A stretch of DNA of 63,649 nucleotides, the filler included, from Stramenopiles sp. TOSAG23-2 (Eukaryota): the NCBI GenBank assembly GCA_900128395.1. It is 12 parts of 12 records of this genome, joined end to end, with 100 filler letters (N's around TTAATTAATTAA, not from the genome) between each part and the next. Parts side by side here need not be neighbours in the genome. Positions count along the whole stretch, not along the records: positions 1 to 6,515 come from LT650452.1; 11 more parts are not named here. One strand, 5' to 3'. A program made the translations under genes and the position numbers. The notes below the pieces were generated by a model. The model did no database searches and was not told the origin of the DNA. It saw only the letters and a program-made list of their open reading frames with translations. This document shows, in pieces, positions 1-63,649 of this stretch. Each line of letters starts with the position of its first letter. Positions within the stretch are counted from its first letter, which is position 1.

Positions 1-3000
1 AATGGTAGTAATGGTAATAATAATAATATGACATTGAAAGAATACGTGAATCAAGAAGGTAAACGTAGTGATAGTTTCGAATGTACACCTTTAATGGCAG
101 CTGCAGAGAAAGAACATTTCCAAATAGTTAAATATTTGATTGAACAAGGTGAAGCTGATCTTAATATTGGAAATAGCAGACATGGATTAACTGCATTACA
201 TTGGGCAGCACAATGGAACAAAAAGAGTACTGCGGTGATTAATTTGTTATTAACTAATATGTCTCTTAATAGCATTAATAAGAAGGATTCGGTGGGATAC
301 ACTCCCCTGGACAGGGCATGTTATGGTAATCATAGTCCAATTAAACAAAAGATCATTGATCTTATACGTTCAAAAGGTGGAAAACGCGGAGATGAATTAT
401 CTAATTTACACAATGCAATCAAATCTGAAAATATGGAATTATTTCGGAAATATATGAATGAAGATGATATTAGTTTGCAAGGATACATGTCCAATGATCC
501 GGAAAAATCCCTATTACGATACGCAATCGATGTTTTAAATATGAACATATATAAAATAATAGCAAATGATAAACGTATCAATCAAAACAATGAAGAATTC
601 GAAATAAATGGTAAAACCAATTTACATTACATATGCGAGATGCAAGTTAATAAATCTAACGAAGGCAAACATTTTGAATTAACAAAACATATTTATAACA
701 AAATAAAACCAACATACCATGATAGAGTAGGTCGTGATCGTTATGCTATTGTGCGTCATATTTGTAGTTGGCCATTAGTCGTTAAATGGGCCAAATCGCT
801 CGGTACCAAATTTCAACGTTATAAAATTACCAACGAAGAAAAACCTGTACATCAATCCTCAACATCAATTGTATTTTTTGCTACGGATATTGAAGACAAC
901 AATAACCAAGTAGCATTAAAATTAATGAAGAATTATGTTGAATTTGAGCGTGAGATTACTGCACGATTTATTAGTGATACTAATTTTGATGGTACAATTG
1001 ATAAATGTGTTGTCAAAGTACTTGGTTGGCATTTACCAAACGATGAAACAAAACTTCCATTAGAAAACCATCATGAAAAACAACGAGTTTGTGTCGTAGA
1101 ACCAACTTTTCACTCTGAGTACCAATATGTATTAGTCATGGAACGTGGTATTGTATCGTTATTTCACGAGCTTTCTACACAACGTATTGCTGGTTACAAT
1201 CCAAATACAATTGTCAATATATTTCATCAAGCTGTGACAAAAGTAAAAGAATTGCATCATGATTTACAATATGTACATTGTGATTTAAAACCACGCAATT
1301 TTTTATATGTTAGACGCGATGAAAAAGAAGAACAATTGCTATTATGTGATATGGATGCTGCATGTGAAAAAAATAGTCAACGGGATAACAGCTTAAAATA
1401 TAGTACCGGATATTGTCCACCGGAACTAGCTCGTTGTATATTCACTACTAATGGTGGCAAGTTGAAAAAAATCGAAACATCATTTGATGTTTGGTCATTA
1501 GGTGTATTATTATATGAATTGTGCACGGGTCAAAATTTATTTCCACAAGATATTAGTAATGATAATATTGTCAATGAAATTGATAAAACAATTTTATGTG
1601 CATGGCATACTATCCCTGATTCATATTTAAGATTAGTTGATTTTCCAACAAATCCACAAATGTCAAAAGATGCCAGAAATTTAATTCGTTGGTGTTTAAA
1701 AGGTAAAAGCCAACCTGATAACATTCTATCTCTTGAAGACAAATTAAATTATCGACCATCACTTCAAAATATATTGGATCACCGTTTTTTGAATCCAAGC
1801 AATAAAAACGAACCGGGTCAACAACCTATGAAATACCATATGTTTATATCCCATATGCAAGCTGAATCGTCTGGGGAAGTCGGTACATTATTTAATGCAT
1901 TGAAACAATCCGGGGTACATGTATGGCGTGATATGTCACAGAAAAAAATTGATGCAAATAGTATGATACAAGGTGTGATTGATTCTGATATATTTGTTGT
2001 CATGTTAACAAATAGTTATATGTCACGATGGTATTGTTTGTTAGAATTTGCTACTGCATTGTTCTATAACAAACCAATTATTGTTATTGTAGAAGAAAAT
2101 CCAATGTTTTGGCAATGGGATTTAAAACGATGGCAAGAAAATATGTGTTCGCGCAAGTCAAATCATAAAAATGCGGAAGAACGTGGATGGAAAAGTTCAA
2201 TGGGATTTGATGCAAAAGGGAAAATGGTTTCAACGTTACAAAATACATATGCGGACCTTGAGACCAAAGATATGGGATTTACTATCTTTTGGGAGTTAAA
2301 AGATAGTCCCAATACTGCAAATCATATACGTAAATTGATAATTGATATGTATGATAATGATCAAATGATACCACATCGTCGTCGTGGATTTGAATATGAA
2401 GCTATGGTATATGAATTGTTAAGTCGTGCTGAGATTCAAGTACCTAGACCAATTCATCCTTGTTTTAAAACACATTCGTTTATGGTTATTTATGCTGAAA
2501 ATTCAGTTGATAATATAAAATCTGGGAAACATATTGGTCAAGGTATAGAAAAATCATTACTGTCTCGCCAACAAACAATTGCATCTGTTGTTTCAGAAGC
2601 TGAATATGTTGTAATAATTTTGACCGGAGGTGTATTAGAAGATGATAGTTGTCTTCGTAATTTAAAAATGGTTTTGGATGAAAAAAAAGAATTATTGTTC
2701 ATCATGTCAAAAGTAGATGATTGGATATTTGAAGCTAGTGATACTGAAATAAAAGCAAATAATAATACTGCTAAAATAATACGAAAGATGTTAAATGGTC
2801 ATGAAGTTATGTCGTATCGACCAAAAGGTGGAAATCGTAATTATGAACATGAATCAATGATGAATGAAATGATGATGGAACGTTTGGGTGTGGCAACAGT
2901 AATAGAAGATGTTGGAACAACAATGGTGAACGATCAGGAGAATGTTGTGGTGGATACGGAAGAAGAAGAAGAGAAAGTTAGTGTTAATGTCAAGGTGGAC

Positions 3001-3045
3001 ATTTTAAAAAATAGTGGTGCCGTGCGACTGTTAGATCCGAGATAA
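1..3045 (+). CDS. Ankyrin-repeat / protein kinase / TIR / TIR-like multidomain protein (5'-truncated; frame open from position 1)
   Basis: Ankyrin motifs TPLMAAA, TALHWAA, TPLDRA. Kinase motifs VALKLMK, FEREI, HCDLKPRN, LCDMD (DFG position), YCPPE, DVWSLG. TIR motifs MFISH..VHVWRD..SDIFVVMLTNSYMSRWYCLLE..KPIIVI. Second TIR-like fold FMVIYA..AEYVVIILTGGVLEDDSCLRNL. Confidence 0.85.
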   Translation, partial: NGSNGNNNNMTLKEYVNQEGKRSDSFECTPLMAAAEKEHFQIVKYLIEQGEADLNIGNSRHGLTALHWAAQWNKKSTAVINLLLTNMSLNSINKKDSVGYTPLDRACYGNHSPIKQKIIDLIRSKGGKRGDELSNLHNAIKSENMELFRKYMNEDDISLQGYMSNDPEKSLLRYAIDVLNMNIYKIIANDKRINQNNEEFEINGKTNLHYICEMQVNKSNEGKHFELTKHIYNKIKPTYHDRVGRDRYAIVRHICSWPLVVKWAKSLGTKFQRYKITNEEKPVHQSSTSIVFFATDIEDNNNQVALKLMKNYVEFEREITARFISDTNFDGTIDKCVVKVLGWHLPNDETKLPLENHHEKQRVCVVEPTFHSEYQYVLVMERGIVSLFHELSTQRIAGYNPNTIVNIFHQAVTKVKELHHDLQYVHCDLKPRNFLYVRRDEKEEQLLLCDMDAACEKNSQRDNSLKYSTGYCPPELARCIFTTNGGKLKKIETSFDVWSLGVLLYELCTGQNLFPQDISNDNIVNEIDKTILCAWHTIPDSYLRLVDFPTNPQMSKDARNLIRWCLKGKSQPDNILSLEDKLNYRPSLQNILDHRFLNPSNKNEPGQQPMKYHMFISHMQAESSGEVGTLFNALKQSGVHVWRDMSQKKIDANSMIQGVIDSDIFVVMLTNSYMSRWYCLLEFATALFYNKPIIVIVEENPMFWQWDLKRWQENMCSRKSNHKNAEERGWKSSMGFDAKGKMVSTLQNTYADLETKDMGFTIFWELKDSPNTANHIRKLIIDMYDNDQMIPHRRRGFEYEAMVYELLSRAEIQVPRPIHPCFKTHSFMVIYAENSVDNIKSGKHIGQGIEKSLLSRQQTIASVVSEAEYVVIILTGGVLEDDSCLRNLKMVLDEKKELLFIMSKVDDWIFEASDTEIKANNNTAKIIRKMLNGHEVMSYRPKGGNRNYEHESMMNEMMMERLGVATVIEDVGTTMVNDQENVVVDTEEEEEKVSVNVKVDILKNSGAVRLLDPR

Positions 3046-3770
3046 ACATTCCCCACCATGGTTGGGGGATGTTTAGAAAATTTTTTTAAATTTAAGCGTA
3101 GTTTTGTTAACAAGTCTTCAAAATTTTTAGAGACATTTAATTTTGGAAATACGTAAATTGTGGTTTTTTGTGTTATATTTTAAAGTTAATATTAACATGT
3201 ATTGTAATACTATTCTCATGCTAAAAATAGTATATTGTAATCGGAAATTATTAATCCATTGCCGAAGGCGAGAAAAAAATGAGAAAATTAAATTTTGATA
3301 ATCAAACTTGTCAGTGATAAAAATTATGTTTGATTAAATTAATCAAATTGTTTGATTTTGTTTGATTAGGATTAACCCTACACACTATTTTTACCATATT
3401 GACCCAACAAATATGGGTGGGCCACCCAAAATTATGTTTGATTAGTGGTGCCGTCGTACGGTGCCCATTATGCTAAAATGTCCACCTTGGTTAATGTTGA
3501 TGATGATGAACGCAAAGAAGATTGAAAAAAAAAGTTTTTAGGAAGCTCGGAAACCCGGAAGAGAGAATAATTTTAGAAAAGTTAAAATCTACTGGAAATA
3601 CGCGTACGAATATAAAAAACCAAAAAAATATACAACAAAAAATAATTAAAAAGAGAAAAAAAGAGATTTTAAAACTCATTAAATTTTTTATTTTCTAATC
3701 TCACTCCAATCACTCTCACTTCATTTCATCGCACATCGCACCACATATCATCTACACCATAATGTTTTTA

Positions 3771-3807
3771 AACCTTACACCCTACACCCTACACCCTACA
3801 CCCTACA
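3771..3807. repeat. Short (CCCTACA)n heptamer tandem repeat
   Basis: ccttacaccctacaccctacaccctacaccctacac. Confidence 0.8.
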
Positions 3808-3832
3808 CGCACACATTTAAAAACCTTTTTTC

Positions 3833-6515
3833 TCAAAACATATCCATAATTGATTTAGTCACGATCGTATGTTCCACTAAACGTTTTAATCGTGTATCGG
3901 GTTGATCGATAACATATTCCTCAATTTGTTTATTCATTTCTTCTTCATTTAATTTATGTTCACGTGCCAATGCCATTTCAGGTGGCAATGCTGGACCAAA
4001 TATTTGTTTCATATCTTCAATTTCCTTTAATTTCTTCTGTTTCCATACTTCACTATCAATACGAAAATGTATATCTTCTCGTACATCATTATCATCCTCA
4101 TTATTATGTTGTTGCAACAAATCAACATCATCATCATCTTCATGATAATTTTCATATTCAATTGTAAATTCATCATCATTATTGTTGTTATCATCATCAT
4201 TATTTGAGTTATGATTAAATTTTAATCGAGCAATACGTGTGGGTGGACGTATTTTTTCCTTCATTTGTTTTTTTTTGGTTGATAATCCATATTGTAAATT
4301 CATTATAATAGCATTGATTTCATCTGCAATTTGTATACGATATTTTTGATTCATGAAATAATTATAATCTGGTGCACCTATTAAAGCCATTAATGCTCCT
4401 ACTAAACAATCTTCACGTTGAAAATGTTTCTTAGCAAATGCAATACTATCTATAATATGTTGATCATATAAATGATCATCTTCATCTTCATAAACTTTCA
4501 TATCAATTACGTCGTCTACGTCGGCCTCATCGTTTTTTTTATCATTCTTGTTGGCATCTGTATTATTAGTATTATTATTATTATTATTATTGTTGTTATT
4601 ATCTGTTTTTTCTTCATCGTCGTCTTGTTGGAGGACCGTGTTGTCATTACCCGTAGCAGTAGTATTCGTATTTGTTGTCGTCGTATTTGATGAAGATGCA
4701 TCATTACCACTCATATTATTAACAATATTTTTTGTAATTGGATCAACTTGATAATTTGTTTTAGTATTAAATAACTTCATCATACCTTCATTTATTAAAT
4801 TTTCATGTTGTTTTAATAATTCAATTTTTTGTAATTCTTGTAATTTTGCTATTTCAGCATCTATATCAATCGTTTTTAATAATTCTTCATTTTGTTTATT
4901 TATTCGTTCTCGTTGCTTTTTACGTTTGATTAAATATTCTTCCTTTGTTTTTGGGTATGATTGACGTATATGATTCACATATTCTAATACATGAAATAAA
5001 TATTCGATTTTTGCATTTTTATAATATCGTTCATATTTATTTTTGATTAATTTTTTAGCTTTTTTTAATTTATTTTCTATAATTAATTTACGTAATTTTG
5101 ATCGTGTTTGTAAATCATCATCTACTTCAAATGATGTGGTATTGTTAATATCTACATTTGATGTGGTGGTGGAAGAAGTGGTTGTTGTTGTTGTTGTTGT
5201 GGTGGTGGTGGTGGTGGTACTAGTTTCATTATCATTGTGGATATTATCTGTTGTTTTACTAGCAGCATCATTATTACTACTATTATTATTATTATTATTA
5301 CCATTTGTATTGGTAGATTTCTTACTACCAACACTTGCTTTGTTATTACTATTTTTAATTTGATCATTTTTTAATAATATTTCTAAGGTATCTTTATATC
5401 CATTCATATATAAATATTCATATACAATATGTCTCATTTCTTCTGAACTTATATTAGTTGCCATCAATTGTTTATTACGTTGTATATCGACTTCATCGAT
5501 AAATTTAACAATATCAAATTTAAATTTGGATGGTAAAAAAATTGCTTTTACAACTTCACCTGGTGAATGTACAGATATAGCGGGATGTAATTTTGTTGCT
5601 CTATCATTACGTAATAATGTTGGTACACGACTTTTATTATTATAATGTTTATTTGTTTGGTTATTGGTAGTTGAAGATGTTTCCGATTGTAAATCAGCCG
5701 GTTTATCCGGTGCGAAAACTTGTCTCATTTCTTCTAATTGTTTTTCATCATCTAATATTGGTATACCGGATGAAGTTTTTGTCATTGGTTTGTACGTATA
5801 TTCTTGTTCTTTTTTTTTTGGTTGTTTGGTAGTATTGTTATTCTCGTTTGACGATGTGGTTGTTGTTGTTGTGGTGGTGGTGGTGTTAGTCGATGAAGAC
5901 GGTGGCGGTGGTGGTACGATGTTTGTTGATGGTGCTAATGGTGATGATAATTTCAAGACAGGTATGTAATCATTATTAAATAACCCTGTGTTGTTGTTAT
6001 TATTATTATTATTTGATGAAGTTGGTGATGATGCTGGTGCAATAATTGGTGATATCATCGATGTTAATGAATTATTATTACGTGTGTTGTTTTTCATATT
6101 CATATCTTTCTTTGTCATATCATCATCATCATCATTATCTACATCCATCGCTTTTGGTTTCATTGATTTTTTCATATCATTATTATTCTTTGGTTTTAAA
6201 TGTATATCTGGTTCTTCATTTGTAAATATATCATTCATTCCATCATCTTCAATACCATTGTATTTAATTGGTTCAATTTGACAATTTATATTTAATGATT
6301 TTGTAAAATCCTTTTTTGTTGGTAAATTTAAATCTACTGTACCGATTAATGAACCATTTTTTGTGAAAAATATAAAACGTTCTTCAAAATGTATACCACA
6401 ACCAACTACATCACCGGTACTAAATTGTCTTTGTTCTATTGATTTTTTATTATTGTTACTATTGTTTGGAAATAATAATTCATTATTAGTATTGTTATTA
6501 TCCTCGTCGTCATCA
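3833..6515 (-). CDS. RanBP9/RanBP10 (Gid1)-like SPRY-LisH-CTLH-CRA protein, 5'-truncated by contig end
   Basis: Frame is open upstream of 6238 and reads FSTGDVVGCGIHFEERFIFFTKNG (SPRY). Also LHPAISVHSPGEVVKAIF..FKFDI (SPRY end), IVYEYLYMNGYKDTLEIL (LisH), RSKLRKLIIENKLKKAKKLI (CTLH), LMALIG..RIQIADEINAII (CRA). Confidence 0.85.
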
Positions 6516-7138
6516 NNNNNNNNNNNNNNNNNNNNNNNNNNNNNNNNNNNNNNNNNNNNTTAATTAATTAANNNNNNNNNNNNNNNNNNNNNNNNNNNNN
6601 NNNNNNNNNNNNNNNAATTACAGCAAGTGTCGTGAAAAAATGTGATACGATTATGCATCATACGTAAAAAAAGTTTTTTTCGTCCCTGTTGGGCTGCGAT
6701 GGGTATATATACCATGTGTGGGAAGAGTGTCTCAGAGACTGGAGTTTGTAGAGAGAGATATTAGAGATGCACACCTTCGACGCACTTTTTAAAATATATT
6801 TCCTTAATTGTACGATATAAATCGTCGTTTAATATTAGGTATCATAGACGAGTACGAAGTTCGTTAGGAGTTTAATGTGTGCTTTAAAACGTGAAAGACG
6901 AAAAGAGAGCGAGAGAGAGATATTCAAAATATATATAATTTAATCTTAAAATGCAAATATAACTTACGACGTATTTTTTTAATTTTACTCATGATAATTC
7001 CAGAAAGAATACAATAACTGAGACAAATCTCACTAAACTAAAAGCTCGTAACATATTGCGATAGAGTCCAATTAAATTCCACACAGAGTGTGCCAATATT
7101 TTTAAGATGATATTTAAACTTGATCTTCAACGCTTTAA

Positions 7139-7438
7139 CTACTGTGCAATTCCCGATGTTGCCCAAAGACCTAATATAAACATACACAATATCCATACTG
7201 TAATAATTGGAGTTGGGTCTCCACCACTTGGGTTCTCTTCATTCCAAAAAGGGTTATCTGGACCAATTACAAATATCATAACGAAAACACAACCAGCATA
7301 GAAGGTACGATAATCGTTCCAATCATCAATATCACCATCAGAAGCACCAAAAACATTTAATATCTGATACGCAAAAATTAAGACAAAAAAACAAATTGAT
7401 GATAGACGTTTGAAACTACTATGGTGTGATAAATTCAT
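7139..7438 (-). CDS. Small hypothetical membrane protein (about 3 hydrophobic segments), possible 5'-UTR intron
   Basis: Hydrophobic stretches ICFFVLIFAY, FYAGCVFVMIFVIG, IITVWILCMFILGLW. A minus-strand GTAAG donor lies near 7612 and an AG acceptor just before the ATG. Confidence 0.45.
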   Translation of the reverse strand: MNLSHHSSFKRLSSICFFVLIFAYQILNVFGASDGDIDDWNDYRTFYAGCVFVMIFVIGPDNPFWNEENPSGGDPTPIITVWILCMFILGLWATSGIAQ

Positions 7439-8339
7439 CACTAACTGTACAAAATATGTATATATGTATTATATTGTTGTTGTTATATAGATTATTAGTG
7501 TGAAGTCAATATATTTCAACTATTTATCAACTCAATGAAGGAAAAAAAAACGAGCGTAATTATATTAGTTTATATATATATATATATATGTAAATAAAAA
7601 TATAGATCTTACTTGTATTGTTTTATCTATCTATATTGCTGTTGTTTTATTATCCTATTTATAATTATTTTGTTACAACAATAAAATGGATTATCGATAG
7701 TAACTGTGTTTACACTATGTTTGTATATTTATGTAATTTAAAAAGACTGTAATAGAAGATTATAATAACAACAAGTAGACTCCTCTATAATAATTTCTAA
7801 CTTGCTAACTGGCTATAATAATGCTATAATAACTGCTAACTGCTATATAACTGTGGCTACAATATTAATAGAGGTGCAATATTAAGCTCATATCAACCGT
7901 GTGTGCATCAGCTTCCAGCTTCTGATTGGATGATATGATTAAGGATATTGGATTGATGTGTAAATAAAGTCACATATTACATAAAGTTTTAAAAAGAGAG
8001 ATATTAACGTATCCCTTAACATATGTTCACTTTTCAGTGTTTTTTTTCACGCTTCACAGGAGCATAAAGCATATTGTTAATTGTATCTAATAATATCGAT
8101 GTGTACAAACTATTGGAAAATAAAAAAATATATAATTTAATAATTATACATTATACACGCACATCTCATACGAAGTACATTTTACTTTTTAACACCTGTG
8201 CTACAGAAGATATATATATATACGAAGTATAATATTGCAGGGCGGATACACACACAACCACCACAACACCGTACACTCACCACACCACCACTATAGTTTC
8301 ACGCGTCACCTCTTTTTTTCTCTCTCTTTCACTCTTTTT

Positions 8340-8582
8340 TCACTCCCCACCACTATTATACATTGCAACTGGTTCACCATTTGTAAATAAAATCACACCA
8401 GAAAAATCAGGCGGTTGAGATGGTGGTCGAAATGGTCGTTCCGTAATGATATTGTTGATTAAACGTGGTGGTGGTGGTCTTGGTGCCATACCTCTTGGTT
8501 TAATCATTGGTGGTGGTCTACCTCTTCCTCTTGGTGGTATTGGTGGTGGTATACCACGTGGACGTGCTCTTGGCATTGACAT
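8340..8582 (-). CDS. Small Pro/Arg-rich hypothetical protein
   Basis: GC-richer 80-codon ORF in AT-rich surroundings; its C-terminal motif is shared with the 10730-11854 ORF. Confidence 0.6.
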   Translation of the reverse strand: MSMPRARPRGIPPPIPPRGRGRPPPMIKPRGMAPRPPPPRLINNIITERPFRPPSQPPDFSGVILFTNGEPVAMYNSGGE

Positions 8583-8879
8583 GTTTTAAAATATAGAAAC
8601 CACACAAACACACACTTACACACACACAAACGGAGAGATAGAATGAATTTATTGCTATTGATCTATTTTCACTAAACGATTTGATTGATCAAAGTATTCT
8701 AATTTTCCTTTTTAACTTAATGTAATTGATATATCTTGACAAAAAAAAAAAATTAACAAATCCAATTATTCCTGTTTATAACTATAGAAATACGAACCAG
8801 TTCCAATGTTATTCTTGTAGTTTTGAACTCTTTTTATCTTTATGAACTACTATTATTACTACTACTTCAAAATCGTCAA

Positions 8880-9010
8880 CCAATGAATCAATCAATGGAT
8901 CAATCAATGGATAAATCAATGGATAAATCAATCAATGAATCAATGACAATCAATGAATCAATCAATGGATAAATCAATAAATGAATAAATGAAACAATCA
9001 ATGAATGAAT
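8880..9010. repeat. Degenerate (CAAT/GAAT) tetranucleotide microsatellite
   Basis: caatgaatcaatcaatggat... repeated. Confidence 0.85.
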
Positions 9011-10220
9011 TACTTGTTTCTATCTAATATGTACGTATATGTACGTATGTGTCCCCATCGTTACTCACCGGTCTGTAATCTATATATATATATATATATA
9101 TATATATGTAATTTGTTATAAATTGTTTAATTTAATTGCAACTTATACGTACTACACTACTAATAGCACTATCAACTACTATTGGCTATTGCAATCACAA
9201 ACTCTCGAAATAGATCAATATATATTATCACCCTCTCTTAGTATAATAGAGAGATGGTCCATGCTATATAATACGAAATGATTGTACTAAACTTCTAGGG
9301 ATAAAAACAAACTCCTAACAATATTCTAAATATGTTAATAGGTAAATACTATATAAAACCACATGTATCATTGACATATAGTACCTGGGAGTATGGGATT
9401 CAAATTTTTGTCATTATTTATGTGGAATTATATATATTGCGCAGAGAACCTAATAATAGATGGAGATAGTTTTATCCATGCTATCGCTATGCTATCGCCT
9501 GCTATTCTCCTGCTATGAGATGTTAATCCCATTATGTCATATTTAAATTATTATATCCGATTATAGGATGATCGCATGAAACATATATTCACAAATTGTA
9601 TATATGTAATTGTAGAACTTTCTTGTATATTTTTATCTACTTTAAATATCCATAATAATAGTTATCAATAATCATAACTGCTAGTTTTATTTTTGGAATT
9701 TGAGCTGTTTTTTGATAAGATATTGTGTTTTGTTTGTTTTAAGTATGGTATTGATATACTAATTGTGTCGTTCGATCCTATTTAATTCTCCATTTCCAAA
9801 TAATGAGTCACGATTTTATAATTATGACAAAAGACATGTTTGATGTAGTAGCGTGATAGGTAGTCTCTCGTATAGGTAATAGGCAATCTTAGGTTTTTTT
9901 AATAACTGTTTATAATTAAGGTACAACATTTATTTTACATGGACATACCATTGCATATTGATTATTTATTGTTTTGGTAGTAGGATGTACTACACAACCA
10001 CGGATTTACATGGACATACCATTACCATTTTGAGGTGTTTGAGGATAGAAAACATATATTTATATATATATATATATATATGATGATGTACATGTATATA
10101 TATGATTGTGTAGGTGCTGTAAATAGATTGATAGATAGATACGTAGTTGGTGAAGTAATAATTGTGTTATCGTCTATTGTTCATTGAGAACGAGTGTCAA
10201 TATATAGTGTAATAAAAATA

Positions 10221-10428
10221 AGGATTTGATATTGATTGATTACCTGCAATACATTATTGTTGTTGTTGTATAGTAAAAAAGGATTTGATATTTTGATACA
10301 TTACCTGCAGTAGATTGTTGTAAAAGAAAACGTGAAGTGAAAGATTGATACATTACCTGCAATACATTATTATTGTTGTTGTATAGTAAAAAAAAATTTG
10401 ATATTGATACAATATTACCTGCAATACA
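10221..10428. repeat. Four degenerate ~55-62 bp tandem repeats
   Basis: Core ttgata...ttacctgca(a/g)ta at about 10240, 10301, 10353 and 10415. Confidence 0.75.
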
Positions 10429-10729
10429 AATACCGATATTACGTCACTCGATACAATTTCAATGCGTTCATTACTCGTTTATGTCTTTATCGGAAAAATA
10501 TTAGTACACAAATTTTTACAATTTATAAATAGATCCCAAATTTATATACGATACTCTTCGAGTTTCGTAATTTGACTATAAATTTCATTCGCACGTCCAC
10601 AAATGTTTAAGTACTGTATATGGTATACTCTGACACACGATCATAGGCTGAATAAATTAATCAGGACATTAGCACAGCATTTTAACACAGATTTTTTCAA
10701 TGGACACATCACGATACACAGCAGACTAG

Positions 10730-11854
10730 ATAAACAAGAGGCAAATAACACACTCATTACCTCATGCAACGCAACGTGAATTACATGCTATACATGAAGT
10801 ACGTTCATTAACAGATACAGATAATATACCACCAAGTGTATTAGGAAATTTACATTCATTAGATCCATTACAACAAGTTGCTGCATGTAAACGTGTACAA
10901 CAACAAATTAAAAGTTGGATCAGTGCACCATTGAAAGATATTTTAAATGAAGCAATTGATTGGGCTGAAGAACAAACATATGAAACATTGATGGTAATGA
11001 CACGCCGTACACCATTAACGGAACCAAAATTAGATGCAAGTGGTACCATGCAAATGATGAATACTATGACATCGTCACCACCAAATATGTTAGTACAACA
11101 GCAACAGCAGCAGCAACAACAACAAGCTATGATGCAACAACAAATTGAAAATGCAAATAAATTAGGTATACTTGAATTAGAAAAACAAGAACGTAATAGT
11201 AAAATAAAATCATTAGATAAAGATGTTCGAAGAATATTACGTAGTATACATCGAATCAGTAGTATTGCAAATGTTGGTAGTGATGATATTGATCGTTTAC
11301 AAGCATTGAAGAAAGAACGACAAATACATGTATTAAAACGTACACGTACTATGTTATTAGGTGAATATGAAAATGAACGTGCCGAAGTTGTATTACGAAA
11401 AGCATTACCAAGTCGTCGTGTTATGAAAGCATCTACAAAGAAAGCAACAAAAGGTGGTGGTAAAAAGAATGATAATGGCAAAACAACAGCGGTATCAATG
11501 GGTTCCCATCATAGTACAGTAGTACCTGGATATTCATATTCACCACGTAATAATATGCAACAACAACAAATGATGAATAATAATAATAATTCAATGCCAC
11601 CACCACGACATCAAGCAAATAATACATATCCACCAATGGGTATGAATAATGGATATTTTGGTGTTTCACCACAAATTCAACAACAACAACAACAACAGAG
11701 ACAGATACGTAGAGGCGGTGGTGGTGGTGGTCGTAGAAATGGAAATCAACCATTTAGTGGTGCTGTATATTATAATGAAAGTAGTCCAATTGCAGTGTTT
11801 GCAGGGCAAGAAGCACAACGTTCGTTTCCACAATATTATAATAATCGTGGGTGA
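10730..11854 (+). CDS. Hypothetical Gln-rich coiled-coil protein; start uncertain
   Basis: Frame is open from 10730, after an in-frame TAG at 10727-10729 that may be a splice acceptor; poly-Q tracts and a helical region LELEKQERNSKIKSLDKD. Confidence 0.65.
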   Translation: MNKRQITHSLPHATQRELHAIHEVRSLTDTDNIPPSVLGNLHSLDPLQQVAACKRVQQQIKSWISAPLKDILNEAIDWAEEQTYETLMVMTRRTPLTEPKLDASGTMQMMNTMTSSPPNMLVQQQQQQQQQQAMMQQQIENANKLGILELEKQERNSKIKSLDKDVRRILRSIHRISSIANVGSDDIDRLQALKKERQIHVLKRTRTMLLGEYENERAEVVLRKALPSRRVMKASTKKATKGGGKKNDNGKTTAVSMGSHHSTVVPGYSYSPRNNMQQQQMMNNNNNSMPPPRHQANNTYPPMGMNNGYFGVSPQIQQQQQQQRQIRRGGGGGGRRNGNQPFSGAVYYNESSPIAVFAGQEAQRSFPQYYNNRG

Positions 11855-12707
11855 TTAGTAGTGTGCGTGTTAGAGAGTGTTTTTTGTGACAGAACAAGAG
11901 AGACAAGCGAGATTATAACGTGTAAAAGTGTTGAAGATATGTGGTATGTGGTGGTGTGGTGGTGGTACAAGTATACGAAGTTCGTACATCAATTGCATAT
12001 TTAAAAAAGAGGTTAGAGTGTGTAGAAAGAAAGTGTTCAGTATTGAGAGAGAATCGAGAATCATAAAATATGTGTACACTAAAACTAGATTCAAATTTTA
12101 TATAAGTTATCATTATATTGTGAACGACAATTATCAATTATTTTACTCGTATATTATAAATTCCTGAATTCCACCGCTCGTATTTCACCACCACCAAGTG
12201 TAAGAAAAAACGTTTATACTGATTTGATTTCCACGCAACTGTACGATAATTCATCAATTGTCGAAAAGCTACTGAAAATAATAATATTATACCCCCTCTG
12301 TGTATGCTAAATTTAATAAACGTGATGTTTCTTTTAAATAATACACCTTCTCGGTCAAAGAAACATAAAAACACTCACACAAAATCTAATAATAAACTCT
12401 CCTAAGAGTCGTCTCAAGAGCCATCTCTCGCCGTCCTCTCCCTGTCTCTTCACTCTTTGATGACGTGGAAACATGATATTTGTGACCTCTCATTTCATCG
12501 TCTCCTTCCATTTTTTCCCTCTGGGTACCCAACTTGATACCCAACACTTATTACACACTCTCTTCACCAAGCTCAAAACATTTAAAACAAATTTTAAAAT
12601 CTCACTCTAAAACAATAACATCCAAATCGATGATTATCATAAAGGTATATAAAGACCCTTTCCCTATATATACCGTCGCATTACAAACTTTCCATCCTCC
12701 ACCCTCT

Positions 12708-13006
12708 CTATTCATCATTAATTAAACTTTTCTTTGCAATATCTAATACACCATTTTTCACAATATCTAAAATTGCGCGTCCTAATTTTAAATAATCTTC
12801 CTCTTCATTATATACATGGCAACTAATACGTATCCATAATTTATGAACAAAATGATAAATCATACTTGCTTCTATATTATAACGATGTAATAATAAATCA
12901 CGTAACATATTACATTCTTTACATGTACGATCATCATTTAAACCAGTACAATTTAAATCTGTTATTGGTAAACGTATACATGCCATAAAAGACCCTTGGT
13001 AACCAC
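12708..13006 (-). CDS. Terminal exon of a class-V PLP-dependent aminotransferase (cysteine desulfhydrase / Egt2 / isopenicillin N epimerase-like)
   Basis: MACIRLP..LLHRYNIE..LWIRISCHVYNEEEDYLKLGRAI is the characteristic C-terminus; AG acceptor at 13007-13008; upstream exons are off-contig. Confidence 0.7.
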
Positions 13007-13075
13007 CTATATGTATATACAAATGTACTGTTAGTTATTCTATTTTAATTTGTGTTTTGATACGAAGATACCGTC

Positions 13076-13076
<1 letters not shown>

Positions 13077-13130
<54 letters not shown>
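13077..13130. repeat. (GATA)n microsatellite at contig end
   Basis: gatagatagata... Confidence 0.95.
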
Positions 13131-13230
13131 NNNNNNNNNNNNNNNNNNNNNNNNNNNNNNNNNNNNNNNNNNNNTTAATTAATTAANNNNNNNNNNNNNN
13201 NNNNNNNNNNNNNNNNNNNNNNNNNNNNNN

Positions 13231-13570
13231 GCTATATAACACTAAATAGCATTATAGCTCTGGTATTATAGGTAAATAGCACCTATATAGTGATTTTAAT
13301 GTTACAATTAAGGTTATTTATACAGCAATCGTTTTGCACAGGAGAAAAATATAGGCTATATAACACTAAATAGCATTATAGCTCTGGTATTATAGGTAAA
13401 TAGCATATATAGTGATTTTAATGTTACAATTAAGGTTATTATACAGCAATCATTTTGCACAGGAGAAAAATGTAGGCTATATAACACTAAATAGCATTAT
13501 AGCTCTGGTATTATAGGTAAATAGCACCTAGTGATTTTAATGTTACAATTAAGGTTATTATACAGCAATC
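13231..13570. repeat. Tandem repeat, ~121-124 bp unit, about 2.8 copies, at contig start
   Basis: gctatataacactaaatagcattatagctctgg... at 13231, about 13355 and about 13477. Confidence 0.9.
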
Positions 13571-13700
13571 GCGGGGGCCAACAAAATATATATTTATTGC
13601 ATGCCTGGATTGAATAATAAAATATATATATAAATTGTATATGTGTGTGTAGAGACAAGTGAGTAAGTGACTGTATGTGTGAGTGTGAGTGTATGTTTGT

Positions 13701-15767
13701 ATGTCGTTTGCAAATATGGATAATATAAATTATTACAACATATTAAATGTAAAAAAAAATGCATCACATGATGAAATACGCAAAGCGTATTATCATATTT
13801 CAAGGGCTAGTCATCCAGACAAACAACAACAACATAATAATAAAGAAATAACAGAAGCATTTGTAAATATAACAAATGCCTACCAGGTATTATCTGACCC
13901 GTACAAACGGGAAATTTATGATCATTTTGGTTTGGATGGGGTAGAAGTGTATCTTGCTAATTTAAATAAAGATTTGGAAACGTCAGAAATTGATGAAAAT
14001 AAAGGTTTAACTATATACGATACACCGATTAATCGTTTGGTACAGCGTATGATGACAAATATAAAAGAATTGGAGGCAGCAAAATTTCATCATCATTTAA
14101 AAGCTAATTGTGCTGTAATGGTAGATATCAATGCAAATCATTTCATAACACCACCGGATGGGTATAATAATTTCATGGACAATAACGATAATATATCAAC
14201 ATTGGAACGAATAGATCGAAGAGTTGATTTATTTGAAATATCTTCCATTGTATTTCAACAATCAGTCAGTGCAAATTTATCAAGTAAAGATACATTAACA
14301 ATTGGTGGTTATTGCGTAACACGTGGTGGCCTTGGTTATGGGGATGTGAAATTAACATGGGATTCAGATTTAGATGAATATACGGATATGAGGATAGGAA
14401 CAACATTTGGACATGAAAATTCATTGATGTGTGAAATAGGGCGTAATATAACAGAAGATGATAATATTACATTAAAATGGAAAAAAAAACGTGGGGAGGA
14501 TGATACAACAATTGATTTATCTTATAAACGTAAATTAGATGAAAATACATCAGTAATAGTAACTGCATCAAATCCATTTGATGAGATTAGGAATAGTGTA
14601 AAAGTAGGATATGAAACAACAGAAGGCCGTATAAAAAGTGATTACAACCTTTCATTTTCACCAACAGATATTGATTTTAATATCGGAAAGAAACATACAT
14701 CAAATGATGGTAAAACTAGTCATAAAATCGGCTTTCGAACGGAAGGAACTCGTAGTTTTGGTTTGGAATTTGGTCGAACAGTAACATTATCAGAACGTAG
14801 TGTATTAGCAACTACCATTAGTTTTGGTGTAAGTGGTGTCAAATTGAATTTAAAATATGCACGTGGTTTCATGCGTTTTGTTGTACCAATTACTATTTCA
14901 AAAGTTAGTTTTATTGGTAAAATGCTATCGTTATGGATTAGCAGTGATGGGACATATGATTTAGATTTTGATTGGAATGATTTATCATATGATATCTGGT
15001 CCACCTTGGGTTTATTTGCATTTAGTGCTGTATTGGAACGTGGTTATCTATTACGAAAAAAACAAAAGAAAAAATTGAAAAACTTAATAAAACTTGCTGA
15101 AAGTATGTCAGAAAAACGTGAAAAAGCACATGCACAACAACGAATGATTGAAACTGCTGCTAGAAAAGTTGAATTAAAAGAATCCATTAATGGTGGATTA
15201 GTAATTTTAATTGCTAGATATGGTAAAAATATTCGAACATCGTATCCATGGAAACAAGAAGTAACGGATAATTTGGATGAATACCATCGTAGCAATGATG
15301 ATGATAACAACAATACTGCTACGAATAATAATAATACGGAAACAACATATGATGATGATTGGATCGATGATTCTGATTCAGATGATGGTGAATTGTATGA
15401 TGAAGATGTATCATCATTTAAAAAAAAATGTAAATCGATGCATTTACCATCAAATGTTGATGTTAAAATACCATTACAATTTATGGTGAAAAATTCAACA
15501 TTATCAATTGAACCTGGTAATCGCGGAATGTTAGGTTTTTATAAACCTAATGTTTGTATTGATTCCATTTTATATATACGATATGCATATAATGGTAAGA
15601 TTTATGAAGCAGAATTTACTGATTTAGAATTAGTTTTATTACCATCACCAAATGCGATAGATACAGGTGAAACATTTCGTCCTGTATCAAAAGAAGCAAG
15701 AGATGCTTTAGATGCAAGGAAACGGGAAGCAATGGCTAGAACACGAAGTGCATTGAATAGGAAGTAG
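13701..15767 (+). CDS. DNAJC11: DNAJC11-like J-domain protein
   Basis: N-terminal J domain (NYYNILNV..HPDK..AYQVLSDPYKREIYD); C-terminal DUF3395-like region GLVILIARYG..VDVKIPLQFMV..MLGFYKP..LYIRYAY. Confidence 0.85.
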   Translation: MSFANMDNINYYNILNVKKNASHDEIRKAYYHISRASHPDKQQQHNNKEITEAFVNITNAYQVLSDPYKREIYDHFGLDGVEVYLANLNKDLETSEIDENKGLTIYDTPINRLVQRMMTNIKELEAAKFHHHLKANCAVMVDINANHFITPPDGYNNFMDNNDNISTLERIDRRVDLFEISSIVFQQSVSANLSSKDTLTIGGYCVTRGGLGYGDVKLTWDSDLDEYTDMRIGTTFGHENSLMCEIGRNITEDDNITLKWKKKRGEDDTTIDLSYKRKLDENTSVIVTASNPFDEIRNSVKVGYETTEGRIKSDYNLSFSPTDIDFNIGKKHTSNDGKTSHKIGFRTEGTRSFGLEFGRTVTLSERSVLATTISFGVSGVKLNLKYARGFMRFVVPITISKVSFIGKMLSLWISSDGTYDLDFDWNDLSYDIWSTLGLFAFSAVLERGYLLRKKQKKKLKNLIKLAESMSEKREKAHAQQRMIETAARKVELKESINGGLVILIARYGKNIRTSYPWKQEVTDNLDEYHRSNDDDNNNTATNNNNTETTYDDDWIDDSDSDDGELYDEDVSSFKKKCKSMHLPSNVDVKIPLQFMVKNSTLSIEPGNRGMLGFYKPNVCIDSILYIRYAYNGKIYEAEFTDLELVLLPSPNAIDTGETFRPVSKEARDALDARKREAMARTRSALNRK

Positions 15768-16029
15768 ATATCATGTGTGTGACGTGTGGTGTGTGTATTT
15801 TTTGATATTTTTATAAACATATTTTTGTTGTGTATTATCCATAACTACATTATCTATCTATCTACAACTACATTTTGGTACTCTGTCACTATCTATGCTT
15901 CAGTTATTGTTGTATTCTTTTTTGAATAGTAAAAAAGAAGTATCATCACTCAAAAAAAAAATAATAATATCTAAATTGAATTATATTTTATAAATGTCGT
16001 TACGTCGTATAACTCTCCGAATTTAGTTT

Positions 16030-16443
16030 TTACCCTTCATTTTTGGATATGATATTATATTCTCTTAAATCACGTAGTGATAAATTATTTGTTTGATTTA
16101 GTTTTAGAATTAAATATAAACATGCAAATGGACTACCTAAACAATTAATTAAAATTACCCATAATACTCCTTTCAATAAAGGCTCCGAACATAATATAAT
16201 AGTTGATAAACATGCACTTAACACATAGAAATCACCAACAGTGGTAAACAGCCAGATTTTTGTCCATTCATTACTATTTGGTTGAAATGGAAAAAGTGGT
16301 TGTTGCATACAAGTATCATAAAGGGTAATTGCAAATAATATCCCAATAACAGCTAAAAATCCTTGTACTAACAATTGGTATTTCATTTTTCTTGTTGTGG
16401 ATGATGATCTGTAGTTTGCAATATCTGTAATATCTAAATCCAT
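16030..16443 (-). CDS. DUF1475-like small membrane protein
   Basis: WTKIWLFTTVGDFYVLS..SEP...VLWVILINCLGSPFACLY pattern. Confidence 0.6.
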   Translation of the reverse strand: MDLDITDIANYRSSSTTRKMKYQLLVQGFLAVIGILFAITLYDTCMQQPLFPFQPNSNEWTKIWLFTTVGDFYVLSACLSTIILCSEPLLKGVLWVILINCLGSPFACLYLILKLNQTNNLSLRDLREYNIISKNEG

Positions 16444-16748
16444 ATATATATATATATGGTATATAATATAGACGATATCGAAAATATCTATTTATCTCTT
16501 ACTTTTCTTTTGGGAAAACTATATGTATACACACCTAGACGACACACACTTTCATCAATATATATATAAGTTAAGAGTTTTTATTTATTCGATCGATCAA
16601 TTTTTATTATTTATTTTTACCCAAAACAATATTAACCTTAAAAATGGAAGAATCTTTTGAACCCATTTAAGGACAATGGCAGGGGAAGTATAATTTAAGG
16701 AAAAGTCAACATGAATTCAAAATACATCAATTTTCAAAACAATGTTCA

Positions 16749-17118
16749 CACCTATCAAATGACATATAATTTATACTTAAGTGAAATTAGAATATCACAG
16801 GAAAAATATACAAATCTCGTATCTCACCTATCAAATGACATATAATTTATACTTAAGTGAAATTAGAATATCACAGGAAAAATATTCAAATCTCGTATCT
16901 CACCTATCAAATGACATATAATTTATACTTAAGTGAAATTAGAATATCACAGGAAAAATATTCAAATCTCGTATCTCACCTATCAAATGACATATAATTT
17001 ATACTTAAGTGAAATTAGAATATCACAGGAAAAATATACAAATCTCGTATCACAACCCTAATCCTAACATAACACTATCAAATGACATATAATTTGTACT
17101 TGAATGGTATATTAGAAT
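16749..17118. repeat. Tandem repeat, 76-bp unit, 4 near-identical copies plus 1 degenerate copy
   Basis: cacctatcaaatgacatataatttatacttaagtg... starts at 16749, 16825, 16901 and 16977; degenerate copy from about 17073. Confidence 0.95.
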
Positions 17119-17476
17119 ACAACCACACCACAATCTTCCTCAATTTCATCAGAGCCAACCATTCCGATGCACAAATTGACATCATCACGCATATCAAGCA
17201 AAAATAATTAAAAATATCAAAATGGACATGAATATTACAAGTACAATATATATACCTCCATGTACCTGTTGTGTATATACTAAATGGTTAGTATACGAAT
17301 AAACACGCCTATTGATTTCTCGCTCCCTTATTACACATAACATTTTTATACATTATAAATAAATAAATAAAACATACATCCAAGTGTAGACGACAGAGAG
17401 TAGGATACGTAAATACCAAGTAACTAACATTCATATTCGTACCGTGTATAACTATAACAGATATATAATATACAAC

Positions 17477-19270
17477 ATGTCGACGTATAAAAAATTAAAA
17501 AAACAACAAGATGAAGAATCATCATCGTCATCATCAGGTTCCAGCTCATCCTCTGGTTCAGATTCCGACTCGTCTTCCTCCTCCTCCTCAGACTCAGAAA
17601 CAAGTGACCATGAAGAAGAAGAACAACAACAAGAACTTACAATTACAAAAACAAACAATGGCACTGAAAATAATAAGAAACGTAAAGCAAGTGATGATAA
17701 CAACAACGATGAAACAAATGATAAATCTACAACATCATCGAAACGATTGAAAAAAAAAGATGATTTCTTTGCATCAGAACGTTTTTCTGATTTACCATTA
17801 TCAGAACAAACACAACGTGCTTTAAAAGATATGGGATTTACAAAAGCAACTCCAATACAAGCAAAAAGTTTACCACCATTACTTGCCGGAAAAGATTTAC
17901 TTGGTGCAGCAAAAACAGGTTCCGGTAAAACACTAGCATTTCTAATACCAACGATTGAATTATTATCAAAAGTACATTTTATGTCACGTAACGGTACCGG
18001 TGCAGTTATTATCTCCCCAACACGTGAATTAGCATTACAAATATATGGTGTAGCAAGAGATTTATGTCAATATCATTCACAAACACATGGTATTGTGATG
18101 GGTGGTGCAAATCGACGTGCGGAAGCAGAACGTTTGATCAAAGGTGTTAATTTATTATGTGCTACTCCTGGTCGTTTATTAGATCATTTACAAAATACAA
18201 AAGGATTTGTATATAAGAATTTATTAGCATTAATCATTGATGAAGCAGATCGTATCTTGGAAATTGGTTTTGAAGAGGAAATGAATCAAATCATGCGTTT
18301 GTTACCAAAAACAAGGCAAACGATGTTGTTTTCTGCTACACAAACGAAAAAAGTGGAAGATTTAGCACGTTTAAGTATCAATTCAAAGCCAATTTTTGTT
18401 GGCATTGATGATAACGATGAAGAAGCAACCGTATCTACGTTGGAACAAGGCTATGTTGTCTGTCCAAGTGATGAGCGATTTTTATTATTATTTACATTTT
18501 TAAAACGTAATTTAAAGAAAAAAATCATTGTTTTCTTTAGTAGTTGTAATAGTGTAAAATTTCATTCGGAATTGTTAAATTATATTGATATTCCATGTTT
18601 GGATATTCATGGTAAAATGAAACAACAAAAACGTACGACGACGTTTTTTGAATATTGCAATGCAAAAAGTGGCATATTATGTGCAACGGATGTTGCTGCA
18701 AGAGGTTTAGATATACCTAAAGTCGATTGGATTATACAATATGATCCACCAGATGATCCAAAAGAATATATACATCGTGTTGGAAGGACTGCAAGAGGTG
18801 CATCTGGAAGTGGACGTGCCTTGTTGTTTTTATTACCAAGTGAATTAGGATTTTTAAAATATTTACGCGCTGCAAAAGCTAATTTAAATGAATATGAATT
18901 TCCACGTAAAAAAATTGCAAATGTACAGTCACAATTAGAACAGTTAGTTGATAAAAATTATTATTTAAATCGAAGTGCAAGGGATGGATATCGTAGTTAT
19001 TTATTAGCATATGCTAGTCATGGGCATAAAAATATATTTGATGTACATTCTTTAGATTTACAAGCAGTATCTAAAGGTTTTGGATTTAATATACCACCAA
19101 AAGTAAATTTAAATTTTAAATTTACTGGAAAAGGTGTCCGTCGTGATGGTCGTGGTGGTCGTAATAATAATAATAATAAAAGTAAATATGGTTCCAGCGG
19201 CCATGTTTTTAGTGCATCAAATCCATATGGGAAAAAGAAAAGTGGCGATAAACGTCAATTTCAACGTTGA
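17477..19270 (+). CDS. HAS1: ATP-dependent DEAD-box RNA helicase HAS1/DDX18
   Basis: [66 protein letters not shown]. Confidence 0.95.
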
Positions 19271-19683
19271 GAGAGTGTTTTTTTACTACTCGTATAGCAG
19301 AGAGAGCAGTGCGTACATAATATACAGAGAAAGGTGAGCGATATAAAAAAGGTATGTTGATGGTTTTTAATCAAAAGGGAGCGAGTGTATTTTACGAAGT
19401 GTAAAAAAATGATATATTTTCTAATAGATTTACGTTCGTAAATATTACGAGTATATACGTAAAAAATATGCTCTGTGTGCGACGAGAGTGTATTTTTATT
19501 TTCTACGGATTCGTAGGTACTTCGTATTCATTTTAATTTCTTTTTTTTCTTCTGTTTTTTACATTTTTTTACATTTTTTATTCTGTGAATAACATTTCTA
19601 TATATGGCACTTTCGTACGAAGCGTACTGAGGTCCGTATAATACCTAAATTTGGTGTTCTGCGCTCTCTCCCCATCTCTCTCC

Positions 19684-19733
19684 TTTTCTTTTCTTTTCTT
19701 TTCTTTTCTTTTCTTTTCTTTTCTTTTCTTTTC
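19684..19733. repeat. (CTTTT)n microsatellite
   Basis: cttttcttttctttt... Confidence 0.9.
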
Positions 19734-20242
19734 TATTTTTGNNNNNNNNNNNNNNNNNNNNNNNNNNNNNNNNNNNNNNNNNNNNTTAATTAATTAANNN
19801 NNNNNNNNNNNNNNNNNNNNNNNNNNNNNNNNNNNNNNNNNCATATGTAGATATGAGATATACAATATATACCGTAAATAAATCTTTTCCTTTATTGGAT
19901 AATTTCGTCATAATGTTCATATAGAATAAATATCATAAATTAGGTGAAAAAAGAAAATGTTGAATGAAACAAATCTATTTTTGTATACATCGTTCTATCT
20001 CTCATCATCGCATATATATATATATATAAATGATTAATTTTAATATAAAATTCAAATTTGTAATGTTTTAAAATATGATAAACTAACAAGTACATATGAA
20101 TATATATACAATTATTTTTTATAAAATTTCAAAAAAAGTATAAAATATGGAAAATTATTTACAAAAATTTTTAAAAAGTTTAATACACACGCCTTCACTT
20201 CACAGACGAGACTTCCATTTTACATTTCTTCCCTTCATCACT

Positions 20243-23200
20243 TTAAATATTCTCTGTCTTGGTCACTTCTACATCTACTGCTATGCACATTGGCTTATCG
20301 CCGCATTGCTCAATTGATTTTGCTTTGCATTTCTCATCACCACAACTAACACAATTGATTTTTAAATTCGATAATTCTTTACAGACTTTTAATTTACCTT
20401 TTTTACCAACTTTATGTAAACAATTAAAAGTACATTTTTCTTTTGGTATATCGATTTTATCTGCCCATGATGATGACGCTTCTTCTTTGTTTGCATCACT
20501 TTCTTCTCCAATCGTTGATGATGATGGCCATGCATTGTCAAATCCAAGGGGGCAAAATCCTAAATGATCCGTATCGCATGGATCACTCGTCACACCTTTA
20601 CCTTTAAACTTAGTAAATTCAGCTGATATTGCTTGTCTATATTCTTCAAGCAAATCGGATAATTTACGATCAGATCCTTTAAAATCAAATTGTATCATTC
20701 CAGCAACTCTTTTCGTGAAACCTTTATTAGTGCAATCAAGAAATTGTTTATTTGATTTTTTCAGATCAGCAATTACATCCTCGTCAATACTTCGTGTACT
20801 TGGATGGCATATCGTAGTTCGTAAATCAAATAGGGTTGGGTCGGAATATTTGTTTCTATTTTCAGATTGTTTCGCACTGATAAATAAATTGCATTTTTGC
20901 ATACAACGATCTTCTCTATTTGGGAGATAATGTTTACAGACTGTGGCACAATCTTTAACATTTGCTTCGTAACTTTGTTCACCGCTACGTTCTTGCTTAA
21001 CGTTATAGATGTACTTTTTGTTAAATGCATGTTGACACATGCCACAAATTGCATTATCTAACGATTTCGTTTCGCTATTTGGTAAAAAGCCATTGGACAA
21101 TTCCATATCTTGTAAAAGCGCATGTGGTTTCGAAATGGTTATATAATCATATTCACCAGCTTTTGCTTCGTTTTCTCTTGCTAAAAATGGAACGGTAAAT
21201 ACAATATCTTGTTTTTTTTCCGGTAATAAGGAAACATCAAATCGAAATCCATCCGGTTTGCATTGTTTATATGCATTTTTACCTTGATTACCGACCGGTT
21301 GGTGGTCTTCCGGTATTATCCAATGTCCAGAGCTACACAATGTATATGCATCAATTCCACGAGTTGGTTTTGTTTCTAATATTGACCTAGCAGCGCAATT
21401 TAGTAGTTTTAATGGAGATCTCTCGTTCTCCCCAAACTTAGCTTTTGCCAATTCAAGATTATTTGCTTGCATGACTTCATCTTTTAAACGGCAACTTTGT
21501 CCAAGATGCATATCACCTACTTTAAATTGATATTCACAAAATGTTTGTGGGATACATTTGGAAAATCGGTATGAATATTTGCAACCAGCATTACTTTTTG
21601 GTCGTCCTTCTTGATTTACTAAAGATTTTGGCTCATCGTCCATGACAATGTCTTTATTAATTGCACGACAACTGGTACCTAAATTCATATCACCCATTTC
21701 CCATTGGTATGAACAATGTTTCCGTGGGTGGCATCTAGCTTTTTTAGCATCCCATGAACAATCACCGTCGGTAATATGTGCACTGCTACCTGCTTCGTCA
21801 CCTTTAAGTGCTTTAAATTTCATTAACCCAGCTTCTTTCAAATGGTATCTTCTTAACTTTCGATGATGATTCAAGTGGTGATGATGGCGATTTTTTCTTA
21901 ATTTCCTTGCACGTTCCATTTCCAAAAACGACGACGACGAGGAGGATTCTTCATTTGAATCATCACTTCCACGTACTGTCTCAATATTTCCGGAACGTGT
22001 TAATTTTGGTTTTTTTACTTCACGTACTGTTTTTATATTTCCAGTACGTGTTAATTTTGGTTTTACTTCACGTACTGTCTTTACATTTCCCATACGTGTT
22101 AATTTTGGTTTATTTGATTCTTCATTCGATTCTTCGTCTTGTTTGTATACATCACTTCCACGTTCCACCTTTACATTTCCAGAACGTGTTAATTTTGGTT
22201 TCATTTTTTTAATATTTCCAATCCTGTTCAATTTTCCAGCATTACAGCCTTGTAAAAATTGTTCCGCAGTAAAATATGCTTCTTCCGGCATTTGTTTCCC
22301 TGGATACGTCTCGCGTCGAAAAATACTTTTCAAATATCCAAATGTCGGTTGCGTAATAAAATTAAACCAATTTGCCACTCCGCCGAGTCTAGTTTGAAAT
22401 GGTGCAAAAACTTTACCAGGTACATTGAACAAATATGCTGATCGTACTTTACCAATTTTACTATCAGGCTTTTTGTCTTTATTATTTTCTTCTATAATTT
22501 TAGCCCTCTTGTTTTTACTGAACAATGATATTCCCATCGCTTTCATCAATTCAAATGCATTTCTTTCTTTGCCTTCAACTGCATTTGCTATCATATCGAT
22601 ATATCCCACATCGTCATATGTGCAATCAAGTCCTACGGCACCTAAACTTCTACTAAGTGGATCGTTTACATCTCCTTTTTTCCAACTATTTGCCAAACTT
22701 CCCATCATCCTTTCAATAGATAACGCTTTTAAACAGGCACGTACAATTTTAACTATACTGCCTTTTTTACCTGCACTCGGAGCATCATGAAAGGTCTCAA
22801 ATGCATGTGGTGGTATATCATGCTCTGCAAGTTCCGTTGTAAAATCAACTATCGAGGAACGGTCTGGTAATAGTTTCACTAATTCTTTGTACTTTTCATC
22901 CTCTTTAACATTTTCCAAATTAGTTAGTAATTTAAAAATTTCACCACGTGCTGCTTGAAAAATAAGTTTTACCGCATTTCGTATTGCTATCGATGTAAGT
23001 CCTTGTGCAAGTACTTTTTGAGGTATATCATCTGTCTCCCGTAACCAACGTAAATTTCCCCTGGCTTCCGGCGTATCCCCAATCACAGCAGCAGCACCTG
23101 GTATGGTTTGAAAAGCATAATGTGCAAACAATATTTCCCATCCAAAACGACCTAATTCATGCGTGAAATGATGTTCAAACTTTTCTGCCCCTGGTGGCAA

Positions 23201-25498
23201 CGACAACGAATGGGTTGTGAGGTACTTGGCTATTTTCTTACATGTTGCCGTTGTTGTTGATATGCCATCTGATCTTATTGCATTGCCTAAAGTACCGCAA
23301 TAAGCATCAATTGCTGGAGTGATGATCATTTGCCCATAACTTTCTGCAATGCACGTGTCATAGCTAGCATGATGACTGGTAGAACATTTTTTTACTTCGT
23401 CATTATGTTTTGTTTCAACATATGTAAGGATCCCTATTGCCGTCCTTAGTTGTTTTACATTACCATCCGTCTTTTTGTAATAATCTGAAAATACCGTATT
23501 TGCAATAGATTTAACGATTCCTTGTCCAATAAAATATGCATCTGGAATACATTTACCACCTAATGGTTTCATAGCTACAATATTAGCAAGCTCTGGATCT
23601 ACATTTGTCATTTGCCCAATCATTCGATCTAGATCATATTTTAATTTTAAATCCGCGCCTTTTGGACAATTTTCATCCAAACCTTTCCATAATTGTGCAG
23701 GGCCATTGTTTGCTATTTCACGTTTCTCCGCTGCCATGCGTACAAGTTTCGTCAATGAATCGCCAACAGTTTTTACATTAAACCAATGATCATCAGGAAA
23801 CTCAATGGAAGATACGATCGATGCGTGGTTGCATAATAAACTGCAAGTATATGGTTTCTCCCCACTTTTAAACGTTTCAAAGCACATTTCCTCTGAACAT
23901 TTATTCGAATCAAACGATATACCATTTCCATAGCGATCGATTAATTTGTATATAATGTCTTCCATTGTATACGAAACCTTTTTTCCAGTTCCAAAACTTT
24001 TCAAAAAGTTGTGATCACTAAATGCTTCTTTGCATAATTTTTTTCTCTCTGAGATAGATAATTCTTTTTTACCACCTGAAAGCAACGATAAACATGCTTC
24101 ATTGTTCAATGCTAACCGTTGCCTTAATGGCGAATTTGGATCCGCTTGATTTGCGTTGACATAATTAAATGCAAATAAAAGGAAATTTCCAATTTTCACA
24201 TCATCAGCTGCATTGTTCCGGTAATATTTGCACAATACTTGCTTATATGTAGCTTCACTTTTCTTTTTCACTCCTTTTAAAATCTTTTTCATGACGTATG
24301 CAGATGCTTTATCAAACGGTTGTTTAATTAGCTTGCTAATTTCTTTACCAAGCACGTTTGAAATCATACCACCAAGTCCACCAAGTGCTATGTTGGCAAT
24401 TGGACCTATTGCTTCTGGCAATATTCCTACTAGTTCCTTCGATGCCATTTTCAAAAATGGCTTAAAAACTTCATTTTTTAAGTGATCTTTCGTGAAAGGT
24501 TTCATATTCGTATCTGCATAATCTTGCACTGCTTTTGAAAACGCATCATGGCCGGTTCCTTGCGCATATGCTATTTCAGCAAGAGCTTCCGATATTTTAC
24601 CACCACCACCATCTAAACCTGCCGTACTTTGTTTAATTAATTTCTGTACGGTTTTCTTTGTAATTTTAACTGCAGAAAGACCTTTTTTTAAAACGACTGG
24701 AATAATTAATTTCACATCGCCACCACTTCTTGCTGCTATATCAAATATATTCGCATTTTTAATATTTCCTGACAGTGCCCCTTTTGCAGCTGCTTCACTT
24801 ATGAAATCGTAATTACTTGATAAACTACCATCTTGTTTCAAATCGACTTTGTCAAGACTATCTGCTTTTGACATAGTACTGTATAATTTCATTAATTTTG
24901 CCTGGCGAAATAGATTGGCACAAGAGAAACCATTTGGAGAAACTTGAACGTCAGCTAAAGCTGTAATTGCTCTTACTTGTGACTTTTCAGTACACGATTC
25001 TGTAGAAGCGGCAAGTGCCTTTTCACGCTCTTTAAGGATATAATCGCACATTTTTTCAGTGTTTGTCACTAATCGTTGCATCTTTTCAAATGCATCATTG
25101 GATGTTGCATCTTTTAATGCAGACTCTCCTACTAATGCTGTAATTTTAATAAGTTTTAAATTATTAGTTGTCTGTGTATATGTTTGAAGGGCCAATGCAC
25201 AGATAGCATCATTTTCTTTTTTTTCCCATTCTGCACTATCTTTCATTGCATTGTATGCTTTCATTGCAGCTTGTACAACTGTGCCGATAGCAACGAATGC
25301 GAGTTGCTTTGGATTTACTACAGCTTTTGCAACAGACATAGCTGCTTTTCCAAGGTCTGGCTTTGGTGGTGGTTTGTCTTCCTTTTTTTTTTCATTAGGA
25401 TTTCTTGGCACTTCTATACCAACTGCATAGTTACTAAATGAAAATGTAACTAGGAAGAAACAAAAAAGGGATAATTGGAAAAACACCAATTTATTCAT
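20243..25498 (-). CDS. Large (~1750 aa) secreted Cys-containing hypothetical protein
   Basis: Signal-peptide-like MNKLVFFQLSLFCFFLVTFSFSNYAVG from ATG 25498; uninterrupted 5.2-kb ORF; internal KPKLTRxGN repeats and paired Cys modules. Confidence 0.8.
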   Translation of the reverse strand: MNKLVFFQLSLFCFFLVTFSFSNYAVGIEVPRNPNEKKKEDKPPPKPDLGKAAMSVAKAVVNPKQLAFVAIGTVVQAAMKAYNAMKDSAEWEKKENDAICALALQTYTQTTNNLKLIKITALVGESALKDATSNDAFEKMQRLVTNTEKMCDYILKEREKALAASTESCTEKSQVRAITALADVQVSPNGFSCANLFRQAKLMKLYSTMSKADSLDKVDLKQDGSLSSNYDFISEAAAKGALSGNIKNANIFDIAARSGGDVKLIIPVVLKKGLSAVKITKKTVQKLIKQSTAGLDGGGGKISEALAEIAYAQGTGHDAFSKAVQDYADTNMKPFTKDHLKNEVFKPFLKMASKELVGILPEAIGPIANIALGGLGGMISNVLGKEISKLIKQPFDKASAYVMKKILKGVKKKSEATYKQVLCKYYRNNAADDVKIGNFLLFAFNYVNANQADPNSPLRQRLALNNEACLSLLSGGKKELSISERKKLCKEAFSDHNFLKSFGTGKKVSYTMEDIIYKLIDRYGNGISFDSNKCSEEMCFETFKSGEKPYTCSLLCNHASIVSSIEFPDDHWFNVKTVGDSLTKLVRMAAEKREIANNGPAQLWKGLDENCPKGADLKLKYDLDRMIGQMTNVDPELANIVAMKPLGGKCIPDAYFIGQGIVKSIANTVFSDYYKKTDGNVKQLRTAIGILTYVETKHNDEVKKCSTSHHASYDTCIAESYGQMIITPAIDAYCGTLGNAIRSDGISTTTATCKKIAKYLTTHSLSLPPGAEKFEHHFTHELGRFGWEILFAHYAFQTIPGAAAVIGDTPEARGNLRWLRETDDIPQKVLAQGLTSIAIRNAVKLIFQAARGEIFKLLTNLENVKEDEKYKELVKLLPDRSSIVDFTTELAEHDIPPHAFETFHDAPSAGKKGSIVKIVRACLKALSIERMMGSLANSWKKGDVNDPLSRSLGAVGLDCTYDDVGYIDMIANAVEGKERNAFELMKAMGISLFSKNKRAKIIEENNKDKKPDSKIGKVRSAYLFNVPGKVFAPFQTRLGGVANWFNFITQPTFGYLKSIFRRETYPGKQMPEEAYFTAEQFLQGCNAGKLNRIGNIKKMKPKLTRSGNVKVERGSDVYKQDEESNEESNKPKLTRMGNVKTVREVKPKLTRTGNIKTVREVKKPKLTRSGNIETVRGSDDSNEESSSSSSFLEMERARKLRKNRHHHHLNHHRKLRRYHLKEAGLMKFKALKGDEAGSSAHITDGDCSWDAKKARCHPRKHCSYQWEMGDMNLGTSCRAINKDIVMDDEPKSLVNQEGRPKSNAGCKYSYRFSKCIPQTFCEYQFKVGDMHLGQSCRLKDEVMQANNLELAKAKFGENERSPLKLLNCAARSILETKPTRGIDAYTLCSSGHWIIPEDHQPVGNQGKNAYKQCKPDGFRFDVSLLPEKKQDIVFTVPFLARENEAKAGEYDYITISKPHALLQDMELSNGFLPNSETKSLDNAICGMCQHAFNKKYIYNVKQERSGEQSYEANVKDCATVCKHYLPNREDRCMQKCNLFISAKQSENRNKYSDPTLFDLRTTICHPSTRSIDEDVIADLKKSNKQFLDCTNKGFTKRVAGMIQFDFKGSDRKLSDLLEEYRQAISAEFTKFKGKGVTSDPCDTDHLGFCPLGFDNAWPSSSTIGEESDANKEEASSSWADKIDIPKEKCTFNCLHKVGKKGKLKVCKELSNLKINCVSCGDEKCKAKSIEQCGDKPMCIAVDVEVTKTENI

Positions 25499-26201
25499 AA
25501 TGCTTTTTTTATACAAATATGAATAATGGTTATATATATATATTATACTTGGTCTTGTATTTGTATGTGTCAACAGTGTATTGTATGTGTTTTCGATGTG
25601 TATATTTATTATCTTGTATTTACGTGTATCGTGTGTATCCTCTCTCTATTTCCCCCTTCTTTTATATAAGAAGTAGAAAAATCGACCGTATTCGCTTCCT
25701 CAAAACAGTTGGTAATATGGCTATATTATAGCGCTGATATCTGCGTAAAATAATCATAACATCACATGACGACATGCCGACAATGACGACATTATTATAC
25801 ACAGTACTGTACACTGTAGACACTTTAGCACTTTAGTCTAGATCTACGACACTTTACGACACTTCCGGATTGGCAAAGGAAAAGGCTGTTGGCAGCTGTT
25901 GTGCTGTTGTCTCTCCACACAGAGCTTGTGTCAGCGTGGACCTTGTGATGTGACGGCTGGCTGGGCTGGCAGCACACATTTTGAATTAGTGTGGAATACC
26001 ATTAGCTTTTTTCGGTTAGGTGCTGAAAAACCATATAGGAAGTTTTTAGTACCTCAATCGTATACTAATATATGTATATATAAAAATATTTAAAAATATT
26101 TGAAATGTGCAAATTACAACCCAAAAATGAAAATTACAAGTAGTATAGATAGAAGATGAAACATAACAAAAACAAGATAGTAAGAACGATAACAATCAAA
26201 C

Positions 26202-26341
26202 ATGAATGACGCTACGAATCGATTTTTAAATGCGAATGCGGTTGCAAATGGCAAACCGTTGCAAGTGCATACACCGAAAGATAAATTAACGTTAAGTGAT
26301 TTAGATGCAAGATTAAAACGTAATAATAGTAGTAGTAATGA
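26202..26341 (+). CDS. 5' fragment of a hypothetical gene truncated by contig end
   Basis: ATG after an A-rich leader; ORF runs into the linker. Confidence 0.35.
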
Positions 26342-27089
26342 NNNNNNNNNNNNNNNNNNNNNNNNNNNNNNNNNNNNNNNNNNNNTTAATTAATTAANNN
26401 NNNNNNNNNNNNNNNNNNNNNNNNNNNNNNNNNNNNNNNNNTTTTTACAAAAAGGAGTTTTTACTTTACACCCATTTTCCCAAATTTTCTTGTAATAATA
26501 GATATGATTTACTTTCCTCTCAATTTCCTACTTCTGGTTATGTTTTTATATCAGCAACATCGATTTGTTATGTCTTTAATTTTTTATTTGTTCACATTAA
26601 TTTCATTAATATTTATTTTCAATGCTAAGCAGTTTTGTTTTTTATTTTTTTTATTTTGGATCGTAGGACATAAAATCTGCATCGTATCGCCCCCCACTTT
26701 TTTTTGTACTATCTATCTATAGTGATGGAAAAGGTTCCTCGCGTTGTATCCTATGATGTGTGGTGTTATTATTTATAATATAGACACAGCATTACTAAAA
26801 CAGACGATGAAGATTTTGATTTTGTGTTCCTATATAAAAAAAGGCCATCACATGATGTGGCAATATAATAATCATGAGCGGATCTGCAGCTGCAGTTGCT
26901 CTGTCCAATGCCTTTGATAGATATATATATGTTAAATATATATATTCCTGGTATATGCAATAATAGAAACAAGAAAGAAAACATATCAATAAAACCAACA
27001 CCTTCCTGCAATTACCAAAAAAAAAACAATAGTAGTTATACGTATATATATGTAAAAGAATAAACAGAACGACAAGAACAATCAACATC

Positions 27090-29120
27090 ATGGCAAATAC
27101 ACCAGATGCACCAACAACGGCATCTCAATATTTAGATATTAACCGTGAAAGAGAAAATGCAACGTTTAATGTAAGAAAAATGACAGAGTTGCTATATTCC
27201 AAATATCAATTGGATACTGCAGAACGTATGAGGAAAATCGTGAACGACGATTTTGAATTTCAAGATTGTTTAAAAGACAGGTATTTTAGAACAGATCGCA
27301 TTGAAATCATGAAAAATAATTTGAGAAAATTAAAACGTGTCTTGCAAATTACAAAGGAAATGGGTTTAAATACAGTTGAATCTTGGGCTTTGCGTGCGGA
27401 GCTTGATATTGGTGGTATTGGATTGCATGATGGTGTTTTTTTACCAAATATAATGGGCATGTCGACACCAGAGCAATACGCAGCATGGGTAGAAAAAGCA
27501 CAAAATTATGAAACGATTGGTTGCTATGCACAAACGGAGATGGGACATGGATCCAATGTTCGTGGTTTAATGACAACTGCAACATTTGATGAAGAAACGG
27601 ATGAGTTTATTATCAATACTCCTTGTTTAGAAGCAACAAAATGGTGGCCTGGTGGAATGGGCTTATTGGCTAATGTTGCCGTTTTATATGCACGTCTTAT
27701 TGTTAAAGGAAATGATTTAGGTGTTCAAAATTTCTACGTCCCTATACGCGATTTTAAAACACATGAACCTTTGCCAGGAGTCACCGTTGGTGATATTGGA
27801 CCAAAATGGGCAACAAATAATAATGACAATGGATACTTGCAATTTGATCATGTACGTATTCCTCGATTTAATATGTTGATGAAACATGCAAAGTTAGATC
27901 GACAAGGTAATTATACGAAACCAGAAAGAGCACGAGCAAATTATGCTACCATGACACGTGTTCGATCAAATATTGTCAGTGGTTCTAGTCAATCTGTTGC
28001 AAAAGCGGCTACGATTACGGTACGTTACAGTGCCGTGCGTCGCCAAGCACCTGGTGCATCGTCCCAAGCATCGGAAACACAAGTATTGGATTATGTATCA
28101 CAACAATGGAGGATCCTTCCAACGATTGCTGATTCGTATGCCTTGTTTTTTACTGGAAAATACATGATTCAATTATTAGATCAATCATTGAAAATTGAGG
28201 AAGAAGGTGGTGAAGGTGGTGCTGAATTAGGTGCAGAATTACATGCTGCTAGTTGTTCATTGAAATCATTATGTACAACAATTGCTGCAGATGGAATTGA
28301 AGAATGCAGACGATCATGCGGTGGATATGGATTCCAAATGGCTTCTGGCTTACCAACTCTTTATGCATCCTACATGCAAAGTTTTACTCCTGAAGGTGAT
28401 AATTATTTGTTAACACAGCAAACATCAAAATATTTAATGCGAGCTTTCCGATTGCCAGACGGTTCAAGTATTAGCAATGAAACGTCTGCATCATATTTAA
28501 AAGCAAATGCAAAGGAAAGAGGTATTGCATTATCAACTACTAGTAGTCATGGCGATGACTCACACGATTCCCATTTGTGGAGTTTATCCATGATGGATAA
28601 TTTGTTACGTGGTTACCAAAATCGTGCTATATATTTAGTGGAAATCACTGCTGATTCCATATCTAGTGGAAATTCGTTTACATCCGAACTTGTTGAACAT
28701 TATCGAATGTCACGTGCACATGGAATGGTTATAATAATGGAAGCATTTAAAAATGGAATTGCTACTTGCGAAGATCCAAGTTTGAAACAAGCATTAGGTA
28801 AATTATATGCATTATTTGCATTTAGTCATATGGAAAAAGATTTAGGTGAATTTGTTGAATGCGGTTTTGTTTTACCTACGCAAATTAATTACGTAAGGCG
28901 TGCTGTTCGACAATTATGTGCTGCTGTGAGACCTGATGCAGTAGCTTTAGTTGATGCATTTGATTTTTCAGATACACAATTAGGTAGTGCAATTGGTAAA
29001 TATGACGGGAATGTTTACCCAGCATTGTTTGAACAAGCAAAGAGAAATCCATTAAATCAAAAAGGTGTTGATTGGGGATATCAACAATTTTTAAAACCAA
29101 TCATTCAAAATAAATTGTGA
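27090..29120 (+). CDS. ACOX1: Peroxisomal acyl-CoA oxidase
   Basis: IGCYAQTEMGHGSNVRGL, ATKWWPGG, GDIGPK, RYSAVRRQ, CRRSCGGYG, TPEGDN, RPDAVALVDAFDF; C-terminal PTS1-like NKL. Confidence 0.95.
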   Translation: MANTPDAPTTASQYLDINRERENATFNVRKMTELLYSKYQLDTAERMRKIVNDDFEFQDCLKDRYFRTDRIEIMKNNLRKLKRVLQITKEMGLNTVESWALRAELDIGGIGLHDGVFLPNIMGMSTPEQYAAWVEKAQNYETIGCYAQTEMGHGSNVRGLMTTATFDEETDEFIINTPCLEATKWWPGGMGLLANVAVLYARLIVKGNDLGVQNFYVPIRDFKTHEPLPGVTVGDIGPKWATNNNDNGYLQFDHVRIPRFNMLMKHAKLDRQGNYTKPERARANYATMTRVRSNIVSGSSQSVAKAATITVRYSAVRRQAPGASSQASETQVLDYVSQQWRILPTIADSYALFFTGKYMIQLLDQSLKIEEEGGEGGAELGAELHAASCSLKSLCTTIAADGIEECRRSCGGYGFQMASGLPTLYASYMQSFTPEGDNYLLTQQTSKYLMRAFRLPDGSSISNETSASYLKANAKERGIALSTTSSHGDDSHDSHLWSLSMMDNLLRGYQNRAIYLVEITADSISSGNSFTSELVEHYRMSRAHGMVIIMEAFKNGIATCEDPSLKQALGKLYALFAFSHMEKDLGEFVECGFVLPTQINYVRRAVRQLCAAVRPDAVALVDAFDFSDTQLGSAIGKYDGNVYPALFEQAKRNPLNQKGVDWGYQQFLKPIIQNKL

Positions 29121-29493
29121 GTGTGTGATATATTAATTTTTAAAAAATTACGGACCCGGACTTCGGTACGAAGCGTTCGTATTTCTTTTTTTTTATTTAG
29201 AAAAAAACGCGTTCGTATATTATGTACGAACGAAGTATGATATATGCATATATCATATTATATATAATATACGAGAATATATTTTAAATTTTTTTAGTAA
29301 AGTACCCGCACTACTATAATTATAATGACGCGCGTGTAATATTTTTTTAAAAAAATATTGAGATATCATACGAATTCGTATACGAGGTCGTGTATTCTAG
29401 ATATTCGTATGATAGAAAAAGAATTGATTTTTTGTGTGATGTGTTGTATATTCTTTTTTACATGTCTCTCGGTATTTTTTAATAGATGAACCC

Positions 29494-30981
29494 TCATATT
29501 TCTTTACCACCTTTTGAACGAATTAAATTAATAATATTTTGTTTTATTGAACTACCAAGGGTGGAAAGAAGTGGAAAGGATCCTATTATGCCCAAGGGAG
29601 TCTGCTCGTTTTTGTCCTTATGGTTAATACTAATAATCGTCATATGGTCTAATAATAGTTGAACCACACCAAGAGTATTCTTGTTGTAAATGCGCAACCA
29701 GTCCCTACTCCATGCACGATTTGTTAGTGCAAAATGCAGTGCATTCCATTTATGATGAGTCTCTATTTTGTTAGCATTAGCTTCACATTGTTCAATTAAA
29801 TATTGAACAATGTTCAAATGGTCGTTCAATGCAGCTATCATTAAAGGCCTAACATACATACCATTATCATTTCTACCGAGTTTATTAGCCATTTTTGTTA
29901 CCTTTTTTTTCAATATCTTACCATTACTGTCACTCACATCACCGCTTGTAATAAGTAATTTCACATCTTCAAAACGTCCTTGTTCGCATGCGCATACCAA
30001 AGGTGTGCCTTTTGGAAATTCCGTCCTATACGCTTTATCTAAATCTCCGCCATTTTTTAATAGATATAACTTAATTTCTTCATGGGCATTACCAATTGCT
30101 GCAGACAATGCGGTACATTTACTATAACCGTTCCTACTTCTACCGACTTGATTCACCATTTCTTTCAATGTCATACCAGATGCATTCGCATCATGGCCTG
30201 TAATCAATAATTTCACATCCTCGAAACGTCCTTCTTCACATGCACATATTAATGGTGTCATATTGGGACCAATTGTGGCTGCACCATGTGTTCCTGCAAT
30301 TGTTGTTGCATACTCTAAAACGCCCAAAGTGCTGTAGCGTGTTGGTTTTGGTCTATTAATTAATTCCTGCATTGCTGCATTAATTACAGCTGCAAGTTGA
30401 TGTGGTTGATTTCGATTATTACCGTGTTCAGCAACTATCGTTTTCTTCAACAACTCTTTGTATAGATCTTTGTGTTGATTAAATTGTTCTTGAGTCATAC
30501 CTGGATTTCGAAATAGATTTCTATCATCAACTTTATCAACTTTCCTTACTTTTGCATTGCTGAAGCATTCAGCGTTTTTAACTTCATCTTCTGCTTTTCG
30601 TTTGCCAGGTTTCAATTGTATGTTTTGTCTTTTCATAATATCAATATTTGTTTGTTGCTCTTCCACTGTCTGTCTAAATGATGGGCCTAACACCACATTC
30701 ATTGGCAAGGCTCGATTTTGTATGTGTCGGTGACTATTGTATGTTGCTCCTCCTCCGAGGCGACGCAATATGTTGTCTCTTTCTGCCTTGTAACGTTTCA
30801 CTGCAGCGGCGTGGGTTTTTGTTCTTCTGTCTTCATATGCATCTTCTGCTTGGTCAAGTTTTTCTTCTACATTTTGCAACTCTCTCATTATGTGTGCATC
30901 TTGTTCTTCTTGTAATTCTTTTGCTACGACAGACATAATACGACTTCGTATGATCTTCCGAATGTGGTTCGTATTATGCAT
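29494..30981 (-). CDS. Ankyrin-repeat protein with N-terminal helical region
   Basis: TPLICACEEG, TPLVCACEQG, PLMIAA, NALHFA; same ankyrin subfamily as the ORF at 1-3045. Confidence 0.85.
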   Translation of the reverse strand: MHNTNHIRKIIRSRIMSVVAKELQEEQDAHIMRELQNVEEKLDQAEDAYEDRRTKTHAAAVKRYKAERDNILRRLGGGATYNSHRHIQNRALPMNVVLGPSFRQTVEEQQTNIDIMKRQNIQLKPGKRKAEDEVKNAECFSNAKVRKVDKVDDRNLFRNPGMTQEQFNQHKDLYKELLKKTIVAEHGNNRNQPHQLAAVINAAMQELINRPKPTRYSTLGVLEYATTIAGTHGAATIGPNMTPLICACEEGRFEDVKLLITGHDANASGMTLKEMVNQVGRSRNGYSKCTALSAAIGNAHEEIKLYLLKNGGDLDKAYRTEFPKGTPLVCACEQGRFEDVKLLITSGDVSDSNGKILKKKVTKMANKLGRNDNGMYVRPLMIAALNDHLNIVQYLIEQCEANANKIETHHKWNALHFALTNRAWSRDWLRIYNKNTLGVVQLLLDHMTIISINHKDKNEQTPLGIIGSFPLLSTLGSSIKQNIINLIRSKGGKEI

Positions 30982-31029
30982 ACACTTTTTTCATTTACAT
31001 AAAATTCTTTTTTTTTTTTTTTCATTTGT

Positions 31030-32745
31030 TTATTTTTCCTCTTCTTTTGTTGTTGTAGTTGTGGTTGTGGTAGTAGTAGTAGTTAGTTCTACATCATTTG
31101 TTGTTGTTGTTGTATTGATTTCTTCTTCCGTTTTATCATCAATAACAACACTAACATCTACTGCTGTTAAAGCATTATCAACCTTAGGTTTCGTTGTTGT
31201 TTCTTCTACTATTTCTTTATCCTTCACATCACCTTCTTCCATTGTTTTCATACTATTTTTACGTAATTTCAATAATGCTGACAACCGATGTTTTGCTACT
31301 AATGTATGTACTACACTTTTGAATTTATGATTTTTTGGCAAATGTATTTTCGTTTTTAAATCTGCATTCATGACGCAATGGGATGTCATTAAACCACCAC
31401 CAAAGCCAATCATAATATGATTGTTTTTCTTACTACTTAATAACTTTGAATGCCTTGCATTTGATGCTGAAATCATACTTCTATGACTATGGGTAAGACC
31501 TTCATTTGCTGGATGATGTTTATCTTTTGGATGTGCGACAAACATCATTGAAAGTGCTTTACTACCGAGTGTCGTTCTTTCCTGTGCATGTTCAGTCAAT
31601 TTACGTATAACTTTCACCTCCGCATTTTTATCCTTATCGCTGCTAACTGTAGAGATACCTTCAGCAGCATGAGTTTCCTCATCTATCACTTCTTCATCAC
31701 CACCTTTTTTTGTTGCTAATATTGTAAGTGCCGCAAAGATAAACAAAAATCCAATACAAAACATAACCCAACCAAGCGTGCTCATCAATTTATATTCTTG
31801 ATAAAAGACCATTCCAACACATGTGCCCATGACAATATAAAGCACGGTGTACGTTGGTACAAATAATAATGCAGGAAATTTTGCTAAACCACGGTTTAAA
31901 TATCCAAGTTGGGTTCCAGCTAATGATGCCATGGCAATGATAAATACATATACTAAATAATCGGCAAATACAGCTGCATCGCCTGCAAAGGCACTACCAA
32001 AACATGTGCCTACACCTTTTAAAAACATATTTTGTTGCCCACCAAGAAAGCCAGCAATATATCCGTAAAATAAAAAATGATATTTCTTAAATTTTTCCAT
32101 TTTGGTGCCAACTACACAACCAATAAACATTGAAATGGTTAATATCTCAAATATAATAAAAGCAGGTGCGCTAAAAAAGACACCAAACTCCTCTTTCGTT
32201 TGTTCATATGTCATTGGTATACTATTTCCACATTCGTCTATGTTTTTTGGTGCTGTCGTATCTGTTCCACCAAATGGACCACCAGGGCCAAACAAAGTTG
32301 TACATAATGCACCTATTGTAATTATAATTGCAGCAGACGTGTCTCTAACTTTATCAAAATGTTCATGCAACATCGCTGGTGCAGCCATTTGATTTTCTGC
32401 TACTTCTAACGATGCTAATAAAGGAACAACCATCGCTTGCCCTAACGTTGCCATAGAAAATAAGTCTAACGCAAAAGATAATAATGTTATATTAACAAAA
32501 CCAGCTAACCATATTAAAGTTGTACGTTTATGAAATGCTTTAACTTCTTCTTCATCTTTTGATATATCTTCATCATCTACCATCATACGTTCCTGTGCTA
32601 TTTTTTGAAAGAATAATCCAAATGTTGTTGTTAACGAGGAAATAACTACGCAAATAATAGCAACTACTACCATTCCAGCACCAGAATCTTCATTATTTTC
32701 CGTAGTAGCTGCATTTGCACATGCTACATTAGTTGTATTTGTCAT
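31030..32745 (-). CDS. NIPA-family (DMT superfamily) Mg2+ transporter-like membrane protein
   Basis: About 9 TM segments; GLFFQK, WLAG, QAMVVPL, QLGYLNRGL..F..LLFVPTYTVLYI..GMVFYQEY. Confidence 0.8.
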   Translation of the reverse strand: MTNTTNVACANAATTENNEDSGAGMVVVAIICVVISSLTTTFGLFFQKIAQERMMVDDEDISKDEEEVKAFHKRTTLIWLAGFVNITLLSFALDLFSMATLGQAMVVPLLASLEVAENQMAAPAMLHEHFDKVRDTSAAIIITIGALCTTLFGPGGPFGGTDTTAPKNIDECGNSIPMTYEQTKEEFGVFFSAPAFIIFEILTISMFIGCVVGTKMEKFKKYHFLFYGYIAGFLGGQQNMFLKGVGTCFGSAFAGDAAVFADYLVYVFIIAMASLAGTQLGYLNRGLAKFPALLFVPTYTVLYIVMGTCVGMVFYQEYKLMSTLGWVMFCIGFLFIFAALTILATKKGGDEEVIDEETHAAEGISTVSSDKDKNAEVKVIRKLTEHAQERTTLGSKALSMMFVAHPKDKHHPANEGLTHSHRSMISASNARHSKLLSSKKNNHIMIGFGGGLMTSHCVMNADLKTKIHLPKNHKFKSVVHTLVAKHRLSALLKLRKNSMKTMEEGDVKDKEIVEETTTKPKVDNALTAVDVSVVIDDKTEEEINTTTTTNDVELTTTTTTTTTTTTKEEEK

Positions 32746-33035
32746 CGTGTATCTACTTAATAATATATATATCAATATAACAATTAATGTACCAATCTAA
32801 AATAGTTTATATGTGATAAATAAATAAAATAAATGCACAAATTTACTCCTTGGTTATATATTACTATTGAACTACTATTCTCTCTTTACCAAAGCATTCA
32901 TAAACAACATCGTCATAATATTTTTATAAACGAAANNNNNNNNNNNNNNNNNNNNNNNNNNNNNNNNNNNNNNNNNNNNTTAATTAATTAANNNNNNNNN
33001 NNNNNNNNNNNNNNNNNNNNNNNNNNNNNNNNNNN

Positions 33036-36000
33036 TTGCCTTGGCTTCTATTGCTAATTTCTCACTACGTGGCGTCAATTTCAAATCATCCTCATTAACT
33101 GCTGCAGGAATTTTCCATAAGGACTCTTGCGTTTTCAGATTAAAATAGAAAATACGTTTTGTTGTTGGATCAAAACACTTCTTATATCTTTTGCTTGCAA
33201 GTTGGTTCAATCTTCGTCTAGCGATCTTACGTCTATACATTTGCTGAAGAATTGTGGCGGCTTCATCGGTTGAAAGGTCAGCAGCAGTATACCGTTTTTC
33301 ATGAACGACCGGTTCTTCTTTTCGTATGAAGACATTCTTTTCATCAATTTTCATTCCTGCTTTCTTTGCAACTTCTGCAGTTCTGCTACTAATATTTATA
33401 TCTTCACTTTGCAAACCCAATGGCTTTTCCCAATGTGACTCACCCGTATTTTTGTTAAAATAAAACCAAGTTTTTGATGATGGGTCAAACTTCTTCTCAT
33501 ACACGTCTGCTATCATTTTACGTAGTAGCTTTCTTGCTTTACGAGCACGCCAAACACCCTGAATGTGCAAAGCTGCATCTTCATCGCTAAGTGTTTCTGC
33601 TGTAAATCTTGGTGTCCTTGTTTTCACTTTTTCTGGTTCGATACCTAAATCCAATGCCCAACGCCTTGCAGCTGCTTGGGTTCGGGCACTCACTGGTATA
33701 TCGTCCATACCAAGAAAGGTTGGTTTCTCCCAGAAGGATTCCTTTGAATTTTTGTTGTAGTAGAAAAATTTACCAGCTTCAGCGCTAAATTTTTTTACAT
33801 ATACTTCGCGTAAAATTTTCTTCAATAATTTTCTACTTTGCTTTGCTCGATAAATGCTTTGAATATGTCTTGCTGCTTCATCTGGTGTGAGTGTAGCAGC
33901 AGTGAAGCGAGGAGTATGATGCTCCACGTATGGTATACCAGCTAATGCACTTGTTCTTGCACTTGCTTGGATATCTTCAACATCCAAATCAGCTAATGGT
34001 GGATCCCATTTCGTTTCTTTGGTTTTTTTATTGTAATAGAAAAAACGTTTACTTTGTGTATCATATTTCTTTGACCACGTTTGAGATATCATCTTATGCA
34101 AACGATGTCTGGCTTTCTTTGCACGATATGACTGTTGTATTATCAAGGCAGCTTGTGTCTCGTCAAGATCTGCAGCTGTATATCTTTTTGCATGTTTTTT
34201 TATACGGCGTTTACGTTGTTTTGGTTGAACTGGTACTGGATCTACTTTACTTTTGAACACATTTTTTTCATCGTATTCTACACCAGCAGCTTTTGCTGCT
34301 TCTGCCGTTCGACTTGATATAGCAACATCGTCAGAATTATACAGCCCAGGAGGCCTTTCCCAACTGGATTGTCCAGTCTTCTTATTAAAATAGAACCAAC
34401 TCTTTGATGATGGATCAAATTTTTTTATGTAATTTGCAGCAATTAAAACACGCATCTTTTCTCTTGCTTTTTTCGCGCGATATGCACCTTGCACGATCAA
34501 TGCCGCTTGCTCATCTGACAAGTCAGCTGCCGTGTATCTCTTCTCATGTGGTTTCACAAATGTCTTTTGTTTTACTATTACAGGCGCAACTTTACTTGGG
34601 AATATTTCCATACCACTAACATCAATACCAGATTCTTTTGCTGCATCAGCTGTTCTAGAGGAAATTGGTATATCTGCTCCATTATACAACCCTGGTGGAA
34701 TTGAAAAATGTGACTCTTGAGTTTTCAAATTATAATAAAAGAACGATCGTGATGTTGGATCAAATTTCTTTTCATAATTTGCAGCAATTAAAACACGCAT
34801 CTTTTCTCTTGCTTTTTTCGCGCGATATGCACCTTGCACGATCAATGCCGCTTGCTCATCTGACAAGTCAGCTGCTGTGTATCTCTTCTCATGTGGTTTT
34901 ACAAGCTCACGAGGTTTTGTTTCAATAACAGCAACCGGTTCTTCTTTCCTAACAAAGATATGCTTCTCGTCCACTTCAACCCCAGCTTTTCTTGCATCTG
35001 CCGCTGTCCTACTGCTAATTGCAATTTCATCACTTCGCAATCCCTTTGGTTTTTCCCAATGAGATTCACCTGTATTCTTGTTGTAGTAAAACCATGTGCC
35101 GCTTGACTCGTCAAATTTTTTTTCGTATACGTCTGCTATTAATTTCACCAATAAACGTCTTGCAACACGTGCTCTCCAAATTCCTTGTATATGCAACGCA
35201 GCTTCTTCTGGTGTAAGTGTTGCTGCAGTGAAACGTGGTGTCTTTTTTGGCGGTTTAATACCCGCAGCTGCCATACTTCGAGGTGTCAAATTAATATCAC
35301 TTGATCCAAGCAATACTGGCTTCTCAAATCTTGATTCACCAGTACGAGTATTGTAATAATAAAATTGTTTTGTTTCACTATCATATACTTTTTGATAAAC
35401 TTGTGCAATCATTTTTCGTATAGATAATCGTGCTTTTCTTGCAGCCCATTGACGTTGGATCATGATAGCAGCTTCCTCGTCGGTCATATCTTTAGCCAAT
35501 TTACGTGGCGTTCGATGTTCAATATATGGTATACCAGCTTGTGCAGCAGTTCTTGCAGTGATTGGAATATCATCATTACCCATTGCTTTTGGTTTTTCCC
35601 ACGAAACAGTACCATCGCGTTTGTCTACATAATAAAATTTCTGACTACTTGCATCCCATACTTTTTCAAATTTTTTGCTTAATAATTTATGCAAACGATG
35701 ACGTGCCCTTTTTCTTCTAAATGCTTGTTGAATGATAATACTTGCTTGCTCATCATTTAAATCAGCAGCTGTAAAACGAGGTGGTTTCTTTGGTGGTTTA
35801 ATGCCAGCAGCTGCCATTGAACGTGGTGTTAATTCAAGATCAGTACTACCTAAACCAAGTGGTTTTTTCCACGAAGCTTTTTGGGTAACAGTGTTAAAAT
35901 AATAGAATTTCTTCTTGGTTGGATCGTATACTTTCTGATATACACTTGCAATCATTTGCCTCATTTTACGTCTAGCTATACGTGTTCTCCATGCACCTTG

Positions 36001-38691
36001 TAACATTCTAGCTGCAGCATCATCTGATAAATCTGCAGCTTTGACACGAGGACTACGACGTGGTGATTTATAACCTGATTTTTCTCTAGTTCGTGGTGTT
36101 AGTTTTAAATCTTCTGAACCAAGACAAACAGGTTTCGTCCAATGCGCCTCTTTCGTACGTTTGCTGTAATAGTAGAACATTTTCTTATTGCTATCCCAAC
36201 ATTTTTTATATTGATTACGAACCATTATTTTTAAACGTCTTCGTGCTACTTTACTTCTCCAAGCTCCCTGTAAATGTTTTGCAGCTGCCTCTGGTGTAAG
36301 ATCTTTTGCGGTGAAGCGTGGTGTCTTCTTTGGTGGTTTGATATGTGCAGCTAGCATCGTTCGCGGTGTCAATTCTAAATCGTCGTCACCTAAAAAGACT
36401 GGCTTTGTCCAGAATGCTTCTTGTGTGTTGGTGTTGAAATAATAGAATGTTTTTGAATCTTCATCCCACACTTTCTTATATATTGCACGTACCATTTGTT
36501 TTATTTTTCTTCTTGCTACTTTTGCTCTCCAAGCTCCTTGTAACATTTTCGCTGCAGTCGTATCATCTAAATCAGCTGCCCTCACGCGAGGAGATTTATG
36601 TGGTGGCTTCACACCTGCTGCCAACATTGTTCGTGGTGTCAATTCCAAATCATCACCATACAAACAAAGTGGGCGTGTCCAATGGCTAACCCCAGTACGA
36701 GAATTGAAGTAATAAAAGGATTTACTACCTTCATCATAAACTTTTTTATATTGTCTACGTATCATAGCTTTTAATTTTCTACGTGCAATTTTCGTTCTCC
36801 ATGCACCTTGTAACATACGGGCTGCTTGGTCATCTGATAAATCTTTAGCAAGTACCCTTGGCGTACGACGTGGTGATACATAACCAGATGCTTCCCGTGT
36901 CCTTGCTGATAATGATAAATCGTCTGAACCTAAGAATATTGGTTTAACCCAATGGCTTACCTTCGTGCGTACATTGTAATAATAAAACTTTTGTTTACCA
37001 GCATCCCATTTTTTTTTATATTGATTACGAACCATTATTTTTAAACGTCTTCTTGCAACTTTAGTACGCCAGGCTGCTTGTAAATGTCTTGCGGCTTCAT
37101 CGGATGTTAATTCCCAATGTCGGAAACGAGGTGTGCACCTTTCTGGTTTATCTAAATCATCATCACCAAGGAATTTTGGTTTTGTCCAATAACTAATTTT
37201 TGTTCTTGTATTGTAATAATAATATTTACCAGTGCCAGGATCTTTAACTTTTTTATATTGTTGACGTACCATATGTCGAAGTAATTTTCTTGCTTGTCTA
37301 TTTCGATAACAACCTTGTAATACACGTGCAGCTTCATCTGTTGTCAATTCTGCAGCAGTGAACCTTGGTTTTCGTTTTGGTTTATGCGCACCTTTACGTT
37401 TTCCATGCGATATCTTTTCTATATCATCTTTTCCAAGTATTTTCGGTTTCGACCATGTTACCCTTCCCGTCCGAACGTTCATGTAATAATATTTACCAGA
37501 TTTTTTATCTTTAAATTTTTGCCATTGTTCACGTATCATACGTTTAATTTCACGACGTGCAACTTTACGCCTCCATGCATTTTGAACCATTGTTGCCGCT
37601 TGCTTTTTAGTAAACATACGTCCAACACTTTCTTTTAAATCAGTTACTGTTTCTTCCATTTGTAAAAATCCAGACGTTGCTTTATGTATACGTGTTAATG
37701 AGGAATCTGCTGTTGATTCAATATCTTTTAAACGTGAATTAGCTTCTTGTGCCAATGCTAATAATGCACCTAATTCTTCCATTTTACGTTCAATGTCTGC
37801 TTTTTGAATATCACCAACCCATTTTGAACGTGGATCATCTGATAGAGCTAATGGTGCCCAATTATGTTTTACGCGGTACCATGGATGACATGCATCAAAG
37901 CATTCATCGCAATAATTTCCATCTGTTTGTGGGTTATATTCAACACATGTATAACATCGTTTCGTTGCTCTTGCCCCTGTACAACGTAGATTTAAACTAC
38001 ATTTCGCTCGTTTATCACTAACTACTTTAACTGAATCGACTGCCATTGATGTATCTACACCCATGAGTGATAATGATGTTGCTTTTGATTTAGTACGTGG
38101 TGTCAATTGTTTAGGTGGTTGCACACCAGATAAGGCACGGTTTAAAAATAATGTATGTGTACCTTTATTTTGTGGCAATGAACGTTGACGTTTAGGTTTT
38201 GGTTGTATTGTTTCAATTTTATCTAAACGAAATAAACCAGTTTTCACTTCTTCTTTTATAACAATTTTACGATCAATATCTAATGTTGCTTTTTGTACAG
38301 TTTGTTCAAACATGGAGAAAAATAAAGATGCACCTTTGCCAACAGTATGTTGTAAATTTGCATGATTAAATTCTTGTCCTGCTCTGCGTTCATTTTGTAA
38401 AAATAATTCTTTTTGGACTTCAGCTTTGGTTGGTGGTGTTGGTGGTTTATTAATGACTTGAGATGGTGGATGAGAGGGTGATGCTAGAGATTGATTGTAT
38501 TTTAAAAGTGACGTTTTCTTTTTTGTTTTACTATTATTTTTATTATTCTTTGTATTACATGATGGACGTGGACGTTTACGGGTTGTTTTTTTATCATTAT
38601 TATTATTATTATTATTTTTTCTATTAGTAGATGATTTTCTTACATATGCATCACGTCCTAAACCACCACCAAATCCAGATGGTTTGTCCAT
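33036..38691 (-). CDS. Giant protein with B-box-like Zn finger and at least 16 alternating IQ-WW units (3'-truncated)
   Basis: CSLNLRC..CYTC..YCDECFDACH..KH (B-box-like); repeated AARxLQGAWRxKxARR (IQ) followed by YxKxxDxxxxxFYYxNxxTxxxxWxKP (WW). Confidence 0.9.
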
Positions 38692-39832
38692 TGTTTCTTA
38701 TATCTTTTTATATATATATCTGTATATAGATAATGAGATGTTACTATTAATTTTTTTTCCTAGTTAATATTAATATTGAACTGTTCAAATACGAACTTTC
38801 ACTTTTCTAATATTTCTTTTTCTAAAATTAAAACATCAATATCTAATATAGTTCCTCTCTATTCATCTATAGGAATATCTATATTTATTTTAGCTTTATA
38901 ATTGGCCGGAAAAAGGCTGGAAAAACCAAACGGCTCGTTTTCCGCTGATGGTCCCCTCTATGCAAGATTATTAGTATATAAATAGTTGTACTTATATATG
39001 CCTATATCGAGATCTACATTTTAATTTTGATAATGTTTTAATATACTGTGACACAATAGCATCATACGCAGTGCTATTCTATTTAAGTTTTTAGGGCATA
39101 AAGTATAGGCATTCCAGCATTTCCACACAGCATTCCACAGCATTCCAGGCCAACCCCGCCAACGCAATGGCAATCTGGCAATCCCAGCCGCCAGCATCAA
39201 CCATTCTCCAAAACAATTACAATCAGATGTGTGCAGATGTATCAATCTGGCAATATGATCATCGAATATTAATATTAATATTTTCGTGAGCTTCTAAAGC
39301 TATGTTTATGCTAAAATTATTCTCGCTTTTCAGCTTAAAAAACCACAGCAAACACACAGCTTATGATGGTGCTATCCAGGGCTATATGTAATATTATAAT
39401 TACCACAGCTTACGACAAAAAAAAAATAACACACAAAATAGCACAATATACCATTACACACCATATATTATAATTATAGAGATTTCATCAGTTTGAAATC
39501 GATATATATATATAGATNNNNNNNNNNNNNNNNNNNNNNNNNNNNNNNNNNNNNNNNNNNNTTAATTAATTAANNNNNNNNNNNNNNNNNNNNNNNNNNN
39601 NNNNNNNNNNNNNNNNNAGTTTAACAGTGTCACAAGGTTTTTTTTTTATAATTTTATATATCATACGAAAAGTATTTATATTATATTATTAAAATAATAT
39701 GTCACATATCATATAAAATATTACATAACGCATATAATACATTTTTTTACACACACACACACAACCAAAAAATTATTTACACGCGCCCCACTGAAGTACA
39801 ATATACGTCACATGCTTCATTATCTCCGTATT

Positions 39833-41242
39833 TTACAACGATAATTCCACATCATCATCAAAAATCAAATCTACATTGCATCCAAAAACACATTTTATTT
39901 TTTTAATGACATTACTTAATATCCAATGTACATCAATTGCTGGTGTAAACATATCAGCAGCTGAACAAGCAATTGTAACAAGTTTTGGCTTACCGCAAAT
40001 ATTCAAAGTTTTTGATAGACATGTTTCAAACTCATTAAACATATTTAACATCTCTTCCCTTGTTGTTTTATTTTTTGGTAAACCTAACATTGGAAAATAT
40101 TCTTCTAACATTTCTACATCCTTCTTCTCCATCTTACATAATAGTTTACAAAATTGTTTCAATGTATTTAAAAAATTATTTATTAATGATGACTTCACAT
40201 CATCTTTCTTCTTATTACAGCTATTGCTATTTTTATTATCTATATTATTCACATTATTATTGTTATTGGTTTCCTGTAACAATAAATGAGAAAAATTATT
40301 CAAAAATTGTTTAATATTTCCATTTTCCTTCAGTTGATCGTAATTTTTAAAAATTTCATCATTAAAAAAACATGCAATTGGAGATTTATCACGCCTTTCT
40401 TTAGCTAAAAATATATCAACAACTTTCCTTTTATTTTCTTGATTCATTGACTTGAGATTATTATTAATACTATTATCTGCATTTTGTTCTTTTATTGTTG
40501 TACTTTGTACCGATTTTTTATGTATTATATTTGAAATATATTTATACATTTTTTTTACAATCTTTAATTCATTTTCTGTACATTTCAATTCCAGTTCATT
40601 CCAAAATGGATTATCTGTAGCAAAGTAATCTAAACATACATCTAATACATAGTTTGACCACGTTGTCTTTGATATTATGGTATCCTGTTTAAATGGCAAT
40701 GATAATACATCTAACTGCACAGATTGTTTATTATTTAATTTAGATTCAATCATAAATACAGATTCATCTTTCCAATACGGTTCATTGCAACTAACATGTA
40801 ATCTTTCAATACCATTATTATTCCCATCCTTATTATATTTAATAGTTGATCCAACACTAAATTTATATTTACCATTTTTAATTTGATCAGACCATGGTGG
40901 TTTTACCCATATGATTCTATTTAAATGACCTCCATAGATAAGCGGAATAATCCAATCTGCAATTCCACTTTCCGAATTACGTAATAAATGCAATGTTTCT
41001 TTTGGATCTTCAATAATCAATTCTGGACGAATATATTTTGGTACCGATAAATCTGGATGAGAATCAAAATGTAACATCGAGATGCTTGACATTGGTAATA
41101 ATCGACGCCTGATTGCTTTGTATATCGCACTTAAAGCTTCGTTATGATCCTCAACGATGAATATTGGCAAAGTTTCACTAGCTTTTTTTCTTCCTAATTT
41201 TAACAATTGATGAATGTCCAAGTCTTCTTTACGTTTCGTCAT
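39833..41242 (-). CDS. UPF0489 family protein (C5orf22-like)
   Basis: PIFIVEDHNEAL, MLHFDSHPDL, IADWIIPLIYGGH..WVKPPW, VLDVCLDYFATDNPF. Confidence 0.85.
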   Translation of the reverse strand: MTKRKEDLDIHQLLKLGRKKASETLPIFIVEDHNEALSAIYKAIRRRLLPMSSISMLHFDSHPDLSVPKYIRPELIIEDPKETLHLLRNSESGIADWIIPLIYGGHLNRIIWVKPPWSDQIKNGKYKFSVGSTIKYNKDGNNNGIERLHVSCNEPYWKDESVFMIESKLNNKQSVQLDVLSLPFKQDTIISKTTWSNYVLDVCLDYFATDNPFWNELELKCTENELKIVKKMYKYISNIIHKKSVQSTTIKEQNADNSINNNLKSMNQENKRKVVDIFLAKERRDKSPIACFFNDEIFKNYDQLKENGNIKQFLNNFSHLLLQETNNNNNVNNIDNKNSNSCNKKKDDVKSSLINNFLNTLKQFCKLLCKMEKKDVEMLEEYFPMLGLPKNKTTREEMLNMFNEFETCLSKTLNICGKPKLVTIACSAADMFTPAIDVHWILSNVIKKIKCVFGCNVDLIFDDDVELSL

Positions 41243-41591
41243 TTTATATTTATATTTATATATATGTAATAGTTATATTATGTGTGGAATGTGTTTTAAA
41301 ATGATGTTGAGTTTCTAAAATGGTAAATAATTTATAATATAATAAAATATTTAGTATGTAATTTTATAAATGAAAATGATATGTAAATCCATTTGTGGAG
41401 TGTAAATATATATATATTTTGATGGAAATGGACTTGGATTAAATGCAAATCCAATTATTTTCATTTTTCATCAGCAAAAATCATCAAACGAAGTACTCCA
41501 TGTATTTAGGCTAGAAATAGCATTGTAAAACCTTAAAAATACCCGATTGTACCTCGAAATAGAAGCCACACAGCACTAAATCTACGTCTCC

Positions 41592-41620
41592 AACTAGACT
41601 TTTCTTTGAAAAGTCTAGTT
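41592..41620. other. Perfect 13-bp hairpin in divergent intergenic region
   Basis: aactagacttttc-ttt-gaaaagtctagtt. Confidence 0.8.
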
Positions 41621-41846
41621 CCTAGATTACACCAGAGGTATAGTGTAGTATAAAAAGATACAGAAAGCCGGAAGAAAGCTTGTATTTACTGTAATATGCT
41701 ACCTTAATCTAGGTCCTAGATACCTGGTACATCATTATTTTAGAATTCAGGAAACCCCGCCGTAATTGTGTTGGAAAAAAAAAGAAAAAACTTATATATT
41801 ATTATAGAATCCATTTAATTGAAATTGATAAATAAATTAATTTATA

Positions 41847-42626
41847 ATGTTGTTAAAAAAAATTATATTTTCTTCATCATCATTCATCACATTACAAACA
41901 TCAAAAAGATTGTTTCATTCAACTACTAGTAATAATGCTCCGAAAAAATGTGCGGTACTTTTAGCTGGATCGGGTGTTTATGATGGTTCAGAAATTACAG
42001 AAGCGGTTGCTACCTTAGTCCATTTATCACGCCATGGCGCTGATGTGCAGTGCTTCGCACCGGATAAAATGCAACTTCATACTGTGAATCATACCTCCGG
42101 TGAAGAGGAGGAAAATAATCGAAATGTCTTACTTGAATCTGCAAGAATTGCTAGAGGTGATGTCAAGGCACTATCAGATTTGTCTTCTGCGGATTTTGAT
42201 TGTCTTGTTATTCCTGGGGGTTTTGGTGCAGCTAAAAATTTGTTTAATGCAGATAAAACATGGGCAGTTAATGGCCCTGATGGCATTGTTGATGAAAATG
42301 TTTCAAATGCAATTAATGATTTTCATCACAATAATAAAGCAATTGGTGCATGTTGTATTGCTCCTGTTTTGCTTGCAAAAACAATTGATGGAGTCTCTCT
42401 TACCGTCGGATCATCTGATACATCAAATGAAGCAATGTGGCCATATGCAGGCACAGCGGGACAAATGGAATCTATTGGTGCAAAACATGTTGATGCTACA
42501 TTTGATGAAGCTGTAATAGATGAATCAAATAAAGTTGTAACTTCAGCAGCATATATGTATAATGGAAAACCACATGAAGTATTTGATAGTGTTGGCAATA
42601 TGATCGAGGCTGTATTGAAATTGTAG
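41847..42626 (+). CDS. ES1/ElbB (GATD3-like) DJ-1/PfpI family protein, probable mitochondrial presequence
   Basis: AVLLAGSGVYDGSEITEA, RNVLLESARIARG, IPGGFGAAKNL, IGACCIAP; Ser/Lys/Arg-rich N-terminus. Confidence 0.92.
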   Translation: MLLKKIIFSSSSFITLQTSKRLFHSTTSNNAPKKCAVLLAGSGVYDGSEITEAVATLVHLSRHGADVQCFAPDKMQLHTVNHTSGEEEENNRNVLLESARIARGDVKALSDLSSADFDCLVIPGGFGAAKNLFNADKTWAVNGPDGIVDENVSNAINDFHHNNKAIGACCIAPVLLAKTIDGVSLTVGSSDTSNEAMWPYAGTAGQMESIGAKHVDATFDEAVIDESNKVVTSAAYMYNGKPHEVFDSVGNMIEAVLKL

Positions 42627-42951
42627 TGTGTGTGTGTGTGTATGAAGAAGCAGTTCGCGTATTAAGCAAAGCGTCGAGGCACTTGACTAGTTCGCGTATT
42701 TATATATTAAAATATATATATATATAATACGTAACTATATCTGTAAAAATATATTCAGTCTGGCAGTGTATGAAATAGAATTTTTATACGTATGGTGTAG
42801 TCACATGTAATATTTAAAATTTTTCTCAAAATATATTTTTATTTATTTTTTAGAAAATATGAACATTTTTTTTCATTTTATAAATAGACTATAGTATGAT
42901 ATATACGAGTATATTATAATGTACATGTATATTTTTCACATATTTTTTTAA

Positions 42952-43986
42952 TTACAAATGACTCATGCTGCCACCCCAATATTTTCCAATTTCTGTACCA
43001 CATGCATTCACTTCATCCGTTTCAATGTGTGGAAAAAAACCGTGTTTTCCCCAAAGCTCTTGAAATAATAAAAACATCGATATAGTACTTCGTCGATCAC
43101 TTGGTTCATCATATTTTGTAGATATGACGCCTGGGGCTAATGCAAATCCATGTTCTGAATTATAATGATCATGAAATTGTAAATTTTTAACACCATGCAT
43201 ATTCATTTCTTCAGCAAATCGTTGCCTTGCAATTGTATCCACATGATCATCTAGAATACCATTTTCAATCAATATAGCACAATCCGAACTGAACTTGCTA
43301 TCGTCTGGCAATTCATGAAATTCATATCTTCTTCTTGGTCTTGGTTTTACCCATGGTTCTTTGACATTAGAAATTGGATCGTTTTGTAAAACCCCGTGAA
43401 ATGAAACGATGCCTTGAATATCATCACCATTTCGAACCATTTCTAAACAGCATTGTCCACCAAAACAATATCCGATTGCAGCAGCAAATTTTGGATGTAC
43501 AGCTTGATGTGTTCGTGCTTGCATCAATGTTTTTGATTGAAAATCTCTCCATTCTTTTGGGTGTAGTTGAAACCAATTATATGCCGTGAATGCACCTGCA
43601 AAATGTGCCATAACTTTTTCAGTTTTATCAGTTTTCAGAGGGTTCCTATTATTTTTTGGATATGAAACACCATTTTCATATGGAGTTTCCTTATACATAT
43701 CAACCGTTAATGCAGTATATCCACATTTAGCTAAGAATATTGCTTGATCAATATCAAATTGCTTTTCACCTGCATAATTTGGGAACACAATGATTAATGG
43801 CAATGATGTTTTTCCTTTTTGATATGCAATATGATGTGTGTATGTATAATTATTCCATTTAAAACCCATTTTTTCAACTTGGATAGGGGCACCACCACCA
43901 TTTGTAAAATTTCTTTTCACTACTGTTTTATAATTAGTTGCAGGTGGTTGATCTGTTGGTGTACACGTTAAATTTCTTGTCAACAT
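42952..43986 (-). CDS. Dienelactone hydrolase family protein
   Basis: AAIGYCFGG nucleophile motif, VSFHG, GILDDHV, HGFA; C-terminal PTS1-like SHL. Confidence 0.88.
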   Translation of the reverse strand: MLTRNLTCTPTDQPPATNYKTVVKRNFTNGGGAPIQVEKMGFKWNNYTYTHHIAYQKGKTSLPLIIVFPNYAGEKQFDIDQAIFLAKCGYTALTVDMYKETPYENGVSYPKNNRNPLKTDKTEKVMAHFAGAFTAYNWFQLHPKEWRDFQSKTLMQARTHQAVHPKFAAAIGYCFGGQCCLEMVRNGDDIQGIVSFHGVLQNDPISNVKEPWVKPRPRRRYEFHELPDDSKFSSDCAILIENGILDDHVDTIARQRFAEEMNMHGVKNLQFHDHYNSEHGFALAPGVISTKYDEPSDRRSTISMFLLFQELWGKHGFFPHIETDEVNACGTEIGKYWGGSMSHL

Positions 43987-44601
43987 AATTATAAGCTTTC
44001 TTTTAATACTATTTTATCTATTCTAAAGATATTGTATGTATCTATCTATATATATATATATCATTGGGATTAATTATCTGACGACTATTGCAAGTCATTG
44101 TATCTTTTAATATTGGTATATATACTGCTATAACTATTATATCCTGATATCCTGATTAGACTGATATTATTGAATATAATAGTATATATATGATGTACTA
44201 TTTATATTCTAAATCATAGACTATATTTTTGTATTAATATACACCAGGTACTTCTTCTGTATTGCCCTGGAGTAAGTGCTATTTAATAATTAATAAAAAT
44301 AATAATTCAATTTTCTTCTGTCCTCGCAGCACCGTACTTATCAATCCTGGTGCTGCCATTTACAACTGCCATTTACAATGGATATGAAGATTGTGGTGTC
44401 CAACCAAGATGCGCAATGTCTTGGAAGTTAGTGTGGAAGTGTGTATTAAAATAATGTGATACGAGTATATTATTATTTTTTTATAAAAATATATGATATA
44501 TCATATGATATATAAAACAAAAATAAAAAGAATGGAGGATACACGTGCATTTGTAAAAAGTAATATGTAGATGTATTTGAAAGGGGAAACAGATCTAAAA
44601 T

Positions 44602-45003
44602 TTAGTTATTTGCGAGTATTATATCATAAATGATCCATGCATTTCGTAAGTGTAATCCATCAGGAATATCATTTACGTTATTTGAAGACGAAAGGGCTAA
44701 ATCCCATTTAACTTCAGTTTCATCATCGTCGATGTGATTTCTTAACCACCAACCTATTGTATGTACCAATGTAATCAATTCATCGTCGTGGTTTAAATGA
44801 AATTTTTCCAAATCAAGTACATTATCTTCATAGATATATTCATTTAAGTCCATTAATTTTTTAACTGAGGATGCAAAATTGGTAAAACTACGTTTTGATA
44901 AATTGACATTAACATTGCTATCATCGGCTGAAATAGCAGAATCATTTTTCTCTTCTTCTTTTATTTCATTATTGATTGGATCCATGTTAATTTGCTGTTG
45001 CAT
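44602..45003 (-). CDS. Hypothetical protein
   Basis: 133-codon ORF with protein-like composition. Confidence 0.5.
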   Translation of the reverse strand: MQQQINMDPINNEIKEEEKNDSAISADDSNVNVNLSKRSFTNFASSVKKLMDLNEYIYEDNVLDLEKFHLNHDDELITLVHTIGWWLRNHIDDDETEVKWDLALSSSNNVNDIPDGLHLRNAWIIYDIILANN

Positions 45004-45480
45004 ATATATATATTGTCAACTTATTATACTTTGTATATATGTAAATGATATGTTTTATGTACATATAATACTATCAAATATATATATATATTAAATTTTA
45101 AATAAAAATAGGTTTAAAAGTAAAAGAAGGAAAGTGCTAAAACAAACAAAGAAAAAATAACTGCTACGTGCCTATTCACATAATACTATAATTTATCGGA
45201 TATCCTACGTAAATTTGAAATAAAATTAGAAGACGACTAGATAAACTGGTTAATTTAATACTTGATTTCATTTCAATCTGCCTATCAGAAGCTATAAGGA
45301 AAAGAGCATAGAGCATAGAGAGCATTAGAGCAGGCACATTTATTAACATAAAACCAGAGAGGCTGAGTTATAATATAGAACATATACACTGTAGTATGGT
45401 GGTATTGATGTACAGAGATACGAAGTATATAAACGAAGAGCATTATACCTGTACAGTATCTATACTGCATAATATTATTT

Positions 45481-46099
45481 TTATTTTCCCCTTGATCTCC
45501 ACCATTTTGCAACTTTTGGCGTCGTCGCTAAAATGATTGGAAAACGAATAAGTTCCAATAATTCATTAATTTCTATTGCAATAAAGGCATTTAAAAATCG
45601 TGGATCCCAATCTCCAATATCATATACATTATCTGATCCTAAACTTTTCAATAATCCAATGCCATCTAAACCTGATGCTTCGATTATGATGTAACAAAGA
45701 ATGCCATTGCTTGCCCATACACCAGTCCAGTATGTCATAAATACCCAACCATATTCATTAAATAAATTTTTTAATTGCTGAAATTTTCCAATCTTTTTTT
45801 CATCTTCTTCCTTTTTTTTCACTACTATTTTTTTTACATTATCTTCATTATCTTGAAGAAATTTATTATTTTTGCCCTTCGTATTCAACCGTTTCTTTTT
45901 TTTCTTCTTTTTTTTACCAATGGTCTTTTTAGTACTATATAGATTGCATTGTATCATTGGAATCTGTGTTTGCAAATACGTTATCTTCTTATAATTACTT
46001 ATTTTTACATGCTTTTGTAAGTTATATATTAACCTATTATAATTATCGCTAGTAGATGAACCCATCACTACATTTGTTGAAAATAAACGACGTGGGCAA
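45481..46099 (-). CDS. FAM210/DUF1279-like protein, probably 5'-truncated
   Basis: KFQQLKNLFNEYGWVFMTYWTGVW..FIAIEINELLELIRFPIILATTPKVAKW. Confidence 0.75.
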
Positions 46100-46203
46100 N
46101 NNNNNNNNNNNNNNNNNNNNNNNNNNNNNNNNNNNNNNNNNNNTTAATTAATTAANNNNNNNNNNNNNNNNNNNNNNNNNNNNNNNNNNNNNNNNNNNNA
46201 CTA

Positions 46204-46243
<40 letters not shown>

Positions 46244-46762
46244 GCATATACGGATTTATGTTTGTAGTCTATATCATTCTTCATTTACTGTATTGTTCTT
46301 ACTAAAATATATATGAGGAGGAGGTGTGTATTATTTCATATTTTATAATAATTATTATGCACAGCACAACTGCCGGCCACAACAAATGCCACATGAATGC
46401 ACCAATAATTATTATTATTATTTGTTTATACTTACAGGTATTTATTAATACCATCATTTTATTATAATATTTTTATACTATACTTGGTACACTATACCTA
46501 AGTATATTAATATTTACTGTATTTATTATTAGAGATGTGATCCTCTCATCCTCTCTATTTTATTATTATTATAATAGATCTATTATATACCGATGTGGTC
46601 TGTGGTGTGTGTGGTGCGAAAACCAGGAAAAGTGCAAAACCACTATTACTCGTACATCATAAATGAAATAAAAGAAATATAAAAAGAATATTTATTATCA
46701 TTGATGAATGATAGACACAAATAGATAGATAGATAAATATATGTACACAACATATCGTCATC

Positions 46763-49264
46763 ATGTCGTCTGCAAGATCAAGGGCACGGACGGTGCATGG
46801 CCGTACCCCGAAAACATCAACCCAATTAGTCGATGAAATGTCACATTCAAAAGATTTCCAATCGCCAGACATTTTTGCATTAAGGCGAAGGCAAGCTCAA
46901 GTGGATGCTGCAAAGAGAGGGGTGAGTCGTTTAAGGCGAGCGTCTGTTAGGATGAGTGATTTGACAAGTGTTATTGATTTAGATTCAAGCAATGATATGA
47001 ACGATGCGTCGCCACGTAAACGAGCGGAAAGCTCTGGGTCTTTATTTGGTGGTAGTGATGAGGAAGAAGAAACCGGCGGGCGTAATTATTATGGTGGAGA
47101 TAGACGCCGTTCATTTGTTTCGCAAAAAGCATTTGATTTATTGGAACTGGAATTGCAAGAGAAGCAAATGGAGTTGAAATTAGCTGCAGAGATTGGGCAA
47201 ATGCTGTTGGAAAAAGAACAGACAATGTCAGAAAGATGTGCCGCTATGGATGTTGAACAGACACGGTTAAAGACTGAATTGCATGAATTGGATAATGAAA
47301 ACCAAGTTTTACATCGTAAATTTTCAGCAGCTCAAAAAAAAAGTAAAGATTTTCAAAATGAAAATCTAAAGTTAAGTGAAGAGATTAGGATCTTAGAAAC
47401 TGAGACAAACAGGCTAAAAGTGCTTGCAGACGAAAATGAAAAGATGAGAAGTACATTAAATGGTGTAAATTTACAATTGATAACATTAAAGAATGAAAAT
47501 CGAAAGATACGAAAACAAAAACGTGATTCACCTGCATTTTCAAGGTTACAAAGTGCATCTACATTGTCTAATAATCATTTTAACAATGATGGGGTAGAAG
47601 GAGGACGACGACTCGCTTACAATACTAGTACAGATGGTAGTAGAAATAGTGGTAATGATAATAATAATAAAAGTCAGAATAGTGATGAAAAACATTATGA
47701 TAATAATAATAATAATAATTCTCAATTGATATCTCGTGAAGAAAATAATGATAGTATTGCTGGTAGAAATTTAAAAGGTAATAATAATGAGGAACAACAA
47801 GAGGAAAGATTACAAAATCATGACAAGATGGTAAGATCGTTAAATCATACTTTAAAAGAAAAGGAAGAATTAGCAAATGCTGATGATAATCTATTAATTC
47901 AAGATGATGGAACTGAATTAAATCGATCTTCAACAAGTGTTGATATGATGTATGATCTTGACCATCTACGCGATGAAAACCAACTTCTACAGAAAAGTGG
48001 AAAGAAGTTAATGTTAGAATTACAAGAATTAAAAGTAATATTTGCAGAAAATGATGAAAGGCTAGATCAACAAACTATTGAATTAAATGTCGCAAAAACA
48101 CATGCAGAATCAATGCATAAAGAAGTATTACGGTTGGAACGGGAAAGTCGAGAAGATAAAGAGATGATAAAATCTTTAAGAGACACCTTGGAAGAGTATA
48201 AAATGCTGTTAGATGAACATGATTATTCTAATAACGTATCAACAGATTCTAGTATGGAAAGTGAGAATGAAAAAAATAGTACAAAAAAGCGAGAAAACAG
48301 TACTAATGATAATAATAATAATACTAATAATTATCAAAATAATGGCCGTAATAGTAATAAAGACAACAACAATAACAATAAGAATAATATTCGTAATGTC
48401 AATCCAACGATGAAAAAAAGCACTCATTCAAGAAATATGAGTATTGGGGATGATGTTGGGTTTTTAAAGAGTGAAATTGAAAGACTGAAACATACAAATC
48501 AAAAATTATCACGTGAAATGATGGTAAAAAAGACAATAAATGCTGAGACTGCGACTATTATATCGAAACAGAATGATCAGAAGGAGGGTACAAATCCTAA
48601 ACCACCATTGATACCAAAATTAACAACTCGAACAACATCTACATCTATTTCAAAAGATTTTGTAGCTATAGGTGTAAATGCACCAATGGAAAATGATATT
48701 AATAGTAATAATGATAATGTGACTGTTGATAAAGATGATCAATTAACGAAACATTTACAATCGAAAATCGAGGAGATCATGCATATTAAAAATGAATTGC
48801 TTGAAAAAGAAATGGATGTACTGCGTTATAAAAAAATTGCAATAGAATGGAGAAAGACAATGAAACCATCATTTATTGTAACGGCTACAGCATTAAAAGA
48901 AGAAGGCTTTACAATGTATAAAATTATCTTGGTTCATCACAATGGTGCTAAACATGAAATAGAAAAGCGATATAGTCATTTTTTGAAATTTTATCAAAAA
49001 TTGGAACGGACTCTTTTTGTTACTGATGCATATATTCGATTACCAAAAATGCCACCAAAAGTATGGGGCCGATCTAGATCAATGGCTCAATCCGTGATTA
49101 ACAAACGTCGTGAGGCATTGAAAGATTTTTTAACTGTCATGGTGGCACTGACTGAAGCTAATGGTGAGATTGCTGAAGCATTTTGGAAATTTCTTGAATT
49201 TGCTCCACCTGAACGTGATAAAAAAATTTTAAGCTTTCATAGTACAAATGACGAGGAAAAATAA
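46763..49264 (+). CDS. Coiled-coil protein with N-terminal CC1-box-like (HAP1/BICD-type) motif and C-terminal PX domain
   Basis: EKQMELKLAAEIGQMLLEKE; long heptad regions; FTMYKI..IEKRYSHFLKFYQKL..LPKMPPK..INKRREALKDFL..FWKFL (PX). Confidence 0.8.
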   Translation: MSSARSRARTVHGRTPKTSTQLVDEMSHSKDFQSPDIFALRRRQAQVDAAKRGVSRLRRASVRMSDLTSVIDLDSSNDMNDASPRKRAESSGSLFGGSDEEEETGGRNYYGGDRRRSFVSQKAFDLLELELQEKQMELKLAAEIGQMLLEKEQTMSERCAAMDVEQTRLKTELHELDNENQVLHRKFSAAQKKSKDFQNENLKLSEEIRILETETNRLKVLADENEKMRSTLNGVNLQLITLKNENRKIRKQKRDSPAFSRLQSASTLSNNHFNNDGVEGGRRLAYNTSTDGSRNSGNDNNNKSQNSDEKHYDNNNNNNSQLISREENNDSIAGRNLKGNNNEEQQEERLQNHDKMVRSLNHTLKEKEELANADDNLLIQDDGTELNRSSTSVDMMYDLDHLRDENQLLQKSGKKLMLELQELKVIFAENDERLDQQTIELNVAKTHAESMHKEVLRLERESREDKEMIKSLRDTLEEYKMLLDEHDYSNNVSTDSSMESENEKNSTKKRENSTNDNNNNTNNYQNNGRNSNKDNNNNNKNNIRNVNPTMKKSTHSRNMSIGDDVGFLKSEIERLKHTNQKLSREMMVKKTINAETATIISKQNDQKEGTNPKPPLIPKLTTRTTSTSISKDFVAIGVNAPMENDINSNNDNVTVDKDDQLTKHLQSKIEEIMHIKNELLEKEMDVLRYKKIAIEWRKTMKPSFIVTATALKEEGFTMYKIILVHHNGAKHEIEKRYSHFLKFYQKLERTLFVTDAYIRLPKMPPKVWGRSRSMAQSVINKRREALKDFLTVMVALTEANGEIAEAFWKFLEFAPPERDKKILSFHSTNDEEK

Positions 49265-49683
49265 TTAAAAAAATTTTGTTCTGTACTAGTATGTAGTACT
49301 GTAAGTACAGTATCTAGATTGTATCTAGACGGTTGTAATAAGAACTATTAAGGGAAATAATTATATTATACTATATTGTTCAGGTATAATTAGGATAGCA
49401 CTATATTACGGGTGTTAGTATATATCCGCTATACTACTAGAGACTAGTAAACATACTTAAGGTAAGTTATGCATCAACAGCTATACATAGATATGTATAT
49501 TATATATATACCAGTATATCGGGTATGAGATATTTGAATTATTAGAAAATTATAGAGTATCATATATATAGACATACACAAAGTCGTTTGTATACATATA
49601 AGATATACATCCATATATATATTCTAACAATTGTTCTTCAGTCTTTTTTAATATTTTTTTTTCGGATACAAATAGATAGATAA

Positions 49684-51003
49684 ATGGCAGAAAAAAACGT
49701 AATGAAGAATAATGCAACGGAATCTGTTGTATCGCCTGGGCTAATGTTTCAATCTCCAACTCGAAATAATAATAGTAGTGTTAAAAAAGTCAAAGATAAA
49801 AGACGAAATTTAACTCCTTCTCCCTCGTTTGGATCTAGCCCAATCCGGGATGCTCATTCTTATGGAGGTAATGCAATTGGTGCAGAATCTCCCAATTCGT
49901 CCTTTTCTACCGATTTACGAACTTGGATAGGCGATGAGGATATCAATAATTTTCTAGACTCTACGAGCGTACACCAAAAACGTTATAAGAATCAAGAACT
50001 GCAACATTTAGGTGATACTATAGCGGTGATTCAAAATGAGATGCAAGCACAAATTGATGCACTATTAGTAAAAGTTACTCAATGGCGATCAAAAGACCAA
50101 AAAGACATGTTTAGAGATCGTGAATTGCTTCTTGAAGGCATGAGAAATAGCAATGAGAAGATTAAAAGTGTAGCAGTCAAGCAAAATGAAATAAAGATGA
50201 CGCTTCATGGAATAGTTACTAATAATGAAAAAGAAAGAGAGAATAACAATAATAATAATAATAATAATAAAAATGTTGTAAACAATGGCAAAAATGATTA
50301 TGGTTCTAAAAAAAGCCCTGAGGCTATTGATTCCGCTTTAATATTACGGATTAAAAATTCATTGGATAGATTTGAATTGCAGGAACATACTATAAATGAA
50401 TTACAAAACAAAATACATATGATTGGGGAGAAGCAGCAAGTAATTAATCTAGATTTGAATCAATTGCAAGACACTGTTGAGAATGCAGTTGCTTCCTTAC
50501 AAGGTCAAATACATACAATGTTAAATGCACAACATACAATCGTAAAGGAAATATCTGATCGTAATCAAAATGAAAGATTATTTAAAGAAGAAATCAAACG
50601 CCTTGAAATGTTATTTGCTGAATTATCTAAAAGCCAACAAATAACTGAGGAGACTTCAAAAATATTTATGGACGAGATGATTACATGGAGAAAAGAAGTA
50701 GATATGAATAATAATATTTTTAATCAGAATATGAATAGAATTACAAATAGTTACAGTCGTTTACGTAATGAAACAAATCGAGATAAAATGTATGAGGATA
50801 GATCTTTTAAAGGATTACATGTTAGTGTAGAAATCTGTGAAGATGAGATACGTAAGCTAAAAAAGCAATTAACACTTGCTGTAAAACTATTTCGTAAAAG
50901 GAAAGACAATCTTGATCACAGTAATACTAGTAATCGAAGTAATAGTACTCTTGATATCACAAGCAATGTAAATAGTAATAAATTAAGTAGTAGTAAATGG
51001 TGA
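49684..51003 (+). CDS. Hypothetical coiled-coil protein
   Basis: 439-codon ORF, Ser/Pro-rich N-terminus, helical Q/E/K/L-rich body. Confidence 0.7.
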   Translation: MAEKNVMKNNATESVVSPGLMFQSPTRNNNSSVKKVKDKRRNLTPSPSFGSSPIRDAHSYGGNAIGAESPNSSFSTDLRTWIGDEDINNFLDSTSVHQKRYKNQELQHLGDTIAVIQNEMQAQIDALLVKVTQWRSKDQKDMFRDRELLLEGMRNSNEKIKSVAVKQNEIKMTLHGIVTNNEKERENNNNNNNNNKNVVNNGKNDYGSKKSPEAIDSALILRIKNSLDRFELQEHTINELQNKIHMIGEKQQVINLDLNQLQDTVENAVASLQGQIHTMLNAQHTIVKEISDRNQNERLFKEEIKRLEMLFAELSKSQQITEETSKIFMDEMITWRKEVDMNNNIFNQNMNRITNSYSRLRNETNRDKMYEDRSFKGLHVSVEICEDEIRKLKKQLTLAVKLFRKRKDNLDHSNTSNRSNSTLDITSNVNSNKLSSSKW

Positions 51004-51374
51004 AGTAGAAAAGTCTTGTGTTGAACATGTGTGTGGTGCGCGCGTGTATATTTAAAATAATTCCGTATTAAAAAAAATGTATTACAAAACTAAATATATT
51101 TTTAACTTATGATGGTTAAATTCTTCGTAAGTTATAAATAATTTTTACGACTCGTTACTTCCCCGTGGTAAAATAATAATATGCTCAATATCTACTCGTT
51201 ATAATATACTTCCGTATGATACATAATATATCTCTCGTATTATGATATATATATCATACGATATACGACTTCGTACAAAATCCATTTTCTTATATACATA
51301 TATATAATATAAATTTAAAAATGTAACTCTATGTACAAATAACATGTATTTTACGAGTAATACATTCGATCTCT

Positions 51375-52058
51375 CTAACATTCTATATTTTCTTTCCCTA
51401 CATAGTCACCAAAATAGTACAAAAAAAACAGAATAACAATTACTCCCGACCATTCGAAAGACGGCAAAATAATATGTTTAGGTAAATCTAATACACCTAT
51501 TCCCATTAATATCACTATCAGTATTTCAGTAACAACATAAGTGCCTGCAAATGCTGCTGTATGCTTTAATTTTTTTTCCTTTATAGTCAACACTTTCATT
51601 TGATTGAGTTTGAATGCAATACTTAGTTGAAAAATGCCAACTAATAAGAAGAAGAATATTGCAAAAGTTGAATGGACGTTATTGTTTTCTGCACATGATA
51701 TTGCTGCGCAAGAAAGTAAGCAAAACCCAGCGACCAGTAACAAAACGTAGTTGCATTTGAAATTTCTTCTCTTTTTCATGGACATTGCTAATAAAACAAT
51801 TAAATTACCTGTAGTTATGAAGCCTGCTCTGAAAAAATATGCAGCAGGCAATGTCGACCCATATACACTAATAGTTGATAGTGGCCAAAAAGGCAAAGGC
51901 GAGGTTGATGCACCAATTATATATACTGTCACTATAGTTAAAAAGGATGTTATAGATGCAAGTTTTGCTAAAAAGCTTGCTGTGATGGTAACTGACGAAG
52001 TGTCAAGTTTACCATCAGTCCTCAAGATACCGTAATTTCCCGAATCAAGCATTATCAA
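51375..52058 (-). CDS. Frag1/DRAM/Sfk1 family membrane protein
   Basis: TISVYGSTLPAAYFFRAG, VHSTFAIFFF, FEW; about 6 TM segments. Confidence 0.75.
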   Translation of the reverse strand: MIMLDSGNYGILRTDGKLDTSSVTITASFLAKLASITSFLTIVTVYIIGASTSPLPFWPLSTISVYGSTLPAAYFFRAGFITTGNLIVLLAMSMKKRRNFKCNYVLLLVAGFCLLSCAAISCAENNNVHSTFAIFFFLLVGIFQLSIAFKLNQMKVLTIKEKKLKHTAAFAGTYVVTEILIVILMGIGVLDLPKHIILPSFEWSGVIVILFFLYYFGDYVGKENIEC

Positions 52059-52171
52059 ATTTCTTTTGTAATTAATGTTGTAAAATAATATTAATTGTAT
52101 CTACTGTAATTAGTCTGAAAGCATGGTTCATAATAAGTGTATTAATTTTATAATTTAATATATTGATTATT

Positions 52172-52220
52172 ATTATAATAATAATAATAATAATAATAAA
52201 TAATAATAATAATAATAATA
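52172..52220. repeat. (AAT)n microsatellite
   Basis: ataataataat... Confidence 0.9.
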
Positions 52221-52777
52221 TTATTAATTAATAGCACCACCTACTGTGCTACTGGCCTACCACCGGCAATAATAATATAATAAAAAATATTATCATAATC
52301 CAGCAATGATGTGCCAATTTCTAATTATTATATTATTATTTTTTTAATAATACCAGGCCGGCCACCAGGGCAACAACAAAAAATTATGGATTAGTAGTTA
52401 TACTTGGTACTATAGAAACACTATTATTACCAGGTAAAATATACAATGTTTCTCCAGGTACATAGACTACGCATACCATCACATCTCGCATATTTTCCAT
52501 CAAATTTTATTAAAATCAACATTTTCAACCTAAATTTTAGTAATTCCTTGTTTTTCACATGGATTTTTCATTTCATTACATGAAAACAAAGGAAAAACAT
52601 TGAAAATACCTTTTTAAACTTATGCTCCACTAGTATACCATTTTTCCTATCAATTGGCAAAATAATTTTGACATTTCNNNNNNNNNNNNNNNNNNNNNNN
52701 NNNNNNNNNNNNNNNNNNNNNTTAATTAATTAANNNNNNNNNNNNNNNNNNNNNNNNNNNNNNNNNNNNNNNNNNNN

Positions 52778-53026
52778 TAAAACTTAATTAGAGGTATTTT
52801 TTATCAATTGAACTAGAATTGATACTCTTTCTACTTGTATAAAAGGAATTTGTGATAGTGCTGTATTAATAGTAAATTAGTATCGTAGTAGGCCTAACAA
52901 AAGTTTTTATAGCAAAAGCAGTGCAAAATTAAAATAAAAAAAAGAAGTTCACAAGTAGTCGTGCTCGTAGTATACCATGGTATACGTCAAAAAATTCTCT
53001 TCTTCTTCTTCCTTGTTCGTAAAAGA
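52778..53026 (+). repeat. Left arm of 249-bp inverted repeat (cut by contig start)
   Basis: Reverse complement of 58888-59136, read base by base (taaaacttaattagagg...ccttgttcgtaaaaga). Confidence 0.95.
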
Positions 53027-53645
53027 GCTAAATTTATATATCATCAAAGAGAAAGGTATGTGGGATCAGCTTGATAAATGGAGTCAGTTAAGAAGACAAG
53101 AAGCGTACGATGATGAAGCAGAAAAGAATCTTCAGCCTTTGCAAGAGTGGTGGCGAGAAAATGGGGCTACACGTGCGAAGAAAAGATCGCATGAAAAAAT
53201 TCAAGAGGAAGAGGCGAAAATTGAAAATTTAAATGCACGATTGGAAGAAGAAGACGATGATTATATTAAAGAAGTCTTCAAATCTCAAATTGCAACTCTC
53301 AAGAGACAGATCACGACAAAAAAAAATCAGTTTTCAAAAAATCATAAACAAGATTATGATGATTATATTAAAGAAACAGATACGCAAAAAAATGTTGTTG
53401 CACGGTTACGAGAAAGGCTATCCCAACGTGACAATGAAAATGATGACGACGACGAAGAAGAGAACGATGATCAAGAAGACTCTGAAGAAGAAGAAGAAGA
53501 CTCTGATGTTGAAAGCGATGACGAAGAACCACCAAAAAAAAAGCAAAAGAAAGGTGCAACAACAACGACGACGAAAACAACGCCAAGCAAAAAAGGAAAA
53601 GGAAAAAAAAAAAAGAAAAAGAAAAATTTAAAACTTGTTAAATGA
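52977..53645 (+). CDS. Hypothetical charged protein (coiled coil, acidic tract, Lys-rich tail); first ATG lies inside the inverted repeat, alternative ATG at 53058
   Basis: 222-codon ORF with D/E run and KKKKKKK C-terminus. Confidence 0.55.
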   Translation: MVYVKKFSSSSSLFVKELNLYIIKEKGMWDQLDKWSQLRRQEAYDDEAEKNLQPLQEWWRENGATRAKKRSHEKIQEEEAKIENLNARLEEEDDDYIKEVFKSQIATLKRQITTKKNQFSKNHKQDYDDYIKETDTQKNVVARLRERLSQRDNENDDDDEEENDDQEDSEEEEEDSDVESDDEEPPKKKQKKGATTTTTKTTPSKKGKGKKKKKKKNLKLVK

Positions 53646-54030
53646 CTATCACGTATAAGAGAAAAGAAACTGTCAAAAGTCGTATCAAAAAGTGTAAGAA
53701 GAATGTTATATGTACAAGAGCAACAGGGCGAGTTAGTAAGTTGCTATATTTAAAAAAATTAAAAAGTAAAAACATTATTTTTTTTTGTAAAAATGTACAA
53801 CAATGTATATTTTATCTTCTTTATCATCTTTTTCTATATGGTACGGTACAGAATCATAACCAAATTTTTTTATTAAATCCATTCTATCAATTACTTCTTC
53901 AAATGTTAAATCATACATTTTAAGAAACATTATTTCACTTGTATATATTGTTTATATTTCTTTTTATTGACTTGCAAGACTCAATTTTTTTTAGTAAAAT
54001 AAAATTAGTATGGACGTAGTATTGTAGTTG

Positions 54031-54127
54031 CAAAAAATTGAAATGGATTTTACTACATATATGGTAGGCAACAACTAAAAACACAAAGCACAAGCAGTTA
54101 AAAGACCAAAAAGCCAAAAATGAGTTC
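54031..54127 (+). promoter_or_regulatory. Putative NCLDV-type early promoter cassette, copy 1
   Basis: caaaaaattgaaatggattttactacatat..gtaggcaa..aaaaacacaaagcacaagca..aaaatgagtt, upstream of ATG 54120. Confidence 0.55.
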
Positions 54128-54383
54128 AAGTACAATATTAAACAAGGAAGAGAAGCTAAATCAACTTCGTGAATTACTATCACTCCATAAGATTTTTAGA
54201 CCAATAGATTGTAAATTCTTGGATTACTGTTGTCATGTACAAGGAAGCTTTTGGATCTCTCGTAAACAAGCTAAAAGAGATTTTCCTACATGTAAAGTAA
54301 AACAATATCTTACAGCGGAAGAAATTTTAAAGCACTTAATAAAATATAATCTAGAACCTCAAGATATAAGAATATGGAATTGA
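54120..54383 (+). CDS. Small hypothetical protein, virus-like context
   Basis: 87-codon ORF directly downstream of the AAAAATTGA cassette. Confidence 0.5.
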   Translation: MSSSTILNKEEKLNQLRELLSLHKIFRPIDCKFLDYCCHVQGSFWISRKQAKRDFPTCKVKQYLTAEEILKHLIKYNLEPQDIRIWN

Positions 54384-54496
54384 AGTTTATCACATAAAAA
54401 ATTTATAAAAAAATCAAAAAAAATCAACTTTTTTAATCTAATAAAAGGGTATATACCATATACGAAAATCAATAATTTATTTAATTTTGATTTTTA

Positions 54497-54580
54497 CAAA
54501 AAATTGAAATGAATTTTTACTAGATATGTTGTAGGCAATAACAAGATAAAAACACAAAGCACAAGCAACGAAAATGAGTT
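54497..54580 (+). promoter_or_regulatory. Putative NCLDV-type early promoter cassette, copy 2
   Basis: caaaaaattgaaatgaatttttactagatat..gtaggcaa..aaaaacacaaagcacaagca..aaaatgagtt. Confidence 0.55.
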
Positions 54581-54622
54581 TAAGTAAAAGCAGACAACAA
54601 AAATCAGTACCACCACAATAGT

Positions 54623-55123
54623 CTAACAAAAGCTTATCGTAATTTAGCAAAATATATGGTGGAAAAAGAAATGTTGTTTTTGGTAGAATTTATTACTTCA
54701 CGAGACTACTTATATAGTGTTGATAGTGATTTATTAATGCTCAATAATAAGATAATTCCAGCAGAAGATTTTATAAAACAAACTGATAAATATTATTATA
54801 AATATCACCATTTTTATGAGTTGCTTACTGTAAAAGGGACAGAATTATATAATATGTACAAAGAATATTGTAATAATAATTGCTATTCATACAAGGCAAG
54901 TGAACAAAAATTTTATAACCAACTAGCAAAATATAAATTTACAGACTTTGAAAGCCAAATAGGAGGTACAACTAGAACAATAGAATATAGATTTTATCCT
55001 GTACTTTTAATGAAAGACTTAATAAAAAAAGGTGTATATCCAGACACGGATCTAATACACTTTGAAGATTTTGAAGGAAAAACCAAACAAGAAAAATCAA
55101 ATATTCCGCAATTAAAAGGATAA
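54623..55123 (+). pseudogene. C-terminal (winged-helix-like) fragment of a D5/P4-type primase-helicase
   Basis: LTKAYRNL..KGTELYNMYKEYCNNNCYSYKASEQKFYNQL resembles the LY..Y..[WY]C......F...L motif. No Walker A is present, and the cassette-linked ATG at 54574 is out of frame and stops after 15 codons. Confidence 0.5.
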
Positions 55124-55271
55124 CAAAATAAGACTTATAAATCCTCGCAAGAACAATAATGTTTTTGAAATTCCATTAACTAGTGGATTAGGTGAGCTTG
55201 TATTTAAAAAATACTCAGCTATTAATAATGATGTTATAAGTAACACTGACTGGTATAATTTTTACAGAATT

Positions 55272-55541
55272 ATGGAATTCGTGGATTATCCTCGTAGAGC
55301 TTTAGGTAGGAACAGAAAATTGCAAATAGCAAATTATGTAAGAAATAATATGGGAAATCAACCACAGCAAGGAGGTGTACGTTCTACAAACAACGGAACG
55401 AGTAATGAAGCAGTTAGTCTGCGATGTTCAAATGATATTGTGTGTCCAGAATTAATTATTCCCAGTGATAGAAGGATAAAAAAAAATATAGTTGATGTTC
55501 CCGGCAACAAAAAATCCACCACAGATATTATAAATATTTAA
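55272..55541 (+). pseudogene. Truncated fibre-like gene with start of a peptidase S74 / intramolecular chaperone motif
   Basis: IIPSDRRIKKNIVDV matches SDxRxKxNI; the ORF stops 13 codons later. Frame is open without ATG from about 55116. Confidence 0.55.
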
Positions 55542-55700
55542 TTGTATATTTGACTATTTGGTATATTTGTATTTATATTTGGGTTTGGCATTGCGGGTAT
55601 ATAAACCCAGCATTGCGGGTCAATAAATAGGGCATGCGGAGAATAAATTGTACCAGGTGTATTTATTTATTCATTAAATTAAATACTTACTTCCATGAGA

Positions 55701-55729
55701 TGTAGTAAAAAATCCATTTCAATTTTTTG
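55701..55729 (-). promoter_or_regulatory. Putative NCLDV-type early promoter cassette, partial copy 3
   Basis: Reverse complement reads caaaaaattgaaatggattttttactaca, nearly identical to the start of copy 1. Confidence 0.5.
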
Positions 55730-56176
55730 TAAAATTACTAGAAAATTGAAAAAATACATAAAAAAAGGTTGCATTAGGTTATCTCAAAGTAAGTATTTTA
55801 TTTATTTAATTAAATTATCGTTTTTAAAAAGGGTTGATACCCATTTATAAAACAGGTCTTTTATTAAAGGGTGTGTGATATATATATCATTCATTAATTT
55901 TTAAAAACGAGGGATCCGAGGGGGTTTAGCCCTTTTTTTTTTAGGGTGGGGGGATAGAAAAACAAAATCATCAAAAAGAGACCTAATAGAATTTAGTGCC
56001 CAACCCCCTCGGGTTCTACATTTTTATTGAAATTCTTTATATTTAATGACGCAATATATCTTTTATTTTAAAGTGGCTTAAAGAAATAGTCTAAAAAAAC
56101 ACAAATAATACTGCTATTTTTAAGAAAAAAAGTGAAAAAAACCTAAAAAATTGATATTTTTTAATAAAAATTAGTC

Positions 56177-56459
56177 AAAAAAACCTAAAAAATTAGTATT
56201 TTGTGTACAAAATTAGCGATAAAATACTGCTTTTGCTTATTGATAATGGCAAAAAAACCTAAAAAATTAGTATTTTGTGTATAAATATTAGCGATAAAAT
56301 ACTGCTTTTGCTTTTTGATAATGGCAAAAAAACCTAAAAAAAAAATACACTAGATCCAAAAAAACTTAATTTTATGCACTAAATTTTTATAAAAAAGTGA
56401 AGTTTTAAAAATGCACTAAATTTTTATAAAAAAGTGAAGTTTTAAAAATGCACTAAATT
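56177..56459. repeat. Two A-rich direct tandem repeat blocks (~75-bp unit x2+, ~37-bp unit x2+)
   Basis: caaaaaaacctaaaaaattagtattttgtgt..ttagcgataaaatactgcttttgct twice; atgcactaaatttttataaaaaagtgaagttttaaaa twice. Confidence 0.85.
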
Positions 56460-56609
56460 CTTGTTGCAGAAGTCAAAAAAAACGACAAAGTACACTAGGG
56501 TTTTTTTAGGGTTACACGACTATTTTTTCCGAAAAATGACCAACTATTCAAAAACGGTAAAATGGGGAATTGTATTTACCTGCTAATGAATCCGAGAATC
56601 CTAATTATT

Positions 56610-56806
56610 AATAAAAACCGGAGTACTAACCTTGGTCATTTAAGGACTTACTACATGTTGTGGTGCTGGTAACGTGTTACCAGTGCCACAGCATGTACCT
56701 AACTCTAATGCTATGAGACTGCTAATGTACATTAGCAGGTGAATAGCATAGGGAGTTAGGCGGGGTTAGTCCTTAAATGACCAAGGTTAGTACTCCGGTT
56801 TTTATT
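56610..56806 (+). other. T/Y-shaped foldback: 39-bp perfect outer stem enclosing two hairpins
   Basis: 56610-56648 is the exact reverse complement of 56768-56806; inner hairpins at 56652-56697 and 56698-56760. Confidence 0.9.
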
Positions 56807-57422
56807 TTTATTTTTGACGACATGCACTTCTTTTTTGTTCTTTCCGAAGGCCTTTTTTATTCTATATATTATTATATATTAAATACGGTATTAATACCAG
56901 GCGGCACCCAATTTTAAGGATTTTGAAATTTCACCTAGGGGCATACACCACACAGTTTTTTTTTGATGTGCCTTATATATCATCTTAGTATGAAGTTTGG
57001 TAGGTTTCTCGTAATTTGTACCTAGCATATTTGGAACGCTATTACAGCGTAGTGTGATACTGTATTTCATCATTTCTTCACCTTATAATTTGTGTATTTT
57101 TGCTTCATCCGTTCATCCGGCACAAATTAACATGATGATGCATATAATTTATATCATATTAGAATTGCACAATTTATAGAAGTATTTTGATGAAATTGAT
57201 ACATTAAATGGAAAAAGATATTTATTTTAAAAAATGAAAATTATGACATACAAAGATATTTATAATATATTTTATTAAAATTGACAATTATATTACCTAA
57301 ACATATTTTTAACACACAATCAACATCAAATAAATTATTATATCCCAATAAATAAATATCCAATCTTATGAAAGGTGGGTAATATATATTAAAATGAATC
57401 GTAGTCTTTTTTCAACATTTTT

Positions 57423-58802
57423 TCACAATTTCAAAATACAACCAATCGGACCATGATCACTATAAATTTCATAATCATCCATTGTAAATGAATCAACTAC
57501 CTTTGGACCTTTTCCTTTTTTACTCATCATGCTTTCCGATACAATAGCATAATCTAATCGTAATCCTCGATTCCAATCTTGATTGCCTGAACGTATACTC
57601 CAATATGAAAAACGACCAGTTGCCTCTGGATGAAAACTACGAAATGTATCAACAAAACCATTTTTAGATAATAATTCACCAAATGAATCACGTTCCTTTG
57701 AAGTTAATCCAGCACTTTTTTCTAGATTTTTAAGTCCAACGTATTCCTCCTCTCTTGTTTCCGGTGCGTTTGGAAACCATGGTCGTGGATAAAAATTATG
57801 AATATCACGAACATCATAACAAACATTTAAATCCCCAACAAGTAATACTGGTTTTCTTTTCTCAAGTGATTTTAAATATTTTCCAAATGAAATATCCCAT
57901 GTATTTAAGCGATAATCAAGGCGTTGTAATTTCTGTCCGGAATTTGGTACATATGCATTTACAATATATACTTGTGGCAATTCAAGTGCAATGACCCGCC
58001 CTTCACATGTTGCAATATTATCTTTTTTATTTTTATCACCCAAACCGTATAAAACATTTATTACTTTTGGTGCATCTGAAATTGATATAGATGACTTCAA
58101 CGATGGTAATGGCGGTGAATCATCTTCCTCTTTCTTTGTTGCATCTGCTTTTTGTTTCTTTGAAGTAGATGATTTCTTGGAGAAAAAATCTTTCATAGAT
58201 TTTTGTTTTTTCGTACTTTTTTTACTACTGCCGTCGTCGTTATTATTACTACTACAACGTACAAACATTGCAACTCCACTATATCCTTTTTTTGCTGGTG
58301 GTCCAGAACATGTCCAATATTGAGCATAATCAGGTAAAATTTCTTTCATACTTTTTCCAACATCTTCCACATGTTGTTCTTGTAATTTATGTTCTTGCAA
58401 AGCAATGATATTTGGACGTTCTTTTTCAACAACTGTTAAAAATTTCTTAATTCTATCTTCGTTCTTAATGAGACCACGCAAACCTGCAACATTCGTAGAC
58501 ATGACACGTAAATACTCATTTTTTTTTTCATTTAATACTACACGTTTCATTTCAGTTTTTGGTAAAATGGTTTTTCCTTTTTTCTTGGCTGGAGATTGTT
58601 TCTTCTTTTTCTTTGCTACTGGTAATGGTTTCTCAACTTCTGCATTATTATCATCATTACCTTTTGTCGTTGTTGTTGTTTTCTTTCGTTTTCCCATGAT
58701 ACTGTTCACTTTTAAAATATGCGGCGGTATGATGTAAAATAATTTGGTATAATAAAGACGACTGTTACTTCTTGTTTTGTTTCCTATCAATCGTGATAAC
58801 AT
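57423..58802 (-). CDS. APEX1: AP endonuclease, APE1/exodeoxyribonuclease III family
   Basis: NVAGLR, IIALQEHK, KKGYSGVA, EGRVI, NAYVPNSG, GDLNV, VDTFR, FSYWS, GLRLDY, SDHGP; Lys-rich N-terminal extension. Confidence 0.93.
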   Translation of the reverse strand: MLSRLIGNKTRSNSRLYYTKLFYIIPPHILKVNSIMGKRKKTTTTTKGNDDNNAEVEKPLPVAKKKKKQSPAKKKGKTILPKTEMKRVVLNEKKNEYLRVMSTNVAGLRGLIKNEDRIKKFLTVVEKERPNIIALQEHKLQEQHVEDVGKSMKEILPDYAQYWTCSGPPAKKGYSGVAMFVRCSSNNNDDGSSKKSTKKQKSMKDFFSKKSSTSKKQKADATKKEEDDSPPLPSLKSSISISDAPKVINVLYGLGDKNKKDNIATCEGRVIALELPQVYIVNAYVPNSGQKLQRLDYRLNTWDISFGKYLKSLEKRKPVLLVGDLNVCYDVRDIHNFYPRPWFPNAPETREEEYVGLKNLEKSAGLTSKERDSFGELLSKNGFVDTFRSFHPEATGRFSYWSIRSGNQDWNRGLRLDYAIVSESMMSKKGKGPKVVDSFTMDDYEIYSDHGPIGCILKL

Positions 58803-58887
58803 ATCTTTTTGTTTGTCTTCTTTTTATCGTCTCGTTGAATCTCTACTGTATTTCTATTTGATATATTGAATCGCACAATCTATTTAT

Positions 58888-59136
58888 TCTTTTACGAACA
58901 AGGAAGAAGAAGAAGAGAATTTTTTGACGTATACCATGGTATACTACGAGCACGACTACTTGTGAACTTCTTTTTTTTATTTTAATTTTGCACTGCTTTT
59001 GCTATAAAAACTTTTGTTAGGCCTACTACGATACTAATTTACTATTAATACAGCACTATCACAAATTCCTTTTATACAAGTAGAAAGAGTATCAATTCTA
59101 GTTCAATTGATAAAAAATACCTCTAATTAAGTTTTA
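58888..59136 (-). repeat. Right arm of 249-bp inverted repeat, immediately upstream of the APE1 gene
   Basis: Reverse complement of 52778-53026. Confidence 0.95.
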
Positions 59137-59345
59137 AGTGAAATATCAAAAAAATACCTCTTAGACTACAAATATTGCACTACAACTATATAAAACCTCA
59201 AACACAAATATTTTTGCCAATTTTATTTTCATTTTGAGAAGTTCCNNNNNNNNNNNNNNNNNNNNNNNNNNNNNNNNNNNNNNNNNNNNTTAATTAATTA
59301 ANNNNNNNNNNNNNNNNNNNNNNNNNNNNNNNNNNNNNNNNNNNN

Positions 59346-60714
59346 ATTATATATTTTAGGTTTTGCAATACCTGGTGCTTTACAACATTGTTTTCCATTT
59401 TTCTCTGGCTTAACATCTTCTTCCTTTTTCTTTTTCTTCTCCTTACATTTTTCTAGAGGATATTCTATAGTATAGGCTCCTGCTGGACATTTCTTATCAT
59501 ACAATGATGGACTCTTTGCATTTTTGGATTTACAACATTTTTTCTTACCATCATCATCATCATCATCATCATCATTATCATTGTTTGGACCTGGACCTGA
59601 TGAATCATCGTTTGTACATTTGTCTAATGGCATTTCAATCATTCCTCTAGGACATTTGTTTTTGAATTTTTCTGGTGTTTTAGACGTACGTTTTTTACAA
59701 CATTTATCATCACCATCATTATCATTGTTTGGACCTGGACCTGATGAATCATCGTTTGTACATTTGTCTAATGGCATTTCAATCATTCCTCTAGGACATT
59801 TGTTTTTGAATTTTTCTGGTGTTTTAGACGTACGTTTTTTACAACATTTATCATCATTATCACCATCACCATCATCATTATCATTGTTTGGACCTGGACC
59901 TGATGAATCATCGTTTGTGCATTTGTCAAACGGCAATTCTTTCATGGTTGCTGGACATTTTTTATCGTGCAACGTAGGAAGCATACTTTGTCCCGTTTTC
60001 TTTCGCATTGGCTTACAACATTTTTTTTTCTTACCATTATCATCCTCATCATTGTTTGGGCCTGGACCTGATGAATCATCGTTTGTACATTTGTCTAGAG
60101 GATATTCTATAGTATAGGCTCCTGGTGGACATTTTTTATCATACAATGATGGACTCTTTGCATTTTTCGATTTACAACATTTTTTCTTACCATCATCATC
60201 ATCATTATCATTGTTTGGGCCTGGACCTGATGAATCATCGTTTGTACATTTGTCTAATGGCATTTCAATCATTCCTCTAGGACATTTGTTTTTGAATTTT
60301 TCTGGTGTTTTAGACGTACGTTTTTTACAACATTTATCATCATTATCACCATCACCATCATCATTATCATTGTTTGGACCTGGACCTGATGAATCATCGT
60401 TTGTACATTTGTCTAATGCCATTTCAATCATTCCTCTAGGACATTCATCATTGAATTTTCTTGGCTTTTTAGCATTACGTGATTTACAACATTTTTCAAC
60501 ATCGTCTTCCGGACCAGATGGATCATCTGGGGGCGATAAAACGCATTTTTGCGTACCACAACAACGTATTTTCATATCCTTAGAGGATGGAATAGGAGGT
60601 TTGATTTGAACCATTTTCCCACCTTTTTTTATACATCCTGGATTCTTACATAGACTAGTTGGACAATAAGCCACAAAAGGATCTGTGATTTCATCATCCA
60701 CACCTTCACAGGCT
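59346..60714 (-). CDS. Internal fragment of a Cys/Lys/Asp-rich tandem-repeat protein
   Basis: Six copies of DKCTNDDSSGPGPNND alternating with CCK...CP modules; frame appears open to both contig ends. Confidence 0.8.
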
Positions 60715-60814
60715 NNNNNNNNNNNNNNNNNNNNNNNNNNNNNNNNNNNNNNNNNNNNTTAATTAATTAANNNNNNNNNNNNNNNNNNNNNNNNNNNNNN
60801 NNNNNNNNNNNNNN

Positions 60815-61343
60815 CATCATAAATTTCATCATTGTCATCATTTTTATTTTCTACTACTTTTTTCACCATTCTTTTTCTAGTCAAATGTGTCTCTTTCGAT
60901 GAAGGAAGAATACCACATGGATTTATTAGGGAAAATGTCATTACGCGACTTGGTCTAAGTGCTGAAATTTTCATTCCTAGTGCAGCTCCAAAATTATGTG
61001 TTAAAATATGAAACTTTTCAAATTTTAATTCTAAATCTATCTCAATAAATAAATCTTTTGCAATCATTTCAAGAGTGCAAGTATTTAAATGTTCTAAACT
61101 TTCTTCATCTGGTACAAATTTTTTTTTCTCCTCTTCCTCTTCATCGGTATCGTAAGGATCAATATCGTCAAAATATCCAAACATACTAAAAACAAATACT
61201 GAATATGTCGTCTCCTCTAAGGTATCAAAAAATTTATCAAATATGTCTGGACCAAATATTCCATGTAAACATACTATTTTTACTGGGCCATTTCCAAATG
61301 TTCGAAAAAGTTTAATTGTCGATTTTTTTGATTTATTGGACAT
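60815..61343 (-). CDS. Alpha/beta-hydrolase fold protein, 3'-truncated, nucleophile apparently substituted
   Basis: GNGPVKIVCLHG, VFVFSMFGY, TLEMIAKDL, FHILTHNFGAALG, RPSRV. Confidence 0.7.
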
Positions 61344-62512
61344 TTCTCTTTTCCCTTTCGCGATGAACTATGCAGTTATCTGTTGGTTCGTATTGACCTT
61401 TTCGTTTGGTTGGCTTGGGAGATTTGGTATGTACTAATTTATTACATTTTCGTAAAGAACAATTTTGATACTTACTTTTTTAATATTTTTTTTAGTTTTA
61501 GTAGAAGAAAAAGTTGTTTTATATATATTACTGTGGTGGTAGGAAGTTAAAAGTCTGTAGAGTAGTAACCTTTCCGTTTGAAACAATAATCAATAAATAA
61601 TACCCAAGAATATTTTAATACAATGATAACATGCACTATATTATACGTTCACATTAATACTACGATGACAATATAATACCATTGTAGCAAAAAAATCCTC
61701 CTTGTTTTTACATCTTCGGATGAAAAAGTGGGGAAGATTCTCTTTCGAGTTTTAATCATAAATTACATACACATGTAGAAGCATATTCACAGATATATGC
61801 AAGATACATATCCTGACCATTGCAATAAAGGAACACCGCACAGATTTGGAAACGTATTTGTGCAACAGACAGATTAAAAATTTTTGCTTAAACGTATAAT
61901 ATTTACTTTACTAAGTTTCTAATTAGTACAACGGGTATTATATATTTGCTCAAAAATCTTTTAAAACAGTCTATAGTAAGATAAAGAGGAAGTCTGTTGC
62001 CAATTACATTTATTAATACTATACATTTTGTTATACTTAATTTTGACACTATATATTACAATAATACACAATAACTATATTAATATTACTATAACTAATG
62101 TTATATTCGAAGAACACAACGAGAAGCAGAAGAACGAATATAATATAACTTTAACTCAATCATAAACATATCCATATACAATNNNNNNNNNNNNNNNNNN
62201 NNNNNNNNNNNNNNNNNNNNNNNNNNTTAATTAATTAANNNNNNNNNNNNNNNNNNNNNNNNNNNNNNNNNNNNNNNNNNNNAACTTGTATCTCTAAACT
62301 CCAACCAAAATAAATATTACATTTACATGAAACGCTACACCCAAAGTGAAATTTCATGAAAAAATACACTTATTTGGACACTTTTATTAAGGTTTTACAA
62401 GCCTATTCCATAGTACGCGTACTTTAACATGCAATTGAAACGTCATTAGTAAAGTATCTTCCTGACACTCAGTTGTCATCAACTTACTCTTAGGTTTGCC
62501 TACATACATGTA

Positions 62513-62790
62513 AAAATGAGATCCCACCCTGTTTTTGTATTAATATTTTGATTAGCTCGAGATATATTGTGCCAACTATACCCTATTTTGCAATGTATTT
62601 GAACATGCCTGAAAAAGGCCTAGAAATCCAAATCGATTTTGAATCCCTCTATACAAGTATAATGAGAATCGAACCTACTTTTGTATTAATATATTAATAG
62701 ACTTGAGATATATTGTGTTACCTATACCCCATTTTGCAATGTATTTGAACATGCCTCAAAAAGGACTAGAATTCCAAATCGATTTTGAAT
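62513..62790. repeat. Diverged ~145-150 bp tandem duplication
   Basis: aatgag..ttttgtattaatat..gagatatattgtg..attttgcaatgtatttgaacatgcct..ccaaatcgattttgaatc occurs twice. Confidence 0.85.
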
Positions 62791-63000
62791 CACAACAATT
62801 TTAAATGGAGCTAGAAATCTTCATTTTGAACATGCAACATAAAAAATTTTGATAAATTGTCATAGATTCTATATCATAGATGGTATATTTAACTTTTCTC
62901 CGAGAGTTTACGTGTATAATTATGTTTTTAAAGAAAAGTGCTGAGATTTTTTTTTTAATCGTACGTTAGCATGGAGTTAGTATTAGAGCACTTTTGCATG

Positions 63001-63316
63001 GAAATGGTGAAAATCATGAAAGGTTGAAAACTTTCATTGAAGATATTAAAATTAGACTTTGAAACGTTGCATATCCGTTATTTATTACATATACAATAAC
63101 TGTATGTCGTGGTCTGGGGAGTTTAGCTGTAGAACCATGCTTACTAAAAATATCTTTTTCATCGAAATGGTGAAAATCATGAAAGGTCGAAAACTTTCAT
63201 TGAAGTTATTAATATTATGCTTTGAAACGTTGTATATCCGTTACTTATTACGTATACAATGTCTGTAGGTCGTGGTCTGGGGAGTTTTCTAGTAGAACCA
63301 TGTTTACTAAAAATAT
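63001..63316. repeat. Diverged ~163-bp tandem duplication
   Basis: gaaatggtgaaaatcatgaaaggt..gtcgtggtctggggagttt..gtagaaccatg.ttactaaaaa at about 63001 and about 63164. Confidence 0.85.
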
Positions 63317-63649
63317 CGTGCATTTTGATCATTTACGTTAGGGTTAGAGATGCTAGCACTACTCAGCACTATGGGGTCCTACCCATACATGACGGGACAT
63401 ATGCATGGATGTACGCAAATATAGTTGCTATATACATACTATTATCTATACATGGCCATAATGCCCATAATAATACGTATTTTACGCCGTATTAGCATAA
63501 GGTATATATAATAAGTAGAATAAGATTACAAATTATAAAAAAATCATATTCTATAGTATATACATGTAAATGTGTTGGAGTTGGCGCTGCATCGTATGTA
63601 ATTTTATGAAAAGGATGAAATTGTTAAAATGACGATGTAATTTTTACAT

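Follow-up and report, generated by a model that had tools for sequence, protein, structure and literature searches.

The first 3,045 nucleotides of the window, the 63,649-nucleotide stretch of Stramenopiles sp. TOSAG23-2 DNA analysed as a whole, encode an ankyrin-kinase-TIR-TIR protein that is best read as an intracellular receptor for non-self in a marine protist, soluble and made of one chain (probability about 0.55). The receptor would switch on NAD+ cleavage, with its second TIR domain (TIR2) possibly completing or capping the active site of the first (TIR1). In the mechanism proposed, the ankyrin module would bind a foreign or modified protein, with a specificity taken from a library of binding faces that recombine, as selection on the module suggests. 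Binding would cluster the protein or lift self-inhibition, and the kinase would then phosphorylate itself or a partner, setting the switch. TIR1, which by sequence and model has a full predicted NADase pocket, would cleave NAD+, leading either to depletion of the cell or to a cyclic ADP-ribose isomer, and from there to defence or cell death.

Each active site of a TIR NADase takes two domains to build, and heteromeric examples were demonstrated only recently, in pairs of plant NLRs (PMC13732033, from the part of the article available). A fixed pair of active and inactive TIRs in one chain, about 365 aa long and well modelled, is suited to asking whether an inactive TIR helps to build the site or obstructs it. 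Haptophytes infected by viruses induce TIR genes, and a 2026 preprint reports no evidence that TIRs regulate cell death in microeukaryotes (PMC13142454). The kinase-TIR-TIR family described here bears on a possible use of TIR enzymes by microbial eukaryotes to defend themselves, and its positively selected ankyrin library is a candidate recognition repertoire linked to a predicted output enzyme.

Gene structure and domain layout

The reading frame (Table 1) is open at its 5′ end and begins at base 1 of its contig (C3036). The closest paralogue has 113 residues ahead of the Met at nt 28 and the ORF has 9 of these, so the gene is 5′-truncated. A contig of run X1, a run that may be the source of this DNA, spans 357-3034 with 0 differences. 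Among the contigs listed, none joins nt 1-356 to the rest of the gene; the ankyrin variant placed at this locus is therefore provisional. RNA contigs cover the gene with holes and are 91-98% alike; they are relatives of the gene in polyA libraries rather than expression of locus 1-3045.

Table 1. Features in and around the reading frame.
Feature	Positions	Strand	Remarks
Stop-free single-exon ORF	1..3045	+	1,014 aa; encodes ankyrin-kinase-TIR-TIR
Three-repeat ankyrin module (aa 10-129), candidate sensor	28..387	+	Pfam Ank; belongs to a library of hypervariable copies across the genome
Linker with degenerate ankyrin-like motifs (aa 130-258)	388..774	+	Common to close paralogues; ω 0.29; ankyrin likeness judged by eye
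Protein kinase of D-[LMF]-D family (aa 259-600)	775..1800	+	Pfam; K307, E318, D428, K430, N433, D450 intact
TIR1, predicted NADase (aa 609-812)	1825..2436	+	S617-H618, W642-x-D644, Y678, C679, E682
TIR2, non-catalytic TIR (aa 824-965)	2470..2895	+	Glu not conserved, short βB/BB; W908, F910, E935, R940, E949 conserved
Acidic tail, poorly conserved	2896..2990	+	20-69% identity to paralogues where aligned
499-bp MITE	2991..3489		Perfect 16-bp terminal inverted repeats, 2991-3006 / 3474-3489

The 3′ end of the ORF has been rewritten by a transposable element, whose sequence encodes the 17 C-terminal residues and the stop. The eight original final codons are displaced to 3499-3525, and 3490-3529 matches the 3′ end of a paralogue. 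Besides its terminal inverted repeats, the element is flanked by an 8-bp target duplication (2983-2990 / 3490-3497) and has a further copy, 99% identical, on contig C1527, all of which identify it as a MITE. It is presumably of hAT type, a label given on account of the 8-bp duplication.

Among the 12 Pfam families listed for the ORF, Ank_2 aligned to aa 7-89 (E 3e-17), Pkinase to aa 360-569 (E 2.6e-26) and TIR_2 to aa 615-699 (E 6.7e-11), the last being TIR1. The list has no match over TIR2 and no ARM, SAM, NB-ARC or NACHT domain, and Pfam reported no stretch within the linker. Nor was NB-ARC or NACHT among the best five families of the complete paralogue C665, whose sequence has no room for one. 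No transmembrane segment was found when the N-terminus missing from the ORF was taken from C665; the top 19-residue hydropathy windows (1.6-1.75) fall within the modelled TIR domains.

The motifs quoted in the original prediction are all present: VALK (K307), HCDLKPRN (426-433), CDMD (449-452), PPE (473-475), SRWYCLLE (E682) and DSCLRNL (N887). Its ankyrin-kinase-TIR-TIR layout holds as well, by Pfam for the ankyrins, kinase and TIR1 and by profile-profile comparison and AlphaFold for TIR2. The further proposal of a sensor, a kinase, an active TIR and an inactive TIR in one chain agrees with conservation and folds, as a set of candidate functions.

A hypervariable ankyrin library

The ankyrin module belongs to a library of 255 candidate copies genome-wide, 40 of them scored, and 47 full modules were aligned. 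On 17 pre-chosen codons of the binding face ω was 10.0, and on 26 codons 7.4 (2ΔL 101.8); values elsewhere were 0.16 in the kinase, 0.13 in TIR1, 0.22 in TIR2 and 1.06, that is not below 1, in the ankyrin scaffold. Median identity to the module of the ORF is 81% in the scaffold and 27% at the face. Four-gamete incompatibility (83%) and linkage that falls off with distance (p 0.002) point to recombination, a process that inflates tree-based ω of these modules. That third positions of the ankyrin codons are often fixed raised the possibility of templated (DGR-like) mutagenesis; it seems unnecessary, because third positions change where Trp, Arg or Met need it.

The module thus has the marks of a diversifying-repeat non-self sensor, namely a conserved scaffold, a face under positive selection and recombination, and this selection lends independent support to the sensor of the original prediction. 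Diversifying selection is a sign of many changing ligands, without saying which; viruses, bacteria, parasites and other non-self may all be putative targets. As selection does not name the ligands, the protein might serve outside defence, as an enzyme that signals stress or the recognition of prey, partners or kin, with TIR1 making a messenger nucleotide without cell death. Resistant haptophyte cells express TIR genes yet survive, and the closest complete paralogue starts with MGC-x-x-S, which we take to be a lipid-anchor-like motif; both would suit such a role. It is nonetheless unlikely, given that the same module also occurs in fusions with a restriction-type nuclease and with a different TIR, and that a constant scaffold, a hypervariable concave face and recombination form the pattern of fungal non-self receptors, as set out in the available part of Dyrka et al. 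(2014; PMC4986451).

Another alternative is that the module is a passenger, either a repeat spreading rapidly into many genes by conversion or an assembly misjoin, and that the kinase-TIR-TIR core is switched in some other way. The ORF and C665 share 26/26 face residues with zero synonymous differences in the module, against a dS of 0.06-0.36 in their bodies, which would suit this reading; the unbridged nt 1-356 and the free swapping of N-termini in the family point the same way. A point against the receptor reading itself is that 36/46 modules terminate their own ORF instead of preceding a kinase. However, all of the paralogues C665, C2393, C7422, C1850 and C8725 hold a module of this ankyrin family at the same position, and relatives from other sources also place ankyrins ahead of the kinase, so a mere passenger is highly improbable.

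Kinase, TIR1 and TIR2

The kinase had been noted for DMD in place of DFG and for want of a clear Gly-rich loop. Both peculiarities are real, and the domain consequently lacks the canonical GxGxxG and DFG, but they are conserved family traits round an intact catalytic set and not signs of decay. DFG is replaced by D-[LMF]-D (D452 in 58/63 relatives) and the Gly-rich loop by H-x-S-x-T (H284 45/57, S286 54/58). The residues of an active kinase are all there: the β3 Lys (K307, 60/60), the αC Glu (E318, 62/63), the catalytic-loop Asp, Lys and Asn (D428, 62/63; K430 and N433, each 63/63) and the Mg-binding Asp (D450, 63/63). The missing loop and D-M-D might be taken to indicate a pseudokinase scaffold in an enzymatically silent protein. 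This is extremely unlikely: conservation of 98-100% at the six catalytic residues in 60-63 relatives speaks against a pseudokinase, ω in the domain is low, and MNK kinases function with DFD. The D-x-D kinase is, on its residues, probably active. PDB sequence profile searches were filled by kinases (TTK, MNK, PIM, DYRK), naming no close kinase family and leaving SARM1 without residue-by-residue alignment. A 12-residue insert near nt 1707-1754 is absent from the RNA contigs and from paralogues.

Both C-terminal domains model as TIR folds, as the original prediction had supposed, and the Glu on which it had based catalysis is retained by homologues of TIR1. TIR1 is predicted to be an enzymatic-type TIR, with the catalytic Glu in αC and the BB-loop Asp. 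Among TIR1 segments of relatives the Glu (E682) is kept in 136/137, the Asp (D644) in 130/132 and an aromatic at 678, the WxxxE position, in 135/137; an aromatic at this position is associated with cyclising TIRs. E682 and D644 align with Roq1 E86 and D45, numbers which were counted by eye and agree with those published. The model of TIR1 best matches the SARM1 TIR (Z 16.2, rmsd 1.9, 130 aligned), and TIR1 keeps its own E face too (F703, R793-R795, E798). The only placed TIR1 without the Glu is that of paralogue C723, in which, by eye, the catalytic Asp of the kinase is also absent.

TIR2 is aligned to TIR1 by hhalign with 98.9% probability (E 3.6e-16), N887 lying opposite E682. Its AlphaFold model (pLDDT 91.9) is also closest to the SARM1 TIR (Z 12.9, rmsd 2.6, 116 aligned); the best 20 of 50 matches in a fold search were all TIR or SEFIR entries, and the top match in the ESM Atlas was a cluster in which 49% of the members carry TIR_2. 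TIR2 does not have the catalytic Glu and BB-loop Asp of enzymatic TIRs. The Asn reported at the catalytic position is present but is not a conserved substitute for Glu: column 887 is free (Q20 L14 E12 H11 A10 N8; n=105). In the model βB has shrunk to a two-residue bridge, the span from αA to βC is 24 residues against 35 in TIR1, and αA is variable. In TIR2 the Glu has thus gone, as has most of the BB region, and what is kept is the βD/EE/αE face, where W908 is found in 107/109 relatives, F910 in 109/112, E935 in 110/112, R940 in 111/111 and E949 in 109/110. Part of this conservation may be structural, because R940 and E949 are the TIR2 equivalents of TIR1 R793 and E798.

The joint TIR1-TIR2 model (pLDDT 95.2, pTM 0.92) has TIR2 packed rigidly against TIR1. 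The active sites of TIR NADases extend over two TIRs across the BE interface, the second subunit supplying an adenine-stacking aromatic; for SARM1, the effect of W662A was modest in one study and essential in another. By eye, TIR2 W908, F910 and E935 correspond to SARM1 F660, W662 and N679. TIR2 may therefore be a built-in second subunit that would supply the adenine side of the two-domain site of TIR1 and, since it has no BB loop, would end head-to-tail growth; we hold this tentatively, at a little under even odds. Prediction of a TIR1-NAD-TIR2 complex as separate chains, without alignment, scored 0.00 in both runs, and mutual information over 107 paired TIR1-TIR2 rows returned solely invariant-column pairs; neither result weighs for or against this role.

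TIR2 could also act as a brake or scaffold that masks the BB loop or E face of TIR1 until the kinase or sensor shifts it, the site then forming between TIR1s of different chains, as in SARM1 strands; the immune role would be the same. In its favour, TIR1 retains both a BB side and an E side, the pair is rigid without ligand in the model, and a ready-made site would be dangerous. Against this, the conserved E935 has no conserved TIR1 equivalent and lies, by eye, where SARM1 N679 faces the ligand. A brake is on this account fairly unlikely, and possible completion of the TIR1 site by TIR2 is the form of the receptor model proposed here.

The kinase-TIR-TIR family and known systems

As judged from sequence, the kinase-TIR-TIR family is widespread among protists and spans several supergroups. 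The kinase lies ahead of TIR1 in 91/94 informative cases and TIR2 behind TIR1 in 100/103, a count biased by a search query that contained both TIRs. TIR1 and TIR2 form two separate clades whose distances correlate (rho 0.52). The core is constant and the N-termini vary (Ank, LRR, WD40, SPRY, WWE, PA, CH); many relatives have no ankyrins. Two scans of viral contigs with single proteins, sensitive to close relatives only, gave no match, and a bacterial kinase-TIR cluster appears as a look-alike in the ESM Atlas.

Members are already listed in a TIR atlas (Culbertson et al., 2026 preprint; PMC13142454), in whose supplement 58/75 'Pkinase' entries (1-14, 29-72) were compared. Among these, Paulinella micropora P014918 and Telonema subtile P009337 and P032251 are given as Pkinase-TIR6-TIR6, and Picozoa COSAG01 P062668 and Schizochytrium P017868 have, by eye, the same kinase and TIR1 motifs; all these Pkinase-TIR-TIR rows are tagged 'Not in supported Clade'. 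The word 'kinase' occurs 0 times in the main text, and the family is therefore tabulated there and not described. In a weak search of the supplements, with cells covered to 400 characters, five family motifs had no match and 2/6 further motifs matched, once each. A literature search outside most subscription journals found no description of the family.

The nearest architecture on record is that of the choanoflagellate 'Kinase TIRs' and 'Kinase TLRs', described in the available part of Richter et al. (2018; PMC6040629) as uncharacterised and unique to choanoflagellates. They share a kinase followed by a TIR without a transmembrane segment, and some acanthoecid kinase-TIRs of the atlas resemble the present kinase by eye (D-L-D, K-P-R-N). 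However, among the atlas rows compared none has a tandem TIR behind the kinase, and by eye their TIRs are of a different subtype. The ORF protein has in addition a candidate sensor of diversifying ankyrins and, behind TIR1, a TIR that is non-catalytic, and its family spans several supergroups; the kinase-TIR architecture is thereby extended beyond choanoflagellates.

SARM1 and C. elegans TIR-1 are the top structural matches to both TIRs, and their catalytic Glu, BB Asp and αC aromatic are retained in TIR1. In contrast to SARM1, the ORF protein has ankyrins and a kinase before the TIRs and no ARM or SAM, identity is 15-21%, and TIR1 has a long insertion after βD. SARM1 brings together identical TIRs from separate chains, whereas here two different TIRs lie in one chain. 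The paired plant TIR-NLRs RRS1-R/RPS4 likewise combine an active TIR with one that has no Glu and a short BB loop, the sensor NLR having undergone the same losses in trans (PMC13732033, as far as the available part goes). RRS1-R and RPS4 are however encoded by two genes, contain NB-ARC and LRR and associate through the AE interface, while the present protein is a single chain that has a kinase but lacks NB-ARC, and αA of its TIR2 shows no conservation.

A close parallel to the candidate sensor is offered by fungal NLRs whose ANK repeats are highly conserved and under positive selection: in the available part of Dyrka et al. (2014; PMC4986451) they share the constant scaffold, the selected concave face, recombination among copies and combination with varied effectors. 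The ORF protein differs in having no NACHT or NB-ARC and in its three-repeat module, found at dozens of loci and N-terminal to a kinase. It might represent an NLR-independent class of immune receptor of free-living marine protists. Specificity would come from DARPin-like ankyrins of a recombining library, and a cis heterodimer of active and inactive TIRs would form the NAD+-cleaving site under a fused kinase, without need of filament assembly, although as a whole this class is rather doubtful. If so, its filament-free cis site would be unlike the TIR enzymes of the works cited here.

The gene, its contig and its family

The ankyrin-kinase-TIR-TIR gene is real and occupies a single stop-free frame of 1,014 codons. 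The frame begins at base 1 of contig C3036, which supplies only window 1-6515, in a 32.8 Mb, AT-rich, eukaryotic assembly, and its 5′ end is open. Pfam matches in the frame are ankyrin repeats, a protein kinase and one TIR_2 domain, and every motif cited in the original prediction is present where it was placed. A contig from sequencing run X1, possibly a source of the same DNA, spans window 357-3034 with 0 differences; matching runs come from seawater or marine metagenomes. C665, the closest paralogue, is complete (1,105 aa) and 99% identical across window nt 1-400. Because it starts 113 residues ahead of the Met corresponding to window nt 28, about 104 codons are probably missing from the 5′ end of the gene. 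The C665 N-terminus reads MGC-x-x-S, similar to a lipid-anchor signal; a Met-Gly start occurs in only 2 of 48 Met-initial relatives, so the family as a whole does not share the motif. Near the 3′ end, the acidic tail beyond TIR2 contains a MITE that supplies the last 17 codons; contig C1527 carries a copy at 99%, with partial copies at other places.

Features of the window
Feature	Window position	Strand	Remarks
Ankyrin-kinase-TIR-TIR frame	1-3045	+	5′ end open
12-codon insert in kinase C-lobe	1707-1754		paralogues and RNA contigs without insert
MITE	2991-3489		499 bp; perfect 16-bp terminal inverted repeats, 8-bp target duplication
SPRY-domain ORF, convergent neighbour	3833-6559	-	Pfam; interrupted by run of N
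1,800-codon ORF	20243-25645	-	no Pfam match at E 0.01
Ankyrin-repeat ORF, 498 codons	29494-30990	-	Pfam
1,905-codon ORF, 14 WW stretches and IQ motifs	32980-38697	-	Pfam

The two-TIR region as query returned 832 clusters at E ≤0.001. The best 150 of these, 19 matches of another search and ORFs of the same genome yielded 137 TIR1 segments (≥140 aa, score >100), 112 TIR2 segments and 63 near-complete kinases, with shorter pieces excluded and some rows near duplicates. A kinase lies directly upstream of TIR1 in 91 of the 94 relatives with enough upstream sequence, a count unbiased by the query, and TIR2 follows TIR1 in 100/103, a count biased by a query that held both TIRs. The N-terminal part varies among 30 long members (ankyrin, LRR, WD40, SPRY, WWE, PA, CH, or none recognised). 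The genome itself encodes at least five further long paralogues with the whole kinase-TIR-TIR core, plus fragments, and the TIR_2 matches in it number at least 30. Loci L007, L008, L009, L010 and L012 (contigs C615, C1657, C1109, C1348 and C7005) have short or truncated 3′ pieces that consist mainly of TIR2 (68-92% identity); these are either fragments of genes or places where the assembly ends.

When 101 TIR1-TIR2 pairs are placed in one tree, the best split (support 1.0) groups all TIR1 domains with a single further row, and the two domains' pairwise distances are correlated (rho 0.52, p 0.002). These results fit one old duplication passed on as a unit. Judged from sequence, the TIR pair also moves as a unit. 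One relative (P0002) has a single kinase flanked by a TIR pair on both sides; in another (P0016) the pair follows a kinase of a different kind, which by eye bears a Gly loop.

The kinase and the TIR pair

The protein is read here, at a probability of about 0.55, as a one-chain non-self sensor. Binding by the ankyrin module would be the trigger and would switch the kinase, and TIR1, whose residues are in place, would cleave NAD+. The kinase is likely active: K307, E318, D428, K430, N433 and D450 are conserved at 98-100% in 60-63 kinases and D452 in 58 of 63, and a comparison of six paralogues from this genome gives the kinase an omega of 0.16. H-x-S-x-T occupies the Gly loop position. MNK kinases with DFD are functional (PMC3326643).

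In TIR1, alignment with Roq1 (numbering counted by eye) equates E682 with E86, D644 with D45 and Y678 with W82. The Glu singled out in the original prediction as catalytic is conserved in 136/137 relatives, D644 in 130/132 and an aromatic at 678 in 135/137; in bacterial TIRs, this aromatic goes with the formation of cyclic products (10.1101/2022.05.07.491051). That the whole protein is a silent scaffold is hardly credible. The paralogue C723 (L034:1746-6104) has, by eye, Ala for the TIR1 Glu and Asn for the kinase catalytic Asp in a single frame of 1,453 codons; it is the only TIR1 without Glu that could be placed, a single case, and possibly a doubly dead decoy or regulator.

The predicted TIR folds of the C-terminal domains are borne out by models, with SARM1 the best match for both: the two-domain model (pLDDT 95.2, pTM 0.92) matches the SARM1 TIR at Z 16.2, rmsd 1.9, and TIR2 by itself (pLDDT 91.9) at Z 12.9, rmsd 2.6. 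TIRs top the Foldseek list for TIR2, and its homology to TIR1 has a profile-profile probability of 98.9% (E 3.6e-16). The TIR2 column at the Glu position is free of any fixed residue, alphaA is variable, and the alphaA-to-betaC span is 24 residues vs 35 in TIR1. W908, F910, E935, R940 and E949, however, are conserved at 97-100%.

In TIR enzymes the site is built where two domains meet, the BB loop of one and betaD/betaE/alphaE of its neighbour forming a BE interface (PMC11364022), and adenine is described as stacked by the second domain through SARM1 W662 or its equivalent. W908-x-F910 and E935 were placed by eye at SARM1 F660-x-W662 and N679. Since the Glu and BB features are gone while W908, F910 and E935 are conserved, TIR2 would have kept its acceptor face and lost its donor side. 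That TIR2 completes the active site and caps growth is tentative, at somewhat less than even odds. Three points count against the acceptor-face reading: TIR1 likewise conserves its own E face; R940 and E949 mirror TIR1 R793 and E798, and their conservation may be structural; and the effect of W662A was modest in one SARM1 study (PMC11874154). The alternative here, rather unlikely, is that TIR2 acts as a brake and activity arises in trans. The nearest precedent, plant NLR pairs, works in trans; there the Glu is missing from the sensor TIRs and their BB loop is short (PMC13732033).

The ankyrin module

The genome holds 255 candidate matches to the first 400 nt of the window, 40 of which were scored; 47 full modules, the window's included, were aligned from 41 loci picked mostly among the best matches. 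Across 1,079 module pairs, median dS is 0.11, dN 0.20 and omega 1.8, with omega >1 in 95%. A codon model on 43 modules (three odd rows and one duplicate removed) gives omega 2.1 for the whole module. It gives 10.0 on 17 face codons, set beforehand from DARPin positions, and 1.6 on the remaining 101. On a 26-codon face, widened after the data were seen, omega is 7.4 (2dL 101.8 vs 1), and on the 92-codon scaffold 1.06. Linkage among copies weakens as distance grows (p 0.002), and the four-gamete test is failed by 83% of site pairs; copies therefore recombine and these tree-based values are inflated. Tree-free values are in accord (face pN 0.44, pS 0.20; scaffold pN 0.10, pS 0.08).

The module forms the ORF end in 36 of 46 cases. 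It is found fused behind an Mrr-type nuclease domain (L046:1048-3162) and behind EDR1-peptidase plus kinase (L056:205-2784), and at the end of one contig a TIR ORF leads into the start of the module (L022:3-1319). Several genes of about 270-400 aa ending in the module lie two or three per locus (L060, L066, L065, L043, L057, L061). The window and C665 have 26/26 face residues in common and 0 synonymous changes in the module, with divergent bodies, which reflects either recent conversion or assembly collapse, the latter considered because none of the listed contigs bridges window nt 1-356. An ankyrin module that is a passenger or a misjoin is a quite improbable explanation.

Comparison with known systems

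An antiviral role is a candidate with indirect support, and non-defence signalling is improbable. In virus-infected and resistant Gephyrocapsa, TIR genes are induced, and the encoded proteins are reported to have neither NBS nor LRR domains (PMC12489294). In a view covering 58 of the 75 'Pkinase' places in its supplement, a TIR atlas preprint tabulates Pkinase-TIR-TIR proteins for Paulinella and Telonema, with Picozoa and Schizochytrium members recognised by eye, all 'Not in supported Clade'; its main text nowhere mentions kinases (PMC13142454). A literature search with most subscription journals outside its scope found no paper on kinase-TIR-TIR combined with ankyrin. Pairs of an active and an inactive TIR have been described, as have, independently, ankyrins under selection. 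Kinase-TIR proteins had been reported in choanoflagellates and called unique to that group (PMC6040629), and the pattern of the ankyrin module mirrors that of the ANK repeats of fungal NLRs (PMC4986451).

Follow-up and report, generated by a model that had tools for sequence, protein, structure and literature searches.

The DNA analysed here, referred to throughout as the window, is a stretch of 63,649 nucleotides from Stramenopiles sp. TOSAG23-2 in which 12 small contigs are chained through N44-TTAATTAATTAA-N44 linkers. The feature of interest is a 197-nt foldback at positions 56610-56806, and it is interpreted solely within its own contig, which spans 52778-59245. The remaining contigs carry ordinary eukaryotic genes, including those for a kinase with ankyrin and TIR domains, DNAJC11, a DEAD-box helicase, an acyl-CoA oxidase, and a WW-repeat protein, and their ORFs are long, free of introns, and ~30% G+C. 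This gene content and base composition mark the source as a fragmented assembly of an AT-rich protist. Within the contig of interest, the first 249 nt are the exact reverse complement of 58888-59136. To the right of the foldback, on the minus strand at 57423-58802, lies a gene for an AP endonuclease of the APE1/ExoIII family (Pfam Exo_endo_phos, E 8e-15). The enzyme is of the cellular type, with Arabidopsis ARP (E 3e-48) and human APE1 as its best solved relatives, and the gene is read here as probable host flank.

To the left of the foldback, two small ORFs on the plus strand are each preceded by a promoter-like module. The first module (54028-54110, plus strand) stands before the ORF at 54120-54383 and contains AAAATTGA at 54034, 86 nt upstream of the ATG, and the second (54475-54575, plus strand) stands before the ORF at 54584-55120 and contains AAAATTGA at 54500, 75 nt upstream of its start. 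The two modules are similar over ~100 nt, and in both the motif lies 75-86 nt upstream of an ATGAGTT start. A third module, block A (55690-55760, minus strand), is a copy of the other two and forms the inner edge of the terminal unit described below; it carries AAAATTGA on the minus strand at 55719 and on the plus strand at 55742. In one of the related metagenome contigs (L003), the module runs on into that contig's own small ORF. Altogether, AAAATTGA occurs 8 times in the contig at 52778-59245 and 10 times in the other 57 kb, and between 53651 and 56806 there are 6 occurrences against 0.7 expected, an excess that is partly due to the three copies of one module and that concerns a motif looked for after the module had been seen. 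According to PMC5294985, AAAATTGA is the early-promoter motif of mimivirus.

The second of these ORFs (54584-55120, plus strand) resembles the C-terminal portion of a putative primase-helicase; it is situated 1.5-2.2 kb inward of the foldback and is oriented towards it. A phmmer search of 1.84 billion representatives returned 3 matches, among them the 900-aa protein P0003, residues 712-872 of which align to nearly the whole ORF. The alignment takes in 21 residues upstream of the ORF's first Met, and the DUF5906 domain of P0003, at 555-665, is situated just before the aligned part. The ORF also gave weak Pox_D5 and PHROG DNA-primase matches, Pox_D5 was present in 16-17% of the members of its top ESM Atlas clusters, and a word-based protein search with the 155-aa ORF, which corresponds to 54656-55123, found no match. 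We take DUF5906, VirE and Pox_D5 to be marks of D5-type primase-helicases. Since no other part of P0003 was found in the contig at 52778-59245, the ORF would be either a truncated remnant or a stand-alone domain. The adjoining ORF of 141 aa (55116-55538, plus strand) yielded leads only, namely a PHROG tail-fibre C-terminal match (E 0.0016) and ESM Atlas Peptidase_S74 clusters (score 0.90, few shared features). Genes for a capsid, an integrase, a packaging ATPase, a protease or a complete replication protein were not found in the 4 kb inside the boundary, and the ORFs of 52778-56610 contained no HUH nuclease or SF3 helicase (Rep/NS1) domain, which in a remnant is weak evidence.

More distant relatives of the helicase-like fragment were found in viral contigs. 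The relatives of P0003 are primase-helicase-like proteins with DUF5906/VirE domains, and the longest of their contigs measure 22.7-24.8 kb. P0003 alone gave no match in the viral contigs, and an alignment of 19 of its relatives gave 40 loci, with full-length relatives only on L004-L007, four IMG/VR viral contigs of 22.7-24.6 kb and 27-28% G+C. These full-length relatives are only 28% identical to the fragment at 54584-55120. On the same four contigs, neither BLAST nor a covariance model found a similar foldback, BLAST with the terminal unit gave nothing convincing (the sole match being 42 nt at 81% in L006), no palindrome was present at the visible contig ends, and AAAATTGA was not enriched. 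The covariance model of the foldback, R1, recovered the window's own element and an unrelated tandem repeat at the end of L040 (E 0.1), and nothing else. Pfam identified only a glycosyltransferase family among 9 ORFs of L006, and this does not name the virus group.

Between the small ORFs and the AP endonuclease gene lies a conserved non-coding unit of ~1.1 kb (55687-56806, plus strand), delimited by its collinearity with L003 and considered here a candidate terminal repeat, the outer end of which is formed by the foldback. No conserved ORF was found in the unit. Instead, conserved non-coding blocks are interspersed with variable tandem repeats, which comprise 42 nt x2.5, 75 nt x2.2 and 37 nt x2.3. 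Directly inside the foldback is block D (56496-56609, plus strand), a conserved non-coding segment of 114 nt that aligns in the window and in two related contigs (L002 and L003). This block contains TAGGGTTTTTTTAGGGTTA as well as TATTTACCTGCTAATG, which is complementary at 15/16 positions to the 3' arm of the second inner hairpin of the foldback. Moreover, CTGCTAATG occurs three times at this end of the unit, once in block D and twice in the tip of the same hairpin.

The initial annotation, made from the sequence of the window by itself, had described 56610-56806 as a near-perfect three-way junction, and the analysis confirmed that this three-armed foldback is real and far beyond chance. The fold comprises 87 pairs over 197 nt (82 Watson-Crick, 5 G.T and 0 A.C), in agreement with the earlier remark that almost every base is paired. 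The outer stem is perfect as claimed, all 39 positions of its 5' arm (56610-56648, plus strand) forming Watson-Crick pairs with the 3' arm (56768-56806, plus strand), which has the terminus CCGGTTTTTAT(T); the T5 run at the end of the stem is invariant. Inner hairpin 1, taken together with a 2-bp junction helix (56650-56651), occupies 56650-56697 on the plus strand and has 21 pairs and a 4-nt loop. Its minimum-energy pairing joins 56652-56672 with 56677-56697, and a repeat search gave 22-nt arms that are 86% complementary. The only non-Watson-Crick pairs in this hairpin are the three plus-strand G.T pairs already noted in the initial annotation, at 56658/56691, 56664/56685 and 56665/56684. Inner hairpin 2 (56698-56760, plus strand; 25 pairs in the fold) has the two stems and the palindromic cap that had been described for it, with 9 pairs (one of them T.G) in the first stem, 7 in the second, and 8 around a 4-nt loop in the cap, which lies within the 20-nt palindrome CTGCTAATGTACATTAGCAG. 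The junction linker (56761-56767, plus strand) is invariant in all four copies and consists of an unpaired CGGG, a GT that pairs with 56650-56651, and an unpaired T. The foldback is also richer in G+C than its surroundings, as had been stated (0.416, compared with 0.292 for the contig at 52778-59245).

Folding of both strands against shuffled controls, which the initial annotation had proposed as a check, gave a clear outcome. As DNA, the plus strand folds at -79.7 kcal/mol, compared with -19.3 +/- 3.1 in 200 shuffles, none of which equalled it (z -19.7), and the minus strand folds at -74.3 kcal/mol (z -16.5). No tRNA was found in the foldback. A search of Rfam 15 gave no match at gathering score in the window, and only chance-level matches (E 0.3-7) were obtained between 55500 and 57000 when E values up to 10 were admitted.

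Scanning metagenome contigs with a 22-nt word from the stem identified three contigs with related copies, L001, L002 and L003. Two of them, L002 and L003, span the element completely, with identities of 94.6% and 90% over 315-330 nt and with 8-9 substitutions in each copy of the structure itself, and L001 begins inside the element and has its right half only. Presence of the structure in three independent metagenome contigs excludes an artefact of the source assembly. No second copy of the foldback exists within the 63.6-kb window. Two stem patterns and one block-C pattern had no match in viral contigs, and a stem pattern likewise had none in genome contigs.

The same fold, inner hairpins included, is kept in all three full copies (that of the window, L002 and L003), which answers the doubt raised earlier as to whether homologues would conserve the inner hairpins. 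Across all copies, 98.3% of 286 pair cells hold standard pairs, and five are unpaired. Changes on both sides of a pair were seen at two positions of the outer stem. At 56622/56794, the window has A-T, L002 has C-G and L003 has G.U, and the right arm of L001, whose left arm is missing, has the matching G at 56794. At 56621/56795, the window and L002 share G-C, which is replaced by U.G in L003. Three more changes, all one-sided and each yielding G.U, are found in hairpin 2 of the other copies, and in L002 three substitutions turn the internal loop of the window's hairpin 2 into a continuous stem. In hairpin 1, the three G.T pairs are kept in every full copy, and the three unpaired cells in other copies are a C.A in L002 and an A.A and a G.A in L003. 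As for the covariation check that had been suggested, there is one compensatory change from A-T to C-G, and the total is not significant on its own, as 52 of 500 shuffles reach the observed value with four sequences. Flip/flop isomers, in which the inner part would be inverted, were absent from the four copies, a small sample, and the order of the hairpins is the same in all of them.

The copies also strengthen the earlier suggestion that the G-T-only mismatches favour folding of the plus strand. When every position was taken once, the transition-type mismatches amounted to 9-10 G.T on the plus strand against 1 A.C (binomial p 0.012-0.021). The G.T pairs comprise five positions common to all copies and four or five lineage-specific positions, and the lone A.C is at 56661 in L002. 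C-to-T deamination had been mentioned as another possible source of this pattern. It fails as the only source, because the lineage-specific changes that created G.T were three A-to-G and one C-to-T, for which a single deamination bias is insufficient. In addition, the plus strand is more stable than the minus strand in all three full copies, by 5.6-6.1 kcal/mol with DNA parameters and by 14.7-18.9 kcal/mol with RNA parameters. It is this strand that has its 3' end at the boundary of homology.

That boundary is sharp. On the left, the flank is collinear in all three copies in which it can be seen (the window, L002 and L003), extending to window position 55687 (~1.1 kb) in L003 and as far as the contig reaches in L002, which stops before L003 does. 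On the right, the flanks are unrelated in all four copies, and BLAST homology stops at 56805-56815, within ~10 nt of the outer stem. Here the window has its AP endonuclease gene, L001 a kinesin gene, L002 a BRCT-like and a PAN-like ORF (with Pfam scores below the curated cut-offs), and L003 merely 72 nt, again unrelated. The AP endonuclease gene is missing from the right flanks of L001 and L002, and close relatives of this enzyme and of the L001 kinesin were not found in viral contigs. With the left flank shared and the right flank unrelated, the 197 nt are not mobile alone; the foldback forms the outer margin of a longer unit, which spans ~1.1 kb or more and adjoins different cellular genes. 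Just beyond the stem, ~36 nt are common to L001 and L002, and a T-rich 20 nt is common to the window and L003. Since these first 20-40 nt pair the copies, the foldback may be subterminal rather than strictly terminal.

On the inner side, the window and L003 have the 1.1-kb unit in common and differ in what lies next to it. An arrangement of this kind would be expected for the two ends of one element bounded by terminal inverted repeats, although two different relatives could present the same picture. Only one end is visible in every copy, and the window's contig itself ends at 52778; an inverted partner of the unit was not seen on the same molecule (52778-59245). By eye, no target-site duplication was apparent at the stem ends.

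A hint of wider distribution comes from a word-level search of public sequencing runs with the stretch 56300-57100. One small run held 0.91 of the sampled words and is probably the source itself, so that it is not independent. The share was 0.33-0.49 in thirteen marine metagenome DNA runs, which come from 6 studies, and 0.33 and 0.20 in two metatranscriptome runs, with the qualification that RNA runs may contain DNA. Four other RNA runs (X17-X20), with shares of 0.12-0.19, were left out of the evidence. The conserved 311 nt (56496-56806) make up 0.39 of the stretch searched, and the word shares would fit the presence of the conserved end without the window's own flank.

Taken together, these observations suggest that the foldback represents a terminal palindrome, in the shape of a parvovirus telomere, and that it belongs to an endogenous virus-like DNA element, either virophage/polinton-like or a satellite. 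We give this reading about an even chance. In the set of identities put forward by the initial annotation, it corresponds to the viral terminal hairpin, origin or resolution site, which the context supports, as the foldback sits exactly where homology ends, with a virus-like non-coding terminal region on one side and unrelated cellular genes on the other; the MITE in the same set did not stand, as explained below. The virus-like character of the left side is underlined by the promoter-like module of the terminal unit, which also occurs in the region of the helicase-fragment ORF. Moreover, the outer stem encloses two inner palindromic arms in every full copy, and a replication gene of the non-protein-primed type is represented near the end by the ORF at 54584-55120.

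According to this reading, the element would have inserted into the nuclear DNA of an AT-rich marine protist, and the window copy would since have decayed. What is left would be a few small ORFs, preceded by repeated promoter-like modules, the part of a putative primase-helicase gene that encodes its C-terminus, and the ~1.1-kb non-coding terminal region with its tandem repeats, closed by the 197-nt T/Y palindrome and followed by host DNA. In an active linear form, the plus strand, ending 3' at the terminus, would fold into the three-way junction, and the folded 3' end could serve as a primer, a recognition structure, or both, for the copying or resolution of the end, a role that parvovirus telomeres perform. 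The conserved inner block and the thrice-repeated CTGCTAATG are possible protein sites. We infer, furthermore, that the boundary would be a true genome end, that a second, inverted copy would lie at the other end, and that the hairpin would act in replication. Against this reading, a second end, a target-site duplication, a capsid and an integrase are not visible, and the size of the element is unseen. The uniform order of the inner hairpins in the four copies, the results for L004-L007 (no similar foldback, no palindromic ends, no AAAATTGA enrichment) and the possibly subterminal position of the foldback also weigh against it. No virus hallmark gene was found in the element, of which the window has a remnant copy, and membership of the virophage or polinton group is not claimed.

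A further point against a DNA terminus is that tolerance of G.T suits RNA as well as single-stranded DNA, and it is conceivable that a transcript has its structured 3' end in the foldback. In that case, the unit would be transcribed rightwards from AAAATTGA at 55742 or 56147, with the RNA ending or being processed at the junction, and the structure would be a 3'-end signal of the giant-virus hairpin style or a source of small RNA. Mimivirus transcripts end at hairpins. The plus-strand wobbles, all of them G.U, the RNA-parameter advantage of 14.7-18.9 kcal/mol for that strand in each of the three copies, the plus-strand AAAATTGA at the start of the unit, and the invariant T5 run that closes the outer stem are all consistent with such a transcript, as are the words found in two metatranscriptome runs (0.33 and 0.20), bearing in mind that DNA may be present in RNA runs. 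However, the unit has no ORF for the signal to serve, no Rfam family was matched at gathering score (the matches being of chance level), and a perfect 39-bp stem with almost invariant loops is unusual in a functional RNA. Production by RNA polymerase III is opposed by T7, T6 and longer T runs inside the unit. A transcript end also gives no reason for the loss of homology at the base of the stem in all four copies, and we regard this account as unlikely. The ncRNA that the initial annotation had listed among its options thus keeps some probability, and the Rfam search lent it no match.

A different possibility is that the junction lies inside a small episome-like element as its replication origin or as a recombination hotspot. 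The tandem repeats would be iterons, the protein resembling a helicase C-terminus would be their putative binder, and the right flanks would differ through recombination at the palindrome. The repeats do adjoin the palindrome, CTGCTAATG is present once in block D and twice at the tip of hairpin 2, and the ORF at 54584-55120 has Pox_D5-like leads. It could also be argued that the 249-nt inverted repeat with 58888-59136 bounds the whole 6.5 kb. This is nevertheless improbable in our view, as L001 and L002 have on their right side eukaryote-like genes of an ordinary kind, without AAAATTGA, the AP endonuclease is of cellular type, and the repeat units vary from copy to copy. Furthermore, the CTGCTAATG of block D is altered in L003, and the hairpin shows no matching change.

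It may likewise be asked whether the unit belongs to a host repeat family, subtelomeric or of some other dispersed non-coding type, whose boundary falls at the palindrome by chance and which has no viral role. The same unit does lie beside different unique genes, it includes telomere-like heptamers of the TTTAGGG type and CCTAAAAAA repeats, and its word share in metagenomes suits a multi-copy sequence. Yet arrays of telomere repeats were not seen, the promoter-like module is shared with the region of the helicase-like fragment, and strand-specific pairing and compensatory change point to selection on the fold, so that we attach little credence to this explanation.

Finally, a 197-nt MITE or foldback transposon, for which perfect long inverted arms would be typical of a young copy, and an assembly or amplification artefact, of the fold-back chimera kind known from amplified single-cell DNA, are both highly improbable: the element is single in 63.6 kb, its left flank is of the same kind in all three copies where it is visible, so that the 197 nt are not an independent insertion, and no target-site duplication is seen by eye, and the artefact is contradicted by the recurrence of the structure in three independent metagenome contigs with 8-9 substitutions per full copy.

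Several more specific identities were tried and rejected. A Helitron end lacks its TC...CTRR termini in both orientations, a 1.1-kb inverted-repeat transposon is contradicted by the two ends of the unit, which are not inverted repeats of each other, and a LINE/SINE 3' tail does not fit an element that is sharp at both ends and has no reverse transcriptase. The TAGGG motifs differ among the copies, contrary to a telomerase RNA template, SRP and other known RNAs gave no Rfam match, and a resolution motif of the poxvirus type is absent from block D by eye.

Little has been established about end replication in those small dsDNA viruses and virus-like transposons of protists that lack a protein-primed polymerase. 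If the terminal-palindrome reading is true, a conserved, strand-biased junction that marks the exact margin of such an element would offer a candidate telomere or origin that could be tested in vitro, and the simple terminal palindromes of endogenous virophages and polinton-like viruses would be extended to a parvovirus-like architecture. The ~300 nt concerned would also provide a compact marker with which ocean data could be searched for this family of elements and for its insertions in protist genomes. It is tempting to generalize further and to suggest that one family of virus-like dsDNA elements in marine protists, virophage/polinton-like elements or satellites of these, copies or resolves its ends through a ~200-nt, T-shaped, parvovirus-like telomere, with a primase-helicase rather than an HUH nuclease, and that this telomere and the adjoining 0.1-kb block, 90-95% identical among copies, are widespread in ocean metagenomes and possibly transcribed. 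We advance this broader proposal only tentatively and think it rather doubtful.

Among known systems, the T/Y-shaped terminal hairpins of parvoviruses and AAV are close in outline. As in those viruses, a long outer stem surrounds two abutting small palindromes, the structure marks one end of a conserved unit, the strand that would have its 3' terminus there folds best, and a short motif shared by the inner flank and the hairpin tip recalls Rep-binding elements. Parvoviruses have a single-stranded genome of 4-6 kb with a gene for an HUH nuclease and SF3 helicase (Rep/NS1). The present foldback is larger, at 197 nt with inner arms of 46 and 63 nt, and it closes a 1.1-kb non-coding region of an AT-rich element whose genes are of the dsDNA-virus type, with a helicase-like fragment and with promoter motifs like those of giant viruses; an HUH nuclease gene was not seen, and no flip/flop was found in the four copies.

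Poxviruses, asfarviruses and chloroviruses have covalently closed terminal hairpins by tandem repeats, within the terminal inverted repeats of AT-rich dsDNA genomes. Fold-back DNA at a terminus that adjoins tandem repeat arrays is a likeness to the case described here. However, the ends of these viruses are single imperfect hairpins, which become one long palindrome in replication junctions, whereas the foldback has two differing inner hairpins and no single centre. To our knowledge, terminal three-way junctions have not been described for transpovirons, the ~7-kb linear, plasmid-like elements of mimiviruses. These invite comparison as small, AT-rich elements with few small genes, a dependence on giant viruses and long terminal inverted repeats (partly after PMC3671162).

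A parallel in setting is found in the endogenous virophages and polinton-like viruses of Halocafeteria seosinensis, for which a 2026 preprint (bioRxiv 10.64898/2026.07.28.741278) describes palindromes at the extremities of terminal repeats, next to target-site duplications, links them to non-protein-primed replication genes near one end, and proposes hairpin priming as in parvoviruses and poxviruses. Among the matches listed in our literature search, none coupled a rolling hairpin or terminal palindrome with a polinton or virophage. As far as that description goes, the likeness extends to the extremity of a candidate terminal repeat beside host DNA, a heterotrophic protist host, and genes of the primase-helicase type near the end. 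The palindromes it describes are simple, for example 52 nt, whereas here there is a 197-nt three-way junction, the two being compared by description, and the elements it describes differ further from the window copy, in which no capsid or integrase gene, second end or target-site duplication is visible. By analogy, the foldback would nonetheless fit the Halocafeteria picture, to which it would add a parvovirus-like T/Y shape and a bias towards the strand that ends 3' at the terminus.

One of the hairpins of the three-way junction foldback (56610-56806) has a likeness to part of the conserved, non-coding block D directly inside it (56496-56609). Positions 56573-56588 of block D are complementary at 15 of 16 nucleotides to positions 56730-56745, in the 3′ arm of hairpin 2, and this arm is a better complement of the block D site than of its own 5′ arm. 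Moreover, in L002, a metagenome contig with a related foldback, the 5′ arm of hairpin 2 is altered in the direction of the 56573-56588 version. Because of this near-complete complementarity and the change in L002, the sequences suggest copying between the two sites, an alternative pairing or a common protein site as candidate explanations. Block D also carries two telomere-like heptamers of the TTTAGGG type within TAGGGTTTTTTTAGGGTTA (56507-56525), ~85-100 nt inside the foldback, and both L002 and a second such contig, L003, keep them in slightly altered form.

The ~1.1-kb terminal unit (55687-56806) contains further repeats, including tandem repeats at 56115-56341, in which motifs of the CCTAAAAAA type recur, and an imperfect, G-rich inverted repeat at 55902-56026 with 32-nt arms that are 75% complementary; the latter has no alignable counterpart in L003. 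At the end of the viral contig L040 (11124-11215), a 16-nt unit, GACATGTCGGGATGCT, is repeated in tandem about six times and folds into a long hairpin, which was rejected as a relative of the foldback, being an unrelated tandem repeat.

The window chains 12 contigs, nine of ~6.5 kb and three of ~1.37 kb, through N44-TTAATTAATTAA-N44 linkers, and repeats spanning the contig joins reflect matches between linkers rather than biology. Within the foldback's own contig, 249 nt at its very start (52778-53026) are the exact reverse complement of 58888-59136, upstream of the AP endonuclease gene. Both copies include a common start, MVYVKKFSSSSSLFVK, which runs on into an acidic ORF of 222 aa in the left copy and ends after 17 codons in the right. 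Either a genuine inverted duplication or a chimera of amplification or assembly could account for this pair.

The module preceding the helicase-like ORF opens a 15-codon ORF, MSLSKSRQQKSVPPQ (54575-54622), which shares a homologous start with ORF 54120, and the longer, helicase-like ORF (54656) lies in a different frame. ORFs 54584-55120 and 55116-55538 likewise occupy different frames and overlap by 5 nt. Taken together, this arrangement looks like gene decay or frameshifts.

Finally, L002 (840-1412 and 1-711) and L001 (282-3410), which begins within a related foldback and carries its right half, each have a gene directed away from the foldback, with a start codon 170-190 nt downstream of it; the gene encodes a kinesin in L001 and a BRCT-like protein in L002. 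Promoter-proximal intergenic DNA may be a preferred location, or one in which the foldback survives.
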